Source: Podarcis tiliguerta
Lineage: Eukaryota
DNA: 64,000 nucleotides
Strand: one strand, 5' to 3'
Assembly: GCA_965153285.1 (NCBI GenBank)
Contig: OZ229112.1
In this document: positions 1-64,000 of the stretch, piece after piece
Layout of the letters: each line of letters begins with the position of its first letter
How positions within the stretch are numbered: the stretch's first letter is position 1
The notes under the pieces: model-generated
Databases searched by the model: none
What the model saw: the letters and a program-made list of their open reading frames with translations, nothing else
Told to the model about the DNA's origin: nothing
Position numbers and translations under genes: made by a program

Positions 1-59
1 GCTGAGACCTTCTGCAGTCTGCATTTGTATTGGAATGGTTTTTAAGATGGTTTTCTATC

Positions 60-250
60 TCCGGACCACTTTCTGGAGAACATAGTGCCACCCAAGAATA
101 GAGGAATTGTCAATGCTTGGTTCAGTGTCTATGTAGTTTGAGACCATTTTTGGGTAGCCATTGTTCTAAGGTAAGCATTTCAGATGCTTTTGGATTCAGC
201 TTGCTGGGCGGTTATATCTAGCACAGTTCTGATATGGCATGTCAGTTTCC
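60..250 (-). mobile_element. Possible decayed Penelope-like element fragment
   Basis: The minus strand contains aacaatggctacccaaaa (NNGYPK), resembling the conserved NGYP motif of PLE ORFs. It is frameshifted. Confidence 0.3.
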
Positions 251-1002
251 TTGACTGGAAGGGTGAGGGGTGGAGATGGGGATGCTCACACTGTCATTGT
301 TTCAAGGTAACGTGACAGTGAAGTGGTCTTTGGGTACTCTTATCCCACAGACACCACAAGGAGAAAGATATTGGCTTCAGTTTTTCAGTCGCTGCAATTT
401 GCATTACTTCTCCGGTTCTTCAATGCAATCTCTGTCTCTGGAAGACTTAATTGAGCTTTCAATGTTTAACTTGCATGAATATCTGAGTAACCTGCTTCTC
501 CTCTCTTTAATAAACAATTTGCCTTTGAAGACAGATGTCTGTGTCAGGTAGCAAATTATTCTGTTTTTTTCATGCTTCTAGGAAATGCAGTCAAAAGAGG
601 GGGAGAGGGAGGGAAGAGAAGAAAAGAAAAGAAAAGAAAAGAGAAAGCTGCTGCACACTTCAGATATATAAACAACAAATATTGGAAATCCAAACCAATT
701 CTTAAAATCTCCTCTTTCCTACATCCCTGGATTATTATTTTTTAAGTTCTTAGATTCATCTTTTTTTGATTAGTGTTGTTGCTAAATCCAACCATTTGAA
801 AATTCTCCACTGATTTCAGAATACTAGTTTGAGCCAAACTCCCATGATATTCAACAAAGAGATAACATAAGGAATTTGTTTATATATTTCTTGTTAACTT
901 GTTATTTCAACTCATGGCAGCACAAAGTTTATTTGGATTCTCCAAAGCCCTATTAAGCATGAAAGCAAATAGAAAGGGGTTAAAACCGTGGCTATTTTAT
1001 GG

Positions 1003-1125
1003 TAAGGTTACCAGATTTTTTTTCAGTGAATCCAGGGACACTTTTCAACTTCAATGGATTTTGTCAGGGGACTGATCTGTAAATCTGGGGACTGTCCCGG
1101 GGAACGGGGATGTCTGGTAACCTTA
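1003..1125. mobile_element. hAT-type MITE with perfect 8-bp TSD
   Basis: TIR taaggttaccaga / tctggtaacctta. TSD ttttatgg at 995-1002 and 1126-1133. Confidence 0.9.
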
Positions 1126-2805
1126 TTTTATGGGGTATTACAAAACTGTTCATTTAACAAAGAAACACACCCAGTATTCACAGTGACACATGGGCAGCTC
1201 CTTCTGCGCTGTGATTCTGTGGCTGCTCCTTCAATGCCCCACCCCCAGAACTGCTGCCACAGAGACAAGGGAGGAACCGTGTCTCAGTGGTAGAGCACAT
1301 ACTTTGCCTGAAGAAAGTTCCACATCCCACTCGCCAACATTCCTCAAGTTATATTTTACCATATAAAAAAATAAAAATATATACCTACATATTTTAGCAC
1401 TGATAGTTCTAGATCACCCTTGGCTAAAAGGCATTCAGTTGGAGAGGGATTTAATGTGAGCAACATGTCCTCTCTTCCACACTTTAGACTGTGAAGTAAC
1501 ATCAGTGCAGCTTTGGGGAAACTCATCTAATCCCTGCTTGGGTCCTTTGTTCCCTTTGGGTTTCTGTTCCCAAATATTACTTTTAACTGCCAACACCTCT
1601 GCAGAACAGGCAAAGACCAGCTTGTTCAGTTTCTTAGCATGTTGCTTCATGTAGAGTTGGTGGCATTTTCAATCACAGTTCGATGAATGGCTTCTCGCCT
1701 TCATGCAGAACAGCTCTGTAGCCATGCCAGTTTTTTCAGACCATTTAAGACAGATTGGGCGGCAGTAGTGGGGATTTATCCCACAAACTCTGGCACAAGT
1801 AATTTCTTTCCAAATGTTTCTTTTGGAAAATATTCCCCGCCCCCTTGGCCTTCCTTTGAGTGGGCTCTGGAATATCTGTAGGTATTTGGATAGTTATTAT
1901 AGAAAATGTGTTTTTAATTTTCTTCTACAATTTGTTTGCCACTCTTGAGAGCTTGTGCATACAAGCAGCATACAAGTTCCACAACAAAAATAAAAATATG
2001 TATACAGTAAAGAAAAGCTGAATATTAAACACGCTTTTTCTCCCTTGGAAGGAAGCACCTAATGCAGTCTGCACAGCTTGCAGCACTTGGAGCTGAATAG
2101 CTGAATGATGCTTAGAGTCTAACTGCGAGCAATGTTAATCTCACAGCCTGCCCTTGAATGCCAGTTTTTTTTCTTGCCATGGTGGGATCCTAATCCAGAT
2201 CAGAAGCCTAGTTAGAGAGGAAGAGAGTTTATCATTTTGCTGCATTGTGGTCCTGATCTAAACTGGTCCTCCCCAGCCCTCATGCTTGAAATGTGTATTG
2301 GGGAGAAAAGCTCCTATTGGAACAAATGGGTTGGAGAAGTAATACTGCCTTAGAAAATAGTTCTGCCAAAGTCCACAAAGTTGACATTGTATTAATTGCA
2401 ACTTTAGAAAACAACATGACCATCAGTGCCTCCTATGTTGAACAAATATTTAGACAAGATAAATGCACACCCTTCCAAGGCAAAACAAACTTACACAACG
2501 TGTTAATGTTAAGATATCTAGTGACAATTGGAGAAGCCAGAAACAAGAAGTGAAAATTGTTTGCAGTTGTACATAGCTTATAGTTAGGATTTGTCAAGAT
2601 GGCCTGGTTCACATGGCATGGTAAACCAAACTATGGCTTAGCAAGACCACGTGAATGTGCAGACTCCTGTAGCAGAGCTCGCAACCACTTGGCTCCTCAT
2701 CCCAGGTCCTTTTTACTGCTGTACCATACTGAGCTAAGCCAAGGTAGCTCAGCCATGAGACACTTAATCTCAAGGTCATGTGTTGAAGCCCAATGTTGGG
2801 CAAAA

Positions 2806-2878
2806 GATTCCTGCATCATAGGGTTGGACCAGATGACTCTCATAGTCCCTTCCAACTCTACAATTCTATGATTCTATA
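2806..2878 (+). mobile_element. CR1 LINE 3' terminal fragment
   Basis: gggttggaccagatgactc...gtcccttccaactctacaattctatgattctat, the CR1 ATTCTRTG tail. A similar remnant is at ~8826-8888. Confidence 0.8.
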
Positions 2879-2978
2879 ATGTTTGTCTTTGGTAAATTCA
2901 ATGCCATATGCACAGAGTCTTTGATGCAACCAAATATGCACTTAGCAGCCTAGGCTTGCCACATGTTGCCTTTTAAAA

Positions 2979-3008
2979 ATAGATAGATAGATAGATAGAT
3001 AGATAGAT

Positions 3009-3039
<31 letters not shown>

Positions 3040-3043
3040 GATA
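2979..3043. repeat. (GATA)n microsatellite, interrupted
   Basis: Direct reading. Confidence 0.97.
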
Positions 3044-4531
3044 GAATAAAACATTTAACCAAAAATCTGTTTAGTGGGGAATGATGGAATTAAGGATTGT
3101 CTCCAAGAAAGCAGTCCTGTTAGCTGCTTCTGCCCGTGCAATGGGACTTCCTCTCCCTCTCACTGTTCTTCCAAAATATGTTCTGGGGTTTCACCCAACC
3201 TCTGGAGCAGATGGGGTGGAGTGCACAGAGGGATGATGAACAGAACATCCCACTGCACAGGCAGAAGTCCTGGCACACAACAAAATTACTTTGTTGAATG
3301 CAACCATAAATACAAGCTTCTGCTCCCCATCTTAGATCAGAAGGATTTTGACTTTCAAAAAATAATTTAAAAAAAAAATGGAGAAGCACAGGTGTTGTAA
3401 CTCTTCATCCAGTTAGGCCTGCGTAAATGGGAGGAGTTCAGGGCCCAGAACCAAATGTGGCCCTCTAAGCCACACCCTCTCTCCCCAGCCCACTTCCCTG
3501 TACTGGTTCTGCTCTGCATTCTCCTTGAGTGCTTTTGCCTGGCTGGAATGTGCTCTTGCACATTCAGTGCTTCTCGCTTGCCTGTATGGTGGATACACTA
3601 TGCCTGAGTGTGTTGAGAAACTAAGCTGCTTCACATTTGTTGCTTTGCCAATGTTTGGCTTCGGTCATACCCGCTACTGGCATGTGGTCCCTGAAGAGTT
3701 GTCCAGAAGGGAAGAAAGCCCCTGAATGGCTCTCCATCCTTGCCAAGCTGAATTAGGATGTGAATTGTTTTTCAGAGGATGCTACCCTTTCTGACTCTAG
3801 CAGTTCCAGAATGTTTTCAAGAGTCCTTCAGAAGCACGTAAAGCCTTTTCCCCCTTTTCCTTCAAAGATAAAATGGAAAATGAAGAGAAATGCCCTTGAC
3901 AAGGCTACAGGCATTTTTATAACAAAGCTTCATAATTAAATATTAGGGCTATAGATGACTGGCAATCACATATTGGACATGTGCCATAGCCTGGTTTAAT
4001 TTAATAAAAGTCTCCTGGCCTGCAGTATTCACAGGTAGATAAGACGATTGCATTAAAATTCACGTAATGTAAATGCAACACAAATTAGAGTTTAGAACCA
4101 AAATATTTCCATAGGTTGTTTCTAGAAGGACTAGTCTTGCAGATCCAAGTCTGGTTGTTTTGGAATTGGGTGGTTTTGTCCATTGGATGAGAGATAACTA
4201 TATCTTGGAGCCCAATGGCTCAAGAACTGAAGAATAATGCCAAGGGCACAATTAACACCTGCAAGAGCAAATGAATGTGCAAAGCTCCTTAAATGGTTTG
4301 ATTGGTGGGACATTTTCTGCCCAGGAACTCATTTGCAGATACACATTTTATCTATCTCACTGCTAACTTTCATATCTTCAAAATTCCAGCTACAGAACAT
4401 TAGAAATCACCACCACCACCACCACCAACAACATCATCTAAATCCTTACAAATTACAAAGTGGACTGGTGAGGAAGAGTAATCTTTCAAAAGAAACAAAA
4501 CAAAACAAATACACCTAAAACTGGTAAGATT

Positions 4532-4791
4532 GAAGAAGGAGGAGGAGGAGGAGGAGGAGTTTGGATTTGATATCCCGCTTTATCACTACCCTAAGGAGTC
4601 TCAAAGCGGCTAACATTCTCCGTTCTCTTCCTCCTCCACAACAAACACTCTGTGAGGTGAGTGGGGCTGAGAGACTTCAAAGAAGTGTGACTGGCCCAAG
4701 GTCACCCAGCAGCTGCAAGTGGAGGACCGGAGACGTGAACCCAGTTCCCCAGACTACGAGACTACCGCTCTTAACCACTACACCACACTGG
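4532..4791 (-). mobile_element. tRNA-derived CORE/MIR-like SINE
   Basis: Minus-strand A box TGGTGTAGTGG and B-box-like GGTTCACGTCT, core-like gtgaccttgggccagtcac, and (CCT)n tail. Confidence 0.8.
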
Positions 4792-6486
4792 TATCACTGA
4801 GCAGGATCTTGCCAAAGCAAAGCAGTTTCATTTCCCATTGAAATGTTGAAATGATCAGGACTGAGAAATGTTTTAGGTGACCCTTGTTTGATGTTGGGTA
4901 TTTATTTAGATACAGGACATTGCAGCCACACTAAACATACACCTCTCCCTCCTCTCTTCTGACTAAATGGCAGGTGCAAGTCTTATGTGTGTTTGGAATA
5001 GATGAGCATTTCCTCATCAAAGTGTGTATGCCCACCCACTCCTCCTATACAGATACTGCAGGTATTTGGGGGGCATCTGCATTAATTGGCGTTTCCACAG
5101 TATACTTCCATCCCACATGTGCCAATATCGATTCAGATTTCATATTAGATCTTATGAACAGAAACTGTTGCAATTTTGAGGGCGTTTCCCTGCTAATCAA
5201 AATGATGGCTGGAAAGGGAAAATCAGCAGCAATTCCATTTCTCACTATTAGTGATTAAAATAAGTTGAAGCAGCAGCAATCTGGTTTTATTGCATGGCAG
5301 CCTGCCATGGTATAGGATTAAAATAGTGTATTGATTTAAACCCATCCACTTTACAGTTCCATATCAGAATCCTCTAAATAAAGAAGAAACAGGCACCTTT
5401 CCCTAGGAAATGCACACTGCATATGAGATCAGTGGGAGAGCAGCTGAAACAAGAAATTATTTAATACCAGCAACTGTCTGGCTGGATGGAGCATGCAGTC
5501 TTCAGTGTATTCCCACTGCAGGTATTCTGACTTTCCCATGTTGTCTCTGCTCTGCAGAAAGCCGTATCACCTGCTAGAAATGTCCTTCAGCAGTTTACAA
5601 CAGGACAGTCCCTGTTTAAGAGAACGAAAGGAGCCACGCTGGACATTAAAAATGTCCCACCAGCGGGGAACATTTCAGTAACTCATGACATGGAGGCACT
5701 CTTACCCTGACCTTACAATTGATATGCTGAAAAGTTTGCTGTGCTGAAAAATTATGCTCCCCCCCCCCTTTAACCACTTTCTATCAACAAATGAGGGAAA
5801 GAAAATTTCAACGGAATTCTCAAAGGTGGGGTGCAGCTGTTTTGTTGTGCAGACTGTGCTTTTTAGATGGCCAAGGGATGTTTGCGAGTGCAAATAATCT
5901 CTTTGGTAGTCTGCAGCCTTCCTGGGTCCCCACTCTTCCTGAAAACCCCCTGGCTTCCTCTGCCGTGCTTTCCTGTACACATGGGAAGGTGGAGAAGATT
6001 CCTACTGCATGCCTGACAGCTGTTCATGGGCAGGGGTGTTTTTATGAGAAGCCCATTTGCTTTTAAATAAATCATTGTGGAATGATTGTTTTTAAAGGTA
6101 AAAGAAACAAACAAAATAAGCAAGTGCACCAATCTAAGGTGTTTAGTAGCCAGGCAGCCATGCCTCCTGTACTTCAATTAAAGCTCATGGGGAGATGTTC
6201 TGAGGTAAAGTCTCCTATGCCTTATTTTTCTACAGTAAATATAGGCAGGTGTGAAACTGGAGAGTGTTTGAGAAGTGTATAATGGAAAGAAGAAACACAT
6301 GCAATCCCCCACCCCCCAAAAAAGCATGTTTACTTCTCATAAAATAGGTAATTTTAAAGAAATTCTAAAGTGCCCAGACAGAAAAATAGGAGTGGGTTTT
6401 TTTTGGAGGGGAAGAGAAATTTTTAGAAACTGGAGTTCAGGTCTCACTCAACAGAGCATTAACACAAGCTAACTCAAACAGATATA

Positions 6487-8264
6487 CCGTATTTTTCGCC
6501 CCATAGGACGCTCCGGCCCATAGGACGCACCATGTTTTTTGGGGGGGAAATAAAGAAAAAAAATTTTATTTCCCCCTCAGGCGCTTGTGGGGCCAGGAGC
6601 GGGGAGAAGCGCTCTTCTCCCCACCGCCTGCATGCAGAACAGGTCCGGGGACAGCGGGGAGACGCGCCGCGCCTCCCAGCTGTCCCCGGAGCTTGCGGGC
6701 AGGCAGCGGGGAGAAGCGCTCTTCTCCCCGCCGCCAGCCTTCACGTCAGGTCCGGGGACAGGGGGAAGACGCGCCGCGCCTCCCCCCTGTCCCCGGAGCT
6801 TGCGGGGCAGGCAGCGGGGAGAAGCGCTCTTCTCCCCGCTGCCAGCCTTCACGTCAGGTCCGGGGACAGGGGGAAGACGCGCCGCGCCTCCCCCCTGTCC
6901 CCGGAGCTTGCGGGCAGGCAGCGGGGAGAAGCGCTCTTCTCCCCACCGCCTGCATGCAGAACAGGTCCGGAGACAGCGGGGAGACGCGCCGCGCCTCCCA
7001 GCTGTCCCCGGAGCTTGCGGGCAGGCAGCGGGGAGAAGCGCTCTTCTCCCCGCCGCCTGCATGCAGAACAGGTCCGGAGACAGCGGGGAGACGCGCCGCG
7101 CCTCCCAGCTGTCCCCGGAGCTTGCAGGCAGGCAGCGGGGAGAAGCGCTCTTCTCCCCACCGCCTGCATGCAGAACAGGTCCGGGGACAGCGGGGAGACG
7201 CGCCGCGCCTCCCAGCTGTCCCCGGAGCTTGCAGGCAGGCAGCGGGGAGAAGCGCTCTTCTCCCCACCGCCTGCATGCAGAACAGGTCCGGGGACAGCGG
7301 GGAGACGCGCCGCGCCTCCCAGCTGTCCCCGGAGCTTGCAGGCAGGCAGCGGGGAGAAGCGCTCTTCTCCCCACCGCCTGCATGCAGAACAGGTCCGGGG
7401 ACAGCGGGGAGACGCGCCGCGCCTCCCAGCTGTCCCCGGAGCTTGCAGGCAGGCAGCGGGGAGAAGCGCTCTTCTCCCCACCGCCTGCATGCAGAACAGG
7501 TCCGGGGACAGCGGGGAGACGCGCCGCGCCTCCCAGCTGTCCCCGGAGCTTGCAGGCAGGCAGCGGGGAGAAGCGCTCTTCTCCCCACCGCCTGCATGCA
7601 GAACAGGTCCGGGGACAGCGGGGAGACGCGCCGCGCCTCCCAGCTGTCCCCGGAGCTTGCAGGCAGGCAGCGGGGAGAAGCGCTCTTCTCCCCACCGCCT
7701 GCATGCAGAACAGGTCCGGGGACAGCGGGGAGACGCGCCGCGCCTCCCAGCTGTCCCCGGAGCTTGCAGGCAGGCAGCGGGGAGAAGCGCTCTTCTCCCC
7801 ACCGCCTGCATGCAGAACAGGTCCGGGGACAGGGGGAAGACGCGCCGCGCCTCCCCCCTGTCCCCGGAGCTTGCGGGCAGGCAGCGGGGAGAAGCGCTCT
7901 TCTCCCCGCCGCCAGCCTTCACGTCAGGTCCGGGGACAGGGGGAAGACGCGCCGCGCCTCCTCGCTGTCCCCGGAGCTCGCGGGGCTGGCGGCGGGGAGA
8001 AGCACGCATCTCCCCGCCGTCAGCCTCTAAACCACATAGGGAGACAGCGGGATGGCGGCGTTCCGCCTCCCTGCTGTCCCCCGACCTTGTGGGGCTGGCG
8101 CTGCGGCTCTCCTGAAGCCTGGAGAGCGAGAGGGGTTGGTGCGCACCGACCCCTCTTGCTCTCCAGGCTTCAGCGAAAGCCTGCATTCGCCCCATAAGAC
8201 GCACACACATTTCCCCTTCATTTTTGGAGGGGAAAAAGTGCGTCTTATAGGGCGAAAAATACGG
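6487..8264. mobile_element. Non-autonomous Tc1/Mariner-superfamily (Tc2-like, CCGTA ends) DNA transposon carrying an internal minisatellite
   Basis: 25-bp TIRs ccgtatttttcgccccataggacgc / gcgtcttatagggcgaaaaatacgg, flanked by TA on both sides. The subterminal motif cata(a/g)gacgc repeats at ~6502, ~6519 and ~8193. Confidence 0.9.
6596..8030. repeat. GC-rich minisatellite, 107-bp unit, ~14 copies (13 intact + 1 degenerate)
   Basis: Example unit 7231-7337: gcaggcaggcagcggggagaagcgctcttctccccaccgcctgcatgcagaacaggtccggggacagcggggagacgcgccgcgcctcccagctgtccccggagctt. Confidence 0.97.
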
Positions 8265-8544
8265 TAAGTAATGGCAGTAATTCTTTCCTTTTTTGTTAAT
8301 TTTTAAATTATTAATTGGCAGTAATTCAAGACAACTGGTTCTCCTAGTACATGTTTCAGAGGATGGCTAAATTAAGAACACAACAACCACAACTACAACA
8401 CCACCACATTGAGTTGAGGCCATACTCGTGTGAGGTTGTTTCTCACTCCTCCTTTCTAGCAATAGCAGCCCCATGTTCTGAAGCTCAGAAACCTTCTGGA
8501 ACAGAACCCCACAAAGCAGCAGATTCATTAGAAGCACCTTCTAG

Positions 8545-8735
8545 TAGGGGTGCCAACTTGAATAAAATATTGTGGGGGCCCAGGTAAGCCCCCGCCCCAC
8601 ATAATCGATCACATGATGCAGTGCACACACACCACTTGAATGGGAATGCCCATCAACTTTGTGGGGGCCTGGTACCTTAATTTTTTTATTGTGGGGGGCC
8701 AAAGCCCCCACAGCCCCTAGGAGTTGGCTCCTATG
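8545..8735. mobile_element. Probable hAT-type MITE
   Basis: Imperfect TIR taggggtgccaact / agttggctccta, with repeated tgtgggggcc subterminal motifs. Confidence 0.55.
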
Positions 8736-9611
8736 TCTTCTACACATGCATAGACACGCCCCTCCAAGCACACAGAAGAACTCACAACAAAAGGGAGGGG
8801 ATTGTATCCAGCCCAAAAGGCCCAATCACTGCAGGGGGTTGAACTAAATGACCCTTGGGGACCCTTACAATTCTACAATATTATGATCATACAGTACATA
8901 GTTTTGTTGCAATACGGTAAGTTTCATACCACACAAACATCTGCAAAGGCCCATACCAACTCTCCAGAGACTTTCATTTCTTTATCATGTTAAGGGTCTC
9001 CACCAAAATTACTGTCCATTTACTTAGAAAAGTATGTACATATGTTGTTGTTTTTTAAACTTGCCTGCTTACTGTTAAAAGAAATAACCATGCCATGTTC
9101 CTCAATGGCATTCCTTTAATTTTAACACAATGAATGAAGCAAGGGAAATGTTCCAGCCATGTGTTAATCAGGTGTTAATGGTTCTTAAGGAAGTGTGAAT
9201 GCCTGCTAAAGAGGCCTTAAAGGCAACTGCATAGGCATCATAAGGCAGATGGAATCAGCAGGAAAAAGTCTTCCTGGCAAAGATTCCTAACATTTTATTT
9301 AATTTTTCCATGGCCCATATAGAAATAATCTTTGTGCATATCCTTCCTCCTGAATTTGCATGCTTGGATTGAATTTGTCAGAGTTTTACAACTGTACCAG
9401 TGGATGTGGCTAGAGCAGGGGTATTTGCACCATCCATGCACCCCCAAGTCTACAACCCATCACACTCTTTCTTTTATTTCATTAGATTATACCCTACCTT
9501 TCTTCTAGATCTGCCATCCAGGCACTGACCTGTCACAGACCTGATTAGCTTCAGCAGGGTGGTGGACTTATGTGCATTCAGACAACACACTGAAACCACT
9601 CACCCACATGC

Positions 9612-9688
9612 AGACACACACAGGCACAGGCAGGCAGGCAGGCAGGCAGGCAGGCGCACGCGCGCACACACACGCACACACACACACG
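9612..9688. repeat. Compound (CA)/(GGCA)n/(CG,CA) microsatellite
   Basis: Direct reading. Confidence 0.85.
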
Positions 9689-12091
9689 TCTGATGGGGAG
9701 AAAAACAGGTGGGAGTGGAGTGGGCTATCATGCAAACAAAGAGATGGTAGATTGTTCCACCCATGCAATGTTCTGCACTTCAGAACACCTGGGAAGAAAA
9801 ATCTCCTCCTTTGCACTCTCCCCATTTTAAAGCACATTTCCTTAGACTGTGGCACTAGTGATCTGTTTCAAAGAGTGTTTCCAATTTTAAATCCAAGTAT
9901 CATAAGCTGCCACCCTCCTTGCACCAGTTTCCATCACCTATTGAATATTTGGCCCCCTCGCACACCCATAAGCCGTAGTGATTTCCTTCCCATCATTGCT
10001 GCATTGGGAGTGGCTTATACAGAATGCTCATATCCCATCAACCATTCATACACAGGCAGCAAAGCTAACCAGTGTGTGTATAGGTGAATCGAGATGGGTG
10101 GGGCTTGGCACCTGTGCTAGGGCCTGCAGGAGACAAATGTGGGTTGCCCAGTGTCAGAGGCAAGGTGGACTATGCAACAGCATCTGGAAGTTATCATGGA
10201 TGACAAGGTTACGAGTCCTGATTGCCACATTCTGCTTGTAGGTTTGGAAGCGGTGTGGCTCTGAATACCATCTGCTGGGGAACAACAGCAGAAGGAGGTT
10301 ATTCCTCTCATGTCTTGCTGGTAAGCTTCCCAGAGGCACCTGTTTTATTGGAGTTGGGTAGAAGAAGCTGGACTACATAGGACTTTGGTCTGATCCAGCA
10401 GGGTTCGTACTTGGTTCTTAGAAGCAGCCATTTCTGATGCAGCCTTGACTGTGTTTCTCTGCATTGCAAAGTGAAATTCAGTGTTCCTCAAAGTCACATT
10501 GCTGTAGAACTCCATGCCAGCTTTCATTTTACCTCCAAATTATAGATAAATGCCTATCGTTGAAAAGTTGTGTAGGAGTAGATATTTGCTTCTCTTTTAG
10601 GATTTTCGGTGCTTATTTGGAGAGATATGGCTGCTTACATATGCATGTATGTATAGGTAAGAGATTCATGCTCAATGAGGAAGCACGATTTGTGCCCCCT
10701 AATAAAGTGCTTGCGATCATTGCACTAAGAGGATATATGTTTCCTGTAAGCTGGCCTTTCACTGAGGATTTACTAAAAAGAGAGAACACATTTAAATATC
10801 CATGACTTCTAATTTAGAACTTTAAATCATGCCCAATTTGGCTGGCGGCTTCTTGTTTAGACTGCAGTCTCCTTGAGGATGGAACAATTTCTCCTTCTCT
10901 GCTAGCTACACAGCCAGTCGTTCCAGCAACATTCAATACATTTGTGTTATTAATCAATGATGCTATAAATTAGGGCGATGCTGTAATAGCAGTTTAATTT
11001 CAGCATTGTCTTCTCCCAGTGGAAAAATGAGATTTCAAATGAAGTCTAGGCCACAGGGCTTCGGAACAATTCTGAGTGGTTTGCTTTGCACATTATCTCA
11101 ACAGTTGTGTCAAGCTGCTAAGCTTACAGACCTCAATATTTAGGCCTGAAGCACACGTCCCAATGAGGGCAGAATTTTCAGTAGGTGCTCAGCTAAATCT
11201 GTCACTGCCTAATAAATGACTCATTTGTTGTTGTTTTTTGTGCCTCTCGTCATTGATTTTAATTCCTCGTCTCTTTAAATATGCCATTATTCACCCCACT
11301 CCACCCACGATTCCTTTCCTCATTAATATGCCCTTCCTGAAGCATGACAAGCATATCATTTCAGGAGATAAATGGTTCCCCATCCTTCAAGGTGTTAACA
11401 CCATGACAGCTTTATGGTAAATCCTTGTTACTAATTATTTTAGAAGTAGGGCTGTGGCAACATCTGGATGAGGCTGCAATTTTGCCTACCTCTCTCCCTT
11501 CTATCTGTAATTAACCTTGCTATTCTTAGCTGCTAAGCACAAATCTTGAGTTGGGGTTCTTGGCTATTTCATTTTGCATCGAGTTGGGTGGCAGCACGTT
11601 TGTTTTCCACCCATACTGTACTCTATTATCTTTGGTTGATATCACTATGTATAGAATGATTTCCCATTCTCTCTCCCCTCCCTGTGCTCTTATGCTGATG
11701 ACACTCTGCTCAGCTAATCAATTGATCCCTGCAACCTGCATTGGCAGAACCATTTCAGCACTGCCTTACAAGTTTCCTTGCTCTGACTCACAAATCACTC
11801 GGATGCCGAAGATAAAACCTTTAATTAAGGAAATTCAAGGTTTTTTTTGCAGATTTGTAGCGAGCTCGCTAGCCCCTAAAGAAAGCCAGAATGTATTCTG
11901 GCAAAGTCAAAATGCTGCACCACACTCTTGGCATGTATCACTGCCTCGTGTCAGTCACTGTGGGAAAATTGGAAAACGAGACACGGCAGACCACAATGTG
12001 GTTTGCCAGTGATGGATCCAGATGAAGAAACAGAAGTTTAAAAAGCAAAAGGAGCTTGCTTTCCATTCTAAGGCTACCCCCTTCCCTGGCC

Positions 12092-12141
<50 letters not shown>
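12092..12141. repeat. (AAT)n microsatellite
   Basis: Direct reading. Confidence 0.97.
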
Positions 12142-13999
12142 CAAGGTTTCCTGTCATTCATAACAGGGCTGGGAGCACTCTAGTGTAGAAGAGTTGCTCA
12201 GCAGCAACTGAGCACTTAACAGGGCCTGTGAGATGGCAAGGGAGGCCAGGAGGAATCCCAGGGCTTGGTGTCCTCAGAACCACATCTGATGCTTCCCGAA
12301 AAAGCCACTTAGTGAGAATTTTGCATGGCTCTTCCTTGACATGGAGACTTTGAGGAGGCGTGAAGCTTCTCTGAGGCTTTGGGAGAACAGAGGAGAGGGA
12401 AAGTCTCTGCGGTTTTATTTTTCTCAGAGTGTGCTGCTTGAAGAGCTGCAAGACACAACCTTCCTCAGCTACTTCGGCATTATTAAGCCATTCCAGGGAG
12501 GTGCCGTTCCATTATTGGACAAGCAGTCCCTGGCTCCGGTCACCATATGGGCACCTGGAACTCAGCAGCTCTGGCAAATTACTCTCTTTCTGTCTCACCA
12601 GCACATGTTGTGCTTCTAAAATCTGGCTCGGTGCTGCGCAAGCCAACTGGGTACTGATTCAGTGTTATGCTGACTCTTGTCTAGTGGACTGATCACACGC
12701 TGGGCATGCATCCAATGTAAAATGACCTGTGGATTTGTGCCACTGCAGGCCAAGCTGGTGGTGAGGTGCCACCAGCAGCCCTGGAAATGGAAGACAAGTA
12801 TTCCTGGCTCATTTCCAGCCACGGCAGAGCCTCCTTGAAAGTGCCTTACCAGGAACTGAAGCAAATCCTCTCTCCCTCCTGCCACAATGCTTTCGTTAAG
12901 CCTGCTACTACTACTATTATTATTACTACTACACAACAGTACCGGAGCCAGCAGGAAGAATCAGGAGGTGTTAGGACCCCTTAAAATAAAATATAAAAAA
13001 GCTTAGGGTATTGTAACGAGAGGCCAACTGGCACACCGTGAAGATGGTTTTGCTGATCTTTGAAGTTATTTTGATTTCTGTGGTAGTCAAGGCAACCATT
13101 GTACAAAGCCTCAGCAGGAACGAGAAAACTACCCAAATGGAAATAAGAGAACCATGCAGAGTATCACCAGTTTGTTCAAAATGTCACCTATCTGCACATT
13201 TAGATCAACACACTGACTTAAGTTCAAAATATAATAATGCCACATCAGGAAGCTGGGGCAGGTGGCTCTCTAAACCTTTGTACAACTCTTGAGCGCTATA
13301 GGTTTTTCCTTCCCCCACCCTCTTCCTTTTCTCTCTGCTGCATTCTATTCGTCTTGGACGGTTTTAAAGAGTAAATTTAACACAATTCTTGAAATTATAT
13401 ATAAGGCAAAATAACACTGGCACACTGGCCATCATCCAAAGAGCCTTGTGATTTGTTCCACTGTCAATATGCACAGGGAATGTATAAGAAAGAGCCCTGT
13501 TGGATCAGGTCGAAACCCCATCTTGTGCAGCAACTTGTTTTCATACTGGTCATCTAGATGGAAAGCCCTCAAAGCAGGACATGGGCAGAACATGACTCTT
13601 CTTACCAGTGATTCCCAGCAACTGGTAGACAAAGGCAACTGGTAAGACAGTGACAATTCCGGCGACCCTCCACTGAATACAATGGTGACATTTTTATACA
13701 CCTCTGAACACTGTGTTGTGTGAACAAGGCCAATCACTTTCCAAGCATAGGTTTAGGGTAGTTCTGTACAACCTGTGGCTAGCTAAGCAAGCCTTTCCCA
13801 ACCTGGTGCTCGCCATACATTTTGGACTACAATTCTCAGCGGGCGCAATCCAAAACATACGGATGGCACCAGTTATGGGAAACCTGGGATAAGATGAATA
13901 CAACCCAGCACTGGCCATGAATGGAGCCTAGAGAATTGTAGTGTGGGGTGGGGGCTGGCAGGTCACAATACTTTTGACCTACGTTTGGTAGATTACAAG

Positions 14000-14352
14000 A
14001 TAAAGGTAAAGGGACCCTGACCATTAGGTCCAGTCGCGGACGACTCTGGGGTTGCGGCGCTCATCTTGCTTTTATTGGCTGAGGGAGCCGGCATACAGCT
14101 TCCGGGTCATGTGGCCAGCATGACTAAGCCGCTTCTGGCGAACCAGAGCAGTGCACGGAAACACCGTTTACCTTCCCGCCGGAGCGGTACCTATTTATCT
14201 ACTTGCACTTTGATGTGCTTTCAAACTGCTAAATGGGCAGGAGCTGGGACCGAGCAATGGGAGCTCACCCCGTTGCGGGGATTCGAACCGCCGACCTCCT
14301 GATCGGCAAGTCCTAGGCTCTGTGGTTTAACCCGCAGCGCCACCCGTGTCCC
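14000..14352 (-). mobile_element. Sauria-type SINE (Squam1-like), full length
   Basis: Reverse complement of gggacacgggtggcgctgcgggttaaaccacagagcctaggacttgccgatc...ggttcgaatcccc..., with a (ACCTTT)n tail. Imperfect TSD agattacaag / aggttacaag. Confidence 0.92.
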
Positions 14353-16528
14353 AGGTTACAAGGTGTGTAGGCCTAATTTTAGAGTGAACGTGCACAAGCT
14401 TTGTTTCTGAATGCAGTCAATATCTTTTTGAGTTGATGGAATACGTCCTAGGAATTCAGTGCAGAAACTTTGGCATATTCTCTTGAGGCTAAAGACACGT
14501 CCTTCTATAAACTTATTCCATGCAACCCTAACTCAATGTCTTATACACAGGGACAGCATTGTCAGGCACTTTTCAAAGGCCCACATACCTACAAGACACC
14601 TGCAGATGATCTCTGGAGCTTCCTGGCTCTCCTCTTCCTTGCTGAAACTGCCCCCTTCAAGTATATACAGGCAATGGCAAGAGTGAGGAGGTGAAACAGT
14701 ACCCTCCACCTGCCATGTGGTATGCCTTGGGGCAACTGTGCAGACTGGGCCCAAAGGGAAAGAGAACGCGAATAGTGCAGTGCTTACTAACAGTGAGGAG
14801 GGAGCAGATCAAGTCAGATACAGGGGTCCCATTTTGGGTCTCTTGGGCAAGGGCCTCTCAAAATTTGGGGGTGGCATTGCTTACACACAACCTGGCAATT
14901 CCCCTACAAACGGTACGCATTTCTGCAAGGAAAGGCCATGTACTCATTTAGCACAGTTATGCTAAATGAGAAAGGAAAGGAAAGCATCTTCTGTTTCAAA
15001 TAATTTGTGCTACATTGTTCATAGTAAAGAAATATTAACCCTGGAAGTTCACAATGTACTTGGCAAATCCCTAATTAAAAAGAAAAGCAAAAAGGAGCCC
15101 TCCTCCCTCACACTTTGAATAGTTCTATGTCACTGCCACAAAAGTTGTCAGAGGCGTTACAAAGCACTTAGCAAAGGCACCAGTGTGAATTTCGGTAGTT
15201 TACTACTTTTCGCAGTTGCTGACACAGTACAAATGGAATTAAGGTGCCAGTACCCAACCAATTAAACTTAGATGATAAGCCAAGGGGTGCTGGTCTTTCA
15301 TACTGTAACAACAGGGATCAATTGTTCTCATTAGCCAAGGAGGACCGAAGGAGAAGCTTAAGTTACAGGGGAGAAAATTAGGTTAAATATGAGAGGGGAG
15401 GGGTGCAGATTTCTAGGCACAGAGCTGCCACGACATATTGCAAAATTGTCCTTATTCTATCCTTGACATTAGCACTCTCAATGGCAGCTTGGGAAGAATG
15501 AAATCAGACAAGATGAAGGATGATTGAGATGATAACAGGTCCAAAGGGAAATTTAGTGCACTAACTAATTAAGCAGCCTTCAAGTACATATGGGTGGTGG
15601 CCACCTAAGTCTCTCATGCTTAGATCCTTAAAAAGTACTCCGCTGCCACAAGCTCAATTAAGTAAATGAGCTTTATAGTGAAGGGATGCTGGTTTCACAA
15701 TCCAAATGCCTCATTTTGAAGATTTTTGAATTAAAGAAATTTTGCTACTTGTAACTTGGGAATACTGTTGAAACCACATGATTTCCATTAAAAAAAACAA
15801 AACAGAATGGAAAGAATGGTGGGTGGGGGAGGGGGAAATTAGGTTGGTGAATGCTATTCAATTAAAATATATTACTCTTTAAAAACAACAACCGAAACCT
15901 CTGGAATGTGTTATTCATAGGAAAACAAACTGCAACTCTCAACATCCTTTGATTTTCTGCAATGCTTAATTCTAGTCCCACTAATCAATGTTATCTCTTA
16001 AATTAGATTTTACACATTTGCTTGTACTCTTCTTTATGTTAAATTAGCTCTAATTTTCCAGTTCTTACTTTGCCTTTATGATAAAAGACATCTTAAAAAA
16101 AATAATACTGCAGCAAATGTGTTTAAAATAGAATCTCCTTTGTTATTCCACCCCACCCCCCTTATCCTTTTAGCTTTACTTGTATTAGCCATTTTATTCC
16201 ATCAATACAGAACAACTTTGACAGACTAACTGAACGAATGCCAAAAAAAAATTAATTTCTCAAGCACAATGATTAAACAAAGAACAAGGCAACTTTAACC
16301 ATCCTTTCTTTCTCAGCAACCAATCTTCCCCTGCTTGCATCACTGGGGATATGGAGTGTTCCCAACTGTCTGCGTACAAGAGGGTCTTCTGTTGGGCTTT
16401 GGGGTAGGTCACTAGCAAGGGACTCCCATAATTTACTCTCCTTTGTGAAGACCTATAATGTTGATGTAATTATAGACAATTATGCAGCCGAATCCTATAC
16501 ATGTTTGCTCAGAAGTAAGCCCCACTAT

Positions 16529-16882
16529 AGGGACGCGGGTGGCACTGTGGGTTAAACCACAGAGCCTAGGACTTGCCAATCAGAAGGTCGGTGGTCCGAA
16601 TCCCTGCGATGGGGTGAGCTCCCGTTGCTCTGCCCCTGCTCCTGCCAACCTAGCAGTTCGAAAGCACATCAAAGTGCAAGTAGATAAATAGGTACTGGTC
16701 CGGCGGGAAGGTAAATGGCGTTTCCATGCGCTGCTCTGGTTCGCCAGAAGCGGCTTAGTCATGCTGGCCACATAACCCGGAAGCTGTATGCTGGCTCCCT
16801 CGGCCAATAAAGCGAGATGAACGCCGCAACCCCAGACGCAGCCACGACTGGACCTAATGGTCAGGGGTCCCTTTACCTTTAC
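16529..16882 (+). mobile_element. Sauria-type SINE, full length, with 10-bp TSD
   Basis: gggacgcgggtggcactgtgggttaaaccacagagcctagg...ggtcaggggtccctttaccttta. TSD gccccactat at 16519-16528 and 16883-16892. Confidence 0.93.
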
Positions 16883-19257
16883 GCCCCACTATGTTGATTA
16901 CTTTTATTTTTTGGTACGTACATCCCATCTTTCTCCTGGCGGGGAACCCTAAGAGGCATATATGTGATTCCCCTTCCAGCACTGACCAGACCCAGAATTG
17001 CTTTGCTTCAGCAAGATGTGGCCTCAGGTGTCTTCAGACCACACTCTGCAGTTCACTCCCAAGTACATGTGCATAGGATTGCGGCCATATTGCTTTAAAT
17101 TCACACGTTATAAGAAAAACAAAAGCATTTTGTGACCTGGATATAATTCTCCCCCATGTGAGGTTCACTATCCACATGTGAAGGAATCTATAAAGCCATG
17201 TTTATCCCCCTGGCACCTCATGCGCACAGAGAAGCGGACCACCAGGACATTCTTGGAGATACTGGGTTTTGTTTGCCTCTCACTGGTGTTCCTTCTCAAG
17301 ATTTGGATCTTGAGTAACTTTGGCAGTGCAGAGAGGGAGGTCTGGACAGTGATGTGGGAGGTCCACATAGATCACCCGGCCCCTGGAATGTTCAGGCGCA
17401 CAACTTCCATGTGTACCCACTGAAGCAGAGCAGAGGAAGAGAAGCAGCAGACTCGTGAATGCACTCAGGCACTGTCCCCTCATGCAGAGAAGAAAAATGT
17501 CCACAGTCCTACATTTTATCTCCTGGTTGCCTCAATACCTCAGTGTACTGGGCAGCTTGCCGTTTGGAAACCCAGATTCTCCCAGGTGGTTATAAGCAAT
17601 TATGCAAAATAAGAATTCACACAAATGCTTGGTTTGAGCTCATAAATCAACCAAACTCCTTAAAAAAAGAGAAAAAGACACAAACTGAGTTCAGCAGAAG
17701 TGGTAACAGTTGGAGATAACACCACCTCCACTTGTTTAGGGCTCCGTTGTAACTGCAAAATCAGGCATAGCTGAACAGCAAGACAGAAAGGAAGGGTAGG
17801 GATTCGCAGGTTGTAAGCAGGAAAACGACGACGACAGATGGAAGGTTGGATCAAACTTTCAAGAACCATTCGGAATGTGCTTCAATCTTAAATTTATGGG
17901 CATTCATTTTTGCTCTAACAGTATATCTATCATATCTGGGATAAAAGCTTCAGATACAATGGAAGGCAAGGACCACATTCAGACACTAGTTAATACCTGT
18001 CGAAGTACTCTTTGTTTCCTCATTAGCAGATCTGGATGAGCTATTACAAACCTGAAAGGGCACTCCACTTGGGGTTTTTATCAGTGTGCTGGCTGAGGAG
18101 CCAAAACATTTGAAATGGCCCGGGAATATAAACACAAAACATTTCTCAAATTTGAAGATGTCTGGGGCCTGGCCAGCTCTTATGCTGAATTATGATGCAA
18201 TTCTCTCTGCTAATAAGCATCTTGGGTTGTCATACACAATGAAGAAGTGATGGAGTCTGGGCACTGACAGATGATTTCAAACCTGACTGGATCATTATGA
18301 CAGCCTCAACAAGCTACATTCCCAGAAGGCTAAGGATGGCCTCTCGTCCTTTTTAAAAACAAGGATTTAATATTTCAGAGTGCAGTAGCCAATCCTGCAG
18401 AGAAGGCTTGAAATAGAAATGCAGTTTTCCCCCTAGTTTTTTTTTTAAAAATGTTTTAATTAAATTTGACTCCAGAATAGGTAACCTCCAAATAGAGAGA
18501 ATTATATGGAGGGGTTTGAATCAGGCTAGGAAACCAATCTCGTTTGGTTCCTAATCAACAAAATGTTTATTCTAAACGCCATTTAGCATCTAATGGCTTT
18601 GGTTCACTCTTTCTCATCTAATTACCAGCCACAAACATCATCCTGAAGATAGTTGGTGTCTTTTTCGTTGCTGTGTCTAAGAATTTAATCCAGAGGAATC
18701 TATTCTTGTTACTAGGGGAGAGCAGCACCAAGAAAAATAAAAAATAAATAAAAAATCATTCCCTACTAATATGCCATATTTATTCAAAATAAAACCAATG
18801 TTTTTGTTTGTTCCTAGTGGCAAAATGCCCAGTAAAACTGATACAAATGCAATTCAGCAACCCAGCTCAACGGTGCTGGCATGAGTCACATGCTTCCATT
18901 TTACCGCTGATGGTACTTTGATACTTGAGTGACTCTTATTGCTTCGTTTATTGAAGGCAATAGATAGATTGGTAATAACAGCTGGCAAATGCAAAGGGGG
19001 GGGGGAGCTCTGTAGTTAGCTCTGCCGCTGAAACGGATGCTAACTTTCTTGAGCTCAAAATCACTGTATCCTCTTTCCTGATTACTTGTTTTCTGAAGTG
19101 GAGAAGAGAACTGAAATTAATAATTAGACCTATTGAGAAAGATTTCAGCTAAGAAAGGGCAATCCTGATATAGCAGGGGTTCTACAATTTGGGCTGGCTT
19201 TGAGAGCCACACCAAAAGTCATGGCTGACATGTTGCCGTGCTCACCTCACCCAACAG

Positions 19258-19393
19258 CAGGGTTTCCCAAATTTGGATCTCCATGTGTTGTTGGACTACA
19301 ACTCCCATCATCCCTAGTTAGCAGGCCCGGTGGTCAGGGATGATGGGAACTGTAATCCAAAAACAACTGGAGACCCAAGTTTGGGAAACCCTG
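19258..19393. mobile_element. Palindromic hAT MITE (URR1-like)
   Basis: cagggtttcccaaa...ggactacaactcccatcatccct / agggatgatgggaactgtaatcc...tttgggaaaccctg, an almost complete fold-back. Confidence 0.85.
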
Positions 19394-22318
19394 GTTTACA
19401 AAGAAGAGCTTAACTGTCCACCATGTGGAATTAACTTTACACTTTTCACTTTAAAAATCCAACCTAGGGGGCAGTGAGAGGGATTTTTTATCTCCCAATC
19501 TCAGCACTGTGGTCCTTTGTGCTGAAATCAGAGATAAAATATCCCCTCCCCCCACTGCTCTTTAGAGATCCTATCTAAAAGACAGCCAGAGGGGTCTTTT
19601 ATCTCCTGTGGGGCCAGGGAATAAAATACTAAGTCTGTCCTTGAGCTCTATGGAACAGAGCACTATCTCTCAGTCAGATCTTGAGGTAAAGCTGTGTGGG
19701 TTGGCAGGCCACATTCAGCCCAGACTAAACAAAATAAAGCACTTCTCTAATTTTAAAACAGAAACGGGTATTGCTGAAAAGTGCTGTCAGTGAACATTTC
19801 CGAACATGAGCCAAAGGAGTAAATTTACACCAGTTATTACCAAAATGAAATGCACATTAACATTCATGGTAATACATAGATAATTTCAGTGGATTATAAT
19901 GTTGTCACAGGATAATGGTCTCCTACCGCCGGATAAATCCTGAGGAGATTTTGCTTTCAAAGCAAAAGACATTTAGCCTCTGACAAAATACTTAATCCAT
20001 TAATTAATTTTTACTATACCAAGTGATTAGTCGAACACATAAAGAGGCTGATGGATGGCGTTGCGGTGAAATCACACTGACTGACTGGGCCTTTTATGAC
20101 AGGTTGCATTTTGTCTGCCTAGGGAGGCCCCCTCTGCTCCTTCATTGCTATTGGCAATGTTAAGTCTGGGACCTTATTGGTAGAGCAGTTCAGGTGGGGA
20201 GAAGTTACCACTCAGTGGCAAAGCACATAGGTTGCAGATGGAAGGCCTCAGGTTCAGTCTTTGACCGCTCCAGTTAAAAAGATCTGGCAGGAGATGATGG
20301 GAAAGACCAACTTCCTGAGATCCCCATCTCACCCTTTGAGGAGTTAAGGTCAGGTGCCAACTTGCGCTCTGACCTCAAATATTTGCGCTGCCAGTTCTTC
20401 CTACATCACATGTGTATCATCTGCGCTACCCTAGAACAACATCATAGCTTGAGCTGATGGCACAATGCTCAGTGCATCACATTATAACTGGAGTGGTGGT
20501 GCAATAAGACTTATGATTAGCATGTGAAATTTTTGTGCTAAGCCTTTTCAGCTGGCAAGAGAAATGAAAAGCAAGTGCTGCTGTTGGCCTCCGTCTGTCT
20601 CGAGAGACAATGGGGCACACCTCCAGGGGTGAAGTCAAACCGCTGGAGAATCACAGCGCCTGCTGTGGCTACAGAGACCGATAACTCGTAACTGCTGCCT
20701 CCCGCATTGTTTTCACTGCATTGGCAGCACAGTACTCCAAAACGGACTTATAAAGATAACTAGAAAGCACTCCTCTGAATTTGTTTCCTTAGCTGGACAA
20801 AGCACAAAAGCAAACAAGCACTGCATAAGAAGGTTCCTGGAACTAGGAAACCCCATTTGGTGTGTGATGCCCCCATCAGATGATTGGTTATCCTCCTGAT
20901 CATCTGGGAGTGGAAAGAGGGGAATAGGCAGATTGAACCTCCTATCGATTTCACCTAAAAGAGCATCAGTCCTGTCACAGATGACTAGGCAAGCACTAAC
21001 CAACCCTTAGTATGTTAACAGTCTCTTCCTTCAGTCTCCTCTGCCTCATATGGTGTCATTAGGTCTATCTTTTCTCACGCAGCCTGGCAGTATGGCATTA
21101 ACATCCAGATCATTACGGCTTGCCTTATTCCTTTGAACTGCACAAAATAGGGTTTAAATGGATGGGTTATTTGTCTCTCAGCTACGCCATTATATGACAG
21201 ATGATAAAAAGAGTGGTATTTTAAATGACGAACATGCGGTGTTTCTGTGTTTTGATATTGCAGACCTGGCGTATGCAGATGTTATTTATTCTCAGCTGTT
21301 GTGGGAACTGATTCATCATTATTAGCATGATTATAAACACACAAACAAAGGGAAGCTGGGCACAAGCAATGCTGCTGGAAAATATTTTGTTTGCCAAAAC
21401 AAAAAGCTGACACTTCATCAGTGCGGGTGTCAGTTAAACGCATAATGCATGAGAAGATGCGGAAGCTGGGGAAAACACACGCTGGATGATACAATATACA
21501 ACTCAGGAGGCAAACAGCTGATTATTCTGATGGCTGAACTGAACTGCTGTAGCTGATATTACTGGTAAAAAAAAATGAGAGCACATATAAAGACTTTCAT
21601 ATGGTTCTCCTGGGCTGGTAGGTCTGCCCCTGGTTCTTTTTGCTGTTGCACCAAGCCAAGCTATGGTTTGGCTCAGCATGTCATTTGAATTGGGACTTGT
21701 GGTTAAACTACCTCCTCACTAACTACAAGCTATAACCAATGATATTTATTTATTGTGATGTGCAAACTGGGGCATAGACCACTGACTATATATACAGATA
21801 TTTGCAAGGCTAAACAGCATGACAAATGCTGCATCTAGATTGGTCCTGAAAACTGAAGGTGTCTATGTGTTCTGCTACTAGCGTGATAATAAAACGATGT
21901 CTTCTCAGCACAGCTAACTTACCTAGTTGGTGACTGCATTTGCTATGAGAGAGGGGGTTAAAAAGCCCTAGTTAGAAAATTCAGGATAATCTAAAACTAA
22001 TCCCTTGAGACGATTTCACTGCCGGGAGCCTCATTTCAAAATATCAGCCCAAGAGGAGAAACCTGCATATCATATGCTTATAACTAATTCATCACCATTT
22101 TTTTTATTAAAAAAAAATCTGATGTAAATGTCGTAATGTTGAGATGGCGCTGATAAGAAAAAAGGTGAATTTTCACATTATGTGCTCTATGAAAATGATT
22201 GCTTCTTTCATCAGCTTAATTGTATAGCCCATAACCAATTCTTGGCTATTTATGGGACTCTTTGCACCCTGAGGCACAAGGATGACCTACAGAATTACAT
22301 GCTGTTTCCTCCATCTAT

Positions 22319-22508
22319 NNNNNNNNNNNNNNNNNNNNNNNNNNNNNNNNNNNNNNNNNNNNNNNNNNNNNNNNNNNNNNNNNNNNNNNNNNNNNNNNNN
22401 NNNNNNNNNNNNNNNNNNNNNNNNNNNNNNNNNNNNNNNNNNNNNNNNNNNNNNNNNNNNNNNNNNNNNNNNNNNNNNNNNNNNNNNNNNNNNNNNNNNN
22501 NNNNNNNN
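22319..22508. other. Assembly gap (190 N), intronic
   Basis: Run of N. Confidence 0.99.
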
Positions 22509-22635
22509 GAAGATGAGAAAATCAATATATGAGAAGAGGGGGAAGTTGAAAAGGAAATAGAACATTGAAGATGTTAATAATAACACAGCTGCCTTCGTCT
22601 TATTAAATGAAGTGCTGCTTGACACCTTGAGAAAA

Positions 22636-22661
22636 GTGTGTGTGTGTGTGTGTGTGTGTGT
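22636..22661. repeat. (GT)n microsatellite
   Basis: Direct reading. Confidence 0.95.
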
Positions 22662-23880
22662 ACACATACACCCTGGAAGTACAGGTAACAATTCACTAAG
22701 CATTGCTTGTGGAGCCTTCAATCATTTCAACAAGAAGAAAACTGGCAGTGTGGCAAGAAGAGCTGCAGCCACCAGCACAGTGGGGACAGGACATCGATAA
22801 AGCAGCCTTCTCAGCCCGAAGCCCTCCAGATGTTGTTAGACTACAACTCCCAGTGGCCAGGGCTGATGTCAGTTGTAGTCAAACATATTTGGGAGGGCAG
22901 CAGGTTTGGTAAGTCTGCCATAAAGTACATCCTTCATGAAGAGGAGGGGAACATAGCAAAATTGTGACATAGGAGGGGTTTAATATTAGTTTTTAAAAGT
23001 GTGGCAAGTGAGAAGTTAGATGTTGTTTTCAATAATCCCGATTAAGTGAGGTATATATTTTTGGACAGTGCCAGAGTCACCTGCTTTTACCTACCAATAA
23101 TTGCACACCCTGATATTGGACTGAGGATCCTTAGATGCCTACATAATAATGGAATGTATGGATTCTGTGGCCTCAGGTGACAATTATACACACATTTACC
23201 TAGAAGTAATACTTATCCCACTGGACTCAGTGATTAAAAAAAATAAATACAGAGAAAAAGTACCAGAGGGGCATTGGTACAATAAGGAATGACCAAAACA
23301 GCATTGTGCCCCACAAATCAAAAGGTAAGTAACAATAACAACAGGTAAGTACTCCCCCCTGCACCTCAAAATTTCACCAGGATATCTTGAAGAGACAGAA
23401 GTCTAGTATGTTCATTCTTGCTGAATATGTTCAGGATTTAACCACTGTCTTTATTATTTCCTGTTTCACAAGATTACCGGAACTTATCCAGACAATGGAT
23501 AACTATTTAACTATTAACTCATAATTGTGTAACCCCATTCAGCCAATTATTAGCCTCTTGCTTCCTCAGTAAAATATCATTAAATTAAATATCATTACCA
23601 AGGCACTGGCTAAAAGAGCAACAAAACAGTACTTTTATCTTAAAGGAAAAATGGCATGGAAAATGTATTCAAGCTAGTGCCTGTGTTCAGACATAATGCT
23701 AAACCAGGGGTGGCAAATGAGGAGCAATCTGATGTTGTTTAGCTCCAGTGTCCGTAATCCTTGCTATCTATTAGCTATGATGGCTGGGACTTATGGTCCC
23801 TACAACATCTGTAGGGCCACAGGGCAGACACCCCTGTATTAAATCATCATTTAGTGTTACACACAGCAAGACGTGGCTCC

Positions 23881-24356
23881 TTATTATGCTTTTATTAAAT
23901 TTGTTAGTTGCTTTATCTTGCCCAAGGCAACCCAAAACAATAATCGACACCCCCTTCCAGATACATTAAAACCGGGGGGGCGGGGCGGGGGGCGGGGAGA
24001 AAGCTACATTACAATCATCCCAAACACTTCTAAAATGCCACAGATAAAAGGCTAAAGGTCTGTTTATAATGACGGCAGCAGGTGGGCCTCCCTGGGGAGA
24101 GCATTCCGTAAATGGGAGCTAGCACAGAAAAGGCTTGTTCTTGTGTTGCCACCCTCCAGACCTCTTGTGGAGTGGGCACTTGAAGAACAGCTTCAGATTA
24201 TGATTGCAGGGCTTGGGCTGGTTCATATGGGAAGAGGTGGTCCTTGAGGTATTGCAGTTCTGAGCCGTTTAAAGATTCATAGGTCAAAACCAGCGCTTTG
24301 AATTGGACCCAGAAACTAATTGGTAGCCAGTGCAGTCAGACCAGGATTGGTGTTAT
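23881..24356 (-). mobile_element. L2-clade LINE 3' fragment
   Basis: The minus-strand translation ITPILV*LHWLPISFWVQFKALVLTYESLNGSELQYLKDHLFPYE carries the L2 C-terminal LHWLP..FK.L.LTY motif. Confidence 0.85.
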
Positions 24357-26112
24357 GTGTTACTCTTCCCCTGCCCAGTACAGCTGTGAGATGATCAGAA
24401 GATTGTTTCTGCTTTCAATTGATCACGTTTCAGGGATATGCTTCGTCTTAACTATGGCTTATTGAAAGAAGCCAGATTCATAAGCCAAGCAGCCCAGTGA
24501 TCCTCTGTGACACCTGAGCTTTTGTTAACATATAGTAACTAAGGGTTATAATTGAAGATCTGCAAAGTTAAATCAGATTCATGTTTCACAGCAAATCAAT
24601 GCAAAGTTTCCACTCCAATAATAGATTTCCTGCCTGGTTCCAGGGCTTTAGAGGCCCAAGGAACAAAGGGCACAATTGCTCTGAGGAATAAACCTGTCAT
24701 TGCTCCTTGAAACATGATTGGAATACCCACAATGCCTTAGGAGACTGCAGGCAAATCAACCTGCCCTGCCTCAACTGCTTTCAACCAGGGGAGCCTTGTC
24801 AGAACCGTGACTGCACAGAGAAAAGTGTAATAGAAAGAACAATAAATTCAGCCAGTTATAATGTCACAACTATTTAATATAAAAATATTGTCTTGACTCT
24901 CTCTGCATCCCCCAACGCCCCCCAACAGGAAGAGAAGTGAACTAAAGCAGTTTGGTTGCTGGATATATTTGTGGGGTTTCAATATTCATTCAGTTATATG
25001 ATTTTATTTATTTGCTTATACTGTCTTGACCACATGGACCTGAGATCTCACGTGACCAGGAAACCTACAGACAGAGTGCACTGGAAAGCAGGCAACATGT
25101 TGTATATGTAACACGTAGCAAGGTTAGCGTGATTTAAACACAAGAGCTCTGAGGTGTGGAACCTGCATTTCTTGCTTTACCGTCCAAAATAATTAGATAT
25201 ATAGAACAAAAAGACTCTCTTTCACGCACACATGCACTAGAAGACACCAAATTGGAGAGGGGCCACTATGTATAATGCAGAAACTGAGCCTCTAGTTAAC
25301 TAACCAACACCATGACAAATACAAACTCTGTTTTTATGCTCCATCTGTTGTGATTAATCTTTTATGGTATCATCTAAAAGTATGCAGAAGTGTCGCTTTC
25401 TGATGTTCTGCCTGAAGTACTTCATGCTAAGGGGTACATCTGTAGGATCAGTTGCCTCTGTCCCATTAACATTTATGTGAGTCTCTAGGCTCTCTCCCCC
25501 ATTATTTTTCTCTTACACTGTTCAGAAAACACTTTTCATTTGAAGATCACAGCAATATTTGATTTCATGTTACTCCCATTACAACCAGGCAGATCTCACA
25601 ATTTAAGAGCCCCAAGCAAGGCTTTGAAAACACAGCCCTAAATAACGCCACTCCTACCCTGGTTCTGGAAACCCCGAAGTCCTTCTTCTACATCTCATTT
25701 CTTGAGAGAGATGTCTGAAAGCGATGAGAAAGCAACTGTTTCGCCAGCATCCAAGCAGGCAGCTACTGAATATCAACCCAGGAGGCCAAATCCTGTACTA
25801 CGCTTGGGCTGTTTCCGAGTTGCTCCAGTGATGCAAAGCAGCCACAAACCAGGTGCTTAATCAGCCACTTAAAAGGGGTATGGTTTCTGTCCATCAGCAG
25901 AGTGCTGCAAAGGAACTGTTCAGCTGATGAGAGAGCACATCTTTCACTGCTTTGTTCCATGGACTGTGTGTTACTGCAATCAAACGTTATGCAAGAAAGT
26001 GGGGACCCACCTGTTTTTGAAGAGGACTTTGAATGACCTGTCTAAAAAAATTCCTCTTACGGGCAAATTTCATTGAAAAACCGGGCAAAGAAAGGTGGGG
26101 TGAATAACAGTA

Positions 26113-26338
26113 CAGTGGTACCTCAGGTTAAGTACTTAATTCGTTCCGGAGGTCCGTACTTAACCTGAAACTGTTCTTAACCTGAAGCACCACATTAGCT
26201 AATGGGGCCTACTGCTGCTGCCGCACCGCCGAAGCACGATTTCTGTTCTCGTCCTGAAGCAAAGTTCTTAACCTGAAGCACTCTTTTTGGGTTAGCGGAG
26301 TCTGTAACCTGAAACGTATGTAACCTGAGGTACGACTG
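26113..26338. mobile_element. Tigger/pogo-like MITE
   Basis: TA|cagtggtacctcaggtta ... taacctgaggtacgactg|TA, with an internal repeated motif ttaacctga. Confidence 0.9.
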
Positions 26339-26438
26339 TATCTGCATGAAGCACAATGCTCTCTTCGTGACTACAAGCCACAATGGCCTTGCAATGTGGC
26401 CATCCACTGTTGCAAGTAGTATGCATTCTTCTCTTTCT

Positions 26439-26636
26439 GGGGAAGTATTGTAGCTCAGTGTAGAGCATCTGCACTGTCTGCAGAAAGGTCACTGGATGAA
26501 TCCCTGGTGTCTCCAGGTAGGGTTAGCAAAGATTCCCTGCCTGAAAACCCAGAGAGCTTTTGCCAGTCAATGCAGACAATACCGAGATAGATGGACCAAT
26601 GGTCAGACTCAGTCTAAGGCAGTTTCTTATGTTCCT
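26439..26636 (+). mobile_element. ~200-bp tRNA-derived squamate SINE (Squam2-like)
   Basis: A box tagctcagtg-tagagc, decayed B box, and 3' end gatggaccaatggtcagactcagtctaaggcagtttcttatgttcct. Related copies at ~40376-40550, ~1270-1340, ~20197-20320 and ~37630-37860. Confidence 0.75.
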
Positions 26637-29600
26637 TTGAATAACAAGTTGCTAGAAACTGCAGGGGTGGGAGAGTGCCCTTGTGCTCAGGTTCTGCTCG
26701 AGGACTTCCCATGGGCCACTCTGAGAAGAGGATGCCTGGCTTGATGAGCATTTGGCCTGAACCAGCAGGCTCTGTCACGAACGAGTGAAATTTCCAGTAT
26801 GATGTTCCTAACTTCTAACAGCACCAGGGGCAGCCTGAGGCAAAATGGAAAGGTGTCCCCCGCAAGGCTGCTCCTCCATGCCAAAGCCTCGCTTACTGGG
26901 ATTGCGTGGGGGCGGCAGCGAGGGTGGGATGCCTGTGGGCCACTACCCTGCAAGATTCCATTGTTCAAGGTGACTGTGCCACCTTGCCTCAAGAGTGGGC
27001 CGGCCCTGAACCCTGAAAGCTTGAGTTTAGCCTGGAGGACTTATTTTCCCATATGGCCTCATCACAATGCCCAATCTGTTGATTTATTCAGCTGCTCGAT
27101 CAATTTCTTTTGCTTTTTGTTTTTTTAATTACAGTGACTTTAAAACGGTTGAAGATAACAATCCAGTGAAAAAAGGATTAACTGAATGAGAAGCAAAGGC
27201 AACGTTGCAAAGTAATTAAAGTATAACTTCATTTTAACAAGTAATCAATAAAATGTCCTATAATCTGATAAACACAAGAGTTACTCTTAGTCAGTTTTAC
27301 TGATTAAACAGAAGCGTGTATTCAATGATCTGAGGTTCCTTCGAAAAAAGGGAAACATGATTCACACATCTCCCCAAGTTATTTTCTTTGCAATGGCCTA
27401 CCTGCCTATTGACGGGGGTAATAATAAGACTGTCTTAACTAATAAGGATTGTGTGTGTGCGGGGGGAATAGATATTGTGCTACAACTTGAGGACACAGGA
27501 AAGGGGGACCTGGCACAAACAGGGATATAAAAGCCATTTTGGAATTGTGTTGTGATTAAAAAAAAAAATACAGAGAAGTGCTTCAGGTTACAGTGCATAT
27601 CAAAATTTAGCTATCCACTGTTTCCCTACCCTCACTTCTCTAAATATTGCAGCACAGTTCTTGGTAGTTTAAATAAATCAAAATCCACATTTACATAATT
27701 CTTTGAGAAAAGGCACACATTTTAAAACATAGTAATATACTTTCAATAGAAAAGAGTCAATGGAAGCCTTTCTTTTGCAACAGAGGTAAGTTTTTCTTCA
27801 GTCATCTGCATCAATATTTTTTAATGACTAACAATGTTGGAAGTTCCCAGCCACCATGAGCTAAGCCATAAGGAGTGGTTCATGCTGCGGCACTTCAGCT
27901 GATGGAGAAGTCAATCAGTGTGAGGACATGTGCAATTCATTGCTATTGAAAGTCTGTCCTTTGGGAGGAATGTTAGTGTATGAGGCGGAAGTTGGAAGGA
28001 AGTGGAAAAAGGGAAAGGTGAAGTAAGAAAATGTGTGAGAATGAAAAGAGAAGCCAAACTGGAAAGGGGGGAGGGGCAAGTCATGGTTGATAGAATAATA
28101 TTTATTTAAAAAAAACCTTGAAAAGTTGGGTTGAGAATAGTTTGGGAAATGTACAAGTAGAAGAAGGAGGAATGCAACAGCAAACAATGAAAACCATATT
28201 GGGATTACATTGTGAAATATACGACAGAGATAGAAGATGAATGTAGAAAGCTGGATAAGAATGAGAGAAGGGCAATCACTGGGAAACACCATGCTTTAAG
28301 ACAATTAGATGCTTTTAAAATAGATTTGCAGCGCAAATCACTTTTTTCTGCTCAGATATTAAAGGTAGACAATTTAAAGGAATGTGGCTGGATCTCTTCT
28401 GTTACAGACTCTTGCCCTTCAGCTGTTATGTGGTGACTCGTTGCTCCTCCTGGGAAACTTTGGACAAGAACTGAAATACCACTGACTGTTGTAGTTGTGT
28501 GTTTTTTTTTTAAAAAGTAACACATTATGCTCTTCACACGCATTCACAGTGTGTGTCACCAGTCCAGTACATTGTGGTAATACGCTTAAAAATACCACGC
28601 CACTGAAAACAACTCAAGGTTATTTAATCAATAGCAAGCCATCTTACGAGCATCACTGCAAAGGAATGAAAATACGCTACAGACGTGGATTTGTATGCAT
28701 AAGAGCTAAATCCATGCATACCAGATCCCTTCCCTGCCTGCCCTGGACTGTTGAGTGGTAAATGAATGAATGAAGCCACCTCCGAGCCAGAGAGCCTCAA
28801 CATGAAGGAGCACTGCAGAGAAAGCGGCAGGGAACCAAAACAATTTGTTCTCTTCCTTGCACCAGTGGCAATGTAGGCTTGTCAGAACACATGGAAGCTT
28901 TTTCCAGAAGCGACAGGAGTGGCTGAAGGTGATCCAGTGCTCAGGGTTAATGTGATTCTCAAACAGCTTAACCCACTGTGCATTCATCATGCTATCTGCG
29001 GCACAGAAGTCAGGAAGATCATTTAGGTTGGGCAAACGCCACTGGCGGCTACATATTAGCTTAGCTTTTAGTAGTTTTCTTTTAAAAAAAGATACAACTA
29101 ACAGTTATTAGCAATTCCATGCGTTAAGTTCTCTTCTACATAATTCACATCTGCATGCTTTGTAAGATATATAGCCATTGGCAGTAGCAGTTGATGCGTT
29201 AGGGCTACAATGCTTACCTGGCTGCAGGTAAGCATGGTTGAGTCACTGCTGCAGGCCAGGATGGAGAGGGGAAGGTGAGGGGGGCAGCATGGTGCAAGGT
29301 CAACTTGCTGCTCCCGCCAGTGTGTTTGCAGTGGGTTGACCTTGATGCCGCCTCACCCTTCCTCCTCTCCATCCTGGTATTCAGCATCCACTGGTCTGGA
29401 AGGAGATCAGATACATTGCACAGCCCCAGTGCACTGTCTGCTGCAGACTATTAACAATTACAGAATTAAAAATTACATGTAATGACTTAACGTCATGCCA
29501 ACATCTAATCTCAGGGCTCTCCTGTGGGTGGTAGAAGCTCTGGCAGTGCTGAATTGGCTGCCATTGCTCCTGTATCCAGACTCTGGGAAATTGAGAGGAA

Positions 29601-30224
29601 CAGACCAATATTTCTCCTTATAAGGGTGACTCCTGCTCATACCACTGACTTGCCATTGAGGCTAGGTATAGGATTTCATTAGCTTCTGTACTGGCAACTA
29701 TTTCTAAACTATTTCTGGCACTCAGGCCAGGTGTTGTGTGAGACCTTGTCACACCTGACAGCGTGTTAGACATTGACAAATGATGCTGCCAGCTCTGCCA
29801 CAAAAATCTCTATTGTTATTTGAAGCAGAGCACATCCTAAGTATGCAGTAGGTCCTTGGTATCTCTAGTTATAGGAATCTGGGAAACCACTCAGAGTTGG
29901 TGGATGGATCATCATTATCCTGAATTGGAACAAGGCTGTTCCTTATTCTTTTATTTTAACCATATATATCTACCCTTAAAAAAAAAAAGCAGTTCTATCT
30001 CCCTACCTTTTATGCTTTCTTTCATCATGCTAAAATACACATATATGTTTTCTTTTACTGTCAGCTTCCCACCGAGGACATACAAGCTGGGTGGCAAGCA
30101 GAGCCCAGTCCGGGCCATTGAGATCATGCCCATGTTAGCCACTCAGTAGTCATTCTCCCACACATTGCTGAACTAGTGGCTCTGGTGCCTCCTTCACTAT
30201 GTTGTAACACCCTCCATTAAGGGC

Positions 30225-30548
30225 ACTCTCTCAAGGTAAATCTTAAAAAATGTAGTATAAACACCAACAACTGGGAAACACTGGCCTGCGAACGCTCCAA
30301 TAGGAGAACAGCCTTTACCAAAGGTGTCATGGACTTTGAAGACGCTCAAACTCAGGACAAAAGGGAGAAATGTGCTAAGAGGAAGGCACACTTGGCAAAT
30401 CCACACCGTGATCAACTCCCGCCTGGAAACCTATGTCCACACTGTAGAATTGGCCTCCATAGTCACTTACAGACTCACTGCTAAAACCATGTTCACGGAA
30501 GACAATCTTACTCGGCTACGAGTGATTGCCAAAGAAGAAGAAGAAGAG
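30225..30548 (+). mobile_element. 5'-truncated RTE-clade LINE (ORF C-terminus + 3' tail)
   Basis: Open frame LKVNLKKCSINTNNWETLACERSNRRTAFTKGVMDFEDAQTQDKREKCAKRKAHLANPHRDQLPPGNLCPHCRIGLHSHLQTHC* (stop 30482-30484) with RTE-type WExLA..R and CPHC..HxxxH motifs. (GAA)n tail and TSD taagggc (30218-30224 / 30549-30555). Confidence 0.88.
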
Positions 30549-33500
30549 TAAGGGCTTCCTTACTCAATTAAAGGCTGCCCCTCAATTGCCAACAACAATT
30601 TTACAACAAGCAATGTAGGAATGCCATGTTTACACAAAGACATATCTGGCCACAATTTATTTATTTAACTTGTGTACCACTTTAAATCTCTATGTTGTTT
30701 GCAAAAGATCATTAAAAAAAAATACAGTGTGAAGTGGAAATGATGACAATTTCACATCAATACCAAACAATACTGGGATTCTGGAAGCAGAATGCCGACT
30801 TAGCTGGACACTTGGTCTAATATAATCTAGTAAGCCAATTTTTATACTCTTACATTTATTCATAATGAAAGTATGAAATGAATCCATGCATTGTTAGCCT
30901 TGCGTATAGAAACCAGTTGGCAGAAGGACTAATTCAAACTAGCTGGCATTCCAGCGTTCTTGACAAAGTGCATTTCAAATCTCTAAGCTTCCTCAACAAC
31001 TGCATTTTTTTGTGAATGGGGTTGCCTTTCTGTGTTAGAACTTTGTTTGAAAAGACATGTGGTTTAAACAAATGAGTGCGAGTAAAAGAGAAAGTAGCTG
31101 TCAAAGTGGTTAGGAGAGCAGCATGTGGAGAAAGAGGGAGCTTTCTTGAATCTATATGACCATCTCCAAGTAGTGAATCTGAAGTTAGGCTTTTCTAAAC
31201 CAATGTTGAAATCTCCGAACAAGCCATTGAAACAAAATCCTGTATCGACCCAGTGCAGGTATGAAAAGATTTGTTGCAGCAGAGTACTGTTATTGCAAAA
31301 TCCATCAAAAAGAACTCAGGAGAAGTAATATAAAAATATATTTTCATAAGCATCTATAATTGTCCATTTTGCTATTCTCTGCTTCATTTTGCACCTTTCA
31401 GAAATCTCTAAAAGTACCATCTAAGCTACAATAATGCTCTAATAGGGATTTATTTTTTGATTTGCTATTCTTCCCAGCCTATAAAAGAGGAACGTGTGAA
31501 ATTGACCATTTGGGGAGAAAAAGAAACTTTAAATAATGATAAGAGAGAAAGACAATGAAACACTCATAATTATTTCAAGTAGTAAAATGAATTACTAGCC
31601 ATTCCAAATGTGATTTCTTGTCTCTTCATCCTGGCAATATAAATACTGTGATAAATTCAAGGTTTTCCAATCAAATAAGGGCAGATTCTTCTCTTTAACA
31701 TATATTTAATGGGTTTCTTAGAGGATAGCACAACGTCTGACCTACCAAGCCAGCACAATCCACCAGCCATGAATTGTGGTCCACAAAGTGCCTGTCTGCC
31801 ACTCCCCAATGCTTTTTTACAACCTGAGCCAAGAGGCAAAATGGGGAAATTTTATTGAGATCCAAGTGGGCTTCTATTAATCACTGCAGGGCTGTGTTCT
31901 GCTTGGCCGGTCGCTTAGTGACCATATGCAAATACTAAGCCATGACTTAATGCACCAGGAAAGGGCTGCAATGAACCACAGAGTGATGCCCCCCTGCTCT
32001 TTCTGCACAGATAAAAGGCTGCAGTTCAGAAGATTTAAACCTGGCGACTTAAATGTGAAAAGTATCAGTCCCTAGTGAATTGTTCTCTCTGCAAGTTGCA
32101 CTTTTAAGTTCCATGCAGTTATACTTATCAGCCCTTGATTATGAGAGTTTATGCTAGTTATAAAGACAGTCTGAGGGCCCAAGCTACACTTTATGCAGCA
32201 GATCCATACTGGATCTCCAAACCTTTCTCTTTTTAATTAAATGCAACCATGGAACCCTTCCCACTTTATCAGATGCGGCAAGGGAGTATGTTTAATACCT
32301 TTCTACTTGCCACATTCCCAATTAAAATTCTTCCAGAGAAGAAAAAATGTAAGCTTATTTATTTTGCTCCCTGTGGGGCAAATAGGAAGGTGGTGGTGGT
32401 TAAAAGGGCACGGGTGTACGCAGTGATGATAAGCAAAATAGCCTAAGGAAAGGGTTAAATATTCTTACTGCACTGTTCCAATCAAATTGGCAACCCAGGT
32501 ATCTGCATTTCATTAAGCACAAATTGTAGACCTCCTTCTACACAAGGTGTAACTTGGCCCTAGGATGCCACACACTCATCTAAGTAGTGCAATCAAATTG
32601 TAAATGTGTGACACTCCCCACCCTGAACCCAGTCACCATATGAGGCCAACTCTGCAGTTGCCTGTATCAGACTCTTCTATGCCTTGCCATGCATAATGAG
32701 GCTCTAAAAATAAACTCCATCAGATTTTAAATTTGCAGAAAGAAATGCAACTTGCTGCATATAGATGGGTGTGCCAAGATGGTGCCGAACATGATCCGCA
32801 GTTTCAAGTCACTAAAATCAACCGAAGGGTATATAAGCGGATTAAATGTTATTTGATTAAACTCCCAACATACAGTGGGATTAAGACAGGGATGTGGTTA
32901 ATCACCGAACTACATCCACTAAAAACAAAGTCTTTCAGATTAACTGTGTTGGACTTGACTTCATGTACACTAGCTTACATGGGTTCTGGATGGTATCACG
33001 TGATTAAAGCTGCTCTTCTGACCTTAACTTTAGTGGCATGAAGTGCCTGTGATTTGGCAAGGGCCTCCATGCTCAGCAGTGTTGGAAATGTGTGGTCACA
33101 GGGGAGGATTCCACACAGGGCTGGCACACCCATGAGGCAAGGTGGGGTGACCGCCTCAGGCAGCAGGATCAACAGGGGCCACAGATCCGGCCCCCAAGGA
33201 ATGCATTGCTTGTTGCTCTTGCCATGCAGGCAGCAACAGCTGTGGCGTGCTCCTTGGGGGTTGAATCTGCCTCCTCTTCAGCTGTTTCCCCCATGCTGTT
33301 AGGAGACACTGCTAGTCTCCTCCCACCCCTAGGGAGGAAATGGAGGGGGCTGCCCTCTGGGGTCTCCTGGGCACGATTCAGAGTGAGCCCCCTACCACCC
33401 CATGATGGTTTACAATCTCCAATTCAACTGTTGGATAAGGTTCAGTTGATCCCCTACCCCCCCCATTGATCCCAATGTAGATCTTTATTCCCCTCCAACC

Positions 33501-34789
33501 CCATTCCCAACATAAATCTTCACTCTTCACTTCCCCCCCAAACGCCGAAATGTCTTGGGCTGGCTCTGAGTCCGCCCCTTGGTGTCTTCCCATGCCAGCA
33601 TTGCTCCTATTACCATCAATGGTAACACCAGCATGGAAAGGGGTCACAGTGCTGGCTCTTCCCATGTGGCCACAGATTTCCAGTTTTACTGAGCAATGCA
33701 TAAAGAAGCTGTGCTGCTAAAGGTAATGTGAAAAGGGCACACACAAGTTATAATTTGTAAAAACCTATACACTTGGCAGGTCTATGATGTCATTCCTGAA
33801 AAAAACCATGTAAGGGGCTGGGATAGGAACTCTTTTCTAAATCATCATTCCAATATTCCCTATATCAAAAGGACAAGCTTGTTCCCCGCTGAACAGGGGT
33901 GTTTATTTACGGAAGTCACATAGCTGCTTTTAAAGCTTCTCATCTTTAGTGCCTTAGAATTCCCTTGCCTTTTTTAAAAAATGCATGTTTTATTCATATA
34001 TAAGCAATGGAAAAATGGTTTAATGACTGCTGGCTAATGAACACAAACATGGAATTCAGATATTTATGGAATGAGTTATTAATTCATTATGCATTTTAAA
34101 AAATCTGTGTGGAATATGTTTATATAGACACTGAGTTATATTCATTGTGGTGTGGAACTTCTAGCTAATGGCAGCCTTCTGCAATGTGTTTTTCAAAGCT
34201 ACAAACAATTTTCACCTATTCAGGAGGTTGTACAGTGTCACCTGGAAAAAAAGAAGCATTTTCTCCCCCCCCTTTTTTTGTGGCTGTGTGCGACTAGATT
34301 GTTTCCCTCCTCTCTTGCTTTTCCAGAGCTATTTTCTTATTTCGCACTATGTTATCCCAACCAATTAGGAACCACATAGTGAGTGAGATTATGTCATGGC
34401 ACAAGATAGCCAATTAGATTTGCCAACATAGCTTAGTTGTAGAGAGCAAACAAAAAATAATTTTCATGATGGTGGGGGGAAAGAACATATCCCGTGTTGT
34501 CAAGGCAACTGGTTGATGCTCATTATCTTTCCAGGCTCTGCTTTGAGGACTGTTTCATTGCCTGCCCTCACAGCATATCTCAGTGAAAGGGGGAGCATCA
34601 ACCAGTTGCCTTGGCAATGCAGTGATGTACTGCCTGTCTTGTTATGTTGTGCTACAAGGGTGGGCAACAAATTCACCCTTGCAGCACAGCAGGACAAGAT
34701 AAGGAGCATTGCCTGGTTGCCTTGACAACATAGCAATGCATTCCACACACTCCTCCTCCATCAAGCAAAGAAATTATCCATAGACTAGG

Positions 34790-35630
34790 TTGGGCAAGCG
34801 GCCTATTGCTCTCTTTGAAAATCATTTGGTCCCTTCAAACATTTCTATCAAATGTCTGAAACCTCTTGAGGAACAAAAGGCCCAGTTAATACAATTTGCC
34901 TACCACCGGGCACTCCTTTCCCCTCCCCCATGGAAAAAAAAATCCACCTTGCAGAAGTAGGATAGGGGCCTCTCCTTCAAGGAAGTGATGCTGACAGCAT
35001 CATTTCTCTCTATCATTCAGTCCCCAGTGACAAAAGACATGAGCCTATTCTGTGGGAGATATCCAGCCTCATATAACAAATATGGTTAAGCCTAATTAAT
35101 ACACGAAGGGGTTAAGACCATAGAGTAAGCTGTCCTGCCAGGCTTAACTAGGTCACACCCTCTCACCTTGGGAGGGAGTGTTACCAAACTCTTTGTTATT
35201 TTTTCTTCCACCATGTGAACCCACAAAGGAAAGACGTTGAAGCTAGTCACTCCAAGCTCAGACCTCATGACTTTAGCAAGCTGTCTTTGTGTTTCTATAG
35301 AAATAATTTATAAACCCTTGCCATTTTTGAACCTAAGTTATATCGCCTGTCTTTTCTTGCTGTTGCATGGAAAAACACATGAACCTGACCTTTGAAGAGT
35401 TTGTAAGTAAACCATTTTAAACTTACCAAACGTGGTCTCTTTCTATGCTAAGGGGAAGTGTGTAACTTTGGAAGGAACTTAGAAGGGGGTATTTTAAAGG
35501 TCTAACAACCTATATTTCCATACATTAATTTGCTGCATGTTTTGTGAATTCAAATCTTTGCTGGGGATCTCTCTTTCACCAAAGAGTGTTTGCCCGAAAC
35601 CTGGATCTAGGCATCCAAGGAATTCTCATT
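34790..35630 (+). mobile_element. Possible solo LTR remnant
   Basis: U3/R/U5-like composition with tgtaagtaaacc poly(A)-like signal at ~35402. Ends and TSD not identified. Confidence 0.25.
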
Positions 35631-37689
35631 TTATTTTTTTAAACAAACTACAAAAACCCAACAGATTCTTTTGCCTGAAGCAAGAAAGGTCCATAAGCCC
35701 TCTTCCTTCTTCATCAGAGCCCTGCTATGCCATCCACCTTCCTCAATGTAAGGGGTTTTTTTGTCTATGCAAAATGGGGCAGGGTAGCAGCTGGCAGAGT
35801 GCTTGGGATCTGGGATTCAGGAAGGAAGTCTCCTTGGGTGCAGCACAATTAGTGGGGGTAGAGCCACTTCTCATCCACCCCTTCTCTTTGTTTCTTTCTT
35901 AAGATGATAACCACCCCTCCATTTCTCTCTCTTGCTCTCTTCAGAACGTGGGGGGGGGGGGGCTCTTCCAGATGACTTCTTTATTGTTCATCCATTCTGA
36001 GTTGCCTACACAAAGCTTTTGGAGTAGGTAGACCATGCTTGCTGTTTAACGAGCATTCATTCTGGGGTGTGTGGTTATACAACAACGAACAGTCATCCTG
36101 ATTTACTTGTGGAGTGGTTCTATGGATGTCCTGTTAACCAATCATTTATCTCACAGCTTTTAGTGCATTCTCCATCGCTTTCCTAACGGCAAAAGGTAAT
36201 CCCCCCCAGAAGCAGATTCATTGTGATAGAATAGCAGAACACTTCAACCTACTTTAATTCTGCAAATCTAGTATTTCTAGTATGCAGTTGAATTCCTCCC
36301 ACAATATATTAAAAGTCTGGAGACAACTGGAAAGAGGCAGAGACAGGGAGACAAAGAGAGGAATGAAGGGGGATGATGATCCTAACCTTCCTCTTTCCCC
36401 TTGTCACCTGCATGAAATTTGGCTAAGGGCCCTGGAACCACATTTTACCCATCTCTAGTATAAAATCTTGCCTATGTGATGACTGAAGTGAAGATGCATG
36501 TAGTAAAAATGGAACTGTTCTACTCAAACTATGTCCCATTGCTGGGATCCCTTGGCTCAGTGAGTGACACATACTAGTATTCTTTATCTACTTCCATTCA
36601 TTAGCTGCACCAAAATGTGGGTTTTTATAGCAGCAATTAAATTGGTAACACTTAAGACTGAATTCTGACTGACATGGCATAAGAGGATAGGCAGCCAAAG
36701 GCAGACACTTGAGAACCTTCTGAAATACGAAATACATGAAATCTCAGTGCAAAGAACAACAGATTTAAATTAATCCCATCTTCTTAGAACTCAAGATTCA
36801 ATGAGCAGTGTGTTTCCTGACTTGCTGGGTTTAGTCATCCCTCAGAGGGCTCAGTGAAGATTGTTACAAGACAACATTTCGATTCTGTGCTTTCACCTTA
36901 CTGTATATTAAGCTTGGGAGCATTACTCAGACCCCAGCGCTTTGAGAAATTATTAAATGCAGTATGTTTGGAGATTTAATCATCATACTGTAGAAAAATA
37001 AAACCCACTTCAAATTATATGCAGTTGTTCTTTTCAAAGCCAGATTATATAACTGCTTGCTGTCGTTTCACAATTTTGTGTCAAACTCAATTGTGTCGCC
37101 ATCCAGCTGCTGGACTTCTTATGCCAGGGACACTTCAGTTTTAATCAGGGGAGAGCTCTTTGAATGTGTTCTTTACCCTAGCTTAAAAACTCACTAGTCT
37201 GAACTTTCCGACACTACAGAAATTCTATCAGGCTAAACAGCTTGAGGGCTATTTATTTATTTATTTATTTTTTAAAAAATTGAATTAAATTAAAGTTTCC
37301 CTACGGGGATCTGAACAATCTGCCTGCTACGTTTGTTAACAAGGCCGTGATTACTGGAAAAGTTAATGCTTCTTAACATTTTGCAGCTTTTCCTTATGCT
37401 TTGGACAGTCACATACTGAGAACAGCACAATGGGACTTCATTATTTGCCTGCTGTATCCTTCTTTGTCATAATACCGGCAACCACAACCATGGAAAAGGG
37501 AGAAATAAGCCCTAGGTGTTTGTCTATAATTGTGGTCCTACTTACATGACAAACTGGTATAACTGTGTATGCCTGGTGTTCTCTCCCCAACCCCCTCCCC
37601 CAAACACCATCTGATGATCTTTACAACAGGTGATGGGGAAAACTTGACCTGAGACCCGGATAGATGCTGCTAGTCAGAGAAGACCAACC

Positions 37690-37825
37690 CAGGGTTTCCC
37701 AAACTTGGGTCCCTAGCTGTTTTTGGACTACAACTCCCATCATCCCTAGCTAGCAGGACCAGTGGTCAGGGATGAGGGGAACTGTAGTCCAAAACCAGCT
37801 GAAGACCCAAGTTTGGGAAACATTG
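37690..37825. mobile_element. Palindromic hAT MITE, same family as 19258, inserted in a SINE remnant
   Basis: Closely similar to the 19258 copy. Imperfect TSD gaccaacc / gtctaacc. More decayed relatives at ~22804-22897, ~23705-23836, ~42835-42960, ~51215-51335 and ~61703-61845. Confidence 0.82.
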
Positions 37826-37861
37826 GTCTAACCTATTATAAGATAACTTCCTATGTTCCTT

Positions 37862-37890
37862 TACTACTACTACTACTACTACTACTACTA
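37862..37890. repeat. (TAC)n microsatellite
   Basis: Direct reading. Confidence 0.95.
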
Positions 37891-39380
37891 TCCACAAAGA
37901 TGAAACCACATTGCAGTTGACAATTGCCCCCATCTGGTATCCGGTGGTGGAAACACATCATCAAACCTAGCCATTAAACAAAGCTCTGCAAACACAGGCG
38001 GTGATAATCCCAGAACTACTTGCTGCCAACTTCCCCGAAAGCAGCTGGTACTGGCCACTGTTAAGACCTGAATAATGCTCTAGACCGCTCACATATCTTC
38101 CTCAGTGTGACAACTCCATTAACAAGTATTTAGAAATAATTTTCAGCCACTGCTGCTATAGAAATGCAGGCATAAAAAGAACTGCAAGAGATAGCACAGC
38201 GGTGAAACCTAACAGAACCCGTTGCCGTCCTGGCATGGATACAAAACACACAAAGCTGTCAAAATTTCTATGCTCTATCCTTCCAGACTTCTTCTTTTTT
38301 TTTTACTTAAAACTATTTATGAGCAAATCTCTGCCAATATGGCCGAAATACCGAAGTGTTTAAGACTTACTATGTGTAATGGTGGCAAGATGCAGGATTT
38401 ATCAGACTGAGTCTTGGAAAACAAAAGAGCATGAAGGTTTGTTATAGAAAGGAATGTTATCTTCACATATCTAATTGCCCTCCGACTCCAGCAGTTATCC
38501 CATAGGTAGAAATTCTAATTGACTCAACGAGGATAAGAAAATGCTGCTGAGCAGGAAGATCACAAAATAACACCGAAGTTCTACATGCCGAAGCTCTTCA
38601 TGCATTCACAAAGATATATAGGCACACAACTAGAGGAAGTTGGAAAGGTATTGACAGCACTCAATAACCTTGCTGTGCAAAATGCACATTTTTTTGTGCC
38701 ATTCAGAATCAGAACTAGCCTTCAAAAGGATTGTGTCATTTTTAACATGTTTTAGCACTCAGGAGAATGAATTGCTTTCAGAGATTTATTATCAAAGAAC
38801 CAATTTTTAAAACCTGTTTCTTTCCCTGCAAGTGCTTTTACTCACGCCTATGTGATATGTGAACTGTCATGGTTTGCCAAGAACAGAGGACAAATGGCCA
38901 TCACTTCCCTGTTAAACAAAACTCTTCTCTCATGGAGCTGGATTGCCAAATAAATGGTTGGCCATTACTAGAATGATTATTTCAGATACTGTCAAATCAG
39001 AAAGGTATTTGCTTTTAAGGATCCTTGTTTGCCATAGCTACCCCTACTTAGCATCAACTCAGACACTGTATTTCTTGTGTGTAAGAGGGATGACTGGCTG
39101 AATATGTGCTTCTGAGTAAAATAAATTAATTAATAAAAGGACAGCAAAAATAAGTGAACCCAAGCTATCATAGTTACTGGACATCAGCTTGCATGACTGT
39201 AGCTCTTCTTCCTCAGCTGCCATACTTACAGAAATTCTAACCAACTGGTAACCCTACACACACACACACACATTTCTGCACATAAGTGTACACTCAAGAA
39301 CAATGACTACCGTTGGTATGGGTGAGAGGCACAATGCCTGAACCAGTTTTTAGAATCCCAGGGTTGCTTCCAGTGATCTC

Positions 39381-39483
39381 TTTATTGAATATTCATTCTG
39401 GTTTGTTCACAGGGAGGTTAGATGATGTTGGCTATTTACTGAGCATCCATTCTGATTTGTTTACAGGAAGGCTGGATGACATT
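39381..39483. repeat. Diverged tandem duplication, 54-bp period, 2 copies
   Basis: tttattgaatattcattctggtttgttcacagggaggttagatgatgttg vs tttactgagcatccattctgatttgtttacaggaaggctggatgacattg. Confidence 0.85.
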
Positions 39484-40375
39484 GTGCCAAGCAAGTGTTG
39501 TGCCATACTTTCCAGTGCATTTTCATATCACCTTTGATATCACAAATGGTCCAACTTTGTACAGAAGTAGGTTTTTGGTCAAGACTACCTCCAAAGCAAC
39601 TTTAACTGTGCAATCTGAATTTGCAACCTGAAAATAGCGATAATGGCCCATGTTGCCACCTCTACCAAACACAAAGGGCAGGATCTTTTTTTCTTTCTTT
39701 TTGACACATCAGGGTTTGTTCATTTGCTCAGTTGCAGCTTTTGCCATTTGAGCTGGAATACGACCAAATGTAAAAGCATAGGAAGGGGGAATAGTGTCAC
39801 ACCAGGAATAGCTTCCTTGAGTCATCAACAGATTGCCTGGAACTATTGCAACAGGTGCTTTCAAAGGGACGTGTTGTTGCTCTTCATGGCTGTGGTGTGG
39901 GGTGATTTCCAGAGGAGAAAAACAATTAAAAATAGGCCTAAGAGAATGCACAGCAACCAATTCCATTTTCAGAACAGCATGTCATGATGTCATTGAAATA
40001 GTTCAGACTCTGAATCCTACAGGAGTAAATTGCAGCAAAGTGCCTCAAATTATACACTTTCCCTGTTGCAGTGATGCTTTCAAGGGCTCACTGCAGCTCA
40101 CCACAGGGGTGTCTCAGCTAGGTCACCTAAATGCTGTAGATCATCTTATATTCTAATTCTGATACAGCCAAAGTGGTAGCAGCCACACATTATAGAGGGG
40201 TCATCAGCAGACCCGAGGTTTGCAGAAGTGCAACAAATATTTAGGTGTGCCACCTATCTCCATCACCCGCTTTTTGCCTACAGTGAAAAATCACCATGGT
40301 AGCTGCCAGGTAACCTCTAGGTAGATTGGACATTGTTGAAAGCTTCACTCTACACTCAGATAGTGAGACAGGTAA

Positions 40376-40550
40376 GGGATGGCTGTAGCTTAGTGGCATG
40401 GCACATGTTTTGTGTGTGAAGGATCCAAGGTTCAGTCACTGGCATCTCCAAGTAGAGCTCCTACCTGAAACCCTGGAGAACTGCTGCCAGCAGTGGATAT
40501 GGTTCTTAGATAGCCAAACCAAAGGTGTAAGGCAATTTCCTATACCCCTA
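40376..40550 (+). mobile_element. tRNA-derived SINE, degenerate copy
   Basis: tagcttagtggc A box, ggttcagtcac B-like box, and cctgaaaccctggagaactgctgccag shared with the 26439 copy. Confidence 0.7.
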
Positions 40551-41126
40551 TGCTAAGGCAACATGAAGTTTGTATTGGCGGAGCAACATACAGGAATGTA
40601 AAAAAGGAGCCAGCAATGGATTGTTGTCATGTCAAATTTGGACCCCTTTTAAATGCAAGCAAGTCCGTTCCCTGTTCAGTCAAGCCTGCCCCACTTTTTT
40701 TGCTTGCCAGAAACAGCTACTTTGGGGCATTGCTTCACAGTATTAAATGAGATGACCTCTAGGAGCATGGTGTATGGATTTCCCCTCCCTGAAAAGCCTT
40801 AAGTAGAGCATAACAAATGTGATGCTCTCATTCGATAGGGTATTCTGCCTGTGTTGTGAAAAGCTACCTTGCATTCTGCCTTAAAGGATCATGCATTGTG
40901 CAAACTCCTCTAAGGCAGCAGGACATACCAGTAGACTGAAGCATATGCACACCAAGAAGGAGGGAAGGTGTGACATAATTAGCTGCCTCCATCTGCCTTG
41001 ATGCATTTTTGCAAAGGGTGCAGGCTTCTTGTCTTTACAAGGAAAATAGGTAAAGTGTTTTGTTTCATTTACATTGCCATTGCTAATGAAGCTGAAAAAG
41101 GCAGTTTCAGAATATGAATAAAATGA

Positions 41127-41128
<2 letters not shown>

Positions 41129-41162
<34 letters not shown>
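41129..41162. repeat. (GT)n microsatellite
   Basis: Direct reading. Confidence 0.95.
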
Positions 41163-41165
<3 letters not shown>

Positions 41166-41574
41166 CATACAAGTTATTCAGGCGGATACCAATCACAGTC
41201 TCAGTAGGGGAAAGCCTACAATTGTGGTAAAGCTGGAACATAATCAAACAATTTATAGTAGCAAGCAGCAAGGTCCAGAGTGACAAAATGCAGCAATTTC
41301 TCTTGGTGGCATGGAGAGCAACAGCAAGTAGGTAATAATATGGAAAGAGTTATGTGATATAGGCCACAATCTAAAGAACCATGCAGCACACTTTTCTGGA
41401 AGCTATGAAACTCAAGGGAACTCCAGAGGCAGCTTTTAATGCAGTGCAAGGAGCAGCGAAAGAGACGAGAGGAAATAAGAAAGCACCTAAGACGGTATGA
41501 GAGGCCGGCAGAGACTAGTGGGTAGGAAGTGGCTGCAATTCTGAGAAGCAAATGCAGCAAAGAAGGGGCTAGAT

Positions 41575-41909
41575 CAGGGTGCTGCAACACGAGGTCCGCA
41601 TGCGGCCCTCAGTGTCTTTTTTTGGTGGCCCCTGGAAACATTTGACGTCCCCCAGCCTTCTTGCTGCCTTCCCCAAGGCCAGGAAAATGAGGTACTGGGC
41701 TTTGAGAAGGAGGCATGAGGGCTTTGACAGGGTCCTAGAGTCCTTCCACCTTCTTCTCACTTTTGGGAAAGCCTGGCGCCTCCTTACCCATCTTTCGACA
41801 GACAGCACGAAGGTTGGGGGCATCAAATTTTGGCCTTGCTCTCCCTCCTCCGTGCAGCCCACGGGTTCTGTGTCAAAGTACACTTGGTATGAAAAGTTGG
41901 GCCGCTCTG
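41575..41909. mobile_element. hAT-Charlie-like non-autonomous element
   Basis: cagggtgctgcaac...atgcggccc ... aagttgggccgctctg. TSD ggctagat / gtctagat, matching the NTCTAGAN preference of Charlie elements. Confidence 0.75.
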
Positions 41910-44900
41910 GTCTAGATCTTCACATATCTAAATTTCCCTATAGCCCATAACATATCCCCCCCCCCCCCACTGCCCATCTTTTCAAAAGAGCTAAAAAGCT
42001 ATGTGACCTACACTTCTGAAGCTTTCAACTTAAATACTAGTTCACAGACCAGGAAGTGGGGGTGGAATGTCTCTCTGCAAGCTATGTGCATTTGAAATTT
42101 TTAGAAAGTACTTCAGCTTTGAAGAATTCAAGGTGGTTTTGTAGGATCCCAACTATACAAGCTTAAGCTTCTTCTTCCTGTGGCACAGATACAGCTTAAC
42201 CCCATTTCTACTGAAGAAGACAAGAGGTAATTTAACAAGGCAAAAGCACAATCTTCTGAAGTCCTTGAAACTGCTATCTCCTCTTAATTCATACAGGGGA
42301 ATTGTATAAAGCTAACAGAGACATAGTCATAAGACCTAATTTATAAGAACTGGTGTTTAATATCATCTTAAACTATTCCACTGCAATGATTTCATCCTAT
42401 TTTCTTGCGAACCTCCTAAGATAACAACATTCTGTGGGCACTTTCAGCTGGCTGGCAAGAACAGCTAATCTGCATGTTCCTCATGCGTATTAGTTATTGT
42501 ATTCAACTCTAGAATATATATTTTAAACAACCTGGTTTGATGTTTTATCCTATTTAATAATAAAAGGCAATTAGGTATTTGCTTGTTTCTGTTTCTCTTA
42601 AATGTTCACCATCAAGACAAATGCCTTTGGATTTTGAGCACATGCTTTTATTGGGTTTGGAGATCTGCTATCACGAAAGGCTTATTGCCTAGTAGAGGCC
42701 CTGCTGATTTTCTATGGTCTGGCTCATGTAATAATTCAAGAAATGAATGCAAGGTATGAAGCGGGCAGTTATGAACATAATGCATCACAGCAATTAATGT
42801 GGTTGTCACTAAAGGTAATACAATCATGGGAATGGCTGTAGACAAGCCTTCACCATCCTGGTGCCTCCAGATGTTTTGGATTAACTCCCAACAGCCCCAG
42901 CCACCACAGCCATGCTGGCTGGGGCTGATGGTGGAGGATAGATACCACGTTGGCAAAAGCTGCTGTAGACCAATAGAGGCTGATCACCCAAAAAAGGGGA
43001 CACAGATGTACTTAAAATGTGCACACACTAGTTTATATGTACCGATGCAAATTTAGAAAGGATAGTTGTAATTTAGATAGAAATATAACACATCTCACCA
43101 TAATTAGGTAAACGGTGACCAGGTGACATATGTTCCTGCTTAGTCTACTATCAAGGTGCTGCTAACTCTTGATGGACAACCTCCAAGCCCCTGCTCTCCC
43201 TTCTGATGCTTCGTTATCAAACAGAGGGGTGTTCTCTGTAAAATAGGGCACATGGCCACCCTAGATGAACAACAGCTGCCTGGCCTTTATCTATGTGAGT
43301 TATATGTGCCCAAGGACAGTGAGGCTGCTGACATAAATTAAGAGAGTATTGCATGAATTTGCATTAAGGAGTTGCTTTGAAGAAGGGAGCCAATCACAAT
43401 GCTACTGCTGAGACTACAGAACTGGTTGCCCTAATGCCAGGGTGCAGTACAAGAGGCCAGTTTATCTTGCCACCATCTGTGGCAGCAGACAGATGCTCAA
43501 TAACCCAGAAGCTGTAGATCTTGTGCTTGTCCAAAGAACAACAACAACCCAGGAGACTTATGTATTGTCACTGTGTCTTCAGTAGCAAGGCGACAGAAGC
43601 AGCAGCCAGTTAACTGTAGTTAGAAGAGCCAGTTCAAATACTTGGCAGGGGTTTGCTGCTTAACTGGTCTCTTTGCCTTCAAAGGCTTGTGGTCATGTCA
43701 ACACTATAACAAGAGAGACTGCTTTTCTGTAACCCACTAATTGCATGTTTTATATTTTTTGGAGTGATACATTTTCTAAGGTAAATGTAAACAACAAATG
43801 TTAGTGTTAATCCTTGGCCTTTGATGGAATATTGTCAAAAAGTAGGGTTATTATTTAGCCATTTGCCACATTTGTATCACCAGTTCTTCTTCATCCAAGG
43901 ACATATGGTACATACGGTTAAGAATTAATCACTGAACAGGGATTTTAATGTGGTTTTCTTACATCTACACGAAACCATTCTTCCTATATACATAAAAATG
44001 TAATGCTGTCATTGTGCAACCCCCACTGGAAAATTTGTAGTGCCACATCACAATCCTGAATTTGCATGGTGGGGGTGGGAGAGGGAGCAAAGGAGAAAAC
44101 AGAAGATAGAGAGACACATAGGAAAATGGCAGTTTTAAGCAACAGCAGAGGGTTGAACAAAGCAGAGCTGGAGAAAGCTGAGAGGGGAAAACTGGTGATT
44201 TTAAGCAATAGCAGAAGTTTGGGTAGAGTGAGCAGGGGGTGATACTGAGGAGGGAAGTAAAACAATGGTTGAGTACATCATTAAGGGAATTTGGGGAGGC
44301 TTTATTGTGTTAGCTTTTTGGTGTTTGCTTCTGTGATCTATCCATCTCCTTGTTAAACTGGTCTGTTTTCTTGAAAAATAACCCCTCAGTGTCATTATAT
44401 CCCTGCATTATTCAAACCTCTGCCATTGTTTGAAATCAGTATCCTTCCACCCCCACTTTACTTAAACTTCTACCATTATTTGAGTACAGTGAGAAGGAGA
44501 TGGACGGACACAAAAAGGAAATAAAATGGCTGTTTTAAACTTCTCCTTCTTCTATTACTCAACTCTCTCAAGTGAGAGAGATATAGAATGTGGAGCTCTT
44601 AAGTATCCCATAACTTCCAAGAATGTAGTTCACTCCTGCTACCATTTGTTGCTTTCAACATAAAGTTCCAGATTCTGTGTAGCAATTTAGAGAGGTTTTA
44701 TTAACAAGTGAGCACCCACATATATACAACACCCATCAACTGAACTTAACCTTCTCTAACTGAACAAGCTAGCTGACAGCCTTGCTCTTAAGATTCTACT
44801 GATCTTAAAGATGCAGAAACATATATCAGCAAGGGTTGGTGCGAGCCAAGAGGGCATGCACAGAGAGGAGGAGGCATGGAAAAGTGGAGTGGTCTGTGTG

Positions 44901-46249
44901 CACAGGCGAGTTGAAAAAAGAGGAGGTAGAAAAAGGGGGTGAAGTTGATAATGGGGCATGTGTGCGCAAAGGGAGAGAGGACAGGGCATGGAAATGAGAG
45001 TGATATGTGTTCAAGGGAGAGTTAAGAAAAGTAAGGAGGAGAGTGGAGGAAAAAAGAGCCTGAAGGTAAAAATGAGAGTGCAGAGGCGGTTGCAAGAAAG
45101 GAGGGATTAGGAGGCATGGGAATGCGGTTGAAAATGAAAGCAGGGGCACGAAAGGGTCTGAAGAATGGGGCTGTGGCTTCATAACTGGGTGGATGTGAAA
45201 AAGGCACTCAGCAGCTGAAATGCGTAGGAAGAGAAATGCAAGAGGTTGCCATGGGGGTCCTATAAGAAGGTAATATTTTGAACATGGCCTTAAATCTGTT
45301 TTGAGTGGGAAGAGCAGGGTTATATCTCCCTTTCAAAAATCCCCAATAAGTATTATTGTTCTGTGAAATACTGAATCAGAGTACAAAACCCACAAACTGG
45401 AATCTCAAATAAGAATCTGGTTATAGTAATTCACCCTCAACCTGTATTGGACACTATAGATTTACAGACAACTTTGGAGACATGCTAATTCCAAGCTTAA
45501 ATATCTTCATGTGCATGAACAAATAAATCATGCAGGAGAAATATAAGCACAGACCTGGTTTCACACCTGCATTTTGAACTGTCATATCCACCAATTTTAA
45601 TCAGAAAGGTATGGCAATATCTGACCTCCATCAAAGCAGCACAAAGCTTTGCTGAATTGTGTCCATACATGGGAATTTAGCATTAAACACATGAGATTGC
45701 ACAAAATGCAAGGCTGAGCTGGTATCAAAATATATTAGCTAGGCAGTAAACAAAAGTGTTAAAATTAAATTTTGCTAGTAATTAATGAAGACACATTTTG
45801 GCACAGAATTCCTTACTCTGTCCTCAATCCATATAATATACTTTCTCAGCAATTCGTATCTATGGACTGAGAGATGATATAGACTAGGGGTTGGGAACCT
45901 TTTGCAAAATCGTTTTTAAGCTAGAACAAAGCTGGTTTGTAAATTTGCTTTGATTTCATTTTGGGGGTGGGGAGGAAATCCAGAAGCACTTAAACAAGAC
46001 AGGGCATTAAATCTCAAAATACCTTTTCAGAAGTGATATAGTGAGCATTTTCTCACTGATAGCTGATACATTTAGTTGGAAATGCCAATAATCTGAATAG
46101 ATCAATATGTACACACCCCTTTTCTATGCACACACTTTCCTCCTGCTGGAAGGATGATGGGAATCTTCACACACATACAAAGGGAGAAGGACAGGGAGTT
46201 TCCAACAGTGTGGGATCACACACCATAGGAGAAGGCTCACCTCTTTTAT

Positions 46250-46280
<31 letters not shown>

Positions 46281-46437
46281 CGCTCTGTATAGGGAGCTAT
46301 AGGTGTCATTTCAGATATGAATGCTAATTTATGAATTATATTTAAGACCTCACATGAACAATCTATCTGAGTGAGCAGTAAAAGATGGGAGGAGGAAACT
46401 CACCCAGTTTTCAGCTTTTTGCCATGCTTTGTGCACA

Positions 46438-46465
46438 GCTGCTGCTGCTGCTGCTGCTGCTGCTG
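46438..46465. repeat. (GCT)n microsatellite
   Basis: Direct reading. Confidence 0.95.
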
Positions 46466-48102
46466 TGGTAGTTGCTTGAGTTAATTCCACACTGCACTAC
46501 CACTTGAATGCATGATTAAGTGTAATCTAATAACCCACCCTATGACATGAGGTGCAGGAATAATGGAATACCATGGTAGCCTAAAGAGGCACAGTTTTAT
46601 GATACCCATAGCTGTAAAGTCAAAACTTTTGAGGTCTATTTCCTTTCCCCTTCTTGAGAACAATAAGAACATCTAACTGAAATCAGTGGTAGAATACTCA
46701 TTGATTTTCATGGATTGGTTAGAAAATGGCTAAAACGAGTAGCAGCTGTTTTTAAAGTATCACACATACATATATTCAACATCAATCTGGCCCAGATGCA
46801 CTTAAAGGCAAAATGCTGATATTAGCTCTTCAGCTTCATCCCACAATCCTAAACATTTGTCATGGATCATCCACTGCAACACAGAACCCTTGCAACACAT
46901 TTACACTAACAATATTGGAGTGACACAGTGCTAGATATGCCCTTCTAATTATACATTTGCTGGGGCAGCAGGTTTTAGAGATCAGACCATGCTCTCTCTC
47001 TCTCTCTCTCTCTCTCTTTCCAACTAATCAATTTACCAGCATCTGGAAATATTATCGAGGCCAGGAATCCCTCATAGAATTTAGAACAGGAAGACCATAG
47101 AGTACAGAATCCATGCACCAAACACATGTGCATATCTTAAAACACCAATTTGCCTTAACCGAGAAAGCCAATGTACTCATACGGCAATTTTCATTTGTTG
47201 CCTGCACAAATGCCTAGCCATGATCCACATATTAGTTATATTCCACATGACTGAATATCATCTTGATCCATAAGACAGTACAAAGGTAAATGGATTGAAG
47301 CTAATAGGTAATATGACCCAAAACCAATACAGGAAAGTAAGCGACATTGGTTTGAATGGAACTGCTGTGTACTGGGTTTAGGATCAGTTTGAAAGGATCA
47401 CGGAATAACCTCATGTATTTCAACTAGGCTGAATGATGCCTGACAGTCATGTCCCAATATCAATACACAAATATAGGCAGAAAAGAAGTCACAGTGTAAA
47501 GAGAAGGTAAGCAATGAATATGCAGAACACAACAATTATCACCAGCTAAATAAGGGTTTTTAGAGCACTCAGATGGCATATAGGTCTGTTCAAATCTTCA
47601 AGAATAATACCTTAAGGCTTAATACCTTAATATCTTCAAGAATAATACCTTAATATCTTTTGTGCTATTTACTTGGGAGTAAGTTCCACTAAACTCAATG
47701 GAGCTTAGTTCTGTGTAATAAAAATAAAATTGTGCTATAACTATTTTCATGCCTCCCATTGAATGTCGGTATGCTACCAAAAATGACAAAAATACAATCC
47801 CATCACAACACCAATTTGAGCCAGAATCTGTGTTTTTGATGTATCATGTCTTTGAGGTTTTTTAGCTCTGAAATTTACACAACTTTGCTACACAAAATGC
47901 TAATTATTGAGAGGGAAGGTTATCAAAGGGAAGTTTGAAAGGGGGGTTCTTTGGCAACATAGGCAACATGTTGAGTAATTTGTTTGGCTCTTATCTGCAA
48001 TTAAAAAAAAACACCTTATTTTTTTTGGACAAAAAAAGAGCAAATGTATTCAGCTATACAAAAACAGAATGCAATTATAATATAAATGTAGTTTATTCAT
48101 AC

Positions 48103-48205
48103 CTTATTATGTGTCTGCGTTTGTCCAACCAGTATAAGAATATTTGATGAGATAATAGACAGGCAGAAATTAATTAGAATTATTGACCTCTCAGATCTGA
48201 TGTAT
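48103..48205 (-). CDS. ADGRB3: ADGRB3 internal coding exon: ICL1 + TM2 ([35 protein letters not shown])
   Basis: Acceptor tctttggacag|ATACATCAGA and donor CATAATAAG|gtatga; 103 nt. Its phase-2 start completes the AG|A Arg codon of the previous exon. Too short for the ORF track, so I translated it by hand. Confidence 0.97.
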
Positions 48206-50652
48206 CTGTCCAAAGAAAGACACACAAAAAAGGCTATCTAAATACATTGCATACCAATATTGTAATTTTTTAAAAAAATCTGACATTTTTTAAAGTTTTA
48301 AATAGCACTTCTGAAAAATAAAATGCCTTCTGTCAGAAGTCTGAAGATAACTTTTAAAATCATTATTTTTTATTATTAATAACAGCATTGGATAAGAAAA
48401 AAACAAGTACTCCATAATTCTCCAACAATTCCAAGAGATTTGCTACATGTGTGTTGGTAATTGGAGTTCATAGCCCTTGATGTTTATGATACAGCATTTT
48501 GAAATTAGCAGCTCGCACCACCTAGTTCTAGAGCAATATAGCTGCTTATGACTGGTTGCAGCCCCCTGGGAAATGATTTACAGAAGCCCTACTAAAATTA
48601 GTGCTTTTGCTCAGCTGCCACTCATTTCAATAAGACACACACTGCTTATTGTGTGATAGGAATATTTGAGCATATAAGTTTAATCCACTCATTAATTATG
48701 ATGCTAGGTTATACCGGTACTTACAAAATAGCTTGTGTATAGAAGCTAGAATACAGATAATTTATGCTACTGCCAAATAATGCATTAAGTTGACAGTTCC
48801 ACATACACACCACTGCCAATAGTTGCTTTGCCAGTAATTTAGGAAACTTTTTTAGTGTGTGAAAGTTCAAATTTTGTATATATTACATACACTTTTGCAT
48901 GCTGTTTGATACAGAGAATCATTCAGAGCAAAATATTATGGTACAGGATCAAGTAGTATCTACCAAAAAGTAGCCATCTTTCAATTATTGGCTCTGCTGC
49001 ACAAGATGCCTCCCCCTGTTCTTTGCTGAACCCCTTTCCCAACTGCAGCAAAAACAGGCAAACACCACACCAGCCTTGCATAATGAAGAATATTAGTTTT
49101 GCATTGAGAAAACTTTTTTGAAGGGTGCATGGACATTAGTCCACTTCAGTAAATTATGAAAGCATTATGAGTACTAGCCAACTTAAGTTTTACTTAGAGT
49201 AGACCCACTGAAATTAATGAACCTAACTTAGTCATGTTTATTAATTTCAATGGGCTTACCCTGAGTACATCTTAGTTGAATACTACCCCATGTGATCTAA
49301 TTTTATTGTGATCATATGATCAACACAAGTCCATTTCACTTCTAACAAAAAATAGAGCTAAGTAAGCAAACTTGTAAAGTCTTTTTTTTTTTTAAGTCAT
49401 AGGAATAATTTCACAGGAATAGGAAACCAAATAATTTGTTGCCCCAGACACTGATACTTTCATCTGTCCTTGCCAGTGAAAAAATGTTGCCTTGAGATAT
49501 TCCTGTGTTAAATTATCAGTGTGATGTACAACCCAGTTGTGCTGAAAATATTAAACACATCTCTATGGACTGTGATAGCAATCCAAATTCTTCTACTCAA
49601 CTGGGTTGTGGATCAACTAGAAATATGTTGGGGTTTCTAGTGGTTTGCTTTGCATTAAGTCGGGAATGTTCTGCTGGCAGCCCATGGTGCAAATCTGTTC
49701 TCCAAAGCAATTTTATCTGCCCATTGTTACTCCTCCTGGTTTCTAATCAAAGTGTTGTGAGAGCCTGAGCATACTTTCATTCATAAATAACTAATAGTGT
49801 GTGAGAGAGAGCCATTCCACTCTTTAATGTTAAATCTCTCTTTCAGTTTCTTATAAGACACCTGGGGGTATGCCTGAGTGAGTGCATGTGCCCCATAATT
49901 GTGAAGTAAGGCAGGCAGATGCAAAAGAGGGCAGGATTCCCACACCTGCAATAGATGTGCAGGAGACGAAATTTCAGCTGTTGTAGGTTGCCATGCAAGT
50001 TAAGCTGTTGCAATGTCCTCTTCTGGAGAACTATTAAAGGTGGGGAAGCCTTGTCTTATTTTGCATCTGGTCACCCTACCGTAAAGCCTTTATGGTTAGG
50101 AAGTAAAACATGATTGTACCATACATGAAAGTATGCATGTTTGTTCCTATCTTCAGCATTAATTTTTAGAAAGTTAAAAGAAGAAAGTATTGGTTTGTGT
50201 GGCCCAAATCCCTGCCACCTATTGGGATCCTGCCCTTAGAACAAAGTGGACTCCTGAGATATATGTCCTTCCCTGTACTAAAGAAAACTCACTGTAGGTA
50301 AGAATCCCACATGCTACTCAAGGATTCAAATAATTCAGGCTTTGCTCCATTTTGTTGTTGTTGCTGTTTGTGCATTACTACTTTTAGTAAAGACTGGGGT
50401 GCCTAACATTTCCACTCATTTTGGAAACAAACAACCTCAGTTGGGTGTAACATTCATGGTTATAGACACTACCATTTAGACACTGATACTAGCCCTAGGC
50501 TTCCTTAGTTTTAGACTCCATCAAGTGCTAGGAAAGTAATCCCACAATGCACTGGGCCAGCTCTGCCAAATAATTAGGTGTGAGGACAGTGATGTATTAC
50601 CCTTCATGTTTCCCCACCATGATGCTGCTAGGCTCACTGTGTTCATTTAGAT

Positions 50653-50845
50653 CAGAGCTTTCCAAACTGTGTGTCGCGACACATTAATGTGTCAACTGCA
50701 GTGTGTAAGTGTGTCGTGCAAACGCTCCCAGCGCTCCTCCCAGGGCTGAAAAGGGGTTAGTTTAACCTCCAGTTTGCTACAGTGTCACAGAATGATACAT
50801 TTCTTAAAAAGTGTGTCACAAGCATGAAAAGTTCGGAAGGCTCTG
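50653..50845. mobile_element. hAT (Charlie-like) MITE with perfect 8-bp TSD
   Basis: TIR cagagctttccaaact / agttcggaaggctctg. TSD atttagat at 50645-50652 and 50846-50853. Confidence 0.9.
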
Positions 50846-51696
50846 ATTTAGATAAATGTGTAACTATATAAGTATTCACCTATGGTTTTTATGTGAATTT
50901 AATCATTTATTTGTTTCAGCAGTGTCATGTAGCAATAAATAGTACTGATAAACCATCAGTTAGTACTACAATGTTCTTTTAAAACTATTTTATAAATAAT
51001 AATTTCAAGAAGTGTCCACTTGGGAAAGGATTGGTGTAATCATAATTCACTGTCATTTTACAACTCACAGACAGATTCATCCTCCCCACTTCTAAACTGC
51101 AGCAGCTTCAGTTGGAATTTCTCCATGGCTTTCATTTGTGAATGTGATCTATGGGCAGCTCACACAGTCAATCCTCAAGAGGATCCATGAGGATGCGTTC
51201 GCATAAGAGCTGTGATAAGGAATGTGCGACCATCCAGATTTTGTTGGATGACAGCTCCCACAATCTCTGGCCATTGGCTGTGCTGAGACTTGGATGGGAA
51301 TTGGAATCCAGCATCTGGAAGGCCACAGATTTCCCCATCTCTCACACAGAGCATGTCTTGGATCTCATCAAATAGAGCTGGGCATGTGGAAATCACTACA
51401 GGAAATCTCAGTTTGTGCGGGACGTTCACTGTGCTAATGTTCACATGGGGACACTCAAGGAACATTGTGTTAAGGCAAAATCGAATGTGTGAAGTTGCCT
51501 CAGGTCAGAAATTACTGAGGAACCATTGAGACCAAAAGCCTGAGTGATAAAGCAAACAAAAGCAGCATTTGTTTGTGTCATAAGGCCAGGATCCTGGAAG
51601 TAGATATCATCTAACTTCTCATTTTAAACAGAATCACTGATTAGAAGTGTGATTACAATGAAGGGCTATCACTTCAACCCAGAGTTCTTTTCATCC

Positions 51697-52120
51697 TATT
51701 TATTTACAATTTATTTTTTTGATTTATATACTGCCCTTTATCAAAAGATCCCAGGGTGATGTACAATGTTTAAAACATATTTTACAGAGCATAATAATGA
51801 AAGCATAATACAAAGCATAATAATAGACAGTATAATAACAAAACAAACTTAATAACAATCCTTCCCTCACCACCTTCAACAGGCCATACATTATTTAATG
51901 GCTGAAGGCCTGGGTAAAAAGGAATGCTTTCCCCTGGTACCTAAAGATATGTAAAGATGGCACCAGGCAAGCCTCTTTTGGGAGAGCATTCCACAGATGC
52001 GGAGCTACTACAGAAAAGGCCTGTTCTTGTGCTGCCATCCTCCAAACCTCTTGAGAAGGGTCTCAAATGTCAAGTACAGGGCCTGGGTCTGTTCATATGG
52101 GGGAGATGCAGTCCTTAATG
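51697..52120 (-). mobile_element. L2-clade LINE 3' fragment, same family as the 23881 copy
   Basis: Shares gggagagcattcc...ggagcta..acagaaaaggc.tgttcttgtg.tgcca.cctcca.acctc and gttcatatggg with the 23881 copy. Confidence 0.75.
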
Positions 52121-52482
52121 TATCCCATATGTGGGATTCTCAACTGAAATGGCAGGTCCACACACTCTTCTCCAGTGAATTGAAAGGGGAAACCCTTGAC
52201 GGTGGTGGAGCTCTGAATGTGGCTCCCCAGTGTTGAGAAGAAATGGTGATAATAATAGCAGATATCATTAATGCTGAATAGGAAGAGAAAATAGGGCATT
52301 TGATCACCACCAGGCCAAGCTTGAACAGAAACTGTGTCAACCTAATCAGACTTATTAATACGTTACAACTCTTCTGCAGTAGCGATCTTGTTTTTCCTAG
52401 ATTAATAGAAACCCTTCTTCAATGACCCCTCAGTTCTGAATAATTGCACATTTCTATAAACCCACACAATTCAATTACATAC

Positions 52483-52586
52483 CTCCATAGTGCTGCATAG
52501 ACAACTGCTAGGGTGATCAAAGCCAAGCATGAAAGGCCACTGCCTACTATAAGGGTTACTGAGGGAGCACCAGATGATTCCATGAT
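52483..52586 (-). CDS. ADGRB3: ADGRB3 (BAI3) internal coding exon: end of stalk + TM1 ([35 protein letters not shown])
   Basis: Minus-strand acceptor ...ccacag|ATCATGGAATCA and donor CTATGGAG|gtatgt; 104 nt, phase 0 in and phase 2 out. The translation matches ADGRB3 TM1 as I recall it (human [35 protein letters not shown]) and differs clearly from the ADGRB1/2 paralogs. Confidence 0.97.
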
Positions 52587-54185
52587 CTGTGGGTCATAAC
52601 AAACATCTATCAGATAAAACCATGTTCCAGTAACTAAAGCACAAAACCAAAACAGGAGAGATGGATAGCTGATGTAGTGATTAGCCACATCATCTAAATA
52701 GCATTGCCAACAAGTAACCACCTCTCTCTACTTCAGCCTCTGTCCTAGTTCCTAAAGTATCCGAGGCCTGGGTATTTACAGAATACCAAGACAGTAACCC
52801 CACTGGTCTTTGATGATATCCTCAGCAGTCTATTGCATCTCATGAAAATAAATACATAGAATTTTTTTAAAAGAGAGAATAGGGAAAGCCAACAGTCTGA
52901 TGGGCACCCATAACATTAATTGACATTAAAAAGCTCTCTAGGTTTTGCTTTGATGGGAAAAAACTACACAAGTAAAAATGGTTTTCCTCCTTGAAAGGCA
53001 GATGTATTTGGATAGCAATGTTCTAAACAAATTGTGTGATTTATTCTGACAAATGTAATGCCAACTAATTTCTTATCCAAAATACAAGATCAAACTTTCT
53101 AACTCTACAGTAACTTTGCCTTAAAGCCAGCATTCATTTTCTTTCTGTCTCTTAGCAGCTAAGAGAGTACCAATTTAAGAAAAAAAAGAGAACAAAACGT
53201 ATGCATCATTTGTAAGATCTGGACCTCTGAAACAATAGCACTTCTAATGTTTAATATTTATAGGAGCTGAAGTATAAATGACCTTGAGGCAGAAAAACCA
53301 TTTTTTTTGAGCTATGAAATTACCTCCAACACCCCACCTTTGCCCCACACACAAGCATTTACACTGGTTTTGTTGGTTTTGTTTTGTTTCAAAATGTACA
53401 CATTCAATACAATTAGACCAGGAAGTTTGCAGTGATCTGCTGCTTGATTTAGCAGTGTGCTGCTGAAAAGCCTCAAGGCTCCAGTATAAATTGCATTTTA
53501 TCAAGATACAATTTGTAACCGAGGTGAGGCAAACTGTATATCTTATCCAGGTTTTTAAGTTTATTTCTGCCAAATACTTCTAGTTTACTGCTGAGAAGAA
53601 CCTTGGCCACACACTGAAAATCTTTTCCCCTTAAAGCTTCAAGGTGCTTGCTCTTTAAAACAAAAAACACCAACCAACCTATTTTATAGGCATTAATACT
53701 GTTGAGTTCCTATTTCTCAATCTTCATCATTGTATTCATACTAGAGGGTCTATTTTACAAGATATCAACAGACAGCATAGATTCCTTGTAATGCCCAATG
53801 CAGAACTGCAATCTGTTTAACTAGTGTAGCTAGGTTCCTGCTTCTACCAGCAACAATAAAAAAACCTTGTATATTCTTTTTTCCCTTCTTTTTTTTTAAA
53901 AAAAGAAAACCCAGGACTGTAATACATTACATTACAGTTGCTAAGTTTTCTCTAAGAAAACAGGAGTACCTCAGCACTTGAAACTGACTGGCATTTAGTT
54001 ATAAGGCAAAACCAGCAATTCGTTCCCAAAAACTAAGAACTGCTAATAGATAAGAGAAAAGCCAGTCTTTTCCAGACCTGCAACGCTGATACAATTTCTC
54101 ATCTGAGTTAATGCTGGACACATAAAAAAACACACCAAAAACCCTCCCAGTCATTGCATTAAACTCAGGGCTTTTTTCTTCTTCT

Positions 54186-54325
54186 NNNNNNNNNNNNNNN
54201 NNNNNNNNNNNNNNNNNNNNNNNNNNNNNNNNNNNNNNNNNNNNNNNNNNNNNNNNNNNNNNNNNNNNNNNNNNNNNNNNNNNNNNNNNNNNNNNNNNNN
54301 NNNNNNNNNNNNNNNNNNNNNNNNN
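54186..54325. other. Assembly gap (140 N) overlapping the ADGRB3 GPS exon
   Basis: Run of N. Confidence 0.99.
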
Positions 54326-54335
54326 AGAGTCGTTC
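54326..54335 (-). CDS. ADGRB3: ADGRB3 GPS/Stachel exon, 5' 10 nt only (G AAC GAC TCT = N-D-S); remainder falls in the assembly gap 54186-54325
   Basis: Long polypyrimidine tract ending ttcttgcag|GAACGACTCT. The phase-2 reading N-D-S corresponds to the N-E-S-L-G-T-W-S-T-Q-G-C start of the mammalian GPS exon, which directly precedes the IMESSG exon. The position ~1.7 kb upstream of the TM1 exon fits. Confidence 0.8.
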
Positions 54336-54449
54336 CTGCAAGAAGAGAGAGGGAGGGAGACAGAGAAAGAGGGAGGGAGAGAGAAAGAGAGAGAGAAAGA
54401 AAATCGGGATAATTACGGCTGACGGTCAATTCCTTGAAGAGAAAATGCA

Positions 54450-56170
54450 GTTTAATTGAGAGCAGAGTCTAGTGTGGTTCCCGGACAGAAGAGATCTACT
54501 TGTTGTTGAATAGGACTTAATTTAGATGCATCTCCAGCTGTACAGTAATGCGGGGAGGGGGGCGAGAGAGGCGGCGAGGGAGGGGGACAGAAGGCAAGCA
54601 GGCAGCTCGGCGGCGCGCAGTGAGCTGTCCAGAGCTCTTGGTGCTGAAAGGGCTCTGTAAGAGCTCTCTCGGCTCGCCGTAGAAGCGGAAGCCTTCCCCG
54701 CTGCCCGCCGCTTTCCCAACTGCTCAGATCACTGCGAAAACTCATAGCGGGGGGAAATAAAACAAAAGACCCTTGTGGTTCCCCCACCCCCATCTTTCAT
54801 ACCAGCTCTGCCACGTTTTTGTGAAGCTATTACCTCGCTCTTCCGTGCGTGCGTGCGTGTGTGTGTGTAATTTAAATGCAGATGGCTCTGTAATATCTGT
54901 CTGATTAACACTGGTTAGATTGGCCAATTCTGGGTCTTCTTTTTTTCTGGCTAGGATTTCGTAGGTGGTGAAGCTATTTTGTTCTCCTTGTGGGTTTTAA
55001 AGCTCAGCCTTGCGGATTTCACCCTGGAAACGGGCGGCAGCGGCTGATTCCTTCTCCAACTCTTCCCTTTTTCGCCTGAGCTCCAGCGCAGGGGTGGATT
55101 TCAGCAGGGCAGCGCATCGTTCAAGAGACACCAGTTCGCCCTCCAGACATCCCTCCGTCCAACTCGCCCTCCTTCCCTCCCTCCTTTTCCTTTCCATGGT
55201 GCTGGTGGGTGTGTGGCGGAGGAGGGGGGGGGGACACGGGACACACAAGCGCGAAGAGATCGTTTGCTGGGGCTTTATCCACTACCACCCTGTTATTAAA
55301 GGGGGGGGGGAGCCTCAAGAAAAAAGAAAGAAAACGCCACCCTTGATTTGATTAGCAATTTAAAAAGTACAAAAGCTTCTTCTCTAATCCTCCCCGGTAG
55401 AACAATAAAATGGTATCAACCCGCGTTTTCCTTGTGCGGAGAAAAAGAGCAAGGCGGGAGTAGGGGTGGGTGGTGGGTGGGAAGAGAGAATCGCCTTGTT
55501 TTTCCATGTGAATCAAAGGGGTTACGGGGTCTCTCCTCAAGGAGAACTGCTCGGCTTCTTCGGACTCAAACCAGTTTTCACGCATTTAGTGTTTTGCGAA
55601 TTGGAACAGGCGGGTGTCGTTTCCTTCCCCCTCACATGCCTTCGCACAAGCTCTCTCGCCCCCTCCCCCCGGTTTCCAGAACCAGGCTTCGTATGCAGGG
55701 ATTCATGTATTGCCTAAGCTATCTGTGCACGGATGCCAGGAAGTCTCCTGCCAGCAACAGCGAGTGCTGTCAATTCCATCCCCAAGGCACTTAAAAACAA
55801 GGGGGAGGAGGAGGTGGCGAGAGAAAGAGAGGGAGGAGAAGAGCGCTTTCACCTTCAAATTCCTCCTCCTCTCAACTCCCTTTGAACCAGCCCTCCTGCT
55901 CTGGCTTTCCCACGTCTGTTCGCGGCGATGACTGCGAGCGCGGACTCTGGAGCCCCGGCCATTTGTGCTTCGAAGCGCGCGCCTTCCTATCCCACCAGGC
56001 GCCACTTGCCTTCCACACCCCGCGAGCTCAATGGTTGGCACTACAAATGGCTTCGGAGCAGAGTCATAAACAAAGCAAAAGACGGGGGCGGGGGTGAAGA
56101 GAGTCCCCCAAACTGCGCTATTCAGGATCTCCCTGTCCAGGCCAGCTGTAGCCTTCAAACTCACAAACGC
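54450..56170. promoter_or_regulatory. Intragenic CpG island / candidate internal promoter in the intron upstream of the GPS exon
   Basis: Non-repetitive GC- and CpG-rich stretch (e.g. cggcggcgcgcag, cgcggcgatgactgcgagcgcgg, gcgcgcgcc) in an otherwise CpG-depleted AT-rich gene. It has a GC box (ggggcgggg ~56085), a palindromic double CCAAT ATTGGCCAAT (~54919-54928), and GA-rich tracts. Confidence 0.75.
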
Positions 56171-58787
56171 CTAAAAACTCCAGGACTATTTTCCTTTAAA
56201 TTGTGTGTGTGTGAAAAATTTGTATTTATGTTGTAATTCACACAAACATATATAATTGGTATATATTGTCTAATTTCCATACACACACGCACACACACAC
56301 TCATATACTGGAATCTACCTGCTACTGATTAACCTCACCTACTAAATTTATTCATCCCTCTGAATCTTGTCTTGTTGTGACACGCTGTTAAAGCCCAAAT
56401 GAAATACATTTATCAGGGGTGATTAAATATTAAAGAAGATGAGAGCTTAAGGGAAACTGACGTGGCTTAACACATAAAGGCAGTGTTATTATCCATTCTC
56501 AGAGACGTTTAATACACTCAGGGGTGAACTGGCCATGGAAAGGATAGGGCAGCTGCCTGAGAGGTGGGTCTCATGAAAGCTACCATTTCCCGGAGTTGAT
56601 TAGTGCAGCTGGACTGGCTCGCTTGATTGCCACCATACCTTGTCACAACCCTCAGTTTGTTTCTAAATTACACCACTTGTATCCAACTCCTAGGTTTGCA
56701 GAAACACTACAAGCTGGAGAGCAGAGTGAGATTTTATCGGCCTTCTAAGAACAGGTAAATTGGCTCACACACCCATTAGGCTTAGATAATGTAAGACTAT
56801 TTGCCCCTAACCCCCAAAGCCCCATTGGGCAAACACAAAGTTTTGCCTGCATGTTGTAGACTTCTGTTTTCTTTTTCTTCTCCTTCTTCTCCAATATGCT
56901 AACTCGAACTCCACAACTACAATTTTTCTGAGGTTTGAGGCTGGCTTGTCTGATGGCAGAGAGGGACAGAAGAGACCGAGAAGCCCTACTGACTGTACAG
57001 AATTTACAATGCAGCCCTTTGGACACTGAATTCATCTGAGCTGCTCTGCAAGTTACTTTTGCAGCCAGACTGCCTTTGAAAAATCACCTCTCCTGGGGCT
57101 GATTCCCATGCCTCATGTCATCAGAACCTAGTTGTCTAGAATGCCATGCAGTTACTTCCAATGCCAGCATCAGAGGCCTTGATGGAGGTGTGGTTGTAGC
57201 ATGGGAAATACTCATCAGATCAAGGCAACAATGTAGTGCAGATTATGGAACTTCAACATGCTTCTACTGAAACATGAAAGTCAGCCTTGGGGAAACGGCT
57301 TTGCAGCAAGCAAGCAAGCAAGCATACTGCAGAGGCAAGCTGCACATTGGACCTAAGCTAGCTGAAATGTGAAGGATGTGCCATTTATATTTATTTACTA
57401 TGAAGAACTGCTCTACCATGTGTGCTGCTCTACCAAACACAGAAGTGCAATTTTGACCCATACGATTCAGAAAGGAAAGCAAATATTGAATATTTATACA
57501 CCATTGTGTCAGTAATTTCCCAAAAAGTGGGCCAGTATTAACATGCATGGCCGATTCAAAGAGGTTTGGCTAAGTCCACCAATTGAGCTCATACTGAACT
57601 GGGCATTTCTGTTTGTACTCTCAAGCCATTGCATTGCAACTGGACAATGCAATGGAGGGAGAGAGGCCTTAAATGAGTGTTGAAGGTATTAGTGAGCATG
57701 GGGAATGAATACAAGCAGAACTTACCCCTTCCTGCAGTGGGTGGAATGATGCATGTGTGTGGAGAGGTTATGGCCCATCCTGGGTGAAGTGAGGTGTCTG
57801 TGGACTGGGCTGGCCACTGCCATGCTACAACTCCGATTTGGGCAACTGTGGCATCAGGAGCTGCCTTTGCAGAGACATGGAAACCTGCTCATGTCTCTCC
57901 TTAGGCAAAGTGCTCAGGCATTAACAGACCACCCAAGGACAACTGCAGCAAAGAAATCCAGGTCAGTACCTTGGGTGGATAAGAACCTAAATTATCTCCC
58001 TGCACACATAGCCTCCAAAATTTATTCCGTCTTATTGGTTTATGATTTGAATGTACATGTTTTAAAAGTTGTGTCCATTATACTTCATGGGCTTACTCCA
58101 TCTCTTTTTTGCTATCCACAGGGACTTCATTTGAAGATATTAACGCATGGGTGACCTAGTTTGCCTCTGGAGTCACGTTCAGTAATTGACATTTCCAAGT
58201 ACAGGTGGGAAAGACTCCCATGTGAAATGCTTTGCAACTCAGTGTAGATGACACCCAAGACTGATGAACAAATCGCAATACCAGCATCCCTATGTTGTTT
58301 ACAGAAGGGGAGAGAATAAAACCAATTGACTGAGTGGACTAAAACTTGCTCTACATTGGATCCAAGCCAAACACCATGATTTTTGCAAACTGTCTCCTGA
58401 GTATCTTACTGACATGCTTTCCTTATTTGCCTTATGGGAATGCCTGATGTTAAGACTGACACAGAGCAGGGTTCAATATTGTCAAAAGTTCATCTCTCAT
58501 GAATATGGTTTTGAGCTCCACACTTGGAGAAGGGTAACAAAATCTTATTGGCAGGTCTGGCTTTTCAAAAAAAGGAAAATGAAACAGCAGTCATGAAAAC
58601 TTGCAGAAAGTTATAGCAGAGAATTGACAGAATAAGGATAATAAATCAAGGCTGCATAATAATGTGACTAGTTAAATTTATTCCACAGCTTCATTGTTCA
58701 CAACATACATTTGTGTATGGGGAGTATATTATGTGTATTTATTTAGAGGGGTATATGGGATGTTAGGGGAGGGGGGTCATACCTCTG

Positions 58788-58992
58788 GCGGGGGACACGT
58801 CGTGCTCCTTCTGGGGTAGTTTGTCAATCTTTGGTCCCCACCCTGCACTCAGCTCTCACCTGTGGCTCCTAGAACCTGTCAGCATGAGACAGCAGCAACA
58901 CCCTGGGAACAGCTTTGACTGGCTGGCTAAACCAGGTGAGGATAGCCATGGGGTCTCAAACACTCGGTGAGTTAGGAACTGCCCCTGCATGC
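58788..58992 (+). mobile_element. Probable 5' portion of a non-LTR element (Vingi/RTE-like 5'UTR)
   Basis: Starts gggggacac, GC-rich and structured (ggggac/gtcccc; ctcacctg/caggtgag). Family assignment is from recall only. Confidence 0.35.
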
Positions 58993-61900
58993 CCCTGTCT
59001 GAGTCAAGATAATGCAGCTGTATATTGGTACTTCTGGGGCTCATGCTTTAATCTGTTTATATTCCTTAAATGGAATCTTGGGAAATATATTCTGTGTGGT
59101 GAGTGGCATTCTACCATAGAGAATTCTCAGTAGCACCACAAAAGTTTAATTTTAAATTCCTTGGGGAAAGCTATGAATTAGAAAGCAGTTAGCTTTAAAG
59201 GTTTGCTATACATATATATCCTAAATAAACAGTGTCAAAATTAAATTATTTTAATGCTGCAACGCTTGAATTCTGTTTGATTTGAAGAAGGCACAATTTA
59301 TTTCTTAGGGATGGTTATTTAGCTGTCACCACAGTATGTTTGAAACTTTCAAGATATCTGGCCACAATAATGGCACCAGACTTGTCCTCCTTCCTATTCC
59401 CCCACCCCCAAACCTATCCAATCATGCTTCCTTTTGTTTTTTGAACTTCCCTGAGGTTCCTCTATTGAGTCACTGGCTCAGGCTTGTAACTCTGACCTCA
59501 AACCACAAAAGCAGCAGCAAATACTCAATGCTCCCAGCTGGAGCCATCAGCTTTTACAAGAGAGGCAGAGCTGCTGCCCTAAAGGAATGCCCCTTGTTGG
59601 TTTATGGGGAACAGCCTGCCACAGCAGTATGTCATATTGGTCTAATTGCAGAGCATCACACAGGATGCTGTATTTGCTGAACATTTATTTGCTGTACAAA
59701 GATGTAACAACATGTGATAGCATGTGTCTCCCCCTTTTATCAGGGCAACTCTGCTTACTTATTTGGACCTAGGATTTAGCCTTGGAACCAGTTAAGTTAT
59801 TGATAAAGAGGACAATATCCTGTTTCCTATTGGGAATGTTTTCCTAATTATTCCTTCTTTTGTTATAAGGTTATATTATAAAGCAAGGTGTATGTGTTTT
59901 TGTGTAATAGTTATAAAGTGGCACACCTACCAATATTACTTGCTGGTTCTATGTCAAGTTAAAAATTAAAAATTCTTTAGCTAAATTTATTTGCCCAGGT
60001 TGACCAGTTTCAGAATGGTGCAATACAATTCTCAGCTAGGGCGACTTCTGTGACTCTAGCATCATCCTGATACAATTTTAATTGTTTCAGGATTGCGTTT
60101 TTATTGTTGTGAACTACCTTAGAGGCAGAAGATGGCATATAAATGCATTTCCTTATGTCCGATAATATATTCAATATATGAATATTTGAAAATGATCCCT
60201 GTTTATGAGGACTTTGAGTCTCAGGACTGCCTATCTATATGATGAGGTTTTAGCAAAATGAATGCCAAGTTATTTCCCATTCATTGTACATAATCACAGC
60301 ATCTTCTTTTGAGATTAACCTTCTCTTTTGGAGATATTGCAGTCACCTAGCACTGGATGTACTGTATATTGCGCATGAGAAAACACTGCATTCCTCAAGG
60401 TTGCTCATCCTGCTCCTATTTTTGGTCTATTCATTAGCAATTTGACAGCCTGTGTTATCACAAGCCAACAACAAAGCAATACAGTAAAATTATTAATAAA
60501 CAGAAGAGTAAAAATGTGCAATGCCCTGAAAGCCAGAGCTTACATACAATGACAAAATGAATAAGATTCTGATCATGAGCATATTTAATTCTTCAATTCC
60601 TCAGTGACTGAGCACTCCCCTTCTCCAAATCCCCAGTACTGGAGTGCTCATTCAGCTCCATCCTTTTGTCAAATGTTACTTTTTATTTTTATTTATTTGA
60701 GTTTACATGCTGGTTATGCACTCCCCTGTTGGGCTAAGTCTGCACTTGAAACAATAATTCAGCCCCATTCAGGACCTACATTTTAGATTGAGATGAGACC
60801 TGGTGCTTTAAAACGTTACCTTTGAGCATCTTTGTGCAACAAGAATCATGCACAAAGATGGCAGTGCCAAAATTGATCACAGAGTTATGATCAGGCCGCA
60901 CATGATGCACTTGCAGCCACATTTTGTAGATAGCATGCCCATGCATGAGTCTTAAGTCTTGTTGAAATATATGCTGCAAATGTCATATTAACTGCAGTGC
61001 TATTTTGTATAATTAAAAATAATGATTACTGAGAATGTGCCAGGGTACTACTGTAAAATACTATTCATGTAGCAATGCACTTATCACATAATGTACACCA
61101 ATTACCCCATTATTCTCCTCTGATGAATCCTTGCCAATATAAGAAAAAAAGGATTTGTTTATTACTGAGTGGATTGTTATTCCCTTACTCACATTGGTGA
61201 CTCCTGATTCCAGTTACTAATTAACTGAGTAATTGCACACCAGTGTGCTTACAGGATATAAAGCCTACTCTTATGTGCTATGGGCTTACTTTAGTGATGC
61301 AGGATGGTGCAGAAAACTCCCACTATTGTCAGATAGTTATGGAAATTTATGCACAGGAAGACTGACCACAAAATATTTCTCCTTAACACCACATTTAGAG
61401 AAACAATTACGCCATCTTTGATTTTCACATCAAACACCACTTGGCCAGACGCTATGTGTAAATGTGGAAGGAAGATGCAGGATCCGCCTTGTTGAGAAAA
61501 GTGCTTTCTTTCAATCTGTCTTTGGAAAGGGCAGGCCAGGATCTTGCCTCAGGACAGTACTCTTACTTCACTCCTTTAGTCAGAAAGAGAACCTTTGTTC
61601 TCCTTACTAGAATTCAGCTAGTCAGAATATTGGAAACAGATTCAAAACCTCAGTCATTTCACACCCTTTACTTTTCCAGTGCACACCATTGCTATAGGGT
61701 AGAGCAGGGATGGGAGAGGTCCCTTTGATCCTCCAGACTTTATGGGACTTCAACTCCCATCAGCCCCAGTCAGTATGGCCAATAGCCATGGATGATGGGA
61801 GTTGGTAGTCCAGCAACACCTAGATGGCCACAGGTTCCCCATCCTTGGTACACAGTTCAGTGAAGAGTGTGCTTAGGGTGTGCTGAAGCCCACTGAAATC

Positions 61901-62166
61901 AATAAACTCAAACAGGCCTAACTCTATGTTGAATCATGGTCATTGAGTTGAATCTCACAACCAGTTGCAAGGGAATTTGTGCAAGGGGAATCTTCATATT
62001 CCTCCTTCAGGCCACAGCAGCTAATAACATTTTCTCTGAAAAGTTCATATCAATGCATTTTAAACTCCCAAGTGACTCATTTGATTAGCATCTTTCTTAT
62101 GCTTCATTTAAACAAGGGGGAAAATACTGAATATATGAAATGAACAAATACGAGAATGTGGATATA

Positions 62167-62424
62167 CCGTATTTTTCGCTCTATAAGACGCACCAGACCA
62201 CAAGGCGCACTTAGTTTTTGGAGGAGGAAAACAAGAAAAAAAATATTCTGAATCTCAGAAGCCAGAACAGCAAGAGGAATCGCTGTGCAGTGAAAGCAGC
62301 AATCCCTCTTGCTGTTCTGGCTTCGGGATAGCTGCGCAGTCTGCATTCGCTCCATAAGAAGCACACACATTTCCCCTTACTTTTTAGGAGGGAAAAAGTG
62401 AGTCTTATAGAGCAAAAAATATGG
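62167..62424. mobile_element. Short Tc2-like MITE related to the 6487-8264 element
   Basis: TA|ccgtatttttcgctctataagacgc ... gagtcttatagagcaaaaaatatgg|TA. It shares the 3' segment ctgcattcgc.ccataag..gcacacacatttcccct...ggaggg.aaaagtg with the long copy and has an internal hairpin. Confidence 0.88.
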
Positions 62425-63813
62425 TAAATATTCTGCCATTCAAATACCCATTGAATCTGTACAGTTTGGATTACGGACTGCAGATGAAATCAAACAGATT
62501 ACCAATTATATTTTCCCTTCTCAAGTATATAGGAGGATTTCAGCATTTTGGTTAATGTAACTAAACACCCTCTGGATGTGTACGTTTGCCAATAAAACAA
62601 AAACAAAAAGCCCTGAGATTTTCTCTTCCTGATCTCTAAATCAAAAATTAATCCCATTTAAATATTATTTTTGCAAAACAAATGTGTATCTGGGCTAGAA
62701 ACCAAATTTTAACCCAATGAGATTTGAAGCTGCTCAGGAAATAAACCTTAGGAAAAGAAACTCAACTCCACAGGATTTATCACAGTAACACTAAAGTAAT
62801 GAGCATATGCTATGTATTGCAGTAGCTCAGTTATAATGCCTGGACAGCCAAACAAGATCTTCATACCAGCTTTGCTGCCTTCTATTCTGTATTAAATAGG
62901 TAGATATTTCCCCCTGGACTTATGTAAAATTCATGAGGTGTGTATTTAGTATTGACATGGAACACTGGAAAGGAAGTGATTGACGCTGTAGGGGGAGAGC
63001 ACAATCTGAACTATAATTTGGCCATTTTTCTATCTTCATTCATTCCAGAGATAAACTGTATACATTTTGCCTGGTTCAAAGACATTATGAGGCCGATGAC
63101 AGATACTGAGACCCACTGGTGCCAAACTGTGGATCCCAGCAATTATGACACCAAGGTCACACACAAAAAGCACATTTGTGTTCCACAGGAGATATCAGGA
63201 TTCAGACATCTTGGGCCAATAAACAAATGGTTTACTGGACTGGAAGTGAGTTGTGTTACTATATTTCCTTGACTTTCCCTTTCTCTTGTCCCTTCATGCA
63301 TTTGGCTTCAGCTATTTCCTGGTCCTTTAAGCCATGGTCTCCTGCAATGTTTGAACTGGGAGACTATAGCTTAAGCTGGCCAGAACAGAGGTGCAGAGAC
63401 AGTTGTCTCCTTTTGTGAATGGAAGCTCCTACCATTAATGGAATGAAAAATTAGGACCCAAGGCTATGAATCTACAAAGACGCTAAAGTTACGGGATATC
63501 TAATTCACATTAAGGCTGCAGTCCTGTACACACTACTGGCATCCTACTGAAGACAATGGGTGTGATTAAACTAAGCTGTTGTGTGCGCAGAACTGTCCAC
63601 TCATTAAATGGGACTTCTCCCTTCTTCTCCACATGCACTGCGTGCCCCTTAAATCTGCTATGGGGGTTATGGGGACCCCCCTCAGAACAGGCTTAGGGGG
63701 CACATGGGGGAGGAGCAAGGCCGTAGCTAGGGGGTTGTGAGGTGGACCCCCACCAGGGGTGCAGGCGATCCCGCACCCCCAAAAATTGACTGAAAAATAT
63801 GTCCATAAATATA

Positions 63814-64000
63814 CAGTGGTACCTGAGGTTAAGTATTTAATTCGTTCTGGAGGTCCATTCTTAACCTGAAACTGTTCTTAACCTGAAGCACCACTTTAGC
63901 TAATGGGTCCTCCAGCTGCTGCCGCACCGCTGGAGCACAATTTCTGTTCTCATCCTGAAGCAAAGTTCTAAACCTGAGGCAATATTTCTGGGTTAGTGGA
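63814..64000. mobile_element. Second copy of the Tigger-like MITE, truncated by the window end
   Basis: TA|cagtggtacctgaggttaagtatttaattcgttc..., colinear with the 26113 copy. Confidence 0.88.

What the first reader, a model, noticed from the sequence alone, without database searches (positions are those of the whole stretch)
52483..56170. Candidate internal CpG-island promoter producing an ectodomain-less, Stachel-less ADGRB3 receptor
Seen: a unique-sequence CpG island starts ~100 bp upstream (gene orientation) of the GPS-exon acceptor, deep inside the gene. On the sense (minus) strand it has a plausible donor GAG|GTAATA (exon end 54834; alternative CTG|GTATGA at 54803), ~500 nt from the acceptor at 54335. 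The frame that would join the GPS exon has stops and no ATG, so this first exon would be non-coding. The first visible in-frame Met downstream is the second codon of the TM1 exon, ATCATGG, with optimal Kozak context (A-3, G+4). Known: adhesion GPCR signalling depends on the N-terminal fragment and the Stachel just after the GPS cleavage site, and an intron-17 alternative promoter giving shorter isoforms has been described for the paralog ADGRB1. Inference: a reptile ADGRB3 transcript starting here would encode MESSGAPSV...7TM + C-tail, lacking the C1QL-binding ectodomain, the GAIN domain and the tethered agonist. It could be a ligand-independent scaffold or a dominant-negative isoform, and the mechanism could be amniote-wide.
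Basis: partly seen in the sequence, partly recalled or inferred. Interest (0 to 1): 0.8.

Follow-up and report, generated by a model that had tools for sequence, protein, structure and literature searches.

The report
Known internal ADGRB3 promoter, reptile copy
A CpG-rich stretch just upstream of the GPS exon of this reptile's ADGRB3 gene sits where mouse Adgrb3 and the paralog ADGRB1 have a described internal promoter for receptors lacking the ectodomain, so it is most likely the ortholog of a known feature, though I could not obtain RNA evidence for this species.

Summary
Window 54336-56150 (minus strand) is a unique-sequence CpG island: 1815 nt, GC 0.54, CpG o/e 0.65, against 0.10-0.17 in the flanks. 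It abuts a strong acceptor at 54335.

The gene is ADGRB3. The TM1 exon (52483-52586) carries ATCATGG. An unmasked TM2 exon (48103-48205) is 34/34 identical to bird, mammal, snake and turtle B3.

Its two donors (54834, 54803) are no better than chance.

- Mouse RNA-seq (Knierim 2019, supplementary table) shows Adgrb3 first exons starting 658-929 nt upstream of the 127-nt GPS exon. These make up about 56% of islet transcripts.
- ADGRB1 has the same validated promoter, with an ATG in the next exon (Parag 2024).
- 71 database protein models of ADGRB1/2/3, shark to mammal, start at this exact Met. They include a snake B3 model beginning [10 protein letters not shown].

Verdict: probable reptile ortholog of a known internal promoter. 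Interest is low to moderate.

The parts
54336..56150 (-). CpG island; candidate internal (pre-GPS-exon) promoter and 5' leader of CTF-only ADGRB3 transcripts
   Evidence: 85 CpG in 1815 nt, GC 0.536, o/e 0.65 against 0.10-0.17 in the flanks. No TE signature. The position is homologous to mouse Adgrb3 first exons starting 658-929 nt upstream of the GPS-exon acceptor.
54403..54531 (-). Non-coding block conserved between mammal (red deer) and this reptile, 68-196 nt upstream of the acceptor
   Evidence: The first 40 residues of deer gene model OWK01478.1 (P0002) are translated from the DNA just upstream of its GPS exon. They match the window in three blocks: 9/11, 7/7 and 8/12 codons. The block contains GT sites at exon ends 54417 and 54424, near where mouse first exons end (94-108 nt from the acceptor).
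54625..54647 (-). RE1/NRSE-like motif TCAGCACC-N9-GGACAG (non-canonical half-site spacing)
   Evidence: One match in the window against 0.01 expected from shuffles. Its identity as a REST site rests on my memory of the consensus and was not tested.
54326..54335 (-). Visible first 10 nt of the GPS exon (G AAC GAC TCT), with the acceptor AG at 54337-54336
   Evidence: The codons R-N-D-S equal deer model residues 41-44.
54186..54325 (.). N run (masked or gap). By homology it holds the remaining ~117 nt of a 127-nt GPS exon plus its donor. Not filled.
   Evidence: Mouse exon 26 is 127 nt. The deer homolog is 1 nt + 42 codons.
52483..52586 (-). TM1 exon (104 nt). The predicted initiator ATG is at 52583-52581 in the context ATCATGG.
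   Evidence: The Met is present in all 12 spliced or full-length BAI homologs checked, and 71 database protein models start there.
48103..48205 (-). TM2 exon (103 nt; R|YIRSERS...HNK)
   Evidence: Pfam 7tm_2 E=7.9e-6, above the gathering score. 34/34 identical to ADGRB3 of birds, mammals, snake and turtle, 30/34 to B1, at most 27/34 to B2.
54803..54834 (-).
   Evidence: They are present but score only 5.9-6.0 bits, a quality found about 2 per kb on this strand.
22319..22508 (-). Second N run, preceded by a polypyrimidine tract; probably the masked TM3 exon
   Evidence: The next exon in mouse is 151 nt (exon 21).

Best explanation
The island is the reptile ortholog of the internal promoter that the ADGRB family carries at the 3' end of the long intron preceding the GPS exon.

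Proposed mechanism:
1. Transcription starts inside the island. By analogy with mouse, this is roughly 0.65-0.95 kb upstream of the acceptor, at about 54.99-55.27 kb.
2. The transcript either runs straight into the GPS exon as a 5'-extended first exon, or is spliced from a short first exon to the acceptor at 54335.
3. It then uses the normal TM1, TM2 and later exons.
4. The in-frame leader has stops and no ATG, and the GPS exon of relatives holds no Met. Translation of the receptor frame would therefore begin at the conserved Met at codon 2 of the TM1 exon (52583).
5. The product would be MESSGAPSV... + 7TM + C-tail, about 620-655 aa, with about 5 extracellular residues and no signal peptide, GAIN domain or tethered agonist.

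Shown here: the island, the exons, the frames, the gene identity, the conservation of the Met and of a non-coding block, and the existence of the same product as database models in other species.

Inferred: that this island fires in this species, where the TSS lies, which splice form is used, and what the protein does.
For: 1. The island is real and unique sequence.

2. The gene is ADGRB3, and the exon sizes and spacing match mouse. TM1/TM2 are 104/103 nt in both species. The GPS-TM1 intron is about 1.62 kb against 1.60 kb. The TM1-TM2 intron is 4.28 kb against 4.86 kb.

3. Mouse Adgrb3 (Knierim 2019, PMC6667449, supplementary file 4):
- Exons 27-29 are the GPS exon extended 658-929 nt 5'.
- Exons 30-34 are first exons that start at the same places and end 94-392 nt upstream of the acceptor.
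- Variants built on them sum to about 0.56 of islet transcripts.
- The next canonical exon lies 168 kb upstream.
- The text says promoters separate the CTF from the NTF for Bai3.

4. ADGRB1. [quoted passage not shown] New first exons splice to exon 18 or extend it, and the ATG is in exon 19. The 70-kDa product MEKAT... was confirmed by RT-PCR, immunoblot and a luciferase assay (PMC11711277).

5. Short Bai3 isoforms from an alternative promoter persist in exon-10 frameshift mice (PMC13197933; PMC13062082). A ~73-kDa brain band is lost in the exon 2+18 knockout (PMC10301052).

6. 71 protein models of B1, B2 and B3 start exactly at this Met. They include snake XP_015675233.1 (653 aa, [10 protein letters not shown]), turtle A0A8C8RXZ2, kakapo A0A672TJZ3, wood mouse XP_052049326.1 and shark XP_067840141.1.

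7. The deer and fish B3 homologs of the GPS exon contain no Met.

8. A non-coding block next to the acceptor is conserved between deer and this reptile.

9. A neuron-type RE1-like motif lies in the island.
Against: The island is only moderate (GC 0.54). It has no TATA box, no forward GC box, and only two CCGCCC and two CCAAT.

The leader would carry upstream ATGs if the TSS lies above them. These are 55197 (ACCATGG, 66-aa uORF), 55150, 55117, 54800, 54793, 54745 and 54531. They would lower initiation at 52583.

Many of the database models that start at the Met may be artefacts of fragmented assemblies or split gene models. The snake model sits on a 333-kb scaffold, and the deer model is ab initio.

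A conserved element next to an exon can also be a splicing or enhancer element.
Confidence: 0.68

Rival explanations
1. The island is an orphan CpG island or conserved non-coding element with a role other than transcript initiation. It could be an intronic enhancer or silencer (for example REST- or Polycomb-bound) of full-length ADGRB3, or a splicing-regulatory region for the acceptor after a very long intron.
For: The conserved block lies directly beside the acceptor. An RE1-like motif is present. There are no classical core-promoter motifs. No RNA holder is on record.
Against: In mouse, assembled transcripts begin at the homologous place and make up over half of islet Adgrb3 RNA. The paralog's homologous region has promoter marks and reporter activity. 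Models starting at the TM1 Met exist in many vertebrates. An enhancer role and a promoter role do not exclude each other.
Confidence: 0.2
2. The island drives another transcript, such as an antisense or bidirectional non-coding RNA on the + strand, rather than a sense ADGRB3 isoform.
For: CpG islands often fire in both directions. A 164-codon stop-free stretch lies on the + strand at 55300-55791.
Against: That stretch is GC-rich, where stop-free runs are expected by chance. No Rfam family reached significance (best E 0.74). Nothing in the literature I read points to an antisense gene here. The mouse transcripts are sense.
Confidence: 0.06
3. The CpG richness has no function. It would be a by-product of GC-rich low-complexity sequence, or of a mis-join at the N run that placed foreign sequence next to the exon.
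For: Purine/pyrimidine runs make up part of the island. The N run prevents proof of continuity.
Against: CpG o/e is 4-6 times that of the flanks over 1.8 kb. The acceptor, the R-N-D-S codons and the conserved upstream block lie on the island side of the N run and match the deer model in the same order. The island is therefore at the right place. Intron sizes match mouse.
Confidence: 0.06

Closest known systems
Mouse Adgrb3 (Bai3) internal promoter giving CTF-only transcripts (Knierim et al. 2019, Sci Rep, PMC6667449; short Bai3 isoforms in Shiu et al. 2023 as cited in PMC13197933 and PMC13062082)
   Same: It is the same gene, and the exon triplet matches (127/104/103 nt). First exons start within about 1 kb upstream of the GPS-exon acceptor, after a very long intron. 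The product is a CTF with a domain-less N terminus.
   Different: The mouse evidence is RNA-seq and western blots, whereas here there is only sequence. I could not check whether the mouse region is a CpG island.
ADGRB1/BAI1 alternative promoter in intron 17 (Parag et al. 2024/2025, Mol Neurobiol, PMC11711277)
   Same: The architecture is paralogous. The promoter straddles the boundary between the intron and the GPS exon. First exons are non-coding or 5'-extended. The ATG is in the next (TM1) exon at the homologous Met (MEKAT... against MESSG...). The product has about 5 extracellular residues and no signal peptide or Stachel.
   Different: It is a different paralog. BAI1 also has a variant with an in-frame ATG in the new first exon, giving a 60-aa N terminus. 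In this window the in-frame leader has no ATG.
Annotated short ADGRB3 protein models: snake XP_015675233.1, turtle A0A8C8RXZ2, kakapo A0A672TJZ3, wood mouse XP_052049326.1, shark XP_067840141.1
   Same: They start at the same Met, with the TM2 exon at residue 35. They carry only the 7tm_2 domain and are 619-653 aa long. The snake and turtle models begin [10 protein letters not shown], identical to the window.
   Different: These are database gene models whose transcript support I could not inspect. Some may be fragments caused by assembly breaks.
Internal promoters separating CTF from NTF in other adhesion GPCRs (Adgrd1/Gpr133, Gpr97, Emr1, Emr4, Lphn2; Knierim 2019)
   Same: The principle is the same: the 7TM half is transcribed as its own unit. 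CTF-only mRNAs were seen for 67% of the genes studied.
   Different: These are other genes with other start positions. For example, the ADGRD1-6 ORF starts inside the Stachel.

Membership tests
CpG island | Gardiner-Garden/Frommer criteria: at least 200 nt, GC at least 0.5, CpG o/e at least 0.6 | tested here: met
   54336-56150 is 1815 nt with GC 0.536 and o/e 0.65. Flanks have o/e 0.10-0.17.
CpG island | Takai-Jones criteria: at least 500 nt, GC at least 0.55, o/e at least 0.65 | tested here: not met
   The whole island has GC 0.536. The best 700-nt piece, 55451-56150, has GC 0.564 and o/e 0.646, just under the threshold.
ADGRB3 (BAI3) gene | Exons encode a class B2 7TM domain that is closest to B3 among the three paralogs | tested here: met
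   The TM2 exon hits Pfam 7tm_2 at E=7.9e-6, 25.7 bits against a 20.6 cut-off. It is 34/34 identical to B3 of birds, mammals, snake and turtle, 30/34 to B1 and at most 27/34 to B2. The TM1 exon begins [10 protein letters not shown], as in snake and turtle B3.
ADGRB3 (BAI3) gene | Exon sizes and order as in the ortholog | tested here: met
   TM1 is 104 nt and TM2 103 nt, as mouse exons 25 and 24. The GPS-TM1 and TM1-TM2 introns are 1.62 and 4.28 kb, against 1.60 and 4.86 kb in mouse. The GPS exon itself is masked.
ADGRB internal promoter upstream of the GPS exon | Location at the 3' end of the long intron that precedes the GPS exon, reaching the exon boundary | tested here: met
   The island spans 1-1815 nt upstream of the acceptor at 54335. 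Mouse Adgrb3 first exons start 658-929 nt upstream. The ADGRB1 promoter straddles intron 17/exon 18.
ADGRB internal promoter upstream of the GPS exon | Transcripts with 5' ends in the region, joined to the GPS, TM1 and later exons | not testable with these tools
No holder is on record as RNA.
ADGRB internal promoter upstream of the GPS exon | Active-promoter chromatin (H3K4me3, H3K27ac, ATAC), an unmethylated state, or reporter activity | not testable with these tools
   There are no epigenomic data or wet assays here. The CpG retention (o/e 0.65) only implies low germline methylation.
ADGRB internal promoter upstream of the GPS exon | No usable in-frame ATG before the TM1 exon, and a conserved Met at codon 2 of the TM1 exon used as the start | tested here: met
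   The in-frame leader is closed and has no Met. The deer and fish B3 homologs of the GPS exon have 0 Met. The Met is present in 12 of 12 homologs, and 71 models start there. The masked exon of this genome itself was not read.
RE1/NRSE (REST binding site) | Left half-site TCAGCACC and right half-site GGACAG at canonical (2 nt) or known non-canonical spacing; REST occupancy | tested here: inconclusive
   Both half-sites are present with a 9-nt spacer, with 0.01 expected per window. The allowed spacings are recalled from memory, and occupancy is not testable.

The most novel reading that the evidence does not exclude
The pre-GPS-exon promoter and the initiator Met at codon 2 of the TM1 exon may be an ancestral feature of the whole ADGRB family. 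In that case they predate the B1/B2/B3 split and have been kept in jawed vertebrates from sharks to mammals. The 7TM and C-tail half would then be a separately transcribed gene within the gene, here marked by a CpG island, an amniote-conserved non-coding block and an RE1-like site. This would support the idea that adhesion GPCRs arose by fusing an adhesion gene to a GPCR gene that kept its own promoter.
Probability: 0.45. Interest if true: 0.45.

Novelty: new member of a known kind. Interest (0 to 1): 0.27.

Why it matters
If the island fires, this reptile makes a BAI3 receptor without the C1QL- and RTN4R-binding ectodomain, the GAIN domain and the tethered agonist, as mouse apparently does.

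This matters mainly for practical work. Knockouts or antibodies aimed at 5' exons would miss the short isoform. CTF-sized bands need not come from GPS cleavage, since BAI3 is not detectably cleaved in HEK293 cells (PMC13062082).

Conservation from reptile to mammal, and across the three paralogs, would argue that the short form is functional and not transcriptional noise. Its role remains open. An ectodomain-deleted BAI3 that keeps the agonist is hyperactive but fails to rescue neuronal phenotypes (PMC13322242). A BAI1 construct lacking the whole N terminus still traffics and signals, as cited in PMC11711277.

As a discovery it adds little, because the promoter is described in mouse Adgrb3 and human and mouse ADGRB1, and the product is already a database model in a snake.

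Tried and rejected
No read evidence was obtained.

4. P0002 first looked like a spliced RNA contig with an unspliced leader. It turned out to be an ab initio deer gene model, so I use it only for sequence conservation and exon length, not as transcript evidence.

5. P0090, named ADGRB3 by its source, behaves as a B2 ortholog. I therefore repeated the search with the kakapo B3 model.

6. Transposon-cargo reading, suggested by other notes on this genome: rejected, because there are no TIRs or repeats.

7. Known RNA families: nothing significant in Rfam.

8. Core-promoter motif counts were uninformative.

9. A paper search for the peptide MESSG with BAI3 found nothing. Shiu et al. 2023 (PMC10730119) is not held.

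10. I searched exon by exon, by reference.

11. I did not fill the N runs. One search printed the first residues of bird and frog models that begin at the GPS exon. I do not reproduce them, and I use only the three residues the window itself shows (N-D-S).
Full report
What is in the sequence

On the minus strand, a ~70-nt polypyrimidine tract ends in ...cttcttgcag|GAACGACTCT, with the first exon base at 54335. The sequence then becomes N from 54325 down to 54186.

About 1.6 kb further 3' lies a 104-nt exon, 52586-52483. It reads ATC ATG GAA TCA TCT GGT GCT CCC TCA GTA... and ends GGAG|gtatgt. The ATG at 52583-52581 has A at -3 and G at +4.

A second N run at 22319-22508 follows a polypyrimidine tract and is probably the next exon, masked.

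The island

Window 54336-56150 holds 85 CpG in 1815 nt, with GC 0.536 and o/e 0.65. The 1.6-6 kb stretches on either side have o/e 0.10-0.17, and the whole window has 0.27.

It is a real but moderate island. It passes the Gardiner-Garden/Frommer criteria and falls just short of Takai-Jones.

It is not a repeat and not transposon cargo. Only purine/pyrimidine low-complexity runs and (TG)n were found, with no terminal inverted repeats. Rfam gives nothing significant.

By the numbers, the strongest "island" of the window is elsewhere. It is a 107-nt x 13 GC-rich minisatellite at 6594-8019.

Gene identity

The TM2 exon hits Pfam 7tm_2 above the gathering score (E=7.9e-6). An exhaustive phmmer search with that exon, followed by name look-ups, gives ADGRB proteins. 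Identity is 34/34 to ADGRB3 of birds, mammals, a snake and a turtle, 30/34 to ADGRB1 and at most 27/34 to ADGRB2. The allowed part of the TM1 exon begins [10 protein letters not shown], identical to the snake and turtle B3 models.

Exon sizes and spacing match the mouse Adgrb3 exon table of Knierim et al. 2019:

| Feature | Mouse | This window |
|---|---|---|
| GPS exon | 127 nt | masked |
| TM1 exon | 104 nt | 104 nt |
| TM2 exon | 103 nt | 103 nt |
| GPS-TM1 intron | 1.60 kb | about 1.62 kb |
| TM1-TM2 intron | 4.86 kb | 4.28 kb |

The gene is ADGRB3.

The gap

I did not fill the N run. By length alone, the homologous exon is 127 nt in mouse and 1 nt + 42 codons in a red-deer gene model. Ten nt are visible. 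The remaining 117 nt and the donor fit inside the 140 N.

The visible codons across the acceptor, R-N-D-S, equal residues 41-44 of the deer model. An exon of 1 + 3x42 nt ends in phase 0, as the TM1 exon (which starts ATC ATG) requires.

The conserved upstream block, the acceptor and the N-D-S codons all lie on the island side of the N run, in the same order as in deer. The island therefore belongs here. The two sides are compatible with one continuous in-frame exon, provided the N length is true.

Both donors exist. With an approximate 5' splice-site matrix they score 5.9 and 6.0 bits. They rank 6th and 7th of 92 GT sites in the stretch, and sites of that quality occur about 2 per kb on this strand. 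The genuine TM1 and TM2 donors score 8.6 and 7.9. They carry no weight.

The frame statements are right. For either donor, and for an unspliced extension, the frame that joins the GPS exon is closed by stops and has no Met.

The leader contains ATGs in other frames: 55197 in ACCATGG context with a 66-codon uORF, then 55150, 55117, 54800, 54793, 54745 and 54531. Depending on the TSS, these would dampen initiation at 52583.

What the literature already says

Knierim et al. [quoted passage not shown] Their supplementary exon table gives the anatomy:
- Exons 27-29 are the GPS exon extended 658, 859 and 929 nt upstream.
- Exons 30-34 are first exons starting at the same three places and ending 94, 108 or 392 nt upstream of the GPS acceptor.
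- Variants built on these exons (variants 1, 2, 6, 7 and 10) sum to about 0.56 of Adgrb3 transcripts in islets.
- The next canonical exon is 168 kb upstream.

[quoted passage not shown] PMC13062082 makes the same point about a CTF-sized band. A ~73-kDa brain band disappears in the exon 2+18 knockout (PMC10301052).

For the paralog, Parag et al. (PMC11711277) show the following:
- Iso-Seq transcripts have new first exons that splice to exon 18 or extend it.
- Translation uses a start codon in exon 19, giving a 642-644-aa protein that begins MEKAT with about 5 extracellular residues.
- RT-PCR, immunoblots and a luciferase assay confirm this.

Database models

Among the proteins returned by two word-index searches and the exhaustive search, 71 start exactly at this Met, with the TM2 exon at residue 35. 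They cover B1, B2 and B3, from sharks and a chimaera through teleosts, frogs, turtles, a snake and birds to mammals.

For B3 they include:
- snake XP_015675233.1 (653 aa, [10 protein letters not shown])
- turtle A0A8C8RXZ2 (626 aa)
- kakapo A0A672TJZ3 (619 aa)
- wood mouse XP_052049326.1 (619 aa)
- shark XP_067840141.1 (639 aa)

Two 639-aa products were called on 2.5-2.7-kb Logan contigs.

The Met is present in all 12 spliced or full-length homologs I checked. The deer and fish B3 homologs of the GPS exon contain no Met.

These are gene models, and some surely reflect assembly breaks. I therefore treat them as support, not proof.

Conservation next to the exon

The deer model OWK01478.1 is an ab initio prediction whose first 40 residues are simply the translated DNA upstream of its GPS exon. 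Those residues match window 54531-54403 in three blocks, at 9/11, 7/7 and 8/12 codons, separated by indels.

A non-coding element 68-196 nt upstream of the acceptor is therefore conserved between a mammal and this reptile. It overlaps the place where the mouse first exons end, and it contains GT sites at exon ends 54417 and 54424.

Inside the island there is also TCAGCACC-N9-GGACAG at 54625-54647, with 0.01 expected per window. This resembles an RE1/NRSE with non-canonical half-site spacing. The consensus is recalled from memory and was not tested.

What I could not do

The decisive test was RNA reads. The look-up of sequencing runs listed no holder on record as RNA. It did list 2026 raw RNA runs of a sister species that holds 67% of the island's 31-mers as DNA.

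Small runs (39-340 million letters) of seven organisms hold 5-30% of the island's words. That pattern fits target capture of a conserved locus, or RNA, and I could not tell which.

Mechanism and rivals

Most likely (0.68), the island is the reptile ortholog of the ADGRB pre-GPS-exon promoter.
- Transcripts would begin roughly 0.65-0.95 kb upstream of 54335.
- They would enter the GPS exon directly or through a short intron.
- They would be translated from 52583 into an ectodomain-less, GAIN-less, Stachel-less receptor of about 620-655 aa.

The rivals are:
- a conserved orphan island acting as an enhancer, silencer or splicing element without a TSS (0.2)
- a promoter for another or an antisense transcript (0.06)
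- no function, or a mis-join (0.06)

What the short protein does is open. BAI3 is not detectably autocleaved in HEK293 cells (RLS in place of HLS, PMC13062082). An ectodomain-deleted BAI3 that keeps the agonist is hyperactive yet cannot rescue neuronal phenotypes (PMC13322242). A BAI1 construct lacking the whole N terminus still reaches the membrane and signals, as cited in PMC11711277.

Verdict

The feature is not new. It is described for mouse Adgrb3 and for ADGRB1, and the predicted product is already a database model in a snake and a turtle.

What this window adds is that the homologous spot in a reptile is a CpG island with an amniote-conserved block. Together with the family-wide conserved Met, this suggests an old, retained promoter. 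Interest is 0.27.

Noticed in passing
window 6594-8019: A GC-rich minisatellite: a 107-nt unit x 13.3 copies with 95% matches. By the numbers it is the strongest 'CpG island' of the window (6451-8300, GC 0.68, o/e 0.78). It lies in an ADGRB3 intron 3' of the probable TM3 exon.
   Followed up: partly
window 54625-54647 (-): TCAGCACC-N9-GGACAG, an RE1/NRSE-like motif with non-canonical half-site spacing, sits inside the island about 290 nt upstream of the GPS-exon acceptor. There is one match in the window against 0.01 expected.
   Followed up: partly
window 54403-54531 (-): This non-coding block is conserved with red deer, as seen through the deer ab initio model OWK01478.1, which translates its own upstream DNA. 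It has three blocks (9/11, 7/7 and 8/12 codons) and contains a CRE-like TGACCGTCA and a TAATTA.
   Followed up: partly
window 54336-56170: Small sequencing runs (39-340 million letters) of seven coded organisms hold 5-30% of the island's 31-mers. This is far more than low-coverage shotgun data could hold. It suggests target capture of a conserved locus, or transcription.
   Followed up: no
window 22319-22508: The second N run is preceded on the minus strand by a polypyrimidine tract. It is probably the masked TM3 exon (151 nt in mouse). It lies 25.6 kb 3' of the TM2 exon, against 90 kb in mouse.
   Followed up: partly
window 48103-48205 (-): This is an unmasked TM2 exon of ADGRB3 that is not mentioned in the finding. 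It is 100% identical at protein level to birds, mammals, a snake and a turtle.
   Followed up: yes
proteins P0090, P0118-P0175: The Dissostichus protein named ADGRB3 by its source (KAK1880070.1) clusters with ADGRB2 orthologs, so the name is probably wrong. Many teleost ADGRB2 isoforms also start at the TM1-exon Met (MGPSSMPSVP...).
   Followed up: partly
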